Under the pieces are notes generated by a model. That model saw only the letters and a program-made list of their open reading frames with translations, ran no database searches and had not been told where the DNA came from. From Candidatus Cloacimonadales bacterium (GTDB taxonomy: Bacteria; Cloacimonadota; Cloacimonadia; Cloacimonadales; JAIOQZ01): a stretch of DNA of 64,000 nt. Location of the stretch: contig CAXXTU010000002.1 of assembly GCA_963662655.2 (NCBI GenBank), forward strand, positions 2,688,001-2,752,000, in the 5' to 3' direction. A program made the translations under genes and the position numbers. This document shows, in pieces, positions 1-64,000 of the stretch. Numbering within the stretch: the first letter of the stretch is position 1; every line of letters begins with the position of its first letter.

Positions 1-302
1 ACTTCGGTTGCGGCTCGTCGCGCGAGCATCCGTCCGTCGGACTCGCCTACGCGGGTGTAAAGGCGGTCATCGTGAAATCAGTGGCGCGTATCTTCTTCCG
101 CTCGGCGATCAATCAGGGTCTGCCGATCATCGTGCTGCCCGAGGCTGTGGATGCATACAAGCCCGGCGACAAAGTCGATATCGACTTCGAGAAAGGATCC
201 ATAACCATCGCAGATAAAGAGTTCGGCTTCGCGCCGCTGCCCGATAAATTGATGTCCATCATCAACATGAAGGGCCTCGTGAACTGGATCAAGAATAATT
301 AG
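1..302 (+). CDS. leuD: 3-isopropylmalate/homoaconitate dehydratase small subunit (5'-truncated by window edge)
   Basis: Frame from base 3 reads FGCGSSREHP...VIVKSVARIFFRSAINQGLP, the LeuD/HacB signature. Confidence 0.85.
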   Translation, partial: FGCGSSREHPSVGLAYAGVKAVIVKSVARIFFRSAINQGLPIIVLPEAVDAYKPGDKVDIDFEKGSITIADKEFGFAPLPDKLMSIINMKGLVNWIKNN

Positions 303-323
303 TTGGTTGTTCTCTGATAGATT

Positions 324-356
324 ATCCCTCCGGTGATATCACTGGAGGGATTTTTT
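324..356. terminator. Intrinsic terminator between convergent leuD and SEFIR genes
   Basis: ATCCCTCCGGTGATATCACTGGAGGGAT hairpin followed by T-run. Confidence 0.75.
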
Positions 357-1803
357 ATTCCTTCGTCGCTATTCGTTCGAGATTTACAAGTTGGTTAAAA
401 AAGTAATCCCAATTATAATGTCTATTTCCCGTCATTCGTAAGCTTCTATGTTTATCGACAATAGACTCAAGATCGTCTCGAGTGCCTATTCCCAACATTA
501 TCTTTATTTTATCAAAGTATTTCTTTGATGTCGCACGTTCAAAAAGCTCAAGAACCTCAACTCTTCCCTTAAGAGCATACAGTGAATGCGGATCCCAGAT
601 ATTTGAAGTAATATTTGTAAGCAAATCCACAACACATCGGCAATATAGAATGAAATCCGCAATAATGAAGGAGTTGAAATCGACAGGTAAAGCTCTGCAC
701 CTTTTTTGTAGAAATTGTGTATATGGAGGGAATTTATTATTCTCTTTTATTTTTTCATTGTAATCCATAGGAGGCAGAATCCTGCAATAGAATGTGAAGG
801 TTTTCAATGCTGAGTTCCGGTATTGAACCGGTGCCTGAATATAGAACTGCTCAGACAACATCGCCCCGACTGTTGCATATTCGTGGTATCGTATCATTAC
901 AGCTATCGTGTATACAAACATCTCATAAGCTATGATGTCGAAGTTTGTTGCCACATGACTTCCTGGATATAAATGGCTATTTCCATTGGACATGTATCGG
1001 GTAATGTCTTCAAAAAAGCTATGGATAGCATCGATAAAAACGCTTGATTGATTATACATGGCAATGCAGTTTACTAGCTCAATGTATTCATTCCTGTTTG
1101 GAATCATCATCTCAAGCGAATGCAAAACTTTATCTACTAGGTCGGAATCCTTATCCTTAATTCGATATCTCTCAAGATTACTTACAAACAGATCGCAATA
1201 TTCCCTAAATACACCCAATACGTTGGAGTTTCCTTTTTTAATAGCATCAAGACATCGTCTATACAACGCAGTAGTTCCAAGATCAATTCTGTCTTCGTCA
1301 AGGATGTATGCTGGCGGTGTTCCTAGCTCAGGTTCTTTGTATTGTGGTTTTCCATATATCCATCGTAACAATTCCTCGAACTTCTCGGAATACTCTGCAT
1401 CAACGAAATCGATATAGATTCTTGATGTATAAAATGCAGGTACATATGGCTTTCCATTTTCATCATTCTCTGTGATTATCGCCGCAAACTTATTTTCGTC
1501 TTCTTGTTCATAGATTTTGCTTGTGATGATCTGTGATTCTATTCCGACTCCACCCTCTCGATTATCCGCCCTCTCTTGGTAAGCTTTATCGCATATCATT
1601 ATTACTTTGGATATAGTTGGATCCGTTACCATGCTTTCCATGAATTTTGTTGATTCATCGCCAATCCTAAGTCTCCATTTATCTAAAATGGCTTCAACTC
1701 CTGACTCTCTCAATTCAGTTGCAATCTTAAGTACAAATTCCATGTGCTCAGAACTCGACCAGCTATATGAGATAAATACTTTCGGAGTTTCTTTGATAGT
1801 CAT
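355..1803 (-). CDS. SEFIR/TIR-domain protein, putative anti-phage defence
   Basis: N-terminal KVFISYSW...LRESGVEAILDKWRL...FMESM...GGVGIESQII typical of bacterial SEFIR; visibly AT-rich versus neighbours. Confidence 0.8.
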   Translation of the reverse strand: MTIKETPKVFISYSWSSSEHMEFVLKIATELRESGVEAILDKWRLRIGDESTKFMESMVTDPTISKVIMICDKAYQERADNREGGVGIESQIITSKIYEQEDENKFAAIITENDENGKPYVPAFYTSRIYIDFVDAEYSEKFEELLRWIYGKPQYKEPELGTPPAYILDEDRIDLGTTALYRRCLDAIKKGNSNVLGVFREYCDLFVSNLERYRIKDKDSDLVDKVLHSLEMMIPNRNEYIELVNCIAMYNQSSVFIDAIHSFFEDITRYMSNGNSHLYPGSHVATNFDIIAYEMFVYTIAVMIRYHEYATVGAMLSEQFYIQAPVQYRNSALKTFTFYCRILPPMDYNEKIKENNKFPPYTQFLQKRCRALPVDFNSFIIADFILYCRCVVDLLTNITSNIWDPHSLYALKGRVEVLELFERATSKKYFDKIKIMLGIGTRDDLESIVDKHRSLRMTGNRHYNWDYFFNQLVNLERIATKE

Positions 1804-2039
1804 GTATTTCTCCTATTTTTACATCACAGATGCTAAATTATTGAATCGTATATCTTGGCGTCAATATATTACCTTGAACTCCTTAAATTATCATATTTGA
1901 AAGTATAAACTTCTCGTATCGATTCATTCTCATTCATGTCATTGCCCCTCAGGAACTCTTCATTTTCATAGTAGATATTTATCTTGACCATTGCAATAGC
2001 GGTGTGTAACTTCTGCAAATCACATCAAAGGAGTACACT

Positions 2040-2735
2040 ATGCCACTAACCAAGCGTCTCAGTGCGGAAATGTTCGGAACTTTCTGGCTTGTCCTCGGCG
2101 GTTGCGGAAGCGCAGTGCTTGCCGCAGCGTTCCCCAATGTCGGAATCGGGCTTTTGGGCGTGTCGCTCGCATTCGGTCTCACGGTGCTGACCATGGCTTT
2201 CGCCATCGGGCATATTTCGGGGTGCCATCTTAATCCGGCGGTATCGATCGGACTGTGGGCCGGTGGTCGTTTTCCGGGTAAAGAAGTGCTTCCTTACATC
2301 ATCGCGCAGGTCATTGGCGGCGCGATCGGTGGCGGTATTCTCTATCTGATCGCCTCGGGCGCAGCCGGCTTCAGTCTGGACGGCGGATTCGCCTCGAACG
2401 GCTTCGGAGAGCATTCACCGGGCGGATATACGATGTTTTCAGCCCTTGTCTGTGAAGTCGTGATGACCATGATGTTCCTGCTGATTATCATGGGCGCAAC
2501 TGACAAACGCGCTCCGGCAGGTTTCGCTCCCATCGCGATCGGTCTCGGACTCACCCTTATCCATCTCATCAGCATCCCCGTGACCAACACCTCCGTCAAT
2601 CCCGCCCGCAGCATGGGCGTGGCCATCTACGCCGGCGGCTGGGCGATCCAGCAACTGTGGTTCTTCTGGCTGTTCCCCATTGTTGGCGGAGCGCTGGGAG
2701 GATTCCTGTATCGCTTGATCGGAAAAGAGAAATAG
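2040..2735 (+). CDS. aqpZ: Aquaporin Z
   Basis: Two NPA motifs (HLNPAVS, SVNPARS); [21 protein letters not shown] start. Confidence 0.95.
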
Positions 2736-2753
2736 AGAGATTTGAACCAGGCC

Positions 2754-2783
2754 CCTCTCTTGGATCCAAGAGAGGTTTTTTTT
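2754..2783 (+). terminator. Intrinsic terminator after aqpZ
   Basis: Perfect 22-bp palindrome CCTCTCTTGGATCCAAGAGAGG then T8. Confidence 0.8.
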
Positions 2784-2798
2784 CCGAAGAGGTAGAAC

Positions 2799-3341
2799 AT
2801 GAAAATCAGAAACGCGCAATTGTCTGATATCGATCGAGTTCATCAGATTGAGAAGGAATCTTTCATCGAGAGCGTCCAGGACTCCATCGAGGTGATTGAG
2901 AAACGGTTTCGCATATATCCTGAGGGGATGTTTGTCGTCGAGCGAGACCATCTTGTTGCAGGATGCATCATAACCGCATGTATCAACGATCTGGAACTGG
3001 TAACAAGCAACGACCTGAAAAACATGGCGTTGCATGACGCCAACGGAAAGCTCCTTGTCGTATTATCGGTCATGGTGTCCAAATGCTGCCATGGTAAGGG
3101 TTATGGAACCGCCATGATGAAGCACGTGATCAAATACGCCAGATTCCACAAGAAAAGCGCTGTCGTCTTGATGTGCAGGGAGCACCTGATACCATATTAC
3201 CGGAAGCTCAACTTCAAGCTGCTGAAGAAATCCTCCTCGGATAAGGGTGGAGTTGTTTGGTTCGAGATGATCCAAAAACTGAACCACGAAGTTGTCGATG
3301 CATCCAGGAAATCACACGTAGGAATACCTCACAGGAGGTAA
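2799..3341 (+). CDS. GNAT family N-acetyltransferase
   Basis: HGKGYG acetyl-CoA motif, LIPYYRKLNF C-terminal motif. Confidence 0.85.
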   Translation: MKIRNAQLSDIDRVHQIEKESFIESVQDSIEVIEKRFRIYPEGMFVVERDHLVAGCIITACINDLELVTSNDLKNMALHDANGKLLVVLSVMVSKCCHGKGYGTAMMKHVIKYARFHKKSAVVLMCREHLIPYYRKLNFKLLKKSSSDKGGVVWFEMIQKLNHEVVDASRKSHVGIPHRR

Positions 3342-3362
3342 TGTCAGGCCAAGATTTTTTTA

Positions 3363-4709
3363 GGCACTGTTGCATATTAAGTGGGTGAATGGGTATTCAG
3401 ATATCCGCAACATTGCAGAACCTTCAATCTGAAGTATGAGAAGTCCTTGTATCCATACGCTCTCTTTATAATGGTTCGAATGACGTTGTTAACCGCTTCT
3501 GCCTTGGCATTCGTGATTCTATGCTTGAACCAGTTCAACACAATATGCAATCTCTTCATAATCGTTCTTGCAAGTGCCTTCAGTGGCTCGAAGACGGTTT
3601 TCTGAATAACTCTGCACCACTCTTCAATCATCGGCTTCGCTTCTTCTTGCGTAATATCGTCTTCGAAAATCGATAGTAAATCTTCTTTGAGCAAATAGGC
3701 TTCGTAAAGGGGATGATTTAGCGTCTCCAGTTTCTTGAGTCGGGCTTGATGGTTTTCTTTGTGATTGTGTTTTCTGGTCAAAACCAACCACCGGTCGTGT
3801 TTCTTGCTCTGACGCAACTTGTCAGATTCAAAATCTCTCTGAAGTTCTCGTCGTACTTCTTCCACTTTCCTGTTGACCAGGCGGCTGAAATGGAAACGAT
3901 CAAATACGATCATATCGGCACTCCAACACTCGGAAACAGCGCCGATATATGAACCACTGAAATCCATTGTTACGGTATCAATCCAGCGGAGTCGTCGTTC
4001 GTATTTTCGAAACAACTCCTTCGCACTTTCTTTCGATTTGCCCATTGTCAGGTCGATCACACGCCCGTCCTCATGGTTTGTGATAACCGTTGCATACTTA
4101 TGCCTTCGCTTATAACCAATCTCGTCAATTGCAATCTGATCGACATTCGGAACTCGTCCTCTATAACCCTTTTCCAACTTGGATAACTCAATTTTGTCGA
4201 TTCGATAAATCGTACTCCGATCCACACCGAATATCCGTGCTACAGAAGCATTGTCTGAACGAAGCGTGAACTGGAGAACCTTATTGCCGAAGTCTTTAGA
4301 GTGTCGATTGAGACCCTCGGCAATATCCTGTTGTTCAGTTTTCACTCCACACTGAGCGCAGTTGATCCGGCGAAGCGTCAGCACAAGTACTACGGGACGA
4401 CAGGATATGGATGCATGAAGAATTTTGCGGACTCGATGATCATAAACTGTTCCCACAATACCGCATGTAGGACAACGTGGCTCATCTTCCTTTCGAACAT
4501 GGACTTCAATGCATGGATAAGTTTGATACGTACCTTCGATTATCTGGTCGGCAGAATAACCTTGCAAAGCCAACAACGTTTTACAGACTTGTTTTCTGAG
4601 AGGATCATTCATCTCTATCTCCTTGTTGTGGTGATTAGGAGATTGTACGAGATCGGGTGATTCCTCTCAATCTTTTTTTCGACTTACCCACTAAGTTTGC
4701 AACAGTGCC
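3363..4709 (-). mobile_element. ISL3-family insertion sequence, apparently intact (1347 bp)
   Basis: Imperfect 24-bp terminal IRs GGCACTGTTGCATATTAAGTGGGT / GGCACTGTTGCAAACTTAGTGGGT; 8-bp direct repeat TTTTTTTA at 3355-3362 and 4710-4717. Confidence 0.95.
3377..4612 (-). CDS. ISL3 transposase
   Basis: CPTCG/CAQCG zinc finger, IAIDE, TMD, DRFH and TNAKAEAVN motifs. Confidence 0.95.
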   Translation of the reverse strand: MNDPLRKQVCKTLLALQGYSADQIIEGTYQTYPCIEVHVRKEDEPRCPTCGIVGTVYDHRVRKILHASISCRPVVLVLTLRRINCAQCGVKTEQQDIAEGLNRHSKDFGNKVLQFTLRSDNASVARIFGVDRSTIYRIDKIELSKLEKGYRGRVPNVDQIAIDEIGYKRRHKYATVITNHEDGRVIDLTMGKSKESAKELFRKYERRLRWIDTVTMDFSGSYIGAVSECWSADMIVFDRFHFSRLVNRKVEEVRRELQRDFESDKLRQSKKHDRWLVLTRKHNHKENHQARLKKLETLNHPLYEAYLLKEDLLSIFEDDITQEEAKPMIEEWCRVIQKTVFEPLKALARTIMKRLHIVLNWFKHRITNAKAEAVNNVIRTIIKRAYGYKDFSYFRLKVLQCCGYLNTHSPT

Positions 4710-4977
4710 TTTTTTTATACTGGCTCACCGGGAACAATGTTTAGCGTCTCAATATTGAAGTCACAACATCAACAAGATATTTCATTCACTCGTTCAAGAC
4801 AAATATGCCTTTTGAACCAGTTATTGTCGGGAGTTTCGCTTGACACCGCAAACGTGAAATTAATTCTGGAGACTCTTGGCAAACGACACATGTAGTGCAA
4901 TGCGCGTAAATCTGATTACGGTACCAAGTCAAAGCTGGTAAGCTATATTCCAACAAAACGACAGACAGGAGTACCGT

Positions 4978-5436
4978 ATGCCTCAGACAAAACTGCAGAC
5001 ATTCTTTTTCATGGTTATCACCGTTTTGATATCCGTAATCGCGTTCACAATCTACAACACCGCCATATACGCTGAAGAAATCACCAATCGTATATTCATC
5101 AATGCGGCTCGGGAAATACCGGTCGAATTCGTATTCGCGCTGGGCATTCAAGCGTTGATCGCTTATAAGCTGGCAAGGAAGATGGCTTTTCGGTTCGTAG
5201 ACCCGGAGAAGGATAAGCCGATAATCATTATACTAGCCATAACCACGATGACCGTTTGCCTGATGTGTCCGTCCATGAGCCTGGTCGCTACGATTTTGTA
5301 CGATGGTTTTTCGCCTGAGTTTCTACTGCTTTGGCTGAAGAAGGTCACAATCAATTTCCCGTTCGCCTTCTTCACACAGATTTTCTTCATTGGTCCGTTT
5401 GTGAGATACTTGTTCAGAAATGTTTTTCGTACTTAA
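4978..5436 (+). CDS. Small multi-pass membrane protein (DUF2798-like)
   Basis: Four hydrophobic helices; MCPSMS and NFPFAFFTQIFFIGPFVR motifs; GGAG RBS. Confidence 0.6.
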   Translation: MPQTKLQTFFFMVITVLISVIAFTIYNTAIYAEEITNRIFINAAREIPVEFVFALGIQALIAYKLARKMAFRFVDPEKDKPIIIILAITTMTVCLMCPSMSLVATILYDGFSPEFLLLWLKKVTINFPFAFFTQIFFIGPFVRYLFRNVFRT

Positions 5437-5464
5437 AAAAGGATGGAGGAATCAGCGTAATCAG

Positions 5465-6868
5465 CTACTCCCCTCTCAATATCTCCCGCACCCGTGTTTC
5501 GCTCATTCCGGGTCGAAGCTGCGAGAAGCGTTGGAGCTCATCCGCCGAAAGAACAACCGCCTCGACGCGGTAGAACATGGAACTCTCCGTCAGACCGACA
5601 TTTTCATGCGTGTAGTTCGTTGCGGCTGTAAAGCCAAGGACGTAATAATCTCCGCCCTGGTTATTGGATTCGCTGTAGTAGACGATGTAGTAATCCGGGG
5701 ATGCGGAGTTTCCAATGAGGTCTTCTGTAACCGCGTCCCAGGTGATGTGCGCATCGCCTTCCACCACGGCGATCTCAATATTTTCCGGGGGCATGGGTTC
5801 CGCGCTGAAGGCCCTAAACAGATAGGGGTAGCCAGCGTTTTGGATCAGCAGGCTGTCCGCGTGCCATATTGTAGTAAAATCCCAATCAACGTATGTATTT
5901 GCAGCGTATGGAAATGTCATTTCATCTATTGTGCGTCCCTCGCCTGCACAGGAGGTGGATTGATTGGATGTCTCGATGTTCCAGTAGCAACGTGTACATT
6001 CCCCTTCGCTGCTTCCAGCAAATCCTCCTCCGACGAATGCTACGGACACCGGGCCATACGAGTAGGAATCGGAGATGCTCGCGTTTTCAACCAGGCCAAC
6101 AAATCCGCCAACGATTGACCGACCCGTTACCGAGCAAGCACTGTAGCAGTTTGATATCGCGGAATCTTGATAATTTCTGCCGATGAATCCTGCGGTATAA
6201 TTCTGCCCGGTTACGCTTCCGCGGCACCAGCATTCTTCGATGCAGGATTCCTCTCCCTGGCTACCGACAAGACCTCCTACGAAACTCACGACTGCCGAGC
6301 CTGTCACCTCGCAATTGCCCGAACAACACCGGATTTCGGAATTCCCCTCGCTTAGGCCGATTAATCCCCCCGCAAGGTGGCGGCTGGCCGTAACCTCTCC
6401 CGAAGCGTGGCAATTCGTGATAAACGAGCGCTCGGTAATGACGCCAGCGAGCGCACCCACCATCTCTCTGCCCGTTATATCCAAGGATGTCAGCCTGACA
6501 TTTGAAATCACGGCATCGGAAATCGCTCCGAACAGCCCGATTCGAATTGTTTCGGGGCGATTGATGTAAAGACTGTCAATCGTGAAGTTTTGTCCATCAT
6601 AAGAGCCCGTAAATCGCGTACTATTTCCGATGGGATACCAGCCATATCCATCAAACCAATTGATCGTATCGGATGCGTCAATGTCATTTGTTTGCTTATA
6701 GTGGTAAACCCAATGGTCGGGGTTCTCGGATATCCAGTAAAGATTTTCCAGTGACGCAATTTCGTATGGACTTTCTTCGGAACCATTGCCGTTAATTGGA
6801 GCAGTAGCGGTTTGTGAGATCAATGTTGATGTCAGGATCAGTAAAATGATCGCAATCATACCTTTCAT
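5465..6868 (-). CDS. Secreted GLUG-repeat protein with C-terminal FN3-like domain
   Basis: Signal peptide MKGMIAIILL; GNGSEESPYEI; repeated VGGLVG; GGAGGA RBS before ATG 6868. Confidence 0.75.
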   Translation of the reverse strand: MKGMIAIILLILTSTLISQTATAPINGNGSEESPYEIASLENLYWISENPDHWVYHYKQTNDIDASDTINWFDGYGWYPIGNSTRFTGSYDGQNFTIDSLYINRPETIRIGLFGAISDAVISNVRLTSLDITGREMVGALAGVITERSFITNCHASGEVTASRHLAGGLIGLSEGNSEIRCCSGNCEVTGSAVVSFVGGLVGSQGEESCIEECWCRGSVTGQNYTAGFIGRNYQDSAISNCYSACSVTGRSIVGGFVGLVENASISDSYSYGPVSVAFVGGGFAGSSEGECTRCYWNIETSNQSTSCAGEGRTIDEMTFPYAANTYVDWDFTTIWHADSLLIQNAGYPYLFRAFSAEPMPPENIEIAVVEGDAHITWDAVTEDLIGNSASPDYYIVYYSESNNQGGDYYVLGFTAATNYTHENVGLTESSMFYRVEAVVLSADELQRFSQLRPGMSETRVREILRGE

Positions 6869-7012
6869 CGGATCCTCCAGAATGTTGACGTTCATTTTTT
6901 TACTGCACCGAACAACATTTTATCGAAGGCTTATACATGGTGTCAAGAACAAAGCGCACGAAGAGATGTGATTTAACTTGTAAATTTATAAGCTCTTTTT
7001 ATTAGATAAAAT

Positions 7013-7780
7013 CTATTTCCCCTCAGTAACGGGCGTCGGATTCATCACCGGTTCGAAGATACCCTTTTCGTCGAGCCGCTCCGAGAACTTGCGGATCGCG
7101 AGAAAGCTGAAAGGAATCGTGAACAGCAAGCCGAGTCCGGCGGGGATCAGGGCCACGACGTTGAAGAACGCCAGAACGACCACGAGGAAGAACTGCTGCC
7201 AGCGGGTCTCCTGCCCTGCCTTGTAGGAGATGATCAACGCCTTGCAGGGTATCTTGCCTTCCTTCGCGATGAGGTAGAACACAGGGACGATAATCGCCAG
7301 CCAGTAGAGAACCAGCACCAGCCGCACCGGGTGTAGAATCGGATCGGTCGCGTAGTAGAAGAGTGGATTCCCCGTGCAGATCACGTTAATCAGGAAATAG
7401 AAGAGGATGGTGAAAAGAGTAACCGCAAACATTTTAGGATAGTATATCAGATGTTGCACGTACATCTTGATGGAGTAGATCGATTCGCCGAATGTGAGAG
7501 GAATCAACGCGAAAGGCACCGCAATGAGCATCGCCAGATTGTTGATCCAGTAGTTGTTCCGCGTGAAGAACGCCGCCAGCGCAACCGGAAGCATGATCGC
7601 CAGCACGTAGAATATCGCGAATGGATAGTTCTTGCCCTTGATTCCCTTGTACTCCTGCCAGGTCTCGCTCAAAATCAGCTTCGCGGAGAGATTGTCCTTG
7701 AGAAAATCGGTCTGCCAGCCGCAGGTCGGGCAGAAAATGGCGTTGTCTTTCAGTGACGATGAACACTTTTTGCATTTCAT
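7013..7780 (-). CDS. Zinc-ribbon membrane protein
   Basis: CKKC...FCPTCG followed by several TM segments. Confidence 0.65.
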   Translation of the reverse strand: MKCKKCSSSLKDNAIFCPTCGWQTDFLKDNLSAKLILSETWQEYKGIKGKNYPFAIFYVLAIMLPVALAAFFTRNNYWINNLAMLIAVPFALIPLTFGESIYSIKMYVQHLIYYPKMFAVTLFTILFYFLINVICTGNPLFYYATDPILHPVRLVLVLYWLAIIVPVFYLIAKEGKIPCKALIISYKAGQETRWQQFFLVVVLAFFNVVALIPAGLGLLFTIPFSFLAIRKFSERLDEKGIFEPVMNPTPVTEGK

Positions 7781-7980
7781 ATTTTTTCTCCATCGATGCA
7801 CGATTTCCCGGGCTCCGGCCGAAAATCGCTACATCCAATCATTCAACGAACAATAATCCATTCGGTTACACGCAAGTAGTCATTCAACTCGTACGATAAA
7901 ATTGTCAATGAGAAAGTTGACGCGAAACCTCAGGTCAGGATAATTCGCATGTGGATAAATCCGCCATGGAGGAATAGGAA

Positions 7981-8349
7981 ATGTATAAATTGAACGTAAC
8001 TTCGCATTTCAGCGGAGCACATATGTTAAACGGTTACGACGGCGCATGCAAACGCCTGCACGGTCATAACTGGAAGATTCGCGTGGGGATCGAATGCGAC
8101 CGCACGGACGAGATAGGACTCGCGATCGATTTCAAGATCATCAAAACACACCTGAACAGGCTTCTGGACGAGCTCGACCACACCATGCTCAACGACCACC
8201 CCGCGTTCAAGGATTGCAACCCCACGTCGGAAAACCTGGCCCGATTCTTCCATCACCGCCTGAGAGAAGAGATCGACGGGGAGCATTGCCGCGTCGCGGA
8301 CATCGAAGTATGGGAGTCCGACAGCAGCTCCGTCGTGTATTGGGAATAG
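7981..8349 (+). CDS. queD: 6-carboxytetrahydropterin synthase
   Basis: CKRLHGHNW, LDHTMLN, NPTSENLA, VWES motifs. Confidence 0.92.
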   Translation: MYKLNVTSHFSGAHMLNGYDGACKRLHGHNWKIRVGIECDRTDEIGLAIDFKIIKTHLNRLLDELDHTMLNDHPAFKDCNPTSENLARFFHHRLREEIDGEHCRVADIEVWESDSSSVVYWE

Positions 8350-8356
8350 GCTGAAC

Positions 8357-8974
8357 ATGGGCATCCGAATCGTTGAAAGCGAATTCATCAAGAGCGCGGT
8401 CTACCCCAAGGACTACCCGTCATCCGAGTTTGCCGACGTTGCCTTCGTGGGTAAATCGAATGTCGGGAAGTCTTCCCTGCTGAACAGTATCCTCAATCGC
8501 AAATCGATTGCCAAGACAAGCGGGAAACCCGGTAAAACGCGCCTGGTAAACTTCTTCCTGATTCGCTTCAAGGTGAAAGAAAACGAGGAGCTGGAAGGCT
8601 TCGTCAACTTTGTCGATCTCCCCGGATACGGCTACGCCAAGGTGAGCAAAGACGAACGGGAATCGTGGAAAAAGATGATGAGCAACTACTTCCGCGAGCG
8701 CGTTCAGCTCCGGGGCGTAATCTTGCTTGTGGATATCCGTCACAAGGCCGACGAGAAAGACCTCGTCATGGCAAGCATGCTTCGAGAATTTCAGATCCCG
8801 TATATCATCGCTGCCACGAAAAGCGACAAAGTCCCTTCGACCAAGGCTCGCGGATATCTTGACGCTTTGGCAGAGACATTCGACATTGGGAAAAAGGATA
8901 TTGTAGCCGTATCTTCTCTAAAGAAAACCGGAATGGATAAGGTTATCTCCTGGATCGAATCGCTGATTATTTAA
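8357..8974 (+). CDS. engB: Ribosome biogenesis GTPase YihA/YsxC
   Basis: GKSNVGKSS, PGKT, DLPGYG, TKSDK motifs. Confidence 0.95.
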   Translation: MGIRIVESEFIKSAVYPKDYPSSEFADVAFVGKSNVGKSSLLNSILNRKSIAKTSGKPGKTRLVNFFLIRFKVKENEELEGFVNFVDLPGYGYAKVSKDERESWKKMMSNYFRERVQLRGVILLVDIRHKADEKDLVMASMLREFQIPYIIAATKSDKVPSTKARGYLDALAETFDIGKKDIVAVSSLKKTGMDKVISWIESLII

Positions 8975-9061
8975 TGCCACAATGTCATCTGGACAAAAAT
9001 TTTCAGTTTTTCATTATTATGCCGATATTGAAATGATTGAATAGAACGGAGTTATGCGAGT

Positions 9062-12000
9062 ATGTTGAACAATTTCAAATGGATGATGGCAAAGAACGAT
9101 CCTGATAAACTGGAACAATTGTACGTGGGCTCGAAATCTCTTCGGGAACAGATCATCGAGCGGCTATTCGAGCTTGAAGACTATAAGCGGCTCATCCAGC
9201 TTGCTCAGAAAGATCCCACCCAGCGTAACCACATTCTACAAAAAATCATGGATTTGACCCAGCTTGACTTGAATGATGTCGAGTATATCATGACGTTTGC
9301 GAATATCGGATTTGTTCAGAAGACCATCATTCCCTACATGGTCAGGAATTTCAAAGAGAAAGATCTGATCCGGCTGGCCAAGAAACCGAAGATCGACCGC
9401 ATCATCAGAAGAAACCTGCTCAAGCGCCTCGGCATCGATCCCGACAACCCCAACGCGCCGCGAAAAGTGAAGGAAGACTACCTCAAGCTCCGCATGCTCC
9501 TCGAGGAAGCCGACCTGGATGAGATCGTCGAGAACAGCCGTGAAGAGATATCTCTGGAGCAGCAATCGTCCGAGATGGATCGCCTGAAGCATTACCTGAG
9601 CATCCGCAAGAACATCTCCGCAGAAGAAGATTACAAGCTGATCAAGCAGGAAATGCTCTTCTGGGTGAGCCAGGAACGATTCAACCTTTCGTTCATCCTC
9701 TCGTTGATCAACCTGTCCCGGCTGAGCGCGCACGACAAACTGAAGCTGATCCGGGAAATCAACAGCGACGAGCTTCTATATCCCGAAAATTTTCAGCTCA
9801 TCACCGATTCCTACGATATCCCTTTCGAGACCTTCCAGACGTTCTTCTCGGAAACGACCGTCAACGAGTGGGTAAAGACCTTCCTGCAAACGCACTTTGT
9901 TATCGACCTGATCTATCTCTACCAGTATTATGAGGAATTCCACTGGCTCGAGAAGTATTTGAAGACCATTGGAATCATCCAGAAAACGAGCCTGAGCGGT
10001 ATCAATGAATCGTACTATCTCACCTCGAAATACGGTTACAGACTCAACGAGATTATCCCGCAGGAGGACATCCGGCAGCAACTGATCGAGAGCTGCCTGC
10101 CGATCCAGAAAGAGATCATGGACAACCTGCACGTCGATTCGTTCCCCATATCGAACTTGCTCAAGCCTCTTCTGATGGTGGGCGGTGAGGAGAACTTCTC
10201 GTTCTTCGCTGCGCTGATGAACCGCAGGGTCGTTAACGATCCGGCACAAACCATTCTCGATATCGAGCAGAATTATCTGGAGCTCAAGCGTCGCATCAAC
10301 ACGCAAAAAGAGATGGAAGAGCTGGTTCTGAACGAGAAGGCGGAAAAGGAGGGGCTGATCTCGGACGACAAGTATCATGTTATCTCGAATATGTACTTCG
10401 AGAAGCTCACGTCCAGCATGGAATTACATCCCAACGTGCGCGACGCGATCCTGAACAACCTTCCGGACCTGAAAAAATACAGCGCCATCGCCACGATGAA
10501 CGGAAAGGTTCGTCTGTGTAAGTTTATCAGCATGCTGAACCTTGACCAGTACGAGGAGATGTTGCTGGAATACGTGAAAGACGACGACTACAACGTGGCT
10601 GTCAACGCGGCTATCGCGCTCAAGAGCCTGGAAAACGAATCCGTCGGCAAGCTTCTCCAGGAGTTTTCGAAGTCATCCAATTACATGGTGCGCAAGCAGA
10701 TCGCATCGTCGCTCAAAATTATTTCCGAGAACATCGACGAGGACTTGATTCTCAAGCTAGCACAGGATGAGAACCTGGAAGTATGCCAGGAAGCGATCCA
10801 GACGATAACGCTTTTACCGATCGATACGGCGGTGGACTACCTCTCCAGAATCATACCCGCAGCGTATTACAAGAACCGTCCCTACATTGCCAGAGCGCTG
10901 AGCCAGTTGCACACGGTGAAGGTGCTGCCGCTTCTCGCAGAGCTGATTCGCGAGGGCGATGCCGAGGAATACTTTGCCGTGATCAAGGCGCTCCCAAGCA
11001 TCTTCAATCCGCTATCGATCCAGTTCCTGAAAACGCTCAACACGCAGCGTCGACCGATTCTGGAGGTCGAATCCGCGAAATCGCTCATTCTGATGGGCGA
11101 TCCCTCCGGCTGGCAAACGCTGGAGTTCTTCTCCGATTTCAGCCAGAACAACGTTCGCAACTACGCGAGGCTTTGCTTCCTCGAGCTTTGTTCCGGCGAG
11201 AACCTTTCGCTCCTGAGAGAATTGAGCTTCGATTCGACGTCTCTCATCGCGGTGATGGCAGCCGGTAAATTGATACAGTATAACGAGGATGAAGGCTGGG
11301 AAACCGTCGAGAGGATCCTTAATACGAACCAGATCGATACGACGTTCATGCTTGTGCAATTGATGATTCACCTTCCCTTTGACAAGGTCTCGCGTTATTT
11401 GGGCGATATCTACAAACGGGACGACTACGGAAGCAAAACGCTTGCGGCGCTGATTTTCGCCCAAAACGGCAGAACGAATTACCTGCAGAAGATCGAGAAC
11501 GAGATATTAAATCTCGACCAATACGCGCATCGCAGGATCATCGATGCGTTGAAGGTGTTCCCGAATGATTTGAGTCTTTCGATCGTAAGGAAGATCGCCC
11601 TGCTCCAGGATATCGATCTGCTGGACGATTTGTTGGGGCTTCTCTCGAGCTACAGCATTGAACGTGCGATGCAATTGATCAATCTGCTGTGGCGCAAAGC
11701 CGACTGGGTTTCCAAGGTGCCTGTCGCGAGAGTACTGGGAAAGCTTCGCCACGCGAAAATCATCGAATTCATCCACAAGCATCGAGGCAACACCACCCCC
11801 GAAGTGAAATCCGAGTTCGCGTACGCGCTCATCATGCAGGGCGACGAATCAGGATGGATCATGTTCGACGAATTGCTGGAAGAGACCAACACTCGCACGG
11901 CTAAATCACCCATCAACGCCATCGCCCGTGTGAAAAGCACGAAGGCCTTGAGGTTGCTCGAGAAGCAGTTGTCCAACCCGAACGAAGCGCTTCAGTCCGA

Positions 12001-12982
12001 AATCATCAAGGCGATCGGAACCATGCAGCTTCGGGAAAGCATTCCGATATTGCACAAGTTTGTCATGAGCACATCGTCGAAGATCAAAATCGGGCTTGCA
12101 AAAGCGCTTGGGGACATATACGGGGATCAATCGACCAAGATGTTACAGGTTCTTTCCAAGGATGGCGACGAATATGTGCGGGTTGCGGCCGATATAGCCC
12201 TGCAAAAGGTGAACAAGGGCATCGAGCTCGATCCGGTGGATACCTACGAGCTGTTCAACTCGATCTTCAAAAAAACGGACTGGCGTTTCTCGGATTCCTG
12301 GTTCGATAAATTGCTGCATCAGTTCGTGGATCCGTACAGCCACCACGAGCCGATTCCGTTGCGCGATTTTGCCGAGAAGATCATCATGAACGAAGACGAA
12401 CTTGAAGAGAAACGGAACGAACTCGATCAGAAGCTTTCGGAGAAACTTATCAGAAGTACGGATGTCGAGAGGATTATGGAGGCGAAGCAGGATACGCAGT
12501 TGAAGAAGAATCGGTTGATCTCTCGAGAGCAACTGGTTTTATCCATTCTGAAGCTGGATCCGGACGACATGAACCTGAAAGACTGGAATATCTTGAGTCA
12601 AGCGCTGCAATCCAATGATGAGGACATCATTCGGGCGATTGTGTTTTCGTCGGTGAAATCGACGGACCCGAAATGGTTCAGCATTCTTCAGGACGTCATG
12701 GATCGCATCGATTACAGCAGCCTGGTCGACCTGATGATTTACTCGGTGTTCCAGAAACGCTGTGCGAAGAGCCTGCCTATTCTCATCAGACTCTTCAAGC
12801 ATGAGAGAGCCCGGTATTATACGCTGTTCTTCGTGAATCATTATATTCTGAACCCGGGTGATCTCGAGCTATCTGACCTGAAGGAGTGCAAAGAAGCGCT
12901 TGCAACGCTTACGGATATCCCCAAGGAAATGCATAATTCCATCAAAGGACTCTTAAACTATCTTATTGAAAAGAAAATGTAA
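9062..12982 (+). CDS. Large HEAT-repeat alpha-solenoid protein (1306 aa)
   Basis: Repeated HEAT-like units (DDDYNVAVNAAIAL, SNYMVRKQIASSL, DGDEYVRVAADIAL). Confidence 0.7.
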   Translation: MLNNFKWMMAKNDPDKLEQLYVGSKSLREQIIERLFELEDYKRLIQLAQKDPTQRNHILQKIMDLTQLDLNDVEYIMTFANIGFVQKTIIPYMVRNFKEKDLIRLAKKPKIDRIIRRNLLKRLGIDPDNPNAPRKVKEDYLKLRMLLEEADLDEIVENSREEISLEQQSSEMDRLKHYLSIRKNISAEEDYKLIKQEMLFWVSQERFNLSFILSLINLSRLSAHDKLKLIREINSDELLYPENFQLITDSYDIPFETFQTFFSETTVNEWVKTFLQTHFVIDLIYLYQYYEEFHWLEKYLKTIGIIQKTSLSGINESYYLTSKYGYRLNEIIPQEDIRQQLIESCLPIQKEIMDNLHVDSFPISNLLKPLLMVGGEENFSFFAALMNRRVVNDPAQTILDIEQNYLELKRRINTQKEMEELVLNEKAEKEGLISDDKYHVISNMYFEKLTSSMELHPNVRDAILNNLPDLKKYSAIATMNGKVRLCKFISMLNLDQYEEMLLEYVKDDDYNVAVNAAIALKSLENESVGKLLQEFSKSSNYMVRKQIASSLKIISENIDEDLILKLAQDENLEVCQEAIQTITLLPIDTAVDYLSRIIPAAYYKNRPYIARALSQLHTVKVLPLLAELIREGDAEEYFAVIKALPSIFNPLSIQFLKTLNTQRRPILEVESAKSLILMGDPSGWQTLEFFSDFSQNNVRNYARLCFLELCSGENLSLLRELSFDSTSLIAVMAAGKLIQYNEDEGWETVERILNTNQIDTTFMLVQLMIHLPFDKVSRYLGDIYKRDDYGSKTLAALIFAQNGRTNYLQKIENEILNLDQYAHRRIIDALKVFPNDLSLSIVRKIALLQDIDLLDDLLGLLSSYSIERAMQLINLLWRKADWVSKVPVARVLGKLRHAKIIEFIHKHRGNTTPEVKSEFAYALIMQGDESGWIMFDELLEETNTRTAKSPINAIARVKSTKALRLLEKQLSNPNEALQSEIIKAIGTMQLRESIPILHKFVMSTSSKIKIGLAKALGDIYGDQSTKMLQVLSKDGDEYVRVAADIALQKVNKGIELDPVDTYELFNSIFKKTDWRFSDSWFDKLLHQFVDPYSHHEPIPLRDFAEKIIMNEDELEEKRNELDQKLSEKLIRSTDVERIMEAKQDTQLKKNRLISREQLVLSILKLDPDDMNLKDWNILSQALQSNDEDIIRAIVFSSVKSTDPKWFSILQDVMDRIDYSSLVDLMIYSVFQKRCAKSLPILIRLFKHERARYYTLFFVNHYILNPGDLELSDLKECKEALATLTDIPKEMHNSIKGLLNYLIEKKM

Positions 12983-12999
12983 ACTACAAGGGACTTGCA

Positions 13000-13791
13000 A
13001 TGAAACCGACGATACTGATTCTCATTCTGTTCTCCATTCTGTCATTTTCGGGAATGGAGCTGGCTATTTCCGATTCCGGGCAAGGATATTATGTGTCGGG
13101 CACACCGTCCGAGACGTGGTTCATTACCGGGGCAGGCAATCAGATTACGATTTACGGATCCGATTTTCAGGAGATCCAAACGTTCTCCACCGGCGCTCAT
13201 AATCCCTATTACATCTATGCAGCCGGACGGGATTTCGACGATGACAACAACATCGAGGTACTTTACTCCGTTTATAATACAACAACCTACACGATGTCGA
13301 TCTACCTGCGCGATACCGTCACCGGCGATATCCAGCTCAGCCATGTGGGGAATCAGAGCACGAGTTACTACGGGTACTCCTATTACGCGTACAACGAGCG
13401 CTTCCTTCTGGTCAATCGCATGATCGATAACGAGTACGATCACTGCTACGTATATCGATCCGGGATTCAAGTGGATCTGGATGAGGGAGATACTCCTGTT
13501 CGGAACGCGTTCGACATCTATCCCAATCCATTTATTCCAACGACTTCTCAGAGTGATTTATCGGTAGCCTTTTCACTGGCCCAACCTCAAACCGTAAGCA
13601 TCGAGATATTCAACATCCGGGGACAGCGAGTCAAAGAGATCGCTTCCAGGATACGCCTGGCAGAGGGTGACCATCAATTGCGCTGGGATGGAAGGGATTC
13701 ATCGGGAAAACCCGTCGCGACGGGAACATATATCTTCTACGTTCATCAAGGCAATGAGAAGTTGGTAAAGAAGAATTTGTTAATACGGTAG
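13000..13791 (+). CDS. Secreted protein with FlgD-Ig/T9SS-type C-terminal domain
   Basis: Signal peptide; YPNPF...IFNIRGQRVK...WDGRD..GKPVATGTY tail. Confidence 0.8.
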   Translation: MKPTILILILFSILSFSGMELAISDSGQGYYVSGTPSETWFITGAGNQITIYGSDFQEIQTFSTGAHNPYYIYAAGRDFDDDNNIEVLYSVYNTTTYTMSIYLRDTVTGDIQLSHVGNQSTSYYGYSYYAYNERFLLVNRMIDNEYDHCYVYRSGIQVDLDEGDTPVRNAFDIYPNPFIPTTSQSDLSVAFSLAQPQTVSIEIFNIRGQRVKEIASRIRLAEGDHQLRWDGRDSSGKPVATGTYIFYVHQGNEKLVKKNLLIR

Positions 13792-13799
13792 AGCCATTT

Positions 13800-13928
13800 G
13801 TATACCGGTGTGGCATCTTCGTCCATTCATCCGCAACGCCGTGGATATAACACGATCCTGACACTATCGAACAATCATAATGGATCGTGTAACACCACGT
13901 CTTCACGGAGAATGGCGCGAATCTGCTC
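13800..13928 (-). ncRNA. Unidentified structured element, copy A
   Basis: Shares four invariant blocks and stem architecture with 20791-20920. Confidence 0.55.
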
Positions 13929-13945
13929 CCACCTCGCATATTCTG

Positions 13946-14929
13946 TTATTCATCAATGACATTCACCGGGATCATCATTTTCATGCCGCTATTACGATAG
14001 TATTTTATAGCACCCGGATGGATTGGAGCTGAAAGCGCATGGAACATTTCTTCTCTTTTCAGGGTCATCAACGCGGGATGAATCGCACAGAAGGCATCGA
14101 AGTTATCGAAGATACACGCCGTGAGTTGTTCGACTGTTTTTACCGGCACATCCGCTCTTGTCACGAGGGTAGCCCGAACGCCGATGCTCTCGATATCTTC
14201 TGTATTGAGCAATCCGGGATAAAGAATAGCCGGAATGGTGGCTCGTGAGTAGTAGGGGAAATCCATCAGCAATTTTTCGGCATCGTAGCCAATAATAGGA
14301 ATAAAGCGCAAGCTGTTTTCGAGGGTCATTTTTTTCATAAGGTCGTTGGGGTGACCGATCGTATAGAAGAAGGCATCCAGATTGCCTTTCGCCATTTCCT
14401 CGGAGGCTTGCATCGGACTGAGGTAGGATGGCGCGATGTCATCCAGCTCGAATCCGATAATCCCCAGGACATCCACAGCGTTCTGGTGCTGGCCTGATCC
14501 AGGCTCGCCAAGACTGATCCGCTTGTCCGAGAGATCGTAGACGGTCTGGATACCACTTGCTTCCGAGGCGATGAGGGTAATGGTTTCGGGATAGAGCGAG
14601 CAGATCGATCGCAGGTGTGACTGCCGTCCGTCGTTCCACCAGTCCTCGAGACCGTAGAACGCCTGGTACTGGCGATCGGACTGGACGATTCCAAAGGTGA
14701 ATTCCCCGGCGACAATCCGGTTCACATTCTCCACAGAACCTTCACTCGAAACCGGTTCCAGCATCAAAGTTGTCTTCGCATCCAGAGCCAGCTTTTCCAG
14801 GCCTTTTCCTACCTGATAATAGACGCCGGTCTCGCATCCTGTACCAATTTTGTTCGGTTTGACATCCGCATTACATGCAATCAGTAGAAGAAGAGATAAA
14901 AGTATGAAAAAGAATAAGCTGTTTCTCAT
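13946..14929 (-). CDS. TAXI-family TRAP transporter solute-binding lipoprotein
   Basis: LIAC lipobox; GTG..TGVYY, GSVEN, QSD, GEPGSG, PIHPGA.KYY motifs. Confidence 0.9.
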   Translation of the reverse strand: MRNSLFFFILLSLLLLIACNADVKPNKIGTGCETGVYYQVGKGLEKLALDAKTTLMLEPVSSEGSVENVNRIVAGEFTFGIVQSDRQYQAFYGLEDWWNDGRQSHLRSICSLYPETITLIASEASGIQTVYDLSDKRISLGEPGSGQHQNAVDVLGIIGFELDDIAPSYLSPMQASEEMAKGNLDAFFYTIGHPNDLMKKMTLENSLRFIPIIGYDAEKLLMDFPYYSRATIPAILYPGLLNTEDIESIGVRATLVTRADVPVKTVEQLTACIFDNFDAFCAIHPALMTLKREEMFHALSAPIHPGAIKYYRNSGMKMMIPVNVIDE

Positions 14930-15831
14930 TATTTCTCCTTTGGAGCGTTCGTGATTTCCCGAAGTAATACTTTAGAATCTTCCTTTATTTTTTCAGGTAC
15001 GTTTTCTTGCTTCAGTAGATGCGTTATAACTTCCGCGGCACGGGAAGGCCATCCGTTTTCCCGGAAGAACAAGGCATTCATGAGCTGAATATCCGGGAAA
15101 GGATAATCGTTTCCAACCTGCTCGACGATGCTCAAAGCAAGCTCGCGTTGTCCGGTTTCGATCAGGAACCCGGCGTAGTCATAGCCGAGCGAGAAATCGT
15201 AATCGGCGTAGCTGATCCCGCTCTCGAACCAGCTTTGCGCCTTGACGAGACAATCCTCCATGCTGCGGGTATCCCCTTCATCCTGTGCCGCTCTCCAGTA
15301 TGCCAGCGCAATCGTCCGGCATGTGAGGCTGCGAGGCTCAACGTGATTCTGCGTGTATTCATCCCGCTCCGCAACATTTCGGGTCTCAACCCGCATCGGG
15401 TCATAGTCCAACTCTCCATCAGAGAGAAACACGTGGTGGCGGGTGGCGGAGAAATCCAGGAGCTTTCCCGTCGCGAAGAAAACCGCATCGAGGAACATGG
15501 TGGAAAGCGTACTGCAATCTAGCGAGCTCTGCCAGAGGTCTCTAGAAAGCAAGTCGGCCCGTCTTGCAGAGGAATAACGATCTTCGAGCGCAGAGCAAAA
15601 CCTGAAAAAGAACGATCGTAGCGGCTGAGGTTCGTTACCGTCATACAGCCTGGCCAGCTTCGTGATTTCGGTTTGATATTGAGACTTTATCGAATCCGGC
15701 GAGGCGTTTACATAGCGCTCTTGCAATCCCTGACATTCAAGTTCGATCATCTGTTCGCCCAAGAGCGTCACCGAATGACATACGCTTCCGCAGGCAAGCA
15801 GTAGTAGCAGGAGAATCGTGCGGAGAATCAT
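14929..15831 (-). CDS. Hypothetical exported protein (transglutaminase-like LDC..H motif, helical C-terminus)
   Basis: Signal peptide; co-oriented and abutting neighbours; LDCSTLS and HVFL motifs. Confidence 0.5.
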   Translation of the reverse strand: MILRTILLLLLLACGSVCHSVTLLGEQMIELECQGLQERYVNASPDSIKSQYQTEITKLARLYDGNEPQPLRSFFFRFCSALEDRYSSARRADLLSRDLWQSSLDCSTLSTMFLDAVFFATGKLLDFSATRHHVFLSDGELDYDPMRVETRNVAERDEYTQNHVEPRSLTCRTIALAYWRAAQDEGDTRSMEDCLVKAQSWFESGISYADYDFSLGYDYAGFLIETGQRELALSIVEQVGNDYPFPDIQLMNALFFRENGWPSRAAEVITHLLKQENVPEKIKEDSKVLLREITNAPKEK

Positions 15832-15834
15832 CGC

Positions 15835-18723
15835 TTAGCGAAGAATCAGAACCTTCTTCGTCTGGCTTTGGCTCGGTGTTTCGAGACGCAGGAAATACAC
15901 GCCGCTGGAGATCACCTTGCCAGTCTCGTCCAGGCCATCCCAGTAAAGGCTGTGGACGCCGGCGTCGTAATTCCCTTGAGAGATTCTGGTCACAAGCTGT
16001 CCGCGGACGTTGTAGATCGCGGCTTCAATCTTCTCCGGCTTGGGAAGCGAGAAACTCACGGAAAGGCCGTCGGCAGCCTGCACGGGATTGGGGAACACCG
16101 TAAGCTGAATGGACGGTTGTTGGATCGTCTCGGTTTCTATGCTTACCTCTTCACCCAGATCGCTCAGCATCCGGTCGAAAAGCGATTCGACCATTTCCTT
16201 CTGCATGTAATAGAGCGGAAATCCGAAGAAGAACACCGTTCCGGAAGGCTGGTACTTCAACGCGCAAGGCAGACCTTCGTAATCGCTGCCTGCTTCGCTG
16301 TGGAAAGTATAAATGCCATCCTCTGCACCTTCGAACACACATACGTACGGCAGCATTCCGTTCCAGACGGAAAGAATTTTGTCCTGATCGAGCGTTTGAT
16401 TGGGGTAGTTGTCCGAGAGCGCTTGCGAGAACTCGGCGCTCGACGAGAACGATGCCTCCGTGATGTTCAGGAAAGTTGAGCGGAAGGACTCCGAGAGCTC
16501 TGTGGCCGTTTTCCATCCGGAGACGATCAGATTACCGCCTGCCAGCAGGTAACTCGTGAGAATATCTTCGTAATCGGATATTTTCTGTTGGGTGATATCG
16601 TCGTCATGCCAGATGATGGTGGAATAGTTACGTAGTTCGAGAATTTGTGGATCACCATCCGTATCGAGATCGTGCGAGGTGAAGAAATTATTGATCACGT
16701 CCGTGTAGAAATCATCGACCTGTGCATCGTCAGGATTGCCGGGTGTCCCGGAACCGTTGCGTGTCTCGTCGATCACCAGAACGCCCTGATCCATCGGGAA
16801 ATCGATTGGCGTTGCTTCCAGTGTTTGGGATGGAAGCGATTCGAAGCCGTCTTTTACAGCCGTGACATAGTAGTAGTAGGTCTGGCCGTTACTTACATTC
16901 TCGTCGTTATAGATCGTACCTGTAGCAGGATCGTCGTTGAGGAGCGTAAATCCCTGATCCTCTTCTTCGGAACGATAAACGTTGTAGCCTTCCACCTCGG
17001 CAGCTTCCCAGAAGGGCTGCCAGTAAACGATCACCTCTCCATCCGTCGCGGAGGCGTTGAGCAGCGTCATCACCTGCTCCGTGTTCGAGCGGGAAATCAC
17101 CCAGTGATGGGGATCGAATTCGGCGGTGAAATCGCCGATACCCGTCAGATCGCTGACCTGCATCGCGGGGGCGTCGGGAGAACCGGTCACAAGAAGCGAA
17201 TCGTGGTGTTCTTCCCAGTTGACGTGGATGGGAACCTGAATATGGAAATCGGTACTGGTGTTGGAAACGGTTTGAACCATGGACATCATTTGCGGACTGT
17301 TTGAACCGATCCCCGCGAAGAAAAGCGCGTATTCGGTTGCCGGAAGACCGGGCGAGTATATCCACTGATCGAAGAATTGCCCCAGATCCAGCCCGGACTC
17401 CTGCTCCATGATCGCCCGAAGTTCCTCGGTTACGGCCCAACCGTTGCGGTAGGTCTGGAAATAGGTCTGCACCGCGTCGAAGAAATCATCGTCGCCCATG
17501 ATGAGCCGGAGCATGTGCAGAACGGATGCCGCTTTCTCGTAAACCGGCGGAGAGAATGTCTCGTTGTATGGCGGAGCGTAAATGGTCCGCGATCCATTCG
17601 AATTAGCCCAGTTGATATAGTAGCCGTGGATCGCTGAATCGACGTAGTTTGTCATTTCGTCGAATCCCTGCCAGTGCTCCATATATATCGCTTCCGAAAG
17701 GACAGCGAAGCCTTCGGAAAGCCACACGTGATCGAAGGTAAGCGGTGTGACGCAGTTACCGAACCACTGGTGGGAAAGCTCGTGGGCAATGGTGATCTCG
17801 CCGCCGTGATTTCCGTCGATGAAGCTGCTTCCCATGGTGGTCATGGTCTGGTGCTCCATCGCGCCGAATGTTTGCATGGGAACGATGGCATTTCCGTATT
17901 TCTCGAACGGGTATTCTCCGTACACACTTTCGTAAACTTCGATCATATAGGGGAGGTTGGAGAAATCCTCAAGGGCCTCGTCATACATGGTATTTACGGC
18001 AAAATTTTGAATTGGTAAATCGCCATAATTATCATCGATCTGAATGTAATAACCCGCAGTTATGCATGCAAGATGCCCAGCCATGGGCGAGGATCCCTCC
18101 CAATGGGTTGTATGAGTCCCGTCACCGTTGTTATCGATCCCGGTTCTGATGCCATTGCAAGCAATCACCCAATCATCGTGTTCCGTGATATGGAAATCGT
18201 ATATCGCTTTCTCCCAGGGGTGATCGTAGGCCGGCATCCACCAACGTACTCCGCTGGGGTCGGACAGTGTGAAGAAATAGTATTGGCTGAAGATCATTCC
18301 GATATGAAAAACGTCGTCGCTCAACTGCGGATAACCGAAATAGCTAATCTGCACGGTAAACTCATCACCGTTGGAGATATCCGATAGCGCGATGTCGATC
18401 TCGCCGTCTTCGTGCGTGAACGTCGTACTCTCGCCGTTGACCAGTATCTCATCGACCGTCAGCGCTTCCAGCTCAAAGGTGATTTCTTCAAGGTCCTCTT
18501 CCGCGAGGATAGTGGCAATCACGATGCCATCGATGTATTCCTCCATTTGATCGATGTCGATGGAAACATCGTATGAAAGTACATCGAATCCATGAAGTGA
18601 ATCGGCACGGGAATGAGCTTCTTCCAGAACTCGCCGGTACTCGCTCAGGTCCTGCGCCGGCCGGGCATATAATAATACAGTGCACAACAGCACTGAAAAC
18701 AGTATCAAACTTCTGCGCAGCAT
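15835..18723 (-). CDS. Secreted M1 aminopeptidase with FN3 and FlgD-Ig tail
   Basis: GAMEH and HELSH...WLSEGFA motifs; YEKAASVLHML; FPNP...WDG..SGVY tail. Confidence 0.9.
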   Translation of the reverse strand: MLRRSLILFSVLLCTVLLYARPAQDLSEYRRVLEEAHSRADSLHGFDVLSYDVSIDIDQMEEYIDGIVIATILAEEDLEEITFELEALTVDEILVNGESTTFTHEDGEIDIALSDISNGDEFTVQISYFGYPQLSDDVFHIGMIFSQYYFFTLSDPSGVRWWMPAYDHPWEKAIYDFHITEHDDWVIACNGIRTGIDNNGDGTHTTHWEGSSPMAGHLACITAGYYIQIDDNYGDLPIQNFAVNTMYDEALEDFSNLPYMIEVYESVYGEYPFEKYGNAIVPMQTFGAMEHQTMTTMGSSFIDGNHGGEITIAHELSHQWFGNCVTPLTFDHVWLSEGFAVLSEAIYMEHWQGFDEMTNYVDSAIHGYYINWANSNGSRTIYAPPYNETFSPPVYEKAASVLHMLRLIMGDDDFFDAVQTYFQTYRNGWAVTEELRAIMEQESGLDLGQFFDQWIYSPGLPATEYALFFAGIGSNSPQMMSMVQTVSNTSTDFHIQVPIHVNWEEHHDSLLVTGSPDAPAMQVSDLTGIGDFTAEFDPHHWVISRSNTEQVMTLLNASATDGEVIVYWQPFWEAAEVEGYNVYRSEEEDQGFTLLNDDPATGTIYNDENVSNGQTYYYYVTAVKDGFESLPSQTLEATPIDFPMDQGVLVIDETRNGSGTPGNPDDAQVDDFYTDVINNFFTSHDLDTDGDPQILELRNYSTIIWHDDDITQQKISDYEDILTSYLLAGGNLIVSGWKTATELSESFRSTFLNITEASFSSSAEFSQALSDNYPNQTLDQDKILSVWNGMLPYVCVFEGAEDGIYTFHSEAGSDYEGLPCALKYQPSGTVFFFGFPLYYMQKEMVESLFDRMLSDLGEEVSIETETIQQPSIQLTVFPNPVQAADGLSVSFSLPKPEKIEAAIYNVRGQLVTRISQGNYDAGVHSLYWDGLDETGKVISSGVYFLRLETPSQSQTKKVLILR

Positions 18724-18904
18724 TCGCTACCTCCAACAATCACAATGTGTTATCAACACAGCACTTCTGCATATGTCAAAGATTAGCGGACCGTAAAGGA
18801 TTGGCAAGTTTTTCTTTATGAGCAAAATACCGGAAAATGTGTGGACAAAGTATGTGCAACATGACAGGGATGAAACCGTTGAAAGAGTGAATCCTGGAGG
18901 AAGT

Positions 18905-20173
18905 ATGCAATTTGAATTACCGTACGGGGATTCGACTTTCCCCATGGAAATCGACGACCGGAACATACTCGACGTACTGGAAAACGCCGAACTGCCGTCT
19001 ATCGACCATCCCGAAGAAGCCGTTCTCAAAGCGCTGGAGCAGCCGACGGCCTCCATGTCGCTACGCGATCTTCTAACGGTAAAGCCCATTCAACGGCTGG
19101 CGATCGTCGTGACCGACCACACGCGCGGATGCCCGTACCCCACCATCCTTCCCCCGCTGATCGAATACATCATCGAAAGCGGAGTATCGCCGCAGTCGAT
19201 CGAGTTTCTCGTCGCGACCGGCACCCATCCGGCCATGACAATCGATCAGATGCGCAGGCAGTACGGCACTTCCGTTGTCGAAAGCTTTCCCTTTCACTGC
19301 AACGACTGCCGCAGCAAGGATATGGTCTACATGGGCGACCTGATCCATGGCAACCCATTCTACCTCAACAACCTCGCGGTGGATGCGGATTTCCTGATCA
19401 CCACCGGCGTGATCAACACCCACTATCTGGCAGGGTTCTCCGGTGGACGAAAGAGCATCCTGCCTGGGCTTTCCTCCTACGAAACCATCCGCAGGAACCA
19501 CAGCCAGGCGCTGGATCGAAGGGTCGATCTCGCCCGGCTGGACGATAATCCCATCCATCTGGAAATGAGCCAGGCAGCTTCAATGGCAAACGTCGATTTC
19601 AGCCTTAACTTCATCCTCGACGACCACAAGCAGATCGTTAAAATCGTCTCGGGGGATATCCACGAATCGTTCCTCGCGGGAGCGGAGTTCCTGAAGGAGC
19701 ATTACAGTGTCCCCTGCAACGGCCTTGCGGAAGTGATCATCACCACGCCCGGAGGTCATCCCAAGGACCGCACGCTGTATCACACGCAGAAGTGCATGAA
19801 CAACGTCTTTCCGCTCCTCGAGAAGGGCGGAACCGCGATCGTATTCAGTCCATGCAGCGACGGGGTAGGTTCGGACGAGATGGTCCGGTTCATGACCTCC
19901 GTCGAGAAACCCGAAGAGCTTCTTTCCATCGCACCGGAGGAGATCACCGTCGGCGGTCACCGCGCGGTTGCAACCGCGAAGCTCATGGAGAAGGGGGACA
20001 TCGTTCTGGTTTCGAAGATGCCGGGCGAGGAGGTGGAATCGCTGCATTTCAAAACTGCTCCGGACTGGAAAACGGCCTACCGCTTCATCAAAGGTAAGCA
20101 TGGCGACGACGTTAAAATACGAGTAATCCCCAACGGAAACCAGTTTTACGGTGTTCTGCGCGAGGAAACATGA
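18905..20173 (+). CDS. larA: Nickel-pincer-dependent lactate racemase family protein
   Basis: DHTR, ATGTH, HYLAGFSGGRKSILPG, GGHPKD motifs; GGAGG RBS. Confidence 0.85.
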   Translation: MQFELPYGDSTFPMEIDDRNILDVLENAELPSIDHPEEAVLKALEQPTASMSLRDLLTVKPIQRLAIVVTDHTRGCPYPTILPPLIEYIIESGVSPQSIEFLVATGTHPAMTIDQMRRQYGTSVVESFPFHCNDCRSKDMVYMGDLIHGNPFYLNNLAVDADFLITTGVINTHYLAGFSGGRKSILPGLSSYETIRRNHSQALDRRVDLARLDDNPIHLEMSQAASMANVDFSLNFILDDHKQIVKIVSGDIHESFLAGAEFLKEHYSVPCNGLAEVIITTPGGHPKDRTLYHTQKCMNNVFPLLEKGGTAIVFSPCSDGVGSDEMVRFMTSVEKPEELLSIAPEEITVGGHRAVATAKLMEKGDIVLVSKMPGEEVESLHFKTAPDWKTAYRFIKGKHGDDVKIRVIPNGNQFYGVLREET

Positions 20174-20784
20174 TTCGCAACATCCTACTTTCCCTGGAAT
20201 TCGTCGCACTGTTCATCCTTCTGCCCGTGCTCTCGTGGATGAATCTCTTCAAATTCCCGAAATTCTTCCTTTTGTTTGCAGCGCTGATCTACTGCATCTT
20301 CATGCTGCTCCGCTCCAGGAGCTTCGATCGCAAAAAGCTCTGGAACTGGAAGGGAATCCGCCCGATTCTGCTGAGAGTGGTCATGGTGTGCGTGTTTCTC
20401 ACGGCCTATACCGCGATCTTCGAGCGGGAGTCGCTGTTCTGGTTTCCAAGGCACAATCCGCTGTTTCTCCTGATCATCCTGGTCCTCTACCCCATCCTCT
20501 CCGCCTACCCGCAGGAGTTGATCTACCGCTCCTTCTTCTTCGACCGCTACAAGGATATCTTCGGCAGATTCGTGGATGTCTTCAGCATCCTGTCATTCAC
20601 CCTCTTGCATATCATCTACGACAACTGGGTGGCTCTGGCGTTTTCCTTCGCCGGAGGAATCCTCTTCACGAAAACCTACCGGAAAACGGGTTCCCTCGCT
20701 CTCACGGCCCTCGAGCACGCTATCTATGGGGGCCTGGTATTCACGCTGGGCCTTGGGAAGTTTTTCTACGAGCGCTGGGGGTAA
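20170..20784 (+). CDS. CPBP/Abi-family intramembrane glutamic endopeptidase
   Basis: QELIYR, FTLLH, EHAIYG motifs in a multi-TM protein. Confidence 0.8.
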   Translation: MIRNILLSLEFVALFILLPVLSWMNLFKFPKFFLLFAALIYCIFMLLRSRSFDRKKLWNWKGIRPILLRVVMVCVFLTAYTAIFERESLFWFPRHNPLFLLIILVLYPILSAYPQELIYRSFFFDRYKDIFGRFVDVFSILSFTLLHIIYDNWVALAFSFAGGILFTKTYRKTGSLALTALEHAIYGGLVFTLGLGKFFYERWG

Positions 20785-20790
20785 GTTCGA

Positions 20791-20920
20791 GAGCAGATTC
20801 GTTTGATCACCAACGAAAACGTGGTGTTACACGATGAAGTTGTTCCTTTTTCTCTCCAACGGAATCGTGTTATATCCACGTTGGAGGTGCGATCGGGCGA
20901 AGATGCCGAGAACGGTAAAC
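20791..20920 (+). ncRNA. Unidentified structured element, copy B
   Basis: See copy A; starts 6 nt after the CPBP stop codon. Confidence 0.55.
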
Positions 20921-21010
20921 GTACGATTGACCGTGACAATGACATATTCAACAAGAGCAGCTCCGCGAAGGTTCACGTAAGCTGCTCTCAGATGATAAAC
21001 AATTCGTTTC

Positions 21011-23221
21011 TTAAAGGATCAATCCATTTTCCCAGGCGTTGCGGAGGTCTACGGGATCGCAGGCAATCAGGTTATTGATGCTGAATCCCGATGCGGTTAC
21101 TTGGCCGATCTTACGCACTATGGTGCTGTGCTTTTCACAGATGGCCTGAATGGCCTGAACTTCTTCCGGCTTGCAGGAGACGACGATTCTGCTGTGCGCT
21201 TCGCCGAAGAGCTCGAAGTCGGCGCGGAATTGAAGCGGAAACTCGATGCTCGCGCCGAGGGTCATGTTGGCTGGCTGGAAGCACGATTCGGCAATCGCCA
21301 CGGCCAAACCGCCGTCGGAGCAGTCGTGCGCGGATTGGGCGAGTTTCCTGTCGGCGATTTCAAGGAAGACGTCGTAAAGCGCGCTTTCCTTGTCCAGATC
21401 GACCTTGGGGGCGTTGCCGGAAATGGTGCCATGAATCTCCTTGAGGTACTCGGATCCACCGATTTCGCTGCAGGGCTCGCCGAGGAGGAGAATGGCGTCG
21501 CCTTCATTCTTGAACCACGAAGTGACCTTCTTGCTGTTGTCTTCGATCAGACCCAACATACCGATGGTCGGCGTGGGGTAAACGGCCGCGCGCGGGTTCT
21601 CGTTGTAGAAGGATACGTTGCCGCCGGTGACGGGCGTATCGAATTTACGGCAGGCGTCTCCCATACCGCGGATGGCCTCGGTGAAGGTCCAGTAAACCTC
21701 CGGCTTGTAGGGATTGCCGAAGTTGAGGCAATTGGTGATGGCCAGCGGTTTCGCGCCGGAGCAAACCACGTTGCGCGCCGATTCGGCCACGGCTCCCTTG
21801 GCTCCCTCATACGGATCGAGGTAGACGTGGCGTCCGTTGCAATCGGTGCAGACGGCGATGGCTTTTTTCGTTCCCTGGATGCGAACGACAGCCGCGTCGC
21901 TTCCAGGCTCAACCATTGTGTTGACCTGCACCATGTGATCGTATTGCTGGAACACCGCCTTCTTGGAGGCGATGTTGGGTGTCCCCAGCAGCTTCTTGAG
22001 GACGGCGGTGTAATCGTTCGGCTCGGGAACGGATTGCGTGTCGAACGCGCGCATTTCCCGAAGGTAGGCCGGTTCTTTGATCTCGCGCTTGTAGACGGGC
22101 GCTTCCCCGCCGAGTACCAGCATCTGAGCGGGTAACTCGGCTTTCAGCACGCCGTTTTCAAGGATGCGCAGCTTGCCGTCGTCACGGACTTCGCCGATTT
22201 TCTCCGCGTGGAGGTCCCATTTGACGAAAATCGCTTCCACCTTCTCGTAGTTCTCGGGCTTCACCACTAGCAGCATGCGTTCCTGCGATTCGGAAAGCAT
22301 GATTTCGTAAGGTGTCATACCGGTTTCGCGTTGGGGAACCTTGCTTACGTCGAGCTCGATGCCCATGTTTTCCTTGGCTGCCATCTCGCTGCTGGAGCAG
22401 GTGAGTCCGGCGGCGCCCATGTCCTGGATACCCACGACAAGCCCGTTTTCGATCACCTCCAGCGTTGCTTCGAGGAGCAGCTTCTCCATGAAGGGATCGC
22501 CCACTTGGACGGCAGTGCGCTTCTCCTCCGATTCCTCGGTGAGTTCCACCGATGCGAAGGTCGCGCCGTGGATGCCGTCACGCCCGGTTTTGGAACCGAC
22601 GTAGATGACCCAGTTGCCCACGCCTTTCGCGGCGGCCTTGGCGATGTTCCCATGCTCGAGGAGCCCTACGGCCATCGCGTTGACCAGCGGATTACCCTCG
22701 TAGCTCTTCTCGAAATAGACTTCCCCACCAACGGTCGGAACGCCGAAGCAGTTACCGTAATCCGCGATGCCGGAGACCACGCCGTTGATCAGGTGTTTGA
22801 CCTGCGGCGACTCGGGGTCTCCGAAGCGGAGGGAATTTAGCGCTGCGATGGGGCGTGCGCCCATGGTGAAGATGTCACGCAGGATTCCGCCGACGCCTGT
22901 GGCGGCTCCGTGATAAGGCTCAACCGCGGAAGGATGGTTGTGGCTCTCGATCTTGAAGGAGATGGCCAGGCCGTCACCAATATCGACTACACCCGCGTTT
23001 TCTTCGCCGGTTTTTGTCAGGAGCGATTTCCCTTCGCGCGGGAGGGTCTTGAGCTGGAGAATGGAATTCTTGTAGCTGGCGTGCTCCGACCACATCACGG
23101 AGATGATGCCGAGTTCGGTAAAGGTGGGTTCCCTGCCGAGCGTCTCAAGAACGTGGTTGTATTCTTCCTCCGTGAGACCGTGTTCGGCGATGAGTTCCTT
23201 GGTTATCTTGGGTTCTTGCAT
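21011..23221 (-). CDS. purL: Phosphoribosylformylglycinamidine synthase large subunit
   Basis: [36 protein letters not shown]. Confidence 0.97.
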
Positions 23222-23232
23222 GGTGTCCTCGT

Positions 23233-24294
23233 TTATTGTGTATTTTTATAATATTCTATCAATGTCTGGATATGGGTTTCGATACGCATATAGGCGTACC
23301 GGTAATCGGAGAGGCTTCCGCCGTAGGGATCCTCGATATCGCTACCGTTTCCCCCGAACTCGGAGAGGAGCTTCACCTTGTTCTCCACGTATGGAATGAT
23401 GGACAGCAGCCTGTCCTTGTGCTCCTGCGTCATGGTCACCAGCAGCCACGATTTACGGATGATCTCGTGGTTAATCTGGGTGGAAAGGTGCATGGAGGCG
23501 TCGATTCCCGCGTCCGCGAGCAGCGTCTGCGAATGCTTCGAGATCGAATTCCCGCTCGTGAGGAAGCCGGCCGATTCGCTGCGAAGTTCGAGACGCTCTT
23601 TTTCGATACGATCCTTGAGAAGGTATTCCGCTATTGGGCTACGACAGATGTTTCCCGTGCAGATAAAGGTGACGAGCGGCTTCTCCAGCGATTGCACCAG
23701 TTCCGCTTGGGGAATGTTTCCGGCGCGGAGGACGGTGAAATCATCCTGCAACCTGACGATCGTTGAGGGGATGGGCTCCCACTTCCGCTTCTCCTCGATG
23801 TAATATGGGATATCCACTCCAAAGCGTCGGTAGATCGTGTCAAGGTGGTTCAGCGGTTCTTCGCCGGCGGTGTTGATGCTGGTGGAAACCATCGGCGCGT
23901 CCAACTTACGTAAAAAATCCCGCAGGTTGATGGCGGCTGGAATTCGCAGGGCCAGCGTCCCGTCGGTGGTCAGGTGACGGTATTCGTCACCCGAATAGGG
24001 GACGACGAAGGTCAGGTTCCCTGGAGAGTATTGATCGAGCAACCGGATGTGCTTTGCCGACAGGGATATCCCCATTCGGTCCAGCCAGTCGAGTCCGGGA
24101 ATGAGCATGATGTATCCTTTCTCGGGGATGCGCTGTTTTATGCGGTTGATCTTCTGGATTGCCCTCTGATCCCGGGCGTCGCACCCGATGCCGAACATGA
24201 ATCCTGTGTGATGCAGAAACACGGGGTTCCCGGACGTTACCTCCGCGCGAATCGATTCGTAGTTTGCTATATCTTTTGTATTGATGACTTTCAT
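23233..24294 (-). CDS. Sua5/TsaC threonylcarbamoyl-AMP synthase fused to low-molecular-weight protein phosphatase
   Basis: N-half KQR, STSIN, PSTIV; C-half CTGNICRSP and DIEDPYGG. Confidence 0.85.
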
Positions 24295-25385
24295 GATTTT
24301 TCCAGGTAATCCATGGGGTCGACGGGGATACGTCGTTTCCGCAGCTCGAAATGCAATTGAGGCTGCGAGACGCTTCCCGCGCTTCCCGAAAGCGCGATGA
24401 CGTCGTTGCGCTTCACGCGGTCTCCTTTGGTTACAAGCAGCTTGCTGTTGTGGCTGTATATCGTCAGAAATCCGTTCTGATGATCGATGATGATCGTTTT
24501 CCCCGCGTTCATGTAGAGTTCCGCGAAAACGACCACCCCGTCTTCAGCCGCAGAGATATCGCTCCCTTCCGCGAGCGCGATATCGATCCCGTTGCTGTGG
24601 AACTGGCTGTTGTTGGATTTGTAATTGCCGAACGGGCGAATCACCTTTCCTCTGCCTGGCCAGGCGATATTTCCCGTTTCGAATCGATAGGTGTAATCGT
24701 CATCTTCCGTTGCGTATTCGAGCTTGGTAATCAAATCCTCCAGCTCTTCCGCCTCTTTGCTGATGCGGGACAGCAGCGCTTCCGATTCGCTCTTCTTGAT
24801 GTCGTACATCTTTACTTTCTCGTTCAGCTCGTCTATTTTCCCATGAAGCTGCTTGCTCTCCTGCTCGCTCTTCTTGCGCTTGGAGCTTGTCGTATTAACC
24901 TCTTTCTCGAGCTTGCCCTTGTCCGACGAGAGTTTGCGGACATCGCTCTCGGCATGACGGATCGTGCTGACCGTCTCGTTGATCATCTGCGAAATCATGA
25001 AGCGATCGCCGTATTTATCGATTCCCGGAGAATACTCCAGGAAAAACAATCGCAGGAACTCCTCGCGGCACAAGCTCTTCAACTGGTTTTCGCGATACTC
25101 GGCGTTCTTGAGGCGTGAGCTGGTTTTCTCCAGCTCGCTGGTCTTGTTTTGCAGGGTCGTAATCAGGCTTTTCAGCGTTTTCTGCGTGCCTTTCACGCGG
25201 TCGGAGTAGCTGTCCAGATCCTTCAGGGCGTTCTTCTTCAGCTTCTCCTGCTTATCGATGGTTTGACGCTCCTTCTCTATCTGCTCCTGGAGCTTCTCGA
25301 GACGCTCTTTCTTCGTCTTCAGATCCTGCCCGAACATGAGCGAGAACATCAGAAACAATACCATGAAAGCTGTTATGACTCTCAA
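24291..25385 (-). CDS. EnvC-like coiled-coil M23 peptidase
   Basis: Signal peptide, long coiled coil, NGIDI, YSH, LHFELR. Confidence 0.85.
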   Translation of the reverse strand: MRVITAFMVLFLMFSLMFGQDLKTKKERLEKLQEQIEKERQTIDKQEKLKKNALKDLDSYSDRVKGTQKTLKSLITTLQNKTSELEKTSSRLKNAEYRENQLKSLCREEFLRLFFLEYSPGIDKYGDRFMISQMINETVSTIRHAESDVRKLSSDKGKLEKEVNTTSSKRKKSEQESKQLHGKIDELNEKVKMYDIKKSESEALLSRISKEAEELEDLITKLEYATEDDDYTYRFETGNIAWPGRGKVIRPFGNYKSNNSQFHSNGIDIALAEGSDISAAEDGVVVFAELYMNAGKTIIIDHQNGFLTIYSHNSKLLVTKGDRVKRNDVIALSGSAGSVSQPQLHFELRKRRIPVDPMDYLEKS

Positions 25386-25652
25386 ACCTTATGATCTCCC
25401 CGAACTTCCATTCACTCTGGATGCACTCCCTGACGATAAATTGCGAACCCTATCCCCTGTCAAGCGAATGATTTGATTATCATGAATAGCAATTGCGTAA
25501 AGTGAGACCCGTCAAGAAATGCGCTCGTCAAAAAGGGTGGGTGGGCTCGGGGACGATTGGAAGGCGATTTGCCCGTGCTCTCCCGCAAATCGCATTTCAA
25601 TCGTACACGGGGACATTATAAAAAACGAGCGCATTTCGCTCGCATATAATGC

Positions 25653-25686
25653 AACAGCGGCTCCCGTTACCAGGAGCCACTGTTTG
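25653..25686 (-). terminator. Probable terminator of the large surface-protein gene
   Basis: AACAGCGGCTCC-N8-GGAGCCACTGTT hairpin 20 nt past the stop. Confidence 0.6.
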
Positions 25687-25704
25687 TATGGTTATCTTTG
25701 GGAA

Positions 25705-28700
25705 TTATCTGCGTCTTGAAGCAGGCGCTACGGTATCTGCGGTGATCTTGTAGAAGTACATCGTCTCCGATGCTGCGCCTTCATCGACGAAGTTCGAATC
25801 CGTGTTGCTTCCGATGAGCGTCAGGTTCTCGGGATCGGTTCCGCGGTAGATGTGATACTGCGCCGCATTGGTTACATCCGCCCAATCGAGTTCGATGTTG
25901 CTACCGTTGACAACGATTACGACATCGGTCGGAGCTTCAACCACTCCACCAACAACCGAGTTCTCGGCTCCGGGTGTACCGCCGTTTACAAGGCTGGCAG
26001 ACCAGTTCGCCGCGAGGCTGTTATCCAAGGTCGGGCCGTTGAGCTCGAGTGACGGGCCGTCGCCGTCGCAAGCGGTTGGCCAGTCGCCGCCGTCGTCGTA
26101 CTCTACAGAGTCGATAACCTGTCCGCTGGCGGTACGCAATTCGATCGTTTCGCCACCATTGCTAAGCTGCTGACCATCGTTCCACTGGAACACCTGATAG
26201 CCATTGCCTTCGTAGGTTGCAGCGGTAAACGCGACGATAATATATTCGCCGGCCGCGATGGATGAGGATTCCGGGAACGTGAAGGATACACCGTCCGTGA
26301 CTTCGATTCCAGTCATGTCCACAGTCTCGGTACCGGCGTTGTATATCTCGAAAAACTCATACGGATCGTCGGTTCCTTCTGGATTGTACATGATCTCGTT
26401 GATGACCAGCGCTGGTGGTAGAACATCGTTGTCGATGATAACGAGCTCGAACTGGCTTGGGCTGCCGATCGCAGCGTTGTTACCACCCGAGATGTTCTGA
26501 ATCTCGAAGTACAGCGTTTCGGCGTCTTCCACGTCCGTATCGTCTGTGATGGTGATGGTGACCATCTGGTCGCTATCGTCGTTTGCCGGGAAGGTCACGC
26601 TCTGCGTGGTGTAGTTATCGATATCGGTCGCGTCGCCGGTGATCAGAACCACATCGAGGGTCGTGGCTACGGTTTCGCTCGGGCTGGTGATTGAAAGAAC
26701 CAGGTCGAATGTGCCCTGATCTTCATTGTATTCACCGGTTCCAGGATTGAAGCGCACAACGGTATCGGTGTTGTAAACCGAGTTCTGAGCGCCAGGTGTA
26801 CCATAATCGGCAGCGCTTGGCGACCAGTTGCTACCCATGCTGTTGTCGAGACTCGGCGCGATCAGTTCGAGGCTAGGACCGTTTCCGTCCGGAAGAGAAG
26901 GCCAATCGCCCGTGTCGCTGTATGTGACTTCGTCAAGGACGGCTGCGTCTGCGCCGAGCAGGGTTATGGCTTCCCCGCCGTTGCTCAGTCCACCGGACGT
27001 CCATTCGGCATCGGCTGCGAATCCATAGAACGCTTCGAAGGCCGTCGCGTTGACAGCAACGACGAAGTAATCGCCGGCCGCGACCACGTCACCGTTCTGG
27101 AAGGTGTAGGTCACGCCTGCGCCAAAGGAGAAGCCTTCGAGGTCGATCTGGTTATCGCCGGCGTTGTAAATCTCGATGAATTCGAGGGTGTCTGTGCCAG
27201 CCTCAGGCGGGTTGTAGTTGATCTCGTTGATCACGAGTTCGATAAGTTCGGGCTCGGAATAAGTGAAGTTGAAACTGGCTCCGTCGGTGCCGTTTCCACT
27301 GAGGTCTTCGACGTTGTTCACTACGATTGTGTAGTTGCCGTAGACGAGACCGGATACCGTCAGCGTCACGATGGAGTTGTCCACGTCGTCGCGAACCACT
27401 GCGGATACCGTCACGATGCGGCTGGAAATGTAATAGTTCTCGATTTCTTCTGCGGAAGATTCTTCCACGTCTTCGTTGAAATCGACTTGAATCGTGTTTT
27501 CGTCAACTACAACGACGTCGTCGATGGTTGGCTCTTCTGTGTCGGAATGCATGAAAATATCGTTTTCGTCGCGAGGTTCGATCTTGTACTGGCTATATGA
27601 GTAGTTACCGATACCGGTGATATCGTAAGTGTTGCCGGCAACGCGAACGAAACCGAAAAGCATCTGGTCGTCCACTTCCAGCACGCCGCTTCCGTCGTCA
27701 ACCTGCCACTGGCCGTTGCCCGAGTCATCCGAAACGCAAACCGCATCCATGACCTGAACCAGGACGCCTTCGTATCCTTCGGTGAGTCCGTCGGTTGTGA
27801 TGACAGTAGCGCTCGGCAGGGTGTTGCCGCTCGAATCGATGTTGAATGACGTAATCGTCGCGAGCTCAGTGAGGCCGCTATATTCTGCTACGGTAGCCGT
27901 CAGAGTTACGGCGTCCCCGATAGCAGGCGAATTGGAAGAATCGTAAACCCAAACACCGTTCCATGCGCCATCGCCGTCCTGAATGTAATATCCATTGTAT
28001 GCGATACCGGTGACAATACCGTATGTGGTGACGATTTGTCCGAGAAGCGGAGAAGCTTCGGCTTCACCCTGGATATCATGAATGGTATACGATGAAGCCA
28101 CCGTGTAGCTGTATTCCGGGCTGAGCGTGTTTTCGCTTTCGTTGTCGATCGCTTCGATTCTGTAATAGACCGTCGTGCCGCCGACCTGTGCGGGGATGTC
28201 TGTATCGGTTGCATAGGTGTATCCGCTTTCGAGGCTCATGTTGATATCGGTGGTGAGTGAGCCGGAAGTCGTTCCCCACCAACATTTCACGGTGGAAACC
28301 GAGCGTGAGTCGTCGGATACGTCCGCACGTACGGTTACAGCGTCGCTCGTTCCGGGAGCCGCGGGGTCGGTCGCGATGTTGGAAATCTGCGGCGGAAGGT
28401 TGCCGCCCTGGAAGAATCCTTCGATGCTGATATCGTCGATTTCCCAGCGGTGCGCGTATGTAGTGGTCGAGACATATTTAAAAGCGATATAGACGGTTCC
28501 GCTGTAGGAGGAGAGGTCGAGTGTACCTGAATCGGTCCATGCCCAACCACCGGGGCACCATGTGACCTGCGAGCTGAGATCATCCCATGTGAAACCGGAA
28601 GGATCGCTGGTTCCGTCGTAGGTGTTGGAAACCATGAGGTAGATGTCGTCGCCGGAGTAGCCTTCGGAAGAAGCGGAGATGAAATCGAGGGTTTCGCCGG

Positions 28701-29874
28701 TGTAGTTGTCGAAGTTGAGAGCCGGCGAGATGAGCCAGTCTTCATTGGGAACGTATCCGCCGGAGTAGCCGTTAATGTATGCGTAATACGCGCCGTTATA
28801 ATAGGCTGCATACCAGGTTTGGTCGCCGAGGACACTGTACTGCGTCCAGTTTCCGAGGGTCTGGCTGTCGAAATTTTCAAACTCGATCACGTCGGCCTGT
28901 GCGTCCGTTGTTGCGGATGCCGTCGGGCGAGGATGGCCCAAATCGTAGGTCGTATTGTAATCGATGTTCGAACCTTCGTTCGTGTAGGGATAGATTGCGT
29001 AGTAGTAGGTAGTGCCTGCTGCAAGGCCGGTCCAGTTGTAGCCGTTGCGTCCGTGCATGACATAAACCTGACCTTCGCCGTCGGTCATGTCGGTGTCTTC
29101 AGCGCTTTGAACGCCGTCAACGGGATTAGTGATTGCGCCAAGGCTTGTGGTGCTGCATTTCACGAGGAAGCCGTCGGCTGGAACGGTACCGTCGTTGTTG
29201 TCCCATGACAGGTTGACGGTTTCTGAACCGTCGGCCGTCGCGGTGAAGTTAGACGGGTGATTCGTTGGCTCCGGGTCCGGAGCGCTTCCGGAAGTACCGG
29301 TCACGGTCACGTTATCGAAGCGATAGTATTCTGTACCAGCGCCATTGTCTGCTTCAACATAAACAACCAGGCTGGAACCGGAGAGTCCGGTTACCTCAAA
29401 GGTTGTCGGTGGGGTCTGGATGTTACCGAATTCAGTAATGGTTCCACCGTCAATCTGGTAAGATGCCTTGATGAAATCGTCACCTTCAAAGCCACCCGAA
29501 GAAGAGATGTCGATGGTGATCCCAATATCGGAATATCCGGAGATGTCTATAGTCTCTGTGAGCCAGATTGCTCCGCCTATCGGCTCGGTTATCTGACCGT
29601 CGATATCACGGCCTTCAAATACGCCGCCTTGCACGCGCCACCAGTCGGAGGTTGCACAGAGGCCGATATTTTCGCCGACATCGTCACAGTTGTCGATATC
29701 GACGCTCCATTTTGTCACGCCTTCAAGATCCACGACCGGAGGTTCGGTCCAGGAAACGCCTGTAGCACCCTTTCCGTCGATCGCCGGATCGTCGAAATTT
29801 TCGAGCCAGATAGTTTCTGCGCTCATCATGCTGAATATGAGTAGTAGCGATAGAAATGCGAATAATCTTCTCAT
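25705..29874 (-). CDS. Large secreted multidomain protein (cleaved-adhesin-like, OB-fold, two lamin-tail domains, Calx-beta-like, FN3-like)
   Basis: Signal peptide; NEDWLISP; TIHDIQG; 2x LVINEI.YNP...GPSLEL...GTPGA.NS. Confidence 0.8.
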   Translation of the reverse strand: MRRLFAFLSLLLIFSMMSAETIWLENFDDPAIDGKGATGVSWTEPPVVDLEGVTKWSVDIDNCDDVGENIGLCATSDWWRVQGGVFEGRDIDGQITEPIGGAIWLTETIDISGYSDIGITIDISSSGGFEGDDFIKASYQIDGGTITEFGNIQTPPTTFEVTGLSGSSLVVYVEADNGAGTEYYRFDNVTVTGTSGSAPDPEPTNHPSNFTATADGSETVNLSWDNNDGTVPADGFLVKCSTTSLGAITNPVDGVQSAEDTDMTDGEGQVYVMHGRNGYNWTGLAAGTTYYYAIYPYTNEGSNIDYNTTYDLGHPRPTASATTDAQADVIEFENFDSQTLGNWTQYSVLGDQTWYAAYYNGAYYAYINGYSGGYVPNEDWLISPALNFDNYTGETLDFISASSEGYSGDDIYLMVSNTYDGTSDPSGFTWDDLSSQVTWCPGGWAWTDSGTLDLSSYSGTVYIAFKYVSTTTYAHRWEIDDISIEGFFQGGNLPPQISNIATDPAAPGTSDAVTVRADVSDDSRSVSTVKCWWGTTSGSLTTDINMSLESGYTYATDTDIPAQVGGTTVYYRIEAIDNESENTLSPEYSYTVASSYTIHDIQGEAEASPLLGQIVTTYGIVTGIAYNGYYIQDGDGAWNGVWVYDSSNSPAIGDAVTLTATVAEYSGLTELATITSFNIDSSGNTLPSATVITTDGLTEGYEGVLVQVMDAVCVSDDSGNGQWQVDDGSGVLEVDDQMLFGFVRVAGNTYDITGIGNYSYSQYKIEPRDENDIFMHSDTEEPTIDDVVVVDENTIQVDFNEDVEESSAEEIENYYISSRIVTVSAVVRDDVDNSIVTLTVSGLVYGNYTIVVNNVEDLSGNGTDGASFNFTYSEPELIELVINEINYNPPEAGTDTLEFIEIYNAGDNQIDLEGFSFGAGVTYTFQNGDVVAAGDYFVVAVNATAFEAFYGFAADAEWTSGGLSNGGEAITLLGADAAVLDEVTYSDTGDWPSLPDGNGPSLELIAPSLDNSMGSNWSPSAADYGTPGAQNSVYNTDTVVRFNPGTGEYNEDQGTFDLVLSITSPSETVATTLDVVLITGDATDIDNYTTQSVTFPANDDSDQMVTITITDDTDVEDAETLYFEIQNISGGNNAAIGSPSQFELVIIDNDVLPPALVINEIMYNPEGTDDPYEFFEIYNAGTETVDMTGIEVTDGVSFTFPESSSIAAGEYIIVAFTAATYEGNGYQVFQWNDGQQLSNGGETIELRTASGQVIDSVEYDDGGDWPTACDGDGPSLELNGPTLDNSLAANWSASLVNGGTPGAENSVVGGVVEAPTDVVIVVNGSNIELDWADVTNAAQYHIYRGTDPENLTLIGSNTDSNFVDEGAASETMYFYKITADTVAPASRRR

Positions 29875-30164
29875 CGGTTTACTCCTTTTTTGCAGGGCAT
29901 CACCCCTATATTTTAAGATTTGGTACAAGATTACCCTTTGGTCGATTCTTTTGTCAAATACTTTGTAGACCCTGGGCGTGGTTAATCAATTGCTAAACAG
30001 ATAATTAATATCACTTGCTGCCGGAACTTATTGAAATGTGAAGCTGATAGGGAAACACGCGAAAATCCTGCTAACACAAAATTTATGTTCGCAGGAAGGT
30101 TAAATGTTCGGAAGTGAGTCTGGCTCAGGAATTCTGTGGGGATTATTCCGATTTATTCGATTTT

Positions 30165-31274
30165 TCAGTTCCTTCCTGTGATGAGCTTCATAATGTTCAC
30201 GCGCAGCATCAAGTCGTAGGAATTGATAATCCATATTCCGGTTTCGTTCTCGGCCCAGTTCCATTGAAGCTCAACGTAGTCGCGGTAGTCCAGCTTTACT
30301 CCGAATCCGTACGTAGGCCAATTGGAATCGTCTTCATCCTCGCCCAGCGCTTCCATGTTGCCGAGTCGATAGTACAGACAATCAAGAACGCATAATTCGA
30401 TACCCTCGGAGTAGTAATCTTGATCATTATTGCTAAAACCGTAATCCATGTAATCCGCGGTGATGGCTACACTTACAAGCTCATTGAAGAGGCCGCGACC
30501 AATCGAATCCAGCATCCATTCCGGGCAGTAGGTTCCCTTGGCGGCAAAGGAATACTTCAGACCATACATCAGTTGCTCTTCAACTGTGAAATCGAACATA
30601 GCGTGCTCGTATTCGATCGTTTCTTTTCCGATGTTGTACCAGTTCAATCCAGCGGCGATTTCGAGCGAGAAGTCCTGAATATTGACCGGTTTAACCAGAG
30701 CAAGCAGGCCGAGGTTTACGGTCGATTGCTCCTGGGATTTGGCGTATTCGCCCCAGTCGTACATGAAGCGTTGCCATGTCATTCCGAAGGATATCTCCGG
30801 CACGAAGCGATTTCGTCGGGAGCTGTTTCCGATAAATGCCTCGAACAGGTTGACACCGATTCCATAGTGTTCGGATCGCTCATATTCATCCTCATGGATG
30901 AAATCATTGCTATAATCAAAGGAGTGCCCGAATCTTCCATAATCGTTCAACGTCGGCAACAAAATGCCGATACCTCGCCATCCCAAGGATATGCAGGCGG
31001 CTCTGCGGTGATAGAAATCCTTCTGATCATGAACGTTGTTTCCATAAGCCATGCCACGAGCGTACCCGAGCTTGGCGGGATTATCCCAATACTCGAGGGG
31101 ATTCTGGCTCCAGACGTGTGCGCCTCCCGCGATATAGCTTCCCCGTCCCATCGTCGACGCGGAGACAGTTATAAGATTGGGTCTATCGTAGTAATGCTCG
31201 ACTCCGGAGCATGGGATCGCGAATGCGCCGATAAGCAGTATTGTAATGAGTAGAAAAATTGTTCTGTGATTCAT
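30165..31274 (-). CDS. PorV/FadL-like outer-membrane protein
   Basis: Signal peptide; MGRG...YWDNPAKLG; amphipathic strand pattern. Confidence 0.55.
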   Translation of the reverse strand: MNHRTIFLLITILLIGAFAIPCSGVEHYYDRPNLITVSASTMGRGSYIAGGAHVWSQNPLEYWDNPAKLGYARGMAYGNNVHDQKDFYHRRAACISLGWRGIGILLPTLNDYGRFGHSFDYSNDFIHEDEYERSEHYGIGVNLFEAFIGNSSRRNRFVPEISFGMTWQRFMYDWGEYAKSQEQSTVNLGLLALVKPVNIQDFSLEIAAGLNWYNIGKETIEYEHAMFDFTVEEQLMYGLKYSFAAKGTYCPEWMLDSIGRGLFNELVSVAITADYMDYGFSNNDQDYYSEGIELCVLDCLYYRLGNMEALGEDEDDSNWPTYGFGVKLDYRDYVELQWNWAENETGIWIINSYDLMLRVNIMKLITGRN

Positions 31275-31286
31275 CTTCTCTCCTTC

Positions 31287-31364
31287 TTAGAAAGCTTCTT
31301 GCATAATTTTCCACAGGTTCACGTTCAGCATCATGTCCCAGGTATTGTCGTTGTATGTGCTCAG
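31287..31364 (-). pseudogene. Orphan 3' end of a paralog of the 30165-31274 gene
   Basis: Reads ...DNTWDMMLNVNLWKIMQEAF* versus INSYDLMLRVNIMKLITGRN*; preceded by in-frame stops. Confidence 0.5.
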
Positions 31365-31916
31365 TCATTACCAATTTTCGAGAATGAATGCATGAATCCT
31401 CCTGATGAATGGATACGTTAACGATAATTCAAGAAGTGAAAAAATGTGCGAGAGGTGTCAATTATAAAAAACGGAAACCTAACATCTTCCGCACTCGCGG
31501 AAAAGGGATTATTAGGTCACTCAATATTGAGGGAAATTCATGCAGATGGCAGGTATTCTGCGGAGAAAAATAGCGTTAAGGCGACTCGATATTAAAAAAA
31601 AATTGACAGGAATCGAAAAAAGAAGCTTATTCAGTAATAATGCCGATTCCGCTCTGAGAAAGTATCTTGCTTTCTCGCAAGCGAGCTGGAATTGCATTCG
31701 ACGCCCGTATGGTGTGGTTTCCTGGCGAAACAGCCGGTTGATCAGAAGTTTCACAGATGTCGTGCTGCTCTTGATGTGCTCCCGCACGAAGAAGCAGAAA
31801 TAGTCAATCACGAGTCATGAGGTAAATTTTGAAAATCGATCATCTCGAAACGAAATCACAGCTCAAATCGACCACTCTCCTTTCAAACACAATACAATTG
31901 CACTCTTGGAGGCTCT

Positions 31917-32603
31917 ATGCATAACCAGCGCAAGATGGTTAAGGTGTACATCATGGGCGAATCCCACATGGTACCGGACGGATCGACGATCCTTACGGCG
32001 ATCGAATACGCGGGATTCCAGTTGAAACGTGGCGTCGGATGTCGCGAAGGATATTGCGGGGCTTGCGGTACGATCTACCGCGAAGCCGGAGATTACAAAC
32101 TCAAGGGCGGCCTGGCGTGTCAGACTGTTGTAACGGACGGAATGGCGATTGCCCAGATTCCGTTTGTCCCGGCGGAGAAGCCCATCTATGACATCGCGGA
32201 ACTAACGCCAGACGAGGACACGTTCCAGAAATTGTTCCCCACCGTCTTCCGGTGTGTCGCCTGCAACACCTGCACCAAGGCGTGTCCGCAGGAAATTCAG
32301 GTGATGGACTACATTCAAGCACTGATTCGAGGCAATATCGCCCGAGCCGCGGACCTCTCGTTCGACTGCATCCGGTGCGGACTCTGCGCGCTGCGCTGCC
32401 CGGCGGAAATCGTCCAGTACAACGCCGCGATCCTTGCCCAGAGGCTATACGCCCGATACCTTTCTCCCAAGCACCCGCAACTGGAAATCCGCATCGATGA
32501 GATTGCGCAAGGAAAGTACGACCCCGAGTTTGAAGAGATGATGTCCGACACGAGAGAAAATCTGGCGAAGAAATACTACAGTCGCGAAATAAAACTCGGT
32601 TAG
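31917..32603 (+). CDS. Iron-sulfur subunit of fumarate reductase/succinate dehydrogenase-like enzyme
   Basis: CREGYCGAC...C (2Fe-2S) and two CxxCxxCxxxCP motifs. Confidence 0.85.
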   Translation: MHNQRKMVKVYIMGESHMVPDGSTILTAIEYAGFQLKRGVGCREGYCGACGTIYREAGDYKLKGGLACQTVVTDGMAIAQIPFVPAEKPIYDIAELTPDEDTFQKLFPTVFRCVACNTCTKACPQEIQVMDYIQALIRGNIARAADLSFDCIRCGLCALRCPAEIVQYNAAILAQRLYARYLSPKHPQLEIRIDEIAQGKYDPEFEEMMSDTRENLAKKYYSREIKLG

Positions 32604-32639
32604 ACCTTAACACGCTTAGATATTAGCAGGAGCAAAAGA

Positions 32640-34313
32640 ATGTACCCTGAATATATGATGGAATCCATTAAAAAGGTGGAGAAGACACGCCCCAAACGCC
32701 TGGAGCTGGCGAAAAAGTATGGGAAGCAGGTCTATCCGCCCATGAGCGAATCAGATAGAGAAGAGATTCTCAGCAAGTTTCATCCCGATTATAAAGAAGA
32801 ATCCCGCCGTGTAATCCGCATGGGGCCGAATAAAGGCGAGAAGGTGACCACCGAGATCGCCGACCTTCTCGAGTCCTACGCGCGCATCGATCCCGATATC
32901 ATCGATCTCGAGAATATCACCGAGGAGACGGACGTGCTGGTCATCGGCGCCGGCTCCGCGGGACTTGCCGCCGCGCTCGAAGCGGAAGCCGCCGGCGCGA
33001 ACGTGACCATCGTCACCAAGTTGCGTCTGGGCGATTCCAATTCCATGATGGCGCAGGGAGGCATCCAGGCAGCGGATCAGGTGGACGACACTCCGACGCT
33101 GCACTACCTCGACGTGATGGGTGGCGGTCATTTCGACAACAAACCGGAGCTGGTGGAAGCGCTGGTCAAGGATGCCCCGCCGTCGATCAAATGGCTGGAA
33201 GACCTAGGCGTGATGTTCGACAAGAACGAGGACGGCACCATGCTGGTCAAGCCCGGCGGCGGAACCTGCCGTAGCCGCATGCACTCCGCACGCGACTACA
33301 CCGGCGCTGCGATCTGCAAGGTGCTGCGAGATGAAGTCTACAACCGCCCCGAGCGGATCAAATACATCGAATACACCGCCGTGATCGAATTGATCATGGA
33401 CGACAAGGGCCAGGCTGCCGGCGCAGTGATGTTCCACCTCGAGAACAAACAATTCACCACCATCCGCGCGAAGTCGATCATCATCGCCACAGGCGGGTTC
33501 GGTCGCCTGCACATACGTGGATTCGAGACAACCAACCACTACGGCGCTACCGCAGACGGACTGGTGCTCGGTTATCGAGCCGGCGCGAAGCTGTTGTTCA
33601 TGGATTCCGTACAGTATCACCCGACCGGCGCGGTTTACCCCGAGCAGATTCTCGGATTCCTCTGCACCGAAAAGATACGCTCGTTGGGCGCGCAGCCAGT
33701 CAACAACGAGGGCGAACTATTCGTCTATCCGCTCGAACCGCGCGACATCGAGGCTTCCGCCTTCATCCGCGAGTGCCTCGAGCGCGACCTCGGCGTCAAG
33801 ACGCCTTCGGGGCTCTACGGCATCTGGCTCGATTCACCGCTGATCGAGGAGCTCAGCGGACCGGGTACCATCGAACGCAATCTTCCCGCCATGCTGCGAC
33901 AGTACAAGCGCTTCGACATCGACATCACCAAATACCCCATGCTGGTCTACCCCACGCTGCACTACCAGAACGGAGGTCTGGAGATCAACGATAAATCGGA
34001 GACCACGATCCCCGGATTGTACGTAGCCGGAGAAGCCAGCGGCGGCGTTCACGGGCGCAACAGGCTGATGGGCAATTCCCAGCTCGACATCATCGTATTT
34101 GGTCGCCGCGCAGGAATTAACGCCGCGAAACGCGCCAGAACGGATGTGATGCACGGAGCGCTGACGCTCGATCACGTTCACAGTTACAACAAAGAAGCCG
34201 AAGATTTGGGTATTGACAGAAAAACCGTGTCCCCGATGGTTTTGCCTGACTATATCCCCGATCATGTCAAAGCGAAACAGCTTACCGCACATTACGAGGG
34301 AACCATACTTTGA
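32640..34313 (+). CDS. Flavoprotein subunit of fumarate reductase/succinate dehydrogenase family
   Basis: GAGSAG, MAQGG, QYHPTG, LHYQNGG, HGRNRLMGNS. Confidence 0.9.
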   Translation: MYPEYMMESIKKVEKTRPKRLELAKKYGKQVYPPMSESDREEILSKFHPDYKEESRRVIRMGPNKGEKVTTEIADLLESYARIDPDIIDLENITEETDVLVIGAGSAGLAAALEAEAAGANVTIVTKLRLGDSNSMMAQGGIQAADQVDDTPTLHYLDVMGGGHFDNKPELVEALVKDAPPSIKWLEDLGVMFDKNEDGTMLVKPGGGTCRSRMHSARDYTGAAICKVLRDEVYNRPERIKYIEYTAVIELIMDDKGQAAGAVMFHLENKQFTTIRAKSIIIATGGFGRLHIRGFETTNHYGATADGLVLGYRAGAKLLFMDSVQYHPTGAVYPEQILGFLCTEKIRSLGAQPVNNEGELFVYPLEPRDIEASAFIRECLERDLGVKTPSGLYGIWLDSPLIEELSGPGTIERNLPAMLRQYKRFDIDITKYPMLVYPTLHYQNGGLEINDKSETTIPGLYVAGEASGGVHGRNRLMGNSQLDIIVFGRRAGINAAKRARTDVMHGALTLDHVHSYNKEAEDLGIDRKTVSPMVLPDYIPDHVKAKQLTAHYEGTIL

Positions 34314-34332
34314 TAGCAAAAAGGAGCTATAG

Positions 34333-35787
34333 ATGAAGAAGTTGAATATCAGCCTCGATAATCTCAACGATGTTTTTCCCGACGACTTTTCACAGGAACA
34401 GATCGCGAAGGGCAAAACCCTTTTATTGAAGAAACTGGCGGAATTGATGCACCACCATTACGGCGGAAAGATGCAGACCGTTCCCAAAGCCGGTGTTTTC
34501 GGCTTCAACTGGTTCAACGTATGGTACACGCCGGGGGTATCGAAGGTCTCGACAACCATCCGCGACGACAACGAAACCTCCTTCGATCTCTCCAACCGCG
34601 GCAACCTCGTGGCGGTGGTGAGCGATTCCACCCGCGTTCTGGGTGACGGCGACTGCACCCCTCCAGGCGGACTGGGCGTGATGGAAGGAAAAGCGTTCCT
34701 GATGAAATACCTCGGAGGCGTGGACGCGACAGCGCTCTGCATCGACAGCCGCAACGAGAAAGGCGAGAAGGTGCCGGAAACGATCATCGAGTTCGTCAGG
34801 CGCTGCCAGCACAGCTTCGGCGCGGTGAATCTCGAGGACATCTCGCAGCCCAACTGCTACAAGGTGCTCGACGTCCTGCGCGAGGAGTGCGACATCCCCG
34901 TGTGGCACGACGACGCGCAGGGAACCGCCTGCGTGACGCTCGCCGGGCTCATCAACGCCGTCAAGCTGGCCGGAAAGAAGATGGAGGACGTGAGAATCGT
35001 GTTCATGGGCGCGGGAGCTTCCAATACGACGATCGCGCGCATTATCATCGCAGCCGGCGGCAACCCGAAAAACATGATCATGTTCGATTCGAAGGGGTCC
35101 CTCAACAAGGATCGCGAGGATATCAAGGCCGATCATCGTTTCTATCGCAAATGGGAGCTGTGCGAGAGCACCAACCCGAAGAAGATCAACGATTTCGGCG
35201 AAGCGATGAAGGGGGCGGATGTCCTCATTACATTATCAAAGCCCGGTCCGGACAGGATCAAAAAAGAATGGATCCATTCCATGGCGCCGAAGTCAATCAT
35301 CTTCGCCTGCGCGAACCCCGTACCGGAGATATACCCCTACGCCGCGAAGGAAGCCGGCGCGTTCATCGTGGCGACCGGTCGCGGAGACTTCGCCAACCAG
35401 GTCAACAACTCGCTTGGATTCCCGGGAATCCTCAAGGGCGCACTCATGGTTCGCAGCCGGAAAGTCACCGACGAGATGGCGATCGCCGCAGCAAACTCCC
35501 TGGCGAACTATGCCGAGAAGAAGGGCATTCATCCCGAATATATCATCCCGACGATGGACGAAGCGGACGTATTCCCGCACGAGGCGGCAGATGTGGCGAT
35601 GCAGGCGATCAAGGACGGTGTCGCGCGGATCACCATGACCCGTGAGGAGGCTTTTGCCCAGGCGGAAAAGGATATCCGCTATGCCCGTGACCTGACGGAT
35701 AATATGATGAAGAACGGATTCATCGGCAAAGCGCCGCAAGAACTTCTCGATCAGGCGCTTGCTCATGCGATAAATGAGTTAAATTAG
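34333..35787 (+). CDS. NAD(P)-dependent malic enzyme
   Basis: YTPGV, VMEGK, NLEDI, WHDDAQGT, ANPVPEI, NQVNN. Confidence 0.92.
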   Translation: MKKLNISLDNLNDVFPDDFSQEQIAKGKTLLLKKLAELMHHHYGGKMQTVPKAGVFGFNWFNVWYTPGVSKVSTTIRDDNETSFDLSNRGNLVAVVSDSTRVLGDGDCTPPGGLGVMEGKAFLMKYLGGVDATALCIDSRNEKGEKVPETIIEFVRRCQHSFGAVNLEDISQPNCYKVLDVLREECDIPVWHDDAQGTACVTLAGLINAVKLAGKKMEDVRIVFMGAGASNTTIARIIIAAGGNPKNMIMFDSKGSLNKDREDIKADHRFYRKWELCESTNPKKINDFGEAMKGADVLITLSKPGPDRIKKEWIHSMAPKSIIFACANPVPEIYPYAAKEAGAFIVATGRGDFANQVNNSLGFPGILKGALMVRSRKVTDEMAIAAANSLANYAEKKGIHPEYIIPTMDEADVFPHEAADVAMQAIKDGVARITMTREEAFAQAEKDIRYARDLTDNMMKNGFIGKAPQELLDQALAHAINELN

Positions 35788-35883
35788 TGGATAATTTTAA
35801 GCGGTATGGTTACTCTTGTCCCGTCCTGAAATAGGTTGACCGTTGTGTCAAAGGAGGCTCAGGTATGGGACAATCGGGCGGAA

Positions 35884-36028
35884 TGGATAACTGCCGTCAC
35901 TGGAAGGAAAGACTGCCGTCACTTGCAACTTGGAAGAATGACTGCATGAATGTGTTTGATGGTGCGAGAGATAAGGGCATTTCCTGTCACTTCTACTTGT
36001 GGAATTAAGGAAATCATGCTGTCACTGT
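35884..36028 (+). repeat. Putative transposase-binding repeats at prophage left end
   Basis: ACTGCCGTCACT twice at 22-bp spacing plus degenerate CTGTCACT copies near 35984 and 36019. Confidence 0.7.
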
Positions 36029-36053
36029 AAGTTGACACCCTTCTTTCCATCTT

Positions 36054-36437
36054 GCAAAAACGATTCTCTCTTTTGATATGTGATTGAATTGACGTTGCTT
36101 GCGCGTATTTTCAGAGCGTTTTTGCACTTTTTCCATTTACGGGTTTCTGCGGGAGGGTTCTTCCACTTCGGGTTCATCTTTGCAGGAGTTTTACGGCTCT
36201 CATCGCTGGCGCAACTCGCTCTATCTGTTTAGCTTAGAAACCGCTTGCGCGTACTGGCTCAATCGTGTTCGCCCCAAGCGTCGCGTTTTTGCGTTTTTAC
36301 GCTTTTTCGCTTTTGCACTTCAGGCGTTTTTGCGGCCCGTGTGCAAAAACGAGCGCTAAAACGTGAAAATACGAGTGGAAAAACGATCTGCAAAAACGAC
36401 GCCTGAGAAAACGAGGTGAAAAAACGCGCGAAAACGC
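36054..36437. repeat. Array of (GC)AAAAACG motifs in both orientations
   Basis: Six exact GCAAAAACG/CGTTTTTGC copies plus many variants. Confidence 0.75.
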
Positions 36438-36440
36438 TAC

Positions 36441-37175
36441 CTACTTCGCATAGTTGAAAACGCGAAACTGCATGGCCATCTCGCCGATGATCTGGAAACG
36501 CGTCAGTTCTTCATCCTCGAGGACGAGGGTTTCGTAGTCTGAATTGAAAGGCTTCAGCAGCACCTGCCGCTTCACCGGATTGTACTGCACCTTCTTGAGG
36601 GTGATGCCGTCCGAGGTGCGAACCGCGCAGACGCGTCGATCGAGGTTGTCCCAGTCGGTGCGTTGGTGAATGACCACGATGTCCCCGTGGTTGATGCGCG
36701 GCTTCATGCTGTCGCCATTGACTCGTAATGCGCAGTAGGAGTCGTGGCGGTCACGCAGAAAGGCCTTCGGGATTTCGATGTAGTCCCAGTCCGTGGTAAC
36801 GTTGTTCTCCATCGGTTCGCCTGCGGCAATCTCTCCCATCAGCGGCAAGGTGATGTTGCGCGTCTCGAAGGGCGAGAGTGGAGCCTTTGCGCCATTGCCG
36901 CTCATCTCCTCGAGCTTCTCCGTGCGACCGTTGGTCACCAGACTGCCGTCCTCGACGTGGAGAAACATATCGCCCTTGCCGGTGATGAGCCAGTTGAGGT
37001 TGACGTTGTACTCTTCGCTTATTCGAGCCAACGCTGTCGACGACGGCTTGCTCGGTTTCTTGTCGTTGATCCAGTCGGACACATTGCCCTGTGTGACGTG
37101 GATTCTCTTCGCAAACTCTGAACGCTTTATTCCAAGCGCATTTACCAGCAATTCCAAGCGTTTTCGCATCTCCAT
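36441..37175 (-). CDS. Phage repressor (HTH + S24 peptidase, LexA/CI-like)
   Basis: HTH, YNVNLNWLITGKG, IAAG, GDSM, TLKK. Confidence 0.92.
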   Translation of the reverse strand: MEMRKRLELLVNALGIKRSEFAKRIHVTQGNVSDWINDKKPSKPSSTALARISEEYNVNLNWLITGKGDMFLHVEDGSLVTNGRTEKLEEMSGNGAKAPLSPFETRNITLPLMGEIAAGEPMENNVTTDWDYIEIPKAFLRDRHDSYCALRVNGDSMKPRINHGDIVVIHQRTDWDNLDRRVCAVRTSDGITLKKVQYNPVKRQVLLKPFNSDYETLVLEDEELTRFQIIGEMAMQFRVFNYAK

Positions 37176-37374
37176 TTCATACTCCCGCACAGCTAAATTC
37201 TGCGATTTCAGGAACCTGCCACGTGGAGTCGATTGAGCCATCAATTGACACCATTTTGTCTTTCAAGTGACGGCAGTTTTTCCTTGACGAATTCGCATTT
37301 ACATAGCTTCTTAGCTTCGAGAATGAGAATCTTGCAACAACGCGAAGTTGTCAATGATAATTTGGGAGGTAGCC

Positions 37375-37605
37375 ATGAAACTAAACTACACAGGCCCAGA
37401 GATAAAGGCCGCTCTTGCGCTCAAAGAGCTGTCCACCATTGGCGTTGCGAGGGATATGGATGTCTCGCGCAGGGCGCTGGATTATTTCATCAAAGGACAA
37501 ATGAGTATGCGGCGAGGCGAGGAATTCCTTGCGAAATTGCAACCGGAACTCGACGAAATTCACAAGATTAGCAAGAAGCGGTTCAGAAATGCGAACCGAG
37601 ACTGA
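37375..37605 (+). CDS. Ner/Cro-like small HTH regulator
   Basis: Divergent from repressor, GGAGG RBS, EIKAAL...VARDMDVSRRAL. Confidence 0.7.
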   Translation: MKLNYTGPEIKAALALKELSTIGVARDMDVSRRALDYFIKGQMSMRRGEEFLAKLQPELDEIHKISKKRFRNANRD

Positions 37606-39619
37606 CTTTCCCCGCAACGAGTTAACGATCGAGGGGATTCAAGATCGCTTCGGTGTGAGTACTGCTTCGGCTTATCGGCTGACCAAGAAGAAGGGCTGGG
37701 AGTACGTGTCGCAGGTTCTGGAGGGCGGCGGACGCCGCAAGGTGTTTTTGGTGCCGGAGCAGGACATCCCCGGCAGGAAGAAGCCCAAGAAGGCGAAGAA
37801 AGTCGCTGCTGTGAAGGTGGCGAAGACCGAGCCTGCGCCAGCTCCCGCGATCTGCGAGCAAGCCGACGATCTGCCCGACCTGACGCCGGTGGCGAGGATT
37901 CCCGAACACGAGCTCCATAGGGCGCAACTGAAGGCCGAACTCTGCGAGAAGGTGTTGCAGCTCATCTCGGAGAACGGGGTGCAGAAAACCGCGATTGCCG
38001 ACGTACTCGCCGCCTACAACACCGGACTGCTCATCCCCGACCTCTACAAGCTGGAGGGTGAACGCAACGAGCGGACGCTCCGCAACTGGCTGAAGAACTA
38101 CGAGGAGAGCGGACGCGATTTCAAGTGCCTGGTTCGGATGGCGCGGGTGTCGAACAAGAAGAAGGCGACCGAACAGGAGCAGAACTTCCTTTTGCACATG
38201 CTGCTGGATACGAACCGGGTGAAGATCGGCACGGCGATCCGCAAGCTGAAGCAGCTCTCGCGGGTCGGGGTGGTCGAGTCGCCAACCAGTAGCCGCGCGT
38301 TGCGACGCTGGTGCGAGACGTGGCGGCAACAGCATATCCAGCAGTGGAGCCTGCTCCGCAAAGGCGGCAAGCACGCCAAGGACAACATGCTGCCGACACT
38401 GCTACGAGAAGAAACGCTTCGCGTCGGTGACGTGTGGGTGGCGGACGGTCACAAGTTAGCGTTCGATATCATCGATCCCAAAACGGGCAGACCGAAGCGG
38501 ATGATGCTGATCCTGTTCTTCGACTGGGGCAGTCGCTATCCGGTGGGCGCGTCCATCGCCAACACCGAGGACTCGGAGCATATCCTGCTCGCGCTCCGCA
38601 ACGGCATCCTGCACTGGGGTGGCAGACCGCGCTTCGTCTATCTGGACAACGGCAAGGCGTTCAAGGCGAAGCTGTTTCACGACAACTGGGAGAAGCACGA
38701 CCTCGAGAACGAGCTGTGCGGCGTGTTTCCGCGACTCGACATCGGCGTGGAGTTCGCCAGAGCCTACAACGCCAGAGCCAAGGTGGTGGAGCGGTTCTTC
38801 AAGACGTTTCAGGAGGACTTCGAGCGGTTCATGGAAACGTTTCGCGGCGGCTCCATCGCGGACCGACCGGCGTATCTGAATCGCAACGAGGAATGGGTGC
38901 GCAAGCTCAAGAAGCGCGAAGCCCTCGACATCGATCAAGCGAAAGCGCTCATCGGCTTCTACTTCCAGGAGCTGTACGGTCGCACGCCGCACGGTGGACT
39001 GAATGGCAAGAAGCCGTTCGAGCTGTTCAAGGCCAATCCCGCGCCGGAAGACCGCCGCATCGACGCCAGCGAGCTGAACTTCCTGATGCTCAAGGCTGAC
39101 AGCCGCAAGGTCGGCAACAACGGCATCCGGCTCAACAACGCCCTTTACTGGCACGACGAGATGGTCAGGCACGTCGGCAAGCGGCTCCGCATCCGTTACG
39201 ACATCATGGACATGCGCTCGATCCTTCTGTTCGACGAGACCGACCGCTTCATCTGTCAGGCGGCGTTGCGGAAACTGACCCATCCATTCGTCCAGATCGC
39301 AGGCGACGAAGCACTCGCCGAGAAGGACTTGAAGCGGCAACTCGCCCACCAGCGCAAGCTCGAAAGCGACGTCAAGACCAAGTCGGCCATTCTGCGCAAG
39401 CAAGTCGACGAGGCTGTGTCGTCCCTGCCGCTGCCGCAACTGCCTGCCGCTTCGGGAAGCTTCAACAACCAGCCGCTGCTCGAGCAGGGCGAAACGCCCA
39501 GTCCACACGAGGAAGCCATCGAAGTCACTTATCAAGCCGACGCTTCCACCGTCGAGCCTGCGGAGAAGGACGACCCGCTCAAGAAGCTCGATTCGCTATT
39601 TGAAAACTTAGGATTATAG
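37589..39619 (+). CDS. Mu-like DDE transposase (MuA)
   Basis: WVADGH, YLDNGKAF, AKVVERFF; Mu C-terminal GIRL...RYD motif. Confidence 0.93.
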   Translation: MRTETDFPRNELTIEGIQDRFGVSTASAYRLTKKKGWEYVSQVLEGGGRRKVFLVPEQDIPGRKKPKKAKKVAAVKVAKTEPAPAPAICEQADDLPDLTPVARIPEHELHRAQLKAELCEKVLQLISENGVQKTAIADVLAAYNTGLLIPDLYKLEGERNERTLRNWLKNYEESGRDFKCLVRMARVSNKKKATEQEQNFLLHMLLDTNRVKIGTAIRKLKQLSRVGVVESPTSSRALRRWCETWRQQHIQQWSLLRKGGKHAKDNMLPTLLREETLRVGDVWVADGHKLAFDIIDPKTGRPKRMMLILFFDWGSRYPVGASIANTEDSEHILLALRNGILHWGGRPRFVYLDNGKAFKAKLFHDNWEKHDLENELCGVFPRLDIGVEFARAYNARAKVVERFFKTFQEDFERFMETFRGGSIADRPAYLNRNEEWVRKLKKREALDIDQAKALIGFYFQELYGRTPHGGLNGKKPFELFKANPAPEDRRIDASELNFLMLKADSRKVGNNGIRLNNALYWHDEMVRHVGKRLRIRYDIMDMRSILLFDETDRFICQAALRKLTHPFVQIAGDEALAEKDLKRQLAHQRKLESDVKTKSAILRKQVDEAVSSLPLPQLPAASGSFNNQPLLEQGETPSPHEEAIEVTYQADASTVEPAEKDDPLKKLDSLFENLGL

Positions 39620-39628
39620 GAGGATACA

Positions 39629-40351
39629 ATGAAGGAACTATCGCTGGTTCGCACCCAGAACGTTCGCGAGGCCGAGAAGATGATCAGCTATCTACTCAAC
39701 CGCCCCAAGACCGAGATGGTCGGACTTGGATTGATCTACGGTCAGCCCGGGTTGGGCAAGAGCCGTTTCGCAAGGCAGACAGCCATCCGCGACGACTACA
39801 TCTACATGCGGCTGGAGTCGACCATGACCGCGAAATCGTTTTCCATCCGGCTGCTCGAGCTGGTGCAGTACCACTTCGGCATGACCAAGACCAGACCGCG
39901 CGGCACTACGAACGACATCTTCAACACGGTGATCAACATCCTGCGTATACACGACAACACGGTCATCGTCATCGATGAAATCGACTACGCCTTCAAGATG
40001 CGCAAGCTGCTCGGAGCCATCCGCGACATCGTGGACGAGACGCTCTCGGTGGTGATCCTCGTCGGCATGGCGGACGCGCGCGACCGACTTCTGCTGGCCG
40101 ATTCGCACTACTTCGACCGCTGCAACTTCTTCTGCGAGTTCAAGGAACTGGGCAGGGACGACATCCAGCAGATCTGCGACGAAGTGGCTTCGGTCAAGCT
40201 CAGCGGCGACATCGTGAAGTACCTGCACGGCAAGACCAAGGGCAACATCCGCAAGCTGGTCAAGTCGCTCTACTCCATCGAGGGCATCGCGCGCGAGCTG
40301 GACGTGGACGAGTTCGGTCTCGAGCACCTGCAGCAAGCCAAGATCGCGTAG
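39629..40351 (+). CDS. Transposition AAA+ ATPase (MuB-like)
   Basis: Walker A GQPGLGKS, Walker B VIDEID, ILVG, GNIRKL. Confidence 0.9.
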   Translation: MKELSLVRTQNVREAEKMISYLLNRPKTEMVGLGLIYGQPGLGKSRFARQTAIRDDYIYMRLESTMTAKSFSIRLLELVQYHFGMTKTRPRGTTNDIFNTVINILRIHDNTVIVIDEIDYAFKMRKLLGAIRDIVDETLSVVILVGMADARDRLLLADSHYFDRCNFFCEFKELGRDDIQQICDEVASVKLSGDIVKYLHGKTKGNIRKLVKSLYSIEGIARELDVDEFGLEHLQQAKIA

Positions 40352-40360
40352 GAGGCGGCA

Positions 40361-40870
40361 GTGGATTGTGGAAAGACACGCGCCATACGCAACTTCATCG
40401 AGTACTCCACCCGTCCGTTCACGGCGGAGACGGTCAGTCAGGAAACGGGGCTGGAGCTCAGCTACGTGAAGAAGATTCTGCAGTTTCTCAGGGACACGCA
40501 GGTCGTGCAGGTCATATCGAAGGAAGGCAAGTGGAATATCTACGTCAAGGACACCACCCCCGATGACGAGAAGCCGCTGAACCGCTACGGCTACCAGAAG
40601 GACTTCATGAAGCGCATCATGATCGAGCTGATCAACAACCATCACACCAGCCAGCGGGAGCTTGGCGAAAGCGTCGGCCTCTCGCGCGACAAGCTGGTGT
40701 ACTACTTCGCCGCGATGGTCTCGGCGGGGGTGATAGGGATTCGGGACGGACAGTACGTGGTGACCGATTCGGGGAATATCGGAGCGGTCGGCATGGACGT
40801 GGACTCGAAGATTGTCCGGAAACTGAGAAAACGAGCCAGTCAGACGCCCGGTGTGGCGGTGACGGCGTAA
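40361..40870 (+). CDS. Phage protein with two probable winged-HTH domains
   Basis: GGAGG RBS + GTG; TAETVSQETGL and SQRELGESVGLSR HTH-like segments. Confidence 0.55.
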   Translation: MDCGKTRAIRNFIEYSTRPFTAETVSQETGLELSYVKKILQFLRDTQVVQVISKEGKWNIYVKDTTPDDEKPLNRYGYQKDFMKRIMIELINNHHTSQRELGESVGLSRDKLVYYFAAMVSAGVIGIRDGQYVVTDSGNIGAVGMDVDSKIVRKLRKRASQTPGVAVTA

Positions 40871-40879
40871 GGAGCATAC

Positions 40880-41479
40880 ATGGCAAGAGCGCAGAAAATG
40901 CTGACGGATGAGCACGGCAACGAATACCCCGCCAAGATCATCGATCCCGCGATCGTGAGAAGGGACGCGGTGGTCAATCGGGTGATGAAGAGGGCGATCA
41001 GCCTGCACGACAAGCTGACCCGTGACAAGGAGAGGATGGCGGCCGACATCGAGAAGTACCTCGATCAGACAGCCGAACGCTACGGCGAGTCTTGGAAGGG
41101 CAACGCCGAACTCGTCAGCTTCGACGGCCGCTTCAAGGTGGAGGTGCGGTACCGCGAGCGTATCGAGTTCTCCGAGAAACTGCAGATCGCCAAGCAGAAG
41201 ATCGACGACTGCCTGAAGCGATGGTCGCAGGACAGCGACATCAACCTGCAGGCGGTTATCAAGGAAGCGTTTCAGGTCGATAAGAAGGGGCAGATCGCCA
41301 AACACCGCATCCTCGGTCTCAGACGTTACAACATCAAGGACGAGCAGTGGAAGCAGGCGATGGAGCTCATCGACGAAGCGATCAAGGTCACCTCCACCCG
41401 CCAGTACATCGCCTTCTACCAGCGCGAGAACGCCTCGGACAGCTTCAAGCTGGTCACTCTCAACTTCAGCGCGATATAG
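40880..41479 (+). CDS. DUF3164 family protein of Mu-like phages
   Basis: KGN...SFDG, LQIAKQKIDDCL, AFQVDKKG, WKQAM. Confidence 0.85.
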   Translation: MARAQKMLTDEHGNEYPAKIIDPAIVRRDAVVNRVMKRAISLHDKLTRDKERMAADIEKYLDQTAERYGESWKGNAELVSFDGRFKVEVRYRERIEFSEKLQIAKQKIDDCLKRWSQDSDINLQAVIKEAFQVDKKGQIAKHRILGLRRYNIKDEQWKQAMELIDEAIKVTSTRQYIAFYQRENASDSFKLVTLNFSAI

Positions 41480-41540
41480 GCGCGAACCGTCCCCGAAGAG
41501 TCGCCCGTGAACAGCGGGTTTTCTCTTTGGCCAGATTCAT

Positions 41541-41591
41541 TGGCAAACGTGGGCAGGCGTCTTTGACGGTGGAGGCAAGATGATACAGGAT
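41541..41591 (+). promoter_or_regulatory. Putative late promoter 1
   Basis: 21/27 identical to 55806-55832; TTGACG-N17-CAGGAT. Confidence 0.5.
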
Positions 41592-41609
41592 ACCTGCGGA
41601 GAACAGATT

Positions 41610-41822
41610 ATGGAACGAGTTTTCGACGACAAGAAATGCTACACGCCCACCCGGGTGGCGGAGATCCTCGCGGTCGATATCAGTACGGTCTACCGGCTGA
41701 TCCGCGACTTCGACGACCCGCTGCCAGCGTTCCGCCTCAAGGCCAACGGCCAGTTGCGCGTACACGGTGGCAAGGCGAACGACTATTTCGACCGGCACAA
41801 GGTCGACCCGCTGTGGGAATGA
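41610..41822 (+). CDS. Small HTH (excisionase/MerR-like) protein
   Basis: YTPTRVAEILAVDISTVYRLI...LPAFR. Confidence 0.75.
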   Translation: MERVFDDKKCYTPTRVAEILAVDISTVYRLIRDFDDPLPAFRLKANGQLRVHGGKANDYFDRHKVDPLWE

Positions 41823-41858
41823 GAAATGAGGAATTAGGAATGATGAATGGCGGGATTG

Positions 41859-42224
41859 TCAGGATTGCTGCTTACTCAGCGAATTGCGAACGGTCAGCTG
41901 AATCGAGGACAGCAACTTGATGATCTCGCCACATTCTTGCATGAGAGGTTCGAGTTGAGAACGTTGGATAATCTCGCTGTCAGCAAGCAGATTCAACCAG
42001 TATCGACATTCCATCGATTCCTTGTAGGCAATGCTGACCTTCGTGAGGAAATCGGGGCGTGTCTGCGCCGCTTGCCCCTCTGCAAGGTTGGCTCCGATGG
42101 ATGTACCGCATCGCAGAATCTGATCGGCAAAGATAAATTCATGCATCTCGCGCAGCTTCTTGCTGAGGCGAACGATCCGCAAAGCGAAAGCGTAGGATTT
42201 ATCAACGACAACATTCTCTTTCAT
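41859..42224 (-). CDS. Four-helix-bundle protein (23S IVP/Avd-like family)
   Basis: KSYAFALRIV, DQILRCGTSIGANLAEG, DFLTKVSIAYKESMECRYWL. Confidence 0.9.
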   Translation of the reverse strand: MKENVVVDKSYAFALRIVRLSKKLREMHEFIFADQILRCGTSIGANLAEGQAAQTRPDFLTKVSIAYKESMECRYWLNLLADSEIIQRSQLEPLMQECGEIIKLLSSIQLTVRNSLSKQQS

Positions 42225-42315
42225 GCCAGAACGTTGAAACAGCACAAGAAACTGTCAACGCGAATCTTCCATTCCTCATTCATAATTCATCATCCATCAT
42301 TGCCCGGAGGGCTTC

Positions 42316-42777
42316 ATGAACAGCAAAGAATACCGGCGTAAGCGAGAGTCGGCAAAGCGGCTCTACCTCAAGGGCGAGACCGACGTCGCCGCTCTGGCGC
42401 GGATGTTCGAGGTGGCCGACAAGACCGTGCGCAACTGGATACGCAAGGGCAAGTGGGACGACGAATACGACGAGGTGCATCATATCGAGGAAGAGATCGA
42501 TATCGCGGTCAAACGAGCTCTCATCCGCGCCCTCAGGGAATACGCAGAGGTTCCGCAGGATACCGCGCTGCAGTCGCTGGTGTCGCTGTTGCGCCAGTAC
42601 AACAAGAACGCCGAACCAACCCGCGATTTCATCGAGCACATGAAGCGGTTCCTGGACTGGCTGGTGGATTTCTATCACGCCCGTAACGACGAGGCGACCG
42701 CCAAGGCGATCCAGCGGGAAATCCTCGGTGAGGACGGCATCGTCGAGTACTTAAGGAAGCGCGCCGGACATGGCTAA
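42316..42777 (+). CDS. Probable terminase small subunit
   Basis: AKRLYL..HTH..TVRNWIRKGKW, directly upstream of TerL. Confidence 0.65.
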   Translation: MNSKEYRRKRESAKRLYLKGETDVAALARMFEVADKTVRNWIRKGKWDDEYDEVHHIEEEIDIAVKRALIRALREYAEVPQDTALQSLVSLLRQYNKNAEPTRDFIEHMKRFLDWLVDFYHARNDEATAKAIQREILGEDGIVEYLRKRAGHG

Positions 42778-44314
42778 ATTCACGCAGAAAGACCAGACAT
42801 ACTTTACCCGCATAGCTGAGAAGACCGCCGGTGTCAAACCGTTCGCAGAAGACACGCCGCAGAAGAAACAGCAGCGTATCGCAAGGGCGAGCGGCGAGGG
42901 CTGGCGGTCTTTCTCGTTCTTCTGCACATCGTACTTTCCCCACATCTTCAAGCTGCCATTTTGTGATGCCCATAGGGAGATGTTCGAGGTGGTCGAAGCC
43001 GAAAGCGGCGTCACCGCCATCACGGGGTTTCGCGGACTGGGCAAGACCGTGCTCATGGGCGTCGTCTATCCGATCTGGCGGGTGATCAAGGGCGAGAGGT
43101 ACGTGATCCACACAGCGGCGGACGTCGATCTGGCGGAGGAGAGAACGGCCTTCACCTACAACGAACTGACCAACAACAAGCGGCTTCTCGGCGACTTCGA
43201 CGATCTGCGACCCATCGACACCACCGAGGACGACTTCTATCTGCGCAATCGCGGTCGCATTCGCGCGCGAGGTGTGAAACAATCGTTTCGCGGCTCCATC
43301 AATCCCCGCACCTCCACGCGCCCCGGTCTCATCGTTTGCGACGACATCGATAAGGAGGAGAACGTCGGCAACCAGACCATCGGCCGCAGGCGCATGGACA
43401 AGATCGTGCAGGAGATCGGCGGCGCACTCGACCCGTCCGGCTCCGGCAAGGTGATCTGGCTCGGTAATCTCGTCCACCCCAACTACGCCATCTGCCAGTT
43501 CATGGAGGCCATCGTCGAGGAGATCAAAGCCGACAACAACAGCTTCAATCCGGACGACGTGCGGCATCTGTTCGCAGAGGGAAGGCGACTCCTGCGCTTC
43601 TCTCTGGAAACCGATGGCGGCCAGTCGGTATGGGAGCGTCAATACCCCACCGGCGAGCTGCCCCTTCTACGTCGCAAGTTCGGTCACACAGGCTATCAGC
43701 GCGAGTTTCTCGGCGTACCGATGATCGAGGGCAATATGTTCAAGCACCACTGGTTCAAGCGGTACGCGCGGCTCCCCAAGCGCATGAAGCGGGTCTGGAT
43801 GTACGCCGATCCTGCGTGGGGCGAGAAGGGCTGCTACAAGGCGATCATCTCCATCGGTTACGACGGCCTGAAATTCTACGTGATTCACTGCTGGGTACGC
43901 CAGACCGAGAACTCGCGCTTCTTCGCCTTCTACTACAACGCATGTGCTGAGTTGTCTCGCCGCTACGGAGTCCGATTCCGCGCTGCGATGGAGACCAACT
44001 ACGGCCAGCACCGCATCCTCGCAGACTTCGACCGCTGGTGCCGCGAGAACGGGCGCAATCCTATCTCGCACCGCATCCGCCGCATCAACAATGACCGCAA
44101 CAAGGCCCTGCGCATCGAGCGCGTCGACACGGTCATCGAGACCGGCAAGGTCGTCTTTCCCGACGGGCAGGACACGCCAACTCTTATCAGCCAGTTTCTC
44201 ACCTACCCGCAAGGATACGTGGACGGTCCGGACGCCCTTGCAGGCTGCCTCGAACGCTTCCCCGAATATGACACCGGCCGCAACAGAACCAGAGTTCGGA
44301 GCTTCCGGTTTTGA
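42770..44314 (+). CDS. Terminase large subunit
   Basis: FRGLGKT, LIVCDDID, YADPA, DGPDAL. Confidence 0.88.
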   Translation: MAKFTQKDQTYFTRIAEKTAGVKPFAEDTPQKKQQRIARASGEGWRSFSFFCTSYFPHIFKLPFCDAHREMFEVVEAESGVTAITGFRGLGKTVLMGVVYPIWRVIKGERYVIHTAADVDLAEERTAFTYNELTNNKRLLGDFDDLRPIDTTEDDFYLRNRGRIRARGVKQSFRGSINPRTSTRPGLIVCDDIDKEENVGNQTIGRRRMDKIVQEIGGALDPSGSGKVIWLGNLVHPNYAICQFMEAIVEEIKADNNSFNPDDVRHLFAEGRRLLRFSLETDGGQSVWERQYPTGELPLLRRKFGHTGYQREFLGVPMIEGNMFKHHWFKRYARLPKRMKRVWMYADPAWGEKGCYKAIISIGYDGLKFYVIHCWVRQTENSRFFAFYYNACAELSRRYGVRFRAAMETNYGQHRILADFDRWCRENGRNPISHRIRRINNDRNKALRIERVDTVIETGKVVFPDGQDTPTLISQFLTYPQGYVDGPDALAGCLERFPEYDTGRNRTRVRSFRF

Positions 44315-45189
44315 CCTACTTCGACCGCGTGATGCTCGAATATTATCGCGTGCTCAACAATGCCTGGCAGCGCGAGGTGCGCGAGTCGGCGACGCAGGCC
44401 ATCAGGGCGTTGTCCGACATCCCTCGTCACGAGCGGCTCAATCGCACCCACATCGACGACGTTCTCGCCGTCATCGACTCCAACCTCGGCGAGGATTTTT
44501 CGTCCGCTGTACGCACCGAAACGAAGGCGTACATCCAGCGGTGCATGCTCCTTGGCCTCAGCGACGCGCAGAAGCAGGTTCCGCACAACACGCGCATCGG
44601 CTTGTACGGCGTACGGGAGAAGCGGCTCGAGACTGTCATCACCCGCCAGAACCTCTTCTGGATCGGCGAACGCTATGGCACAGACATCTCGCAGAAGTTT
44701 CGTTCCACCCTCACCGAGGCTGTCGCCTCCGGCTACACGAAGAAGATGCTGCAGGAGAAGTTATCCGGGCAGTTCAAGGACTTGGGCCAAAAATCGCAGC
44801 ACTACTGGCAGGGGCTGGCGGAGCACACTGCGCTACGGATTCGGGAGTTCGGGAGGTTGGAAGGATATCGCAAGGCTGGTGCGAAGTACTACCGGTTGGT
44901 GGTTGTTCTCGATGATCGCACGTCGGATATCTGCCGCGCCCTCGCTGCGCAGAACAAGGTCTATCCGCTCTCCGACGCTCTTGAGGTGATGGAAGACCTG
45001 CTGGCTATCGATCCGAAGCAGCACAGCCTCGAATCGGTGCGAGAACGCACGAAGGAGCTTGCTCCGTGGGTCAGTGACGACATGATAGAGCGAAACGCAT
45101 CCGGCAGACCAACCGGCGTCTCAGGAAGCCACACGCCCTTCCCACCGTTTCACTGGAAGTGCAGGACGGGGACAGAGGTGGTGATTTAG
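44311..45189 (+). CDS. Minor head protein (MuF/SPP1 gp7 family)
   Basis: LDDRTSDIC and PPFHWKCRT motifs. Confidence 0.85.
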   Translation: MTYFDRVMLEYYRVLNNAWQREVRESATQAIRALSDIPRHERLNRTHIDDVLAVIDSNLGEDFSSAVRTETKAYIQRCMLLGLSDAQKQVPHNTRIGLYGVREKRLETVITRQNLFWIGERYGTDISQKFRSTLTEAVASGYTKKMLQEKLSGQFKDLGQKSQHYWQGLAEHTALRIREFGRLEGYRKAGAKYYRLVVVLDDRTSDICRALAAQNKVYPLSDALEVMEDLLAIDPKQHSLESVRERTKELAPWVSDDMIERNASGRPTGVSGSHTPFPPFHWKCRTGTEVVI

Positions 45190-45259
45190 GGATTTGAAGG
45201 AGTCGATGGGACCAACGAGGAAAACTGGCAGCGAAGCCAGTTTTCGGTGTTTGTGGGGC

Positions 45260-45550
45260 TTATTCTGATTCGGGATCGGTGAAGTCTGCGGCGTTTTCAG
45301 GTGCGTTCATGAAATCGGCTACATCCTGCCGGGTGGCGTCCCAGTTGAGGATGCGTCCTGTCTCGATGTCGATTTCGTGGTTGATGTAGTCGCCCCAGTG
45401 CTTTCCCGGCATGAACTCCGGCACCGGGCCGTCGTAGTTCTTCATCGCTTCGCCGTTTTCGCCCTTGAAAGCAGCCCTCATGTTACCTGAAATCTTCGCG
45501 TTGATGATCATCGTTTTCAGGGTGGTCTCTGTGGTCTTTTTCGTCTTCAT
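45260..45550 (-). CDS. Hypothetical cargo protein
   Basis: AAGGAG RBS; YDGPVPEFMPG.HWGDYI...ID..TG.I.NW. Confidence 0.6.
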   Translation of the reverse strand: MKTKKTTETTLKTMIINAKISGNMRAAFKGENGEAMKNYDGPVPEFMPGKHWGDYINHEIDIETGRILNWDATRQDVADFMNAPENAADFTDPESE

Positions 45551-45629
45551 CGTAGTCTCCTTTGTGTCTCTAATTATGTCTCTATGATAAAGATGACGCA
45601 CAGGAAGTCAAGTGCTTCAGGATATAGAG

Positions 45630-45658
45630 ACGCCGGTAAGTAAGCTACCGGCGTTTTT
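45630..45658. terminator. Intrinsic terminator at cargo boundary
   Basis: ACGCCGGTA-N7-TACCGGCGT + T-run. Confidence 0.7.
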
Positions 45659-45721
45659 AAAAGTGTCTTGATTGCAATTCAATGGTTGAAGCAACACACA
45701 GAAACTGCAATACTCTATTGG

Positions 45722-48700
45722 TTACTCTACTTGCCAGACATCAACTTGATTGACATCGAATCCATCACTACTATCCTTGCTAACAATCAGAAAGTAGGCG
45801 TCACCTGTTGGCAAATATGTAGCAGGAATAATGGTGCTCCCTCCGCCTCCTTCAATTGTTAACGATCTATCGGAATTCCATGTTATTGTGACCTCCATTT
45901 CACTCCCATAAGAGTAAGAGCCAATCACTTCCATTGAAAGATTGCTTTCTGACCAAGCACTAACTTCTCCATTGTACAGTTTTATCCCTCCTCCAAGAGA
46001 AGTACCATAATATACCCAGTTATTTGTCAAACCAATATACGCTTGGTCTGTATTTCCTCCGCCGGAAGCCAAAAAAGGTGTTAATATGATTGTAAACGAA
46101 AATCCCGGTTGGAATTGCTGAAGCATACGTATTTGTCCCCAGCTGACATCATTGTAACGCATATGAGCATTACTATTCGATATTGGCGGTACCCAATTGC
46201 CACCATTACTGTTGCCACTCCATTGGTTTCCTTGCCATAATGTTGAATTCCAGCTATCAAAAGTTTCTTGGATCGTTGGCTCTTCTCCGATGTCTTGCTT
46301 TTCTGCTACAACCTCGTAGAAGCCAACCGAATCCGCTCCGGAAATCGGTAGTGTAACCGTCAGAAATTCCGTAGTAGTCTCAAGCGAAGCTCCTGACATT
46401 TCAGGGTTTTGTGCTGAATACACAGAGTATTCATCAACAGCCGTTGCATTGTTGAAGATGTCCTCGGTAACCTCATCCCATGAAAGGACGACTTGATTTC
46501 CCGTGAGATCGATCAACAAGTTCTCTGGTGCTTTGGGCGGTATATTGACCGCAAGTGTGTTCGTTGCAGAAGTAGTTGTGTTTTGTGCACCATCAAGAAC
46601 CTCGATGTAGTAATTGATAACTGGGTGTTGCTGCTCGGGAAGTGTCGCCATGAACAGGTCGCTTCCCAGAGAAGTCATGTTCACGCCGATATCCCGTGTG
46701 GTTCGTGTCGTTTCCCAGTTGTAGTAAAGGATTGCATTTAGGACACCGTTTTGATCAGTAATCTCAGCCGTGATTTCAATTTCATCGGTGTAGTATATAG
46801 TGCTGGGGGTAACTTGCGTGATTTCGATTTGTGTGTCGTCATGTGGATAGAATGTCTCGGCATTGTTGCTATACGCTTCATTATCATACATATCCTCAGC
46901 CTTGATATCGACGTAGTACGTCGTTTCGGATAGAGTCGCAGTATCGATCTGCGCCGAGTAGATAGTGTCATCTGCCGTGACATCCCCGTTAAGTCCATCA
47001 TCATGCATATTGAGTGTGAATTGAGCTATTCCATCCGGTTGCTGCACGATGCAGAATACGGAATCAGGGTTCACGCCAGAACTGTTATCTGTGACTGTCG
47101 CTGTCGCCAGAATCGTTGTGCCGATCATTGGATTGTCATCCGAGACTGATACGTTCGAGATTTGTGGAGGTACCGTCTCCCCCTGCACATCAATTATATA
47201 TGTATATGTTTCTGCATTCAAGCAGTCATCTTTCGTCAGGATTTGAAGCGTGCAGTCTTCAGTAATGGTGCTGACATCGATTGCGAAAGAGTTGCCTGTG
47301 ATGGTCAGGTCAGTCCATGGATCTGAATCAAATCGATATCTCAGTAGCTCGATTTCATTCTCATCGTAAGCTGTTCCTGACAATGCTGTAATCGATTCAT
47401 TCAAATTTATCGTACCGTTATTCGATGGGAGATAGACCGTAGGAGCTTCTGAATCCCACGGGGAGAAGATTTCGATTCTCGGATTACTATCCGTGATGAG
47501 CACAGCAAACAGTTTACCATTAGGGGACCAATTCAGTTGGTACATATCTGCATTTGATTCATATTGTTTCATCTGAATCATTGTTTGATTCTCGACATCC
47601 CACAAGCATACTTTTTTGTTATTTACACCTATTGATAGTAGATATCGACTACTACCCGGTTGCCAGTCCAGTTTGCTCTCGAACCAAGCTCCACTACTCA
47701 AGGTAGTTCCTGTATATGTTGAACCGTTGTAGATTTTAATTACCTCATCTCGATAATCGCTAATTGCTAAGATGCTGCTATCATCAGAAATGGCGACACC
47801 TTTAGTGTCATCATAATATCCTGGATTGGCATCGATGTTGTATTGAAATGAACCATTGTGATTCCAGACTGAGACCAATCCATCATGGGGTGAATCTTCT
47901 ACATATGAGACTACAATGAGATTGTTGGAAAAGTCTGCCTCATATGGATCCCATGATGTATCTCTTAACTGTTGATAGCTAAGAGAAGCCCCATTATGCG
48001 TGTAAAGCCTTGTGCCATCATTACTGCCTTCAGCATATATAAACTTCTCATTAGATATCCATTCCATGTTTCCTCTACGTTCATGAAGCCATATATCGTT
48101 ATTCGTTACTAGTTGACTCTGCGAAGCAACGTCGAAAATGTAGAAATCGAATGTTGTGGTAAAAGATATCTTACTGCCGTCTGGAGACAATCTGAGTAAC
48201 TGTATTACAGAATTATCCCCATTATAGTTGAAGAAATTCATAAATATGTCATCTTCTTCATGGATTAGGTCGCGCTCCTTGCACTTGTATTGCTCACTGC
48301 TATAGAAGATGGATTTAGAGTCTGCCCCCCAGTCAAAGGTGTTGTATTCATAAGTTTGGGACATGTCTATTGACTGAACAGGAATCATTTCAGGGACAGA
48401 AACTGTTACAGGGAAGCTGAATGAATGGCTACCGCCTTCGAAAAGGATATCAACTATCGCTGTTGTATTCTCTGTGAATGTGAGTCTTGCATAACCAGCG
48501 AGAAAGCCTGTGCTGATTGTAACAAAGTCCTTGGAATGTTGGTTGTTATCGAACAAGCCTTGCTCACATGTAAGTGTTAAAGGCATACCTGAATCTACAG
48601 GAGACCCTTGATCATACACACGAATACTAAGATCATAAATCGAGTATGTGGCATTATCTCCTGAATAGTAAACAGCTGCAGTTTGGAAGGTGTAATCATG

Positions 48701-50534
48701 ATCTGGTGCAACAATGTCGACTTCGGATATGTCATACACATCGTCGTTATCAGCATCTACACAGACTATATCAACGGTTCCCTCCATCTGGGGATAGTAT
48801 CCGACTGATGCAACACCTTCAGCATTGGTACAAACAGGATTATTATCCTGGAAGTATCCCATGTTTGGCGACTGCCAGAAATTGACTGGGTGATTCGCTA
48901 CAGCTGGTGTGATCGTTGCGTAGATGGTTGTGAGTTCGCCTACTTCAAACGGAGTCTCTTCGAATGATAACGCAATGCCTTCTGCAGGCTGTGGACTGAC
49001 GGTGAATGTAAGGGGGCCGTATGCTGGATATGGATTCTGGCAATCGTTGGCAATGAACTGGTAGGAATGTTGACCAAGTCCTATTTCTGAGCCTTCCATG
49101 TTATAAGTGAAACATTGACCGTCATAGGACATTTCATGAAGATCACCATCGATTGAAACTTGAACGATGGAAAACTCGTTCGGGTCATAGTGTTGAACGC
49201 TGAAAGTGAATTGATCATTCTCATATCCGTTTTCGGGATTAACAACACCATCAAACATGTAATTGTCTGGCAGTGTATTAGTTATCGTGAAATGACCAGC
49301 ATTCTCATCTGGGGCAGTGATAGAATACGCCGTTGCATGTTCACCCGTTGTTTGACCAGAGACCTCGACGATGTAGTCATTGGATGATGGCAAAGTTTCG
49401 ATGATATTCAGTCCATATAAGCCACTACTCAATGTGGCACAATATGCACCCGGTTCAACAGCCGAAAATGTACCCGTTCCTGCTGTTACAGCATTTGATC
49501 CATTTGAATAGGCCATTGTTAAGTTCACATCAGTTTGCTCAATAATGCTGAAATCGAAGCCGAAGTTTATCCAGTCAGAATCTTCAAACTCAATCTCATA
49601 TGTGTCAGACCCATTACTATCCAAGAAAGACCAAGTTCCTGCTGCCACTATATTCGACGAAACTGGGTTCATGTTGTTATAATCGTCGATATTCTCATTC
49701 ATTATTGTCAGAACTTCGCTACACATCGCTGCATGATAGGGAACCATTATTGTAAGATAGACGGTCGGGCTCATTAAAGCTATGCCTTGATATGCCAGTA
49801 AGTCCGTGCTTACATTGTCCATTATCGCATACATAGCTTCTTCGATAATCATTTCTGCTACACCTGAACTTAGGAATGTTTCAACAGCAATCGCTACAGG
49901 CCCAGATAAGAATACTGACGCTACATGTAAACCTCCTGTAACTGCGCCAGCGGCAAAGCCTACAGCCAAATGAATGCCAAACTCAGGAGTAGTCATAAGG
50001 CTCCAGTCCCAGTCATGTTGGTATAAGTACATGACGCCAGAAGAAGCTGCGCCAACAACTCCATGTAGTGTCATCCAAGTAGCTAAAGAAATTGTAACAG
50101 GCTCCCGACTTTCAAGTGAAGCCGCATCAATATTCATTGCATACGCATAGACATTCATGGCTTCAGTAGCTCCAATCAATTCTTTGGGAAATCTTGATAA
50201 TGGAACTTCCGTTACCAGATGTGTATTGAGATGATCTTCTTCAAGGCATGCCTTAGTGTAGAGTGTGTGTACGAAATTATTGAATAGCACACAATCTTCG
50301 TATGTCATCTCATCGAGAATACTTGCGAACTCGCTTTGCTCGATTCCTAAGTGATCCAGAAATTCGTTGTAAAATTCACTGTCAGCGGTAGCTATATACT
50401 CAAGCAAGTTATCATTGATTATAGCTTCATGGCAATTCACCAGTTGGAAGTGGGTAACATTCAGTTGGTGCACTGGCGAGTGATGTGATGCTGAACAAGA
50501 AAAGCACGAAAACGATAACAGAGACTTTGATCAT
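45722..50534 (-). pseudogene. Giant secreted multidomain protein (beta-propeller, Ig/FN3-like), frameshifted near the 5' end
   Basis: RBS, ATG and signal peptide at 50534 in one frame (stop at 50427); 1583-aa body in the +1 frame. Confidence 0.7.
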
Positions 50535-50705
50535 GATTCCTCCAAAGTTTTTTAGTATTATTCGTCTATCAATATGCAAACCCCATGCCATCCGGCTTGA
50601 TGGCGACAATCTCACTATGATTCAATGAGATACATTTTTGCCATTTATTCATCATGTTGCAGTTCCGCCACAATATGTGGTGAAATGGCAACATATTGAT
50701 TTCTA

Positions 50706-53660
50706 TCACTCAACTTGATGATTTCCCCGCAGCACCTCATCCACATTCACAGCCACAGCGAAATCCACGTCCAGTTTGTCGAAATGCGCCTGTCCGCACT
50801 GGATTTTCTGGTTCTCGGACGCTCTTCGCTTGTCCGGATCATGGGTGCTCTTGGTTTCGCGGACGAGATAGAGCTTGTTGTCATGCTCGGTCACCACTGC
50901 CCAGTCGGGATTGTAGCTGCCGATGGGCGTCGGTACCTTGAACCAGTGGGGCAGCTTGCAGAAGAACTTCACGTTCTCGTTCTGGTCGAGCTTCTGTGCA
51001 ATCTCGCGCTCGACTTCCGAATCGACGACAATGCTGTCGTATGGCGTGCGGTTGTCCTTGCTCTGCACCTCGTAAAGCCGCTTCAGGTACTCGGTCAGCT
51101 CGATCTGCTTGCCTTCGTCGTCCAGCTCGAACTGCTCCATAAGGAAGTAGGTGTCCGGTATCTTCTCGTACTGGATGCCATCGATAATCATCTCGTTCAA
51201 GGCGCGTTTGATCTGCCTCGAGACAGCCGTCATGAAGCTCTGCGGATTCTTGCGGAACTGCCCGATTTTGCCGGAGCGAGCCAGTATATCCAGGAGCGTC
51301 TGTCGCGTGAGTTCCGTCTCGCGCTGAAGGAACGCAAGGATATCCGGCAAGCCGCCCTGAATCTTCACCTCTTCCGAGTAGGTATCCACCGTCTTTCCAT
51401 CGATACCGCTCTTCTTCATATCCACCTCTGTCCGGTCGATGTACAGCATCAGCGGTTCGATATCCGGCATCTGCTGAATGTAGGCAGACGCCCGGTCGAT
51501 GAGGTCTTGCGTGCTGAACTGCACCCTGTATCGCGTCTTCTGGCTGATGCGCTGCCATAGCTCTTTGAAATCCTCGTTGAGCATCACCCGCTTGTTGAAG
51601 CGCACCGTTCGTTTCGTGGAAGCTTTCTGAATGCGATTGCGCAATGTGAAGCCCTTCAGAACTTCCTTCACCTGCGCTTCCAAAGGCTTGAAGCAATCCG
51701 GCAGGGCGAGTGGTCGCTCCGGATCGAACACATCGGTTATGCTGGCGACATTGTCCTCGCGAAGCAGATAACCCTCGCGGATCAACGCCTGCCACAGCTC
51801 CTTCGACTGCTCCTGCCCAATCCTGGCTCCAGCCACATCAACAACGTTGGCGAACGCGATCGGCGACACCTTGCCAAACTGGATACCGCACTCACGCTCG
51901 TAATCGGTCTGAAGCCCCCTGGCGTATTGCTCGAACGACTCGGAAGCGATGACGGTGAGGCGGTTCACGTTGCGGTCATGCACCCGCTCGCCGTTCTGGT
52001 TAACCGGCAGGCGAAGTCCGCGCCCAAGCGTCTGACGTCGCTGGCGTTCCGTGTTCATATCGCGCAGGGAGCATATCTGGAACACGTTCGGGTTGTCCCA
52101 GCCCTCTTTCAATGCAGAATGACTGAAGATGAAGCGTAAGGGCTCGGTGTTGGAAAGCAACTTCTCCTTGTCCTGCATGATGAGATGATAGGTATCCTCG
52201 TCGGCCTGCGTCGAGCCGCTGGTGTCTTTCTCGATAACGCGACCCTTCTTCTTATCCACCGAGAAATAGCCGTTGTGCACCTCGTCGGCCGGGAAGGGAA
52301 TCAAGCCCATGTATTCCTGCTTGTTCGCAAACTCGTTATAGACTTCCTCGAACCACCGGGCGACCATACCCTTCTCCACAGAACCATCCTCGTTGTACAG
52401 GCGATAGCTCTTCACCTGATGCACGAAGAACAGGGTTAAAACCTTGATGCCCTGCCCCTTGAGCCGTTTCTCCTTCTCGAAATGATGCTGCACGGCAAGG
52501 CGCACCTGCTCCTTCAGCATCGCTTCGGCCAGACCGCCAAGCTCCTTGCCGGGTTCCAGCCGCACACCGTTGGCGAACTCCACATGCTCGTCGCCCGGTT
52601 GCAAGCTGATGCGAGTAACTCTGTAGCCCTCGTAGCCCGGATAGTTCGTCTTGTCGGCAAGGTCGGCGCGGTGCTTGAGGGTCACTGGTTTCTTCTTCAC
52701 CTCGGCGTTCCTGCCGTAGCTCATTACCTTCACCTTCGCCTGTGGGGTCTTGCCATTCTTGGGATAGCCGATCGACTCCAAACTCAAGTACACATCGGTG
52801 ACGCTGTCCTCGGTGCGGATGGAATCCACCTCGATCTGCTTCACGAGTCCCATATCGTAGGCTTGAATCGGATCGAGGCGATAGACAAGATTGTAGGGGT
52901 TGATATGCGTGGCGGAATATCGCAGGGCGAGAAGCGGGTTCAGCTCTTTGATGGCGTCCTTCGAGACCTCCGCCGTGTCCACGCTCTGCGGCTCGTCGAT
53001 GATGACGATGGGCCGCGTGCGCTGGATGTACTCGATCGGCTTGCCGCCGTTCATGTTGTCGCGTTCCTGATGGATGACGTTGATATCCTTCTTGCGGAAC
53101 GCCTGAATGTTGATGATCATGATCTGGATGGCGGAAGAGACGGCGAACGAATTGACCTCGCCAAGCTTGTCGGAGCTATACACGAAGCTGTTGAAGCTCA
53201 CGTTGTTGTAGAGACCCTTGAAGTGATCGGTCATCAGGCGGATGGACGAGGTGACGCCCTCGCGGATGGCAACCGACGGCACCACGATGATGAACTTGCT
53301 ATAGCCGTAACGCTTGTGCAGCTCGAAGATGGTGCGCAGATAGACGTAGGTCTTGCCGGTGCCGGTCTCCATCTCCACGCTGAAGTTGGGGAAGCTGTAG
53401 CTGTCGTCCGGGGCGATGATTTGCGTCGATTTCTCGATCTGGTTGCGCTGCTGCACGGTGTGCAGGTTCTTCAGCATCGCCTCGTCGTTGGGCAGCAGAG
53501 CGTTGGCATACACGCCTTCGTCCAGCTTGCTGGCGCCGTATTGCAGGCCCTGACTCAGCTCGAAGTCGGACTGGCGCGGGGGCAGACCCGTGAACAGGTC
53601 GCACACGGCGTTGATGGCGTCTTGCTGGAATTGCAGGTTGGCGTCGAACTTCAGTTTCAC
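50706..53660 (-). CDS. res: Type III restriction endonuclease Res
   Basis: EMETGTGKT, IIDEPQ, EGWDNPN, QTLGRGLR, YNPDW...ETK. Confidence 0.93.
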   Translation of the reverse strand: MKLKFDANLQFQQDAINAVCDLFTGLPPRQSDFELSQGLQYGASKLDEGVYANALLPNDEAMLKNLHTVQQRNQIEKSTQIIAPDDSYSFPNFSVEMETGTGKTYVYLRTIFELHKRYGYSKFIIVVPSVAIREGVTSSIRLMTDHFKGLYNNVSFNSFVYSSDKLGEVNSFAVSSAIQIMIINIQAFRKKDINVIHQERDNMNGGKPIEYIQRTRPIVIIDEPQSVDTAEVSKDAIKELNPLLALRYSATHINPYNLVYRLDPIQAYDMGLVKQIEVDSIRTEDSVTDVYLSLESIGYPKNGKTPQAKVKVMSYGRNAEVKKKPVTLKHRADLADKTNYPGYEGYRVTRISLQPGDEHVEFANGVRLEPGKELGGLAEAMLKEQVRLAVQHHFEKEKRLKGQGIKVLTLFFVHQVKSYRLYNEDGSVEKGMVARWFEEVYNEFANKQEYMGLIPFPADEVHNGYFSVDKKKGRVIEKDTSGSTQADEDTYHLIMQDKEKLLSNTEPLRFIFSHSALKEGWDNPNVFQICSLRDMNTERQRRQTLGRGLRLPVNQNGERVHDRNVNRLTVIASESFEQYARGLQTDYERECGIQFGKVSPIAFANVVDVAGARIGQEQSKELWQALIREGYLLREDNVASITDVFDPERPLALPDCFKPLEAQVKEVLKGFTLRNRIQKASTKRTVRFNKRVMLNEDFKELWQRISQKTRYRVQFSTQDLIDRASAYIQQMPDIEPLMLYIDRTEVDMKKSGIDGKTVDTYSEEVKIQGGLPDILAFLQRETELTRQTLLDILARSGKIGQFRKNPQSFMTAVSRQIKRALNEMIIDGIQYEKIPDTYFLMEQFELDDEGKQIELTEYLKRLYEVQSKDNRTPYDSIVVDSEVEREIAQKLDQNENVKFFCKLPHWFKVPTPIGSYNPDWAVVTEHDNKLYLVRETKSTHDPDKRRASENQKIQCGQAHFDKLDVDFAVAVNVDEVLRGNHQVE

Positions 53661-53669
53661 AGCCGCCCC

Positions 53670-55691
53670 CTACACCGTGCGGAAGATGATCGGTTCGGCG
53701 TCGGCGCGGTCTTCGTTGAGCGCTTTGAAGGTCTGCGCGGCGTTGGCCTTGAGCTGGTCGTTGCCGTGGAAGGCGCTATCGAGGCAGATGAACTGCATAG
53801 GCTGCCGCGCCACCACTTCGTCCACAAGCTCCTGCGTGATCTCGTTTTCCAGGCACAGCATCAGCGCGCCATCGGCGATGGAATACACCCGCTTCCCGGC
53901 CAGTTGGAGTGTCTCCATCGGCTCGGTGAGGGTGTAGCCTGCCTTCAGCAGTATCTCAAAGAGGATGTCCTCCTCGGTGGCGTTCTCGTCGAGGTGGAAC
54001 ACGTGCTGGTGCAGGTAGTCGAGAATCTCCTCCTCGGTGGCGTCCACGCTGAGGTCTTGCCACACGCGGAAGTTGGAGCGCGCCAGCTTAAACACGCGAA
54101 AGCCGAGGTCTTGCGGCGATTTTTCCTCTTCCAGTCCGGGCAGCGTGGGTTCCTTCTCGGCCTGCTCCGCCCTGATCTTTTGAATGACGCGTCGGATGCG
54201 TTCCTTGCCGATCTCGGCGATGGTTCTTGGGACACCAAGCCTGTCGCAGAACTTGATTGCTGTCTTGTTTTTCTTTTTCCTTTCCTCTGTATCATCCAGT
54301 GATTCAGGATATTGAACCATAACATATTGTCGCTGTCCGTCATCTTCGAGATTCAACGAGAATACTGCATGCGCAAAGGTACAGGTTCCTGCAAAGAAAT
54401 CAACCACAATTGAGTCATCATTACTTCCTAAAGACAGAAGCCTTTGTAAGTAATCTGAGCCTTTCGGAAAATCGAAAAGTTTCTCACCCCCAAAGAGATC
54501 TTTCAATTCAGAAGTTCCGCTTCGAAACTTCATCAAATTCTTTGGAGTATTGAATCCAGATTGGCGAAAGAAAACACCATAATCATTACCTTTTTTTTCT
54601 ATGATGACTTCCGCTTTTCTCTCTATGAATCCCTCAAAACCCCATCTCCATCTATGAAGTTTGTTGTTTCGACTTCCTGGGCGTATGGCAATGTATCCTT
54701 TATCAATCAGATCTTGACGTGTTGAATAGACTTGTTCCTCAAGATTCAAGTGGATTTTTGTTTTATCGTAATCATTCACAGGAAAGAAATCACCTGTTGT
54801 CGGATTATAATAGATACTATAACCCATATCAGGTCGTGTTTCAAGCGGCGTAGGTGCATCGTTCAGATTTCGTAAGGAGTCATCGACCTTATCAACATGG
54901 TTGATTACCATTTGACTTGCTGAAAGGGCATACACTAAACAGTACTCAGTATTTGTTTGAATTTGAATACCTTCACCAGATTGATTTGCTCCAGTGATTA
55001 GAACTATCTGAGCCAGAAAATTCCCCTCCCCAAACACCTCATTGCAAAGCTTCTTGAGGTTATCCACCTCGTTGTCGTCAATACTGATGAAGATGACGCC
55101 GTCCTCGCGCAGGAGGTTGCGCGCCAGGTAGAGGCGTGGGTACATCATGTTGAGCCAGTTGGTGTGGTAGCGGCCCTCGGTGGCGGCGTTGGTGGTGAGC
55201 TTGCGGCCCTCTTCGTCGGTCTGTCCGGTGAGTTCGAGGTAGTTTGCCAGGTTGTCGTGGTAGTTGTCCTTGTACACGAAGTCCTTGCCGGTGTTGTAGG
55301 GCGGATCGATGTAGATCATCTTCACCTTGCCGAAGTAGCTCTTCTGCAACAGGCGCAGCACTTCGAGGTTGTCGCCCTCGAGGAACAGGTTCTGCGTGGC
55401 GTCGAAATCGACGCTTTCGTCGCGGCAGGGTTTGAGGGTGGCGGTGGTGCGCTGCTGCAGAATGCGCATGGCGTCGCGTTTGCCGGGCCAGTTCATGCCG
55501 TAGCGTTCGCGGCGGTTCTCGAACACCTCGGAGAACTCGCCCAGCGCGGCTTTCAGCTTCTCCCAGTCAATGCCTTCCACGGGGTTGCCGCGCTCGTCGA
55601 GGCTCTCGGTAAACACCTCGGGGAGCAGTTGTTTCAGTTGCGTTCGTTTATCTTCAGCCACCGGTTCGGTGCGCAGGTCGATTTTTTTCAT
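53670..55691 (-). CDS. mod: Type III DNA methyltransferase Mod
   Basis: EGDNLEVL, IYIDPPYNTG, FDFPK, DFFAGTCT. Confidence 0.93.
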   Translation of the reverse strand: MKKIDLRTEPVAEDKRTQLKQLLPEVFTESLDERGNPVEGIDWEKLKAALGEFSEVFENRRERYGMNWPGKRDAMRILQQRTTATLKPCRDESVDFDATQNLFLEGDNLEVLRLLQKSYFGKVKMIYIDPPYNTGKDFVYKDNYHDNLANYLELTGQTDEEGRKLTTNAATEGRYHTNWLNMMYPRLYLARNLLREDGVIFISIDDNEVDNLKKLCNEVFGEGNFLAQIVLITGANQSGEGIQIQTNTEYCLVYALSASQMVINHVDKVDDSLRNLNDAPTPLETRPDMGYSIYYNPTTGDFFPVNDYDKTKIHLNLEEQVYSTRQDLIDKGYIAIRPGSRNNKLHRWRWGFEGFIERKAEVIIEKKGNDYGVFFRQSGFNTPKNLMKFRSGTSELKDLFGGEKLFDFPKGSDYLQRLLSLGSNDDSIVVDFFAGTCTFAHAVFSLNLEDDGQRQYVMVQYPESLDDTEERKKKNKTAIKFCDRLGVPRTIAEIGKERIRRVIQKIRAEQAEKEPTLPGLEEEKSPQDLGFRVFKLARSNFRVWQDLSVDATEEEILDYLHQHVFHLDENATEEDILFEILLKAGYTLTEPMETLQLAGKRVYSIADGALMLCLENEITQELVDEVVARQPMQFICLDSAFHGNDQLKANAAQTFKALNEDRADAEPIIFRTV

Positions 55692-55805
55692 GATTCCTCC
55701 AAAGAAGTGCGTATATCTCACAAACAAGTTTCCTATTCAACTTGCAAGTAAGCGAAACATGAAAAAAAGCACAAGGAAAAAATCGCCGGCGGCTTGAAAC
55801 ATCCG

Positions 55806-55856
55806 TGGTAAGCGTGGGCAAGCCGCTTTGCCATGCTTACATCCCCTTCCTACTCT
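55806..55856 (+). promoter_or_regulatory. Putative late promoter 2
   Basis: Motif shared with 41541; TTGCCA-N17-TACTCT, ATG 6 nt later. Confidence 0.55.
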
Positions 55857-55862
55857 CGCCCC

Positions 55863-56249
55863 ATGAAACAGATTGATTTGATCGACTGGGACCGCATCCG
55901 GTACTTCCGCAAGAGCGAGTTCGTCTGCCCGTGCTGCGGCAGGGTTGAACTCGACGCCACCTTCGTGTTGAAGCTGGACTTGGCGCGCGAAATCGCTGAC
56001 GTGCCGTTTGTGATTACGAGCGGCTATCGCTGCCCTGCGCATAACGCAGAGGTAGGCGGGGTGAAGCAGTCCACACACATGGCTGGACTGGCCGCAGACA
56101 TCGCGTGTCCCGACAGCGTGACGAGGCTCAATATCCTGCGCGGCCTGATTGTGGCGGGTTTCCGTCGCATCGGCATCGGCAAGAACTTCATCCACTGCGA
56201 CGTGGACACGACCAAGCCCAACAACGTCTGGCTTTACGGGGATCGGTGA
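55863..56249 (+). CDS. Peptidase M15 endolysin
   Basis: EFVCPCCG, ITSGYRC..HN, STHM.GLAADI, FIHCD. Confidence 0.88.
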   Translation: MKQIDLIDWDRIRYFRKSEFVCPCCGRVELDATFVLKLDLAREIADVPFVITSGYRCPAHNAEVGGVKQSTHMAGLAADIACPDSVTRLNILRGLIVAGFRRIGIGKNFIHCDVDTTKPNNVWLYGDR

Positions 56250-56713
56250 TGGCTGTGCTGCCCGTTGCGACCGACAAGGCTGTCGCGATTCTGAACCTGA
56301 CCAGCGACCGACGCATTACCGCGACGTTCGAGGAGCACGCACCCGCCGTGATGCTGCTGTTGAAGCGCGTTTCGGACGTGGATGTGTGGGCCGACCTTCT
56401 CGCTGGCGAGGTCGACGACGACACCGCTGATAGCTACACCTTCGCGTACTGCTACCTGCTGCTGGCCGAGACGGTCGAACTGCTCAACCTGAAGACACTC
56501 GGCGAAGGCATCATCAAGACAACCGGCATCGATACGCAGCAGACCGAACTGCTGACCGGCTCCGAGGTGCAGGCGTTCCGCAAACACCTGACCATCAAGG
56601 CACTGGAAACCATAGAAGAATTTCTCAACGCAGACGGCTACTCACGGCTCCGCGAGCTGGCTCTCGGCGCCTCCCGACATCGAGTTTCCCGCACCAAGGC
56701 AAGCGTGATATGA
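56249..56713 (+). CDS. Probable head-tail adaptor
   Basis: Overlapping stop/start; position in virion operon. Confidence 0.4.
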   Translation: MAVLPVATDKAVAILNLTSDRRITATFEEHAPAVMLLLKRVSDVDVWADLLAGEVDDDTADSYTFAYCYLLLAETVELLNLKTLGEGIIKTTGIDTQQTELLTGSEVQAFRKHLTIKALETIEEFLNADGYSRLRELALGASRHRVSRTKASVI

Positions 56714-57180
56714 CCCCTTCCGACAACCCCGCCATCTACCGGGCCATCTTCGCGGCCATCGAGAGCCGTCTGCATCTCATTGGGAGCGTGATCGATGGGG
56801 AGGCGCGACGTCTGATATTGGAGCGTGACATCAAGGCCGAGGGCGACTTTCTTGCCAACACCGGCTATGAAGTCGAAGTGGGAAGCGCGTCCATCGACCT
56901 GATCGTCGGTTCCAACGTGCCGCACGAGCCGTTCGTGCTGGGCGGCAAGGTTCCCTCGTGGACACCGCTCGAGCCGCTCAAGGCGTGGGTGGAGCGTAAG
57001 AACCTGTCGTGGGTCGACAAGAAGAGCGGCAAGCAGCTCAGCGTCGAGCAAATGGCGTACATGATCCGCGCCAAGATCAAGCGTGAGGGCATCCCGGCGC
57101 GCAACGTATTCGCGGAAGTGATCAAGAACCGCGAGTCGTGGATCTTCCAGCAACTCGACAGCATCGAGGTGGCTCCATGA
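56710..57180 (+). CDS. Neck/tail-completion protein (HK97 gp10-like)
   Basis: VGSNVPHEPFV, PLKAWV, I.REGIPAR motifs. Confidence 0.6.
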   Translation: MTPSDNPAIYRAIFAAIESRLHLIGSVIDGEARRLILERDIKAEGDFLANTGYEVEVGSASIDLIVGSNVPHEPFVLGGKVPSWTPLEPLKAWVERKNLSWVDKKSGKQLSVEQMAYMIRAKIKREGIPARNVFAEVIKNRESWIFQQLDSIEVAP

Positions 57181-57554
57181 GCTACACCGAGACCCGCGAG
57201 CTGATCTGTAAGGCGTTGGAAGACAGCGGCATCGAGGTGGAGAACATCCGCTTCCACAAAGACGACATCCCGTCCGCATTCCCCGCCGCGATGGTGGTCT
57301 TGCAAGGAGAGAAAGGCGTCAACGGCACCAGCAAGCGGTACACGAGCATCGAGCACGACATCGGCGTGTTTCTCATCGTCGACGTGAATGACTCCGACGA
57401 CCCGGACAGCACGGTTCTCGCGCTCTCGGAGCGGTTCCGCGAGCAGTATCGCAAGCACATCGGGCGCGACATCCCGCAGGTCGAGTACTACGCCGCCAGA
57501 GCTGATTCGGGCCGTCGCGTCCGCATCGCGAAAGTACTTACGGTGACGCCATGA
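57177..57554 (+). CDS. Probable tail terminator
   Basis: FPAAMV motif, size and position. Confidence 0.4.
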   Translation: MSYTETRELICKALEDSGIEVENIRFHKDDIPSAFPAAMVVLQGEKGVNGTSKRYTSIEHDIGVFLIVDVNDSDDPDSTVLALSERFREQYRKHIGRDIPQVEYYAARADSGRRVRIAKVLTVTP

Positions 57555-58741
57555 GAGTGCGCAAGATCGGCGGGTTCAACGTCGGCTACAGCGACACCGA
57601 CGAGCTGCTCCAGAAGCGATACGGCGGTGTTTCAGCCGACTTAAACAATTGTAAGTGGACTGGCTCTCGTCGACTCACGAAGGCGCAGGAGCAGAAGAAA
57701 ATCGTTTCGTCGCCGTTCTCGATGAGTAACCTGCTGCGGTTGTTGGAGAAAGACGAGTATCACGCCGGGTGCGTCGCGGCCAAGATGAATGCGACAGTAA
57801 TGCAGGTGGAAGTCTCGAACTCAAGCCTGAAGAAATGGCTCCTCGAGGCGCAGTATCCGGGCAGCGAGGACGTGTCGTCCGTGCTGGCGGAGTTCCTCAA
57901 GTACTACCTGTCGTGCGGCAACGGCTTCCTCTTGAAGATGCGCAACACGAGAGGCCAGTGGGTCGGTCTGGAGCGACTCCTGCCCACCGAAACGCAGATC
58001 GTCGAGAACTACGACGAGTTCGGGTTCTTCCGTCCCGACTTCATCCAAGTCCGCAACGGCAAAAAGACCTTTTTCCCCGGAAACGACGTGATCCACTTCA
58101 AGCAGACGACCCACAAGTCCAACGCATGGGGCGTGGCTTGCCTGCCGGTCGCCGTGAATATCGAAATCCTCTCCGAGGTCAAAGTCTTCGACTACAACAA
58201 CTTCAAGAACGGCCTGCTCGTTGATTACTTCATGATCGTCGAGGGCGGCAGCCTGCGCGACGACGTGGTCGAGGACGCCGATGGCAACGAGGTATTGAAG
58301 GACGCTTTCACCGTCATCGAGGAGACGTTGCAAGCCGCCAAGGGAAACAACAAGTCGCACACGACCGTCCTCATCGAGACCGAGAACAAGGACGCTCGTA
58401 TCCGACTCGAACCGCTTCGCCAGCATGATCGCGACGGCGGGTTCATCACCCTCAAGAAAGACCTGCGCGAGGGGATTTTCGCCTACCATCGAGTCCCCGC
58501 GAGGATCGTTTCGCAGCTCATCCCGGGGCAACTCGGCGGCGACAACCGCTCCGACATGCTGATGTTCCACCACTTCGTGATCAAGCCGCTCCAGCACCGG
58601 CTCGGGCAGGTGTTGAGCAGCGCGTTCAACGCCGAGTTCGGCTGGAAGCTGACCCCCGCCGATTTCGACTTCGGCGACCTGACATCGATTTTCGAGAGCG
58701 AGGACGAGAAACTTTTCAATTCCAATAGATTAGGAGGCTAA
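57551..58741 (+). CDS. Portal protein (PBSX-like)
   Basis: YLSCGNGF, DVIHFK, YHRVPARI, IKPLQ. Confidence 0.8.
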   Translation: MRVRKIGGFNVGYSDTDELLQKRYGGVSADLNNCKWTGSRRLTKAQEQKKIVSSPFSMSNLLRLLEKDEYHAGCVAAKMNATVMQVEVSNSSLKKWLLEAQYPGSEDVSSVLAEFLKYYLSCGNGFLLKMRNTRGQWVGLERLLPTETQIVENYDEFGFFRPDFIQVRNGKKTFFPGNDVIHFKQTTHKSNAWGVACLPVAVNIEILSEVKVFDYNNFKNGLLVDYFMIVEGGSLRDDVVEDADGNEVLKDAFTVIEETLQAAKGNNKSHTTVLIETENKDARIRLEPLRQHDRDGGFITLKKDLREGIFAYHRVPARIVSQLIPGQLGGDNRSDMLMFHHFVIKPLQHRLGQVLSSAFNAEFGWKLTPADFDFGDLTSIFESEDEKLFNSNRLGG

Positions 58742-60478
58742 ATGCAAGAACGCAAAACCGTGCGCAAAGGCGAGTTGCGCAACGTCGAGGTGGAGCTCGT
58801 TTCGCTCCTGTTCGACGACATGAATCCCGCCAATCAGAAAGGCTTTGTGGTGAAAGCCGCGAGCGGAAAAGCGTACAAGGTGCGCGGCTCGTCGGTGAAG
58901 TTCAAGAGCGAGACGAAGGGGCGTCAGGGGCGGCTGTTCGTGACCCTGATGGAGCCGGACGTGAAGGACGCGCAGGGCGATTTCTACACCGCCGAGGAGA
59001 TTCAAAAAGCCTGCGACCACTTCAGCAAGCACGGCATGGTGGGCCGTAACGACATCAACCACAACAACCACCCGATCGACGACTTCTCGGTCGCGGAAAA
59101 CTACATCCTCAAGACCGAGGATCGCACGCACTTCCCCGACACGCGCATCGGAGCATGGGTGCAGGTCTTAAAGTGTGACGACCTCGAATCCGCGCTATGG
59201 AAGAAGGTTGAGAAGGGCGACTTCAACGGCGTCTCGATCTATGGACGGGCCGACGACTACAACGACACCGGCGAGACCTTGAAGGCCATCCGCGACGAGA
59301 TTGCGGGGCTGCGCGACCTGAAGAAGTCGCTCAAGGACGCCAACCGTGAAGCGGAACTGGAGTCCGCCATCGACGAGCTGGAGAGCAAGGTCTCGCGCCT
59401 CGAAAGCGGCATCGACGACGGTGGACTGCGCGAGGCCGTGAAGTCCATCGAGAAGAGCCTCGACAGCCTTTCCTCGACCATGAGTCGCGCGATTTCGAAG
59501 AGCATTCAGGGCGAACCCGACGCCGACGGCGGTGACCGCGAGGTGATCGTCAACGGCGAGAAGGTGTTGGTCAAAGCCGCGCACCGCGAGATCTACAAGG
59601 GCATCGCGGACGTCGATTCGGGCAAGGCGATGAGCATCCTCACGCCCAACAATACGAGCCTGTTCATCGACGAGGTCATCGGCTCCAAGCCCGGCGACAC
59701 GCTGACCGATATCTCCGTTATCCCGCTCCTGAAGGACGAGAAGATCGACGTCGGCCTCATCGAAGACCTGATCTTCCACAACAGCCTCGACGGTACGCTG
59801 AGTGCGCAGGACGTCGCTACCGCCGACCTTTCCTGTCCTACGGGCATCCTCATGGCCGAGTTCACGCTCGGGCGCGACGTCGTGGAGTTCTACAAGGACA
59901 AGTACGGCGAGGACGCGTTCGGGGCCTACGTCGAACAGCACATCGCACGCAAGACCGAGAAGGCGATGCGTCTGTTACTGTTCCGGGGCGACCGCACGTC
60001 CGCAACCGCCAAGCTGAAGGCTCTCAACGGTCTCGTGAAGCTTGCCACCGACGGAACCGACGTCACCGCCATCAGTCCCACCACCTACGACGAGTGGACC
60101 GAACGGTTCGAGCAGGTGCTGCTGGGCTTCACCGACGAGATGCTCGAGGAACAGGAGAGCTTCCGTATCTATGTGAGCCACAAGGATCTGATTCGCATCC
60201 GCACGGAGCTTGGCCAGCGCGAGACCAACAAGGGCGACAAGCTGCTCCTGGAGGGCGGCAAGGTCAGCTTCAGCGGCATCCCGGTCAAGGCACGGCTCCT
60301 GCCCGACAACTACATCGTCTGCGGTCTGACGAAGTTCATCATCATCGGCTATCGCACAGACGCCGAACTCAAGGTCGAGCACCACGGCGCGGACTGGAAG
60401 TACCACTGGTACATCCGCATCCGGCCCGGCATCACCTACGTTCCGGGCTTCGTGAAATTCTACCAACTCACTGACTAA
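58742..60478 (+). CDS. XkdF-like prohead protease fused to major capsid protein
   Basis: EPDVKDAQGD...EIQKAC..F...DINH...LWKKVEKGDFNGVSIYG, coiled-coil linker, capsid-like C-terminal half. Confidence 0.75.
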   Translation: MQERKTVRKGELRNVEVELVSLLFDDMNPANQKGFVVKAASGKAYKVRGSSVKFKSETKGRQGRLFVTLMEPDVKDAQGDFYTAEEIQKACDHFSKHGMVGRNDINHNNHPIDDFSVAENYILKTEDRTHFPDTRIGAWVQVLKCDDLESALWKKVEKGDFNGVSIYGRADDYNDTGETLKAIRDEIAGLRDLKKSLKDANREAELESAIDELESKVSRLESGIDDGGLREAVKSIEKSLDSLSSTMSRAISKSIQGEPDADGGDREVIVNGEKVLVKAAHREIYKGIADVDSGKAMSILTPNNTSLFIDEVIGSKPGDTLTDISVIPLLKDEKIDVGLIEDLIFHNSLDGTLSAQDVATADLSCPTGILMAEFTLGRDVVEFYKDKYGEDAFGAYVEQHIARKTEKAMRLLLFRGDRTSATAKLKALNGLVKLATDGTDVTAISPTTYDEWTERFEQVLLGFTDEMLEEQESFRIYVSHKDLIRIRTELGQRETNKGDKLLLEGGKVSFSGIPVKARLLPDNYIVCGLTKFIIIGYRTDAELKVEHHGADWKYHWYIRIRPGITYVPGFVKFYQLTD

Positions 60479-60493
60479 CCAAAGGAGGACAAT

Positions 60494-60694
60494 ATGTGGA
60501 AATGGATATTGAAGCAAGCGATCAAGGCCCTCGCAGAGCCGATTGTGGACGCAGTCATCAGCGCGCTGGAGGCCCTGGCCAAGCGTAGCGAAAACACCAT
60601 CGACGACGCCTTCGTGGCGAAGTTCCGCGAGTTCAAGGAAGCCATTGTCGGCTTCATCCTCGCGCACTGCGGCGACATCGTCAAACGCGCGTAG
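60494..60694 (+). CDS. Small phage protein
   Basis: AAGGAGG RBS; SENTIDD motif. Confidence 0.55.
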   Translation: MWKWILKQAIKALAEPIVDAVISALEALAKRSENTIDDAFVAKFREFKEAIVGFILAHCGDIVKRA

Positions 60695-60703
60695 GGAGCG
60701 TAC

Positions 60704-61249
60704 ATGCCCGTAGAAAAACCAACCCTACCCACCGGCATGAGCTCCGGCGACCTCGCGAATCTGCTCAACCAGATCGGCGGCGTGGACGTGTACAACGTCC
60801 ACGTCGGGGTCGGCGAGCTGACGGAGAGCGAAATCGCCGCGATGTTCGCGAGTCAGGCGTCGATGGAGACGGAGCTGAGCACGAACTTCGAGGAGCTCGG
60901 CGAGCTGGCCGAGAAGCCGTTCAAGGTCGAGTCGAAGACGGAGAAGCTCAAGACGCGCCACTACCAGATCGAGGGCAAGCGCACCAACGTGGTCACCGTG
61001 ACCATCGTGGGCATCAACGAGGACAAGAAGAACTGGCTCGAGGAGCAGAGCGCGGGGATGGCGCAGATCACGCTCGTGGCCGTGTCCAAGGACAAGACGC
61101 AGGCCGTGCTGATCAACGGCTGCCGCTGGACGGTGGACTGGAGCGGCGAAGCGGACGGCCTCTATACCCAAGAGGTGACGACCGAGTTCACCGGCAAGAC
61201 GAGCGGTAAGGTCAGTTTCTTCAACAAGATTCCGGCCACGGTCGAATAG
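60704..61249 (+). CDS. Probable tail tube protein
   Basis: Size, beta-rich composition and position after capsid. Confidence 0.45.
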   Translation: MPVEKPTLPTGMSSGDLANLLNQIGGVDVYNVHVGVGELTESEIAAMFASQASMETELSTNFEELGELAEKPFKVESKTEKLKTRHYQIEGKRTNVVTVTIVGINEDKKNWLEEQSAGMAQITLVAVSKDKTQAVLINGCRWTVDWSGEADGLYTQEVTTEFTGKTSGKVSFFNKIPATVE

Positions 61250-61257
61250 GAGAAATC

Positions 61258-61458
61258 ATGGAATGCAGATGCGATCCTGAAATTCGTAAGAAGATTTCGG
61301 ACGTGCACAAGGAGGTGTACGGCAACGGCGATTCAAGCCGGTCGATGGTCACCCGAATTGCGCGTCTGGAGACGAATATCAAGCTGCTCACGAGCCTGAC
61401 CGTCAGCCAGTTCTTTCTGCTGATTGGCGTCGCCGTGAAGACCTTTCTGGGGGCGTGA
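61258..61458 (+). CDS. Small coiled-coil + single TM phage protein
   Basis: VYGNG...RIARLE followed by hydrophobic helix. Confidence 0.55.
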   Translation: MECRCDPEIRKKISDVHKEVYGNGDSSRSMVTRIARLETNIKLLTSLTVSQFFLLIGVAVKTFLGA

Positions 61459-61808
61459 TGGACATCTCATACGCGACCTTCCGCAAGGTACTCTCGACGC
61501 TGCTTCGCAACGATCAACTCCGCGATGGGCTGACCGACCTGCTCGCCGGTAACGAGGTCGAGCTAAGCGAAGTCGACTTCCTGGACTTGCTCGAAGAATC
61601 CCACGTCGACATCGACATCCTGCGTATCCTCACCGGACGCGAGCCCGAGGACATCGGCCCCGAGCTGGCGGCGGAGGCGTTTACGGCTTTTTTCTCGGCT
61701 GTCAGAGGCAGTTGGCACGCGTTGACGCCCTTGCTCGACGCTTTGGGCTACACGGCGCGGGTCGAAGCGGGGACAGCTACAGGCGAGTGCGCAAGCACGA
61801 GTCCTTAG
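61455..61808 (+). CDS. Probable tail assembly chaperone (G)
   Basis: Acidic ~117 aa, in-frame T TTT TTC slippery site, overlapping -1 ORF to 61966. Confidence 0.5.
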   Translation: MMDISYATFRKVLSTLLRNDQLRDGLTDLLAGNEVELSEVDFLDLLEESHVDIDILRILTGREPEDIGPELAAEAFTAFFSAVRGSWHALTPLLDALGYTARVEAGTATGECASTSP

Positions 61809-61958
61809 AGCATGGACTCAACACTTCGTGTTTCGCCACCGAACGGCTCGAGATGGCCCTGCGCGGGGTGGGGTTCACGCAGGCTGACTTCATCGAGCTG
61901 AGCTTGCCCGAACTCTACCTCCGCTACTGCCTCGCCATCGAAACCACAAGGAAATCAA

Positions 61959-62720
61959 ATGGATAGTCTGATTACATGGATCGGCGGCAAGAAGCTGCTG
62001 CGAAAGAAAATCGCCGCATTGGTGCCGGACGACATCACCGGTTACGTAGAGCCGTTCGGCGGCGCGGGTTGGGTGCTCTTTCACCGTGACCGCTGGGCTC
62101 GTCTCGAGGTGTACAACGACCTCGATGCGCGGCTGACGAACCTCTTCCTGCAGGTGAAGTTCCACCCCGACGCGCTCGTGAAGGAGCTCGAGCTGATGCC
62201 AGCCTCACGCGCCCTGTTCGACGAGCTGGTCGAGCAGCCCGGACTCACGGAGCTGCAACGCGCCGCGCGATTCCTCTACATCATCACCCGCTCGTTCGGC
62301 GGCAAGGGCGAACACTTCGGACGCGCCTCGACATCAGGTCCGAGCAGTATGCAGCGCAAGTTAGCTCGCGTCCACGACCTCAGCACGCGGCTCGACAAGG
62401 TGACCATCGAACACCTGCCCTACGAGGAGCTGATCGCCTTCTACGACCGGCCCGGCGTGTTCTTCTACTGCGACCCGCCATACGTGCATGGCACGACATA
62501 CGCCAACGCCAGACACTTCGACCACGAGAAGCTCCGCGACGTATTGAAGGGCGTGAAAGGCCGCTGGCTACTCTCCTACGACGACTGCCCTGAGGTGCGC
62601 GAGCTGTACGCTGGTCACACCATCATCCCGGTCTCTCGCGTGAAGGGGATCAACCGGATGAAGGGCGAGAGCATGTTCAAGGAGGTTATCATCGCAAACT
62701 ACGAGGTGTCAGATGAATAG
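61959..62720 (+). CDS. DNA adenine methyltransferase (D12 class) 1
   Basis: WIGGK, YVEPFGG, YND, YCDPPY, LSYDD. Confidence 0.92.
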   Translation: MDSLITWIGGKKLLRKKIAALVPDDITGYVEPFGGAGWVLFHRDRWARLEVYNDLDARLTNLFLQVKFHPDALVKELELMPASRALFDELVEQPGLTELQRAARFLYIITRSFGGKGEHFGRASTSGPSSMQRKLARVHDLSTRLDKVTIEHLPYEELIAFYDRPGVFFYCDPPYVHGTTYANARHFDHEKLRDVLKGVKGRWLLSYDDCPEVRELYAGHTIIPVSRVKGINRMKGESMFKEVIIANYEVSDE

Positions 62721-63588
62721 CGTCATCGGCTGGGTGGGCGGCAAGCGACTCTTGCGCAAGGCGATTGTTCCGCTCATCCCGAAGCACGACACACATGGTG
62801 AGTGCGAAGCACGAATCCACTACGTCGGGAAAACTCGCAGCTTGAACCTGCTGGATAGCTGGTCAGGACTCACGCCTATCGGCGTTCGCCATAACTGCGA
62901 ACCCTTTGCTGGTGCAGCATGGATCCTGTTCGCTAAGTCGCGCGACCACAAGGAATGGCAGGCGACGAAGGGCCAGAAGTACCGCGAAATCCTCAACGAC
63001 ATCAACGGCGAGTTGGTGAATTTCTGGCGGCATGTGAAGCACCATCCGGCCGCGCTGAAAGCGGAACTCGACCGGCTTCTCGCCTCGCGGGAGCTGTTCC
63101 ACGAGTTCCTCGATAGCGAGTCGCGCACCGACCTCGAACGCGCGGTGCGCTTCTACTACGTGCTGGCGTGTTCCTACGGCAGTCTCAGCAGCACGTTCGC
63201 CGTGCGCGGTCACCTGACCATGCTGCCGATCCGTCGCGTGGGCAAGCTGGAAGCTGCCAGTGAGAGGCTACGAGACGTGATCATCGAGCGACTCGACTAC
63301 GAGGCCGTCATCCGCAAGTACGACCGACCAGCGACGTTCTTCTACATCGACCCGCCCTACTACGAGCGTGAGATGCTCTACGAGCGCGACAAGGTGGCTG
63401 CCTTTGACCAGCACGAGGAGCTGGCCAAGCTGCTACGCGAGGTGCAGGGCAAATGGCTGCTCAGCTACAATGACCACCCCGTTATCCGCGAGCTGTACAA
63501 GAACTTCACCATCGATGTGGTGAACACGAGATACTCGGTGTCTGGAACGAACAGAGCGAGTTCAGAGATACTGATCAGGAACTTCTAA
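62713..63588 (+). CDS. DNA adenine methyltransferase (D12 class) 2, with in-frame insertion
   Basis: WVGGK, CEPFAG, LNDING, YIDPPY; about 33 extra residues before EPF. Confidence 0.88.
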   Translation: MNSVIGWVGGKRLLRKAIVPLIPKHDTHGECEARIHYVGKTRSLNLLDSWSGLTPIGVRHNCEPFAGAAWILFAKSRDHKEWQATKGQKYREILNDINGELVNFWRHVKHHPAALKAELDRLLASRELFHEFLDSESRTDLERAVRFYYVLACSYGSLSSTFAVRGHLTMLPIRRVGKLEAASERLRDVIIERLDYEAVIRKYDRPATFFYIDPPYYEREMLYERDKVAAFDQHEELAKLLREVQGKWLLSYNDHPVIRELYKNFTIDVVNTRYSVSGTNRASSEILIRNF

Positions 63589-63606
63589 TGCGAACTCAAG
63601 AAGTAC

Positions 63607-63897
63607 TTACATCATGGAAAATGATGCAACTACCTGTAACACAAAACCCAATACAAGAAATATGACCCCTAAAACTGTCCAGTATTTAGATTTGTCAGCA
63701 TTTCTGATGTGCTCAGGTAAATTTTGACCAATCACGCCTTTTGTATTCGGGTTATTGATAACATCTGCAATCTGACCTAGTGATTTGTCGATAATCCAAA
63801 AGGCACTCATGATTGCTTTAACGAGGGATGAGATGCTAAATGCAAGGACAATTGAGCCTACCAGACTACTTGAAATACCGATTACATTGAGTAGCAT
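63607..63897 (-). CDS. AT-rich membrane-protein moron
   Basis: AAGGAGG RBS, TTGACA upstream at 63946-63951, hydrophobic helices. Confidence 0.65.
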   Translation of the reverse strand: MLLNVIGISSSLVGSIVLAFSISSLVKAIMSAFWIIDKSLGQIADVINNPNTKGVIGQNLPEHIRNADKSKYWTVLGVIFLVLGFVLQVVASFSMM

Positions 63898-63955
63898 AAT
63901 TCCTCCTTATTAGGTTGATCCATAATGATATACACCGCTATTGGCTGTCAAGATA

Positions 63956-64000
63956 ATGAATTCAATTAAGTTCCGCATCATCATTGAGAAGGGCGACGCG
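63956..64000 (+). CDS. Start of next gene (possibly tape measure), truncated
   Basis: ATG reading MNSIKFRIIIEKGDA, open to window end. Confidence 0.3.
   Translation, partial: MNSIKFRIIIEKGDA

Follow-up and report, generated by a model that had tools for sequence, protein, structure and literature searches.

The window analyzed here, a 64,000-nt stretch of the genome designated G000, contains two copies (A and B) of a structured element in opposite orientations, each just behind the stop codon of a gene, and raises the question of whether these are RNA signals of the neighboring operons or copies of a DNA repeat. Both copies were found where the original prediction had placed them, from 13928 to 13800 on the minus strand and at 20791..20920 on the plus strand, and they have GAGCAGATTCG, ACGTGGTGTTACACGAT, ATCGTGTTATATCCACG, CGAAGATGCC, and CGGTAWAC in common at the predicted spacings (Table 1). 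The predicted coordinates were correct, but the units are slightly longer (~13796–13935 and ~20785–20922) when the family profile and close copy pairs are used to set their boundaries. Each of the 17-mer blocks occurs twice in the window at ≤3 mismatches, while the shuffled sequences led to an expectation of 0.09 and 0.11. The spacers of A and B differ but still pair, as had been proposed; this was confirmed by the folding energies, since the predicted strand of A had a minimum free energy of −55.3 kcal/mol (z −4.6) and that of B one of −48.5 kcal/mol (z −3.4), versus −45.7 and −36.2 kcal/mol for the respective opposite strands. The covariance model R1 gave 125.3 bits on copy A, which carries an apical module of the TTCGATAGT type, and 140.9 bits on copy B, which carries the GGAG...CGGAAUC type and has its nearest neighbor, with 93% identity, in the copy at G000:C2:2619199.

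Table 1. Coordinates of the two repeat copies, their conserved parts, and the adjacent genes in the window
Feature	Position	Strand	Remarks
Copy A, whole repeat unit	13796..13935	−	5′ GAG, P1 stem, conserved scaffold, apical module, 3′ CGGT and short tail
Copy A, block GAGCAGATTCG	13918..13928	−	5′ half of base stem with tandem G·A
Copy A, block ACGTGGTGTTACACGAT	13884..13900	−	inner conserved stems and internal loop, 5′ side
Copy A, block ATCGTGTTATATCCACG	13840..13856	−	inner conserved stems and internal loop, 3′ side
Copy A, 3′ region	13800..13821	−	CGAAGATGCC (13812–13821), P1 3′ arm, CGGTATAC (13800–13807)
Copy B, whole repeat unit	20785..20922	+	P1 begins immediately past the CPBP stop codon
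Copy B, block GAGCAGATTCG	20791..20801	+	
Copy B, block ACGTGGTGTTACACGAT	20819..20835	+	
Copy B, block ATCGTGTTATATCCACG	20864..20880	+	
Copy B, 3′ region	20898..20920	+	CGAAGATGCC (20898–20907), P1 3′ arm, CGGTAAAC (20913–20920)
TAXI-type (NMT1_3) solute-binding protein gene	13946–14929	−	stop and 5′ end of A 17 nt apart; A in sense
Gene of protein with T9SS-type C-terminal domain (FlgD_ig, weak Por_Secre_tail)	13000–13791	+	convergent on A; A antisense
Rce1-like/CPBP protease gene	20170–20784	+	stop 6 nt ahead of the GAGCAG block of B
PurL-like (AIRS/AIRS_C) gene	21011–23221	−	convergent on B; stop 90 nt from the 3′ end of B

The distances from the TAXI and CPBP stop codons were as predicted and the copies do lie 3′ of these genes; however, each of them is also located just past the stop of a convergent gene. 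Copy A is 8 nt from the gene of the T9SS-type protein, whose ortholog in the congener G002 is accompanied by a copy in the identical relative orientation. The region from 12500 to 20885 is colinear within one assembled contig, and the inverted bracketing of a 7-kb block by A and B, to which the prediction had drawn attention, is unremarkable because the family has a density of about one copy per 27 kb. The count of two copies holds for the window only: nhmmer detected 142 non-overlapping copies in this genome, 137 on the chromosome and five on the 136-kb second contig, and the covariance-model search gave 124 matches among the 150 scored of 1164 candidates. All of the ~142 copies are intergenic, with a unit length of ~135 nt, and they are evenly spread at equal density on both replicons. 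Most copies are single, a minority have a neighbor within 5 kb, and both strands are used; seven tail-to-tail doublets with gaps of 10–49 nt comprise 14 of the 142 copies, all in the order "+ then −". The identity to the nearest neighbor has a median of 84% and a maximum of 95%, and no two copies are identical.

All three congeners searched carried the repeat, and it was detected in none of 57 further genomes from the family and order; in a second search two of two congeners had it and 148 further genomes from the phylum gave no match. As far as the searched genomes go, the repeat is thus restricted to this genus. Searches in phages, plasmids, viral contigs, and metagenomes gave no match, and neither did blastn (word size 11) when all 5,426 complete E. 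coli genomes were queried with one typical copy. In agreement with the proposal that no known family is involved, Rfam gave no match at the gathering score in the window; in E-value mode four copies yielded only chance hits below threshold (the best scored 27 bits, where the gathering score is 65), and three long variants had no match at E ≤ 1. A literature search found no paper describing the family.

The unit ends with GAG...CGGT and consists of a variable outer stem P1, a base stem that is conserved and has tandem G·A and two U·G pairs, a variable stem, and conserved inner stems around an internal loop, topped by an exchangeable apical module of 30 to ~90 nt or more. Stems and apical modules vary freely among the copies, three wobble pairs are nearly invariant, and conservation between the species was also seen in loop sequences, for example UCGAUAGU / CCGGUAGU. 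At orthologous copies the invariant blocks are kept, while the flanking intergenic DNA is unalignable. The compensation of the stems, anticipated from A and B, proved to be far beyond chance: in 54 copies from four species 96.2% of the cells were paired versus 83.4% after shuffling, 28 of 37 pairs had changed on both sides, and none of 500 shuffles came up to this; slid controls gave 27–47%. Such covariation counts also take in changes that were inherited and may include exchanges of entire stem segments. A separate run of MAFFT and RNAalifold on 49 copies reproduced this fold, and here 29 of 39 pairs had double changes. Close pairs of copies contained 24 compensated double changes, and their single changes to G·U (22) were not clearly above those to A·C (15). 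In the alignment, G·U prevailed over A·C in the wobble cells by 230 to 13 (72 to 12 if majority-G·U pairs are excluded), therefore the strand chosen in the original prediction is the folding strand. This was also indicated by the energies, as with RNA parameters the sense strand was the more stable one in 131 of 133 copies, irrespective of gene or replication context, with a gap of −14 kcal/mol. With DNA parameters the gap shrinks to −3.6 kcal/mol, and the sense strand has the higher stability in 125 of 133 copies, so the wobble and G·A pattern suits RNA at least equally well.

The sense-oriented association with operon 3′-ends, as seen at A and B, is not general. A co-oriented gene ends at the 5′ side of only 72 of 133 copies and the 5′ side of ~61 copies faces a gene start, while the 3′ side faces the end of an opposing gene in 100 of 133; where the neighboring genes are in tandem, antisense copies (51) outnumber sense copies (22). 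For about half of the copies, the distance to a stop codon is no more than ~35–45 nt. The orientation tracks replication, not transcription. On the chromosome, whose GC-skew minimum coincides with dnaA, the folding strand has the sequence of the lagging strand, that is, it lies on the template of the leading strand, in 102 of 137 copies (p = 9e-9), the other orientation accounting for 26%. Transcription is symmetric between convergent genes, and there the copies are split 41:17 by replication. The same direction was found in two congeners, at 24 of 24 copies among the matches listed for G001 and at 29 of 35 among those listed for contig C4 of G003. The minority-orientation copies form weaker hairpins (−63.5 vs. 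−71.5 kcal/mol, p = 6e-4), and at one orthologous site the minority-orientation copy of G000 is degenerate.

Considering that only one strand folds well and that three species share the replication direction, the repeat is therefore better explained as a DNA hairpin than as an RNA signal of its neighbors, and the best reading is a new REPIN/ERIC-like structured family acting as single-stranded DNA by a mechanism that we infer. We give an about even chance to the statement that this ~135-nt genus-restricted repeat acts and persists as a replication-tied ssDNA hairpin rather than as a 3′-UTR RNA module of the neighboring operons. It is possible, if rather unlikely, that the repeat DNA is only the gene of a structured RNA, which would be either a small RNA that every copy produces or a cis hairpin that stabilizes, processes, or terminates mRNA as ERIC/REP do. 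The nearly invariant wobbles, the tandem G·A, and the G·U excess point in this direction, as do the fourfold larger stability gap with RNA than with DNA parameters, the cross-species conservation of the loops, and the closeness of half of the copies to stop codons; for ERIC, an orientation-dependent effect on mRNA stability is reported in PMC2229807. However, the limited share of co-oriented upstream gene ends and the antisense majority in tandem contexts argue against it, and so do the lack of a conserved promoter candidate upstream of the 5′ GAG, the hairpin without a following U-run, and a sense asymmetry that is equal in copies able and unable to be read through in sense. Such an RNA would also leave unexplained why the orientation follows replication in three species, even between convergent genes.

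The polarity in three species, the even spread, and the blocks retained at orthologous copies amid unalignable flanks would suit a double-stranded DNA site that the host has recruited, e.g., to bind a nucleoid, topoisomerase, or replication/segregation factor, and whose polarity would be KOPS/Chi-like and its hairpin incidental. We consider this improbable, since it leaves the compensated stems and the preference of G·U over A·C without a reason, the apical modules and stems are freely variable, and the polarity (74–100%) is weaker in G000 than that of known polar motifs. Even less probable is an old inactive MITE, a deletion derivative of a DDE-type IS with decayed target duplications, whose palindrome would stem from long terminal inverted repeats. 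The outer arms are indeed complementary like terminal inverted repeats, but so is nearly the whole unit, and although the many intergenic copies and their equal density on both replicons speak for a MITE and the absence of identical copies fits an old burst, decay at 84% neighbor identity should have abolished the pairing, which is kept in 96% of the cells with 24 compensated doubles. Direct repeats of 2–8 nt flanking the 68 full-length copies did not exceed the shuffled expectation, and the 16 closest pairs showed no target duplication beyond the limits of their homology. The whole of G000 contained neither a partial copy flanking an ORF nor a gene-bearing split copy, its only split copies having non-coding inserts of 166 and 275 nt. 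The replication-strand bias is not explained by neutral decay either.

If the repeat acts as a DNA hairpin, it would be important as single-stranded DNA at the replication fork. By one route, modeled on a proposal for the attC sites of sedentary integrons, copies with the stable strand on the lagging-strand template would be preferentially lost or left to decay; by another, a putative enzyme would insert or maintain the element strand-specifically. The conserved loops may be the recognition sites of a putative factor, and copies near stop codons would form 3′-UTR hairpins in mRNA as a side effect, in either orientation. No enzyme or protein partner was found for the repeat. We regard as doubtful the more specific version in which the loops of a new single-strand-folding element are the substrate of a putative recombinase or maintenance enzyme of a non-Y1/HUH, non-DDE kind, which would act at the fork, keep the folding strand on the leading-strand template, exchange apical modules, and flip copies in place.

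Out of the three options originally offered (a 3′-UTR module, a ribozyme-like RNA, or a REP-like unit), the last comes closest, yet the unit is ~135 nt long and G000 lacks a Y1 transposase. The repeat resembles REP/REPIN-RAYT systems in being an intergenic palindrome of high copy number without target duplication, with one-strand hairpin recognition, and in its seven inverted doublets; it differs by its size, its GAG...CGGT ends, and its multi-stem scaffold with swappable apical modules. According to PMC3733652, REPs are 20–40 bp long and carry a GTAG or CGTC tag. Membership of the REP/REPIN-RAYT systems was not supported, as the repeat has no such tag, G000 (98.95% complete) gave no match to the Y1 transposase profile PF01797 while positive controls matched, and the Y1-like genes of congeners are not flanked by the repeat. 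G001–G003 have 2–7 PF01797 matches each, and model R2 with filters off detected no copy within ~2.5 kb of eight such genes; a hairpin beside an IS200-like tnpA in G001 scored 19.5 bits on both strands and lacked the conserved blocks. The ends of IS200/IS605 elements, PATEs, and omega/reRNA scaffolds also combine the absence of target duplication with one-strand hairpins and replication-coupled orientation, but in the IS608-type paradigm, as presented in PMC5027513 and PMC6006769, the active strand is on the lagging-strand template. The folding strand of the repeat is on the other one, thus a simple model of IS200/IS605-like insertion fails; besides TnpA, TnpB (PF07282) was also without a match in G000, where positive controls matched.

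With ERIC/IRU (127 bp) the repeat shares its approximate size, a long stem-loop built from an imperfect palindrome, an intergenic position near genes, length variants arising from internal insertions, and the lack of a known transposase. A replication-strand polarity is not known to have been reported for ERIC. The two differ in that the E. coli genomes showed no sequence similarity and the repeat has no TSD, while Table 1 of PMC2229807 lists ERIC with TIR, TSD, and terminal TA. The same table gives defined TIRs with TSD for the Correia/NEMIS, RUP, and BOX MITEs, which are likewise intergenic, ~100–200 bp long, and numerous, with transcripts able to fold as long stem-loops; the repeat differs from them by lacking TSD, a parent IS, and near-identical copies, and by its strong compensated evolution. 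The attC sites are similar in conserving structure above sequence, in one-strand folding, in conserved unpaired features, and in a variable terminal structure. By-eye comparison revealed no attC R″/R′ core motifs at the ends of the repeat. Its copies are single and genome-wide, with both gene orientations, in contrast to a one-way cassette array beside an integrase. The folding strand of attC is on the template of the leading strand in 25 of 30 sedentary chromosomal integrons (PMC5371416), and that of the repeat is placed likewise.

Interspersed palindromic repeats are common in bacteria, but few of them have a known mechanism, namely REP/RAYT and the DDE MITEs. The present repeat fits neither, as it combines a large multi-stem scaffold, conserved loops, compensated evolution, and exchangeable apical modules with the absence of TSD and of a recognizable transposase, and with a three-species replication polarity opposite to that of IS200/IS605. 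In practice, the family causes breaks in short-read assemblies of the uncultured lineage, and it should be masked before small RNAs or 3′-UTR motifs are called. The polarity may be made by a putative enzyme; if it reflects selection against hairpins on the lagging-strand template, the logic proposed for integron attC sites would be extended to a genome-wide repeat.

The two hairpin repeats of the window, copy A and copy B, had the positions and sequences assigned to them in the original prediction, and the five blocks common to both lay at the claimed spacings. Both 17-mer blocks occur exactly twice each in the 64 kb at up to three mismatches (expected numbers 0.09 and 0.11). On the strand that had been chosen for folding (5′ GAG to 3′ CGGT), the predicted structures reached −55.3 kcal/mol (z −4.6) for A and −48.5 kcal/mol (z −3.4) for B, while the opposite strand gave −45.7 and −36.2 kcal/mol. 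The distances from the upstream stop codons to the 5′-ends were also as predicted, and both copies are flanked by convergent gene pairs, a point absent from the prediction. A 300-aa ORF (14929–15831, minus strand), with the TAXI gene on one side and an M1 peptidase gene with a T9SS tail on the other, had no Pfam match at E ≤ 0.001. Copy B and the stop of purL have a separate hairpin with a 9-bp stem (AGAGCAGCT...AGCTGCTCT, found by eye) between them, at 20930–21005 on the plus strand; no T-run was seen by eye, and the hairpin may be a 3′-end structure of purL.

Positions in the window of copies A and B and of the genes next to them
Feature	Position	Strand	Remark
Copy A	13928→13800	minus	blocks match the predicted coordinates
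Copy B	20791..20920	plus	blocks match the predicted coordinates
NMT1_3 (TAXI) binding protein gene			5′ neighbour of copy A; stop codon 17 nt from its 5′-end
Rce1-like (CPBP) protease gene			5′ neighbour of copy B; stop codon 6 nt from its 5′-end
Gene with T9SS-type tail	13000–13791	plus	converges on copy A; stop 8 nt from it
PurL gene	21011–23221	minus	converges on copy B; stop 90 nt from it

The count of two copies proved true of the window only, as the genome to which it belongs (G000) carries about 142. An exact search with both central blocks recovered four copies, a covariance model made from these gave 124 matches among 150 candidates scored (of 1,164), and iterated nhmmer over the whole genome yielded 147 matches, that is, 142 non-overlapping copies, 133 of which are near full length. 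They are spread at equal density, approximately one per 27 kb, over the 3.68-Mb chromosome (137 copies) and the 136-kb second contig (5 copies). The unit is about 130 nt long in about 110 copies, and about 30 have a longer apical part (150–227 nt). Among the genomes searched, the family is restricted to the genus: all three other species (G001, G002, and G003) carry tens of copies each, while none was found in 57 further genomes from the family and order or, with a broader model made from 54 copies of the four species, in 148 other genomes of the phylum. Neither Rfam nor blastn searches of plasmids, phages, and the full set of complete E. coli genomes gave a match, and a gapped 23-base pattern of the repeat matched nothing in IMG/VR viral contigs or JGI metagenome contigs. 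Scanning genome contigs (596 Gb) with a single conserved 17-mer returned at least 86 single matches in unrelated phyla, which is uninformative because about 70 are expected by chance. A full-text literature search found nothing on inverted repeats or intergenic hairpins of Cloacimonadota, and a broader one gave general papers on repeats only.

The family folds on one defined strand, and the fold is kept up by compensated change. The unit starts with 5′-GAG, followed by an outer stem P1 of 5–6 bp, which is freely variable and fully compensated, and by an invariant base stem, GCA-GA-UUCG/CGAA-GA-UGC, containing tandem G.A pairs. Then come two U.G pairs with CGAUC/GAUCG, a variable stem, an internal loop, and the conserved inner part CGUGG-UGUU-N-CAC/GUG-N′-UAUAU-CCACG, in which N pairs with N′; a further variable stem with an apical module closes the hairpin, and the 3′-end is -CGGU with a weakly conserved tail. 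The conserved blocks and compensated stems originally reported for two copies withstood a covariation test on 54 copies from four species, where 96.2% of cells were paired versus 83.4% with partners shuffled, sliding the partners lowered pairing to 27–47%, and 28 of 37 pairs had changed on both sides, a count that takes in inherited changes and possible segment swaps; none of 500 shuffles reached any of the measures. Since this alignment had been fitted to the model, 49 copies were also tested with MAFFT and RNAalifold; the fold was the same, and 29 of its 39 pairs had changed on both sides. G.U cells outnumbered A.C cells by 230 to 13, and by 72 to 12 once majority-G.U pairs were left out. 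With RNA parameters the strand originally picked was the more stable in 131 of the 133 near-full copies, by about 14 kcal/mol, and with DNA parameters in 125 of 133, by only 3.6 kcal/mol. This asymmetry did not differ between gene contexts or between the two replication orientations, thus it is the product of neither local transcription nor strand-biased deamination. Deamination as the source of the G.U excess predicts unequal counts, while the leading and lagging means were 5.4 and 5.2.

The polarity of the repeat is set by replication in three species. The cumulative GC skew of G000 is lowest at 2.765 Mb, at dnaA (2,766,490), and highest at 0.805 Mb. The folding strand was the lagging-strand sequence, and so lies within the leading-strand template, in 102 of the 137 chromosomal copies (p = 9 × 10⁻⁹). 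As the bias was kept between convergent genes (41:17, p = 0.002), gene orientation is not its cause; only 56% of the genes lie on the leading strand. In G001, with dnaA at 1.66 Mb and positive sampled GC skew between 1.5 and 3.5 Mb, the same rule held in 24 of 24 copies, and on contig C4 of G003, where the skew switches near 1.95 Mb, in 29 of 35, both counts being made among the matches listed, which are the best ones. Minority-orientation copies form weaker hairpins (−63.5 vs. −71.5 kcal/mol, units ≤135 nt, p = 6 × 10⁻⁴). The window itself, ending at C2:2752000 of the chromosome, adjoins the replication origin on the replichore with the minus strand leading, about 14 kb to the left of dnaA (G000:C2:2766490–2766972) and the skew minimum.

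The location "in sense, 3′ of an operon" read from A and B is not a family property, since relative to the nearest 3′-end the antisense orientation was commoner than the sense one. By our rough gene call, of 146 matches, counted before four double-counted ones were removed, 60 had convergent neighbours, 51 were antisense and 22 in sense to tandem genes, and 13 had divergent neighbours; in tandem genes of G000 the antisense preference is separate from the replication bias and weaker (Fisher p = 0.03). Convergent regions make up 323 of the 2,742 intergenic regions of the genome, and the excess of copies there was marked (chi-square p = 9 × 10⁻²⁴). A gene end faces the 5′ side in 72 and the 3′ side in 100 of the 133 near-full copies, at median distances of 35.5 and 45 nt, respectively. 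No copy fell inside a gene in G000 according to our rough call of hexamer-scored ORFs, and the family profile revealed no conserved sequence upstream of the 5′ GAG.

Orthologous copies were found for some members. In G002 the ortholog of the T9SS-tail gene converging on A carries a copy in the same relative orientation, with intact blocks and changed stems, which is probably the ortholog of copy A. For copy B, the orthologous flanks in the three congeners contained no copy, and the closest relative of B is another G000 copy with 93% identity. A different orthologous locus shows a conserved scaffold and a compensated P1 within intergenic DNA that can hardly be aligned, and its apical module in G000 is of another type than in G002 and G003. 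When 39 copies were split by a parser, our reading of the resulting table gave 10 of 16 combinations of N–N′ pair and apical type, which is consistent with copies swapping their inner parts. G000 and G001 carry oppositely oriented copies at one orthologous intergenic site, and that of G000, in the minority orientation, is degenerate. Twenty-two independent close pairs differed at 6.9% of stem sites versus 19.9% of unpaired positions. Double changes that compensate each other numbered 24 among them, and the 22 single changes to G.U were not clearly above the 15 to A.C.

Copies A and B do flank a 7-kb block as an inverted pair, as the original prediction had it, with their 5′-ends pointing inwards, but such a pairing is unremarkable because 34 neighbouring copy pairs lie within 5 kb in G000. 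When contigs from three DNA runs were compared with the window, one from a public run was colinear over 12500–20885, and contig breaks fell within copy B, as a repeat would lead one to expect. No contig joint pointed to an inversion or to an empty site, rare forms being able to escape contigs. The A–B region is rearranged among the four species, and so are most operon boundaries. Copies were considered as synteny breakpoints and this was rejected as not above background: only 3 of 14 congener copies with both flanks mapped were colinear in G000, but in a control on 720 kb of G001 and G003 colinearity was likewise limited to 33 of 73 mapped gene junctions at least 100 nt wide, and to 3 of 12 convergent ones. 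Consequently, no special role in rearrangement is claimed for the repeat. The wider junctions indicate that the genus is heavily rearranged at operon boundaries; tandem junctions with gaps below 100 nt in the G001 and G003 samples (stretches L164–L199) were colinear with G000 in 99 of 105 cases, presumed operons thus keeping their order.

The family lacks the hallmarks of DDE MITEs, REP/RAYT, and IS200/IS605 elements. The ends of the unit are defined by homology only, which in the 16 closest pairs runs from GAG to CGG(T) between unrelated flanks, and direct repeats of 2–8 nt flanking the unit were not above chance. No copies are identical (nearest-neighbour identity median 84%, maximum 95%). 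No split copy holds a gene; two hold non-coding inserts of 166 and 275 nt, the former unrelated and placed in the apical loop (C2:1053823–1054091). In the other split copy (G000:C2:1736702–1737096) an apical two-hairpin unit of about 66 nt is amplified about four times in tandem. All seven tail-to-tail doublets of G000 share one arrangement. The sole presence/absence case, locus L053 against G000:3479376–3479452, involves intergenic DNA too diverged to align. Neither a Y1 transposase nor TnpB was found in G000; Y1-like genes occur in the congeners, with no copy near any of the eight examined. One Y1/RAYT-like gene of G001 (L156:1790–3900; 209 aa, HVH and RDYWDRF motifs) has another, short repeat flanking it, whose translation in several frames yields AKLGLGAPNDVLLG/CQAGAWRSK strings again and again; gene and repeat are likely a true REP–RAYT pair, which G000 lacks. 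Kinship with the IS200-like element of G001 was rejected, as the hairpin beside its tnpA scored 19.5 bits on both strands and lacked the conserved blocks. A retro-element was also dismissed, as the sole RT-like ORF of G000 and the copy closest to it are 3 kb apart and nothing was seen to connect them. This ORF (L200:2610–3800; G000:C2:981109–982299), the only RVT_1 match in the genome, has a YRDD motif and one in-frame TGA and may encode a reverse transcriptase of the defence type that is either broken or recoded.

The main alternative is that the repeat acts as RNA, and the wobble and G.A pattern of its stems does suit RNA better than DNA; moreover, an orientation-dependent action on mRNA stability is reported for ERIC (PMC2229807). 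The gene-orientation statistics, the lack of anything promoter-like, and the polarity of the copies relative to replication all speak against an RNA role, which we consider the less likely reading.

We infer instead that the hairpin matters as single-stranded DNA at the replication fork, where the stable strand would be kept off the lagging-strand template. The instability of asymmetric palindromes depends on orientation, as described in the older literature. IS608-type elements use the lagging-strand template (PMC5027513, PMC6006769), a polarity opposite to that of the repeat. If the hairpin does matter as single-stranded DNA, the polarity of the family could be reached by two routes: copies in the other orientation would be lost or decay, or a putative factor would insert or maintain copies strand-specifically.
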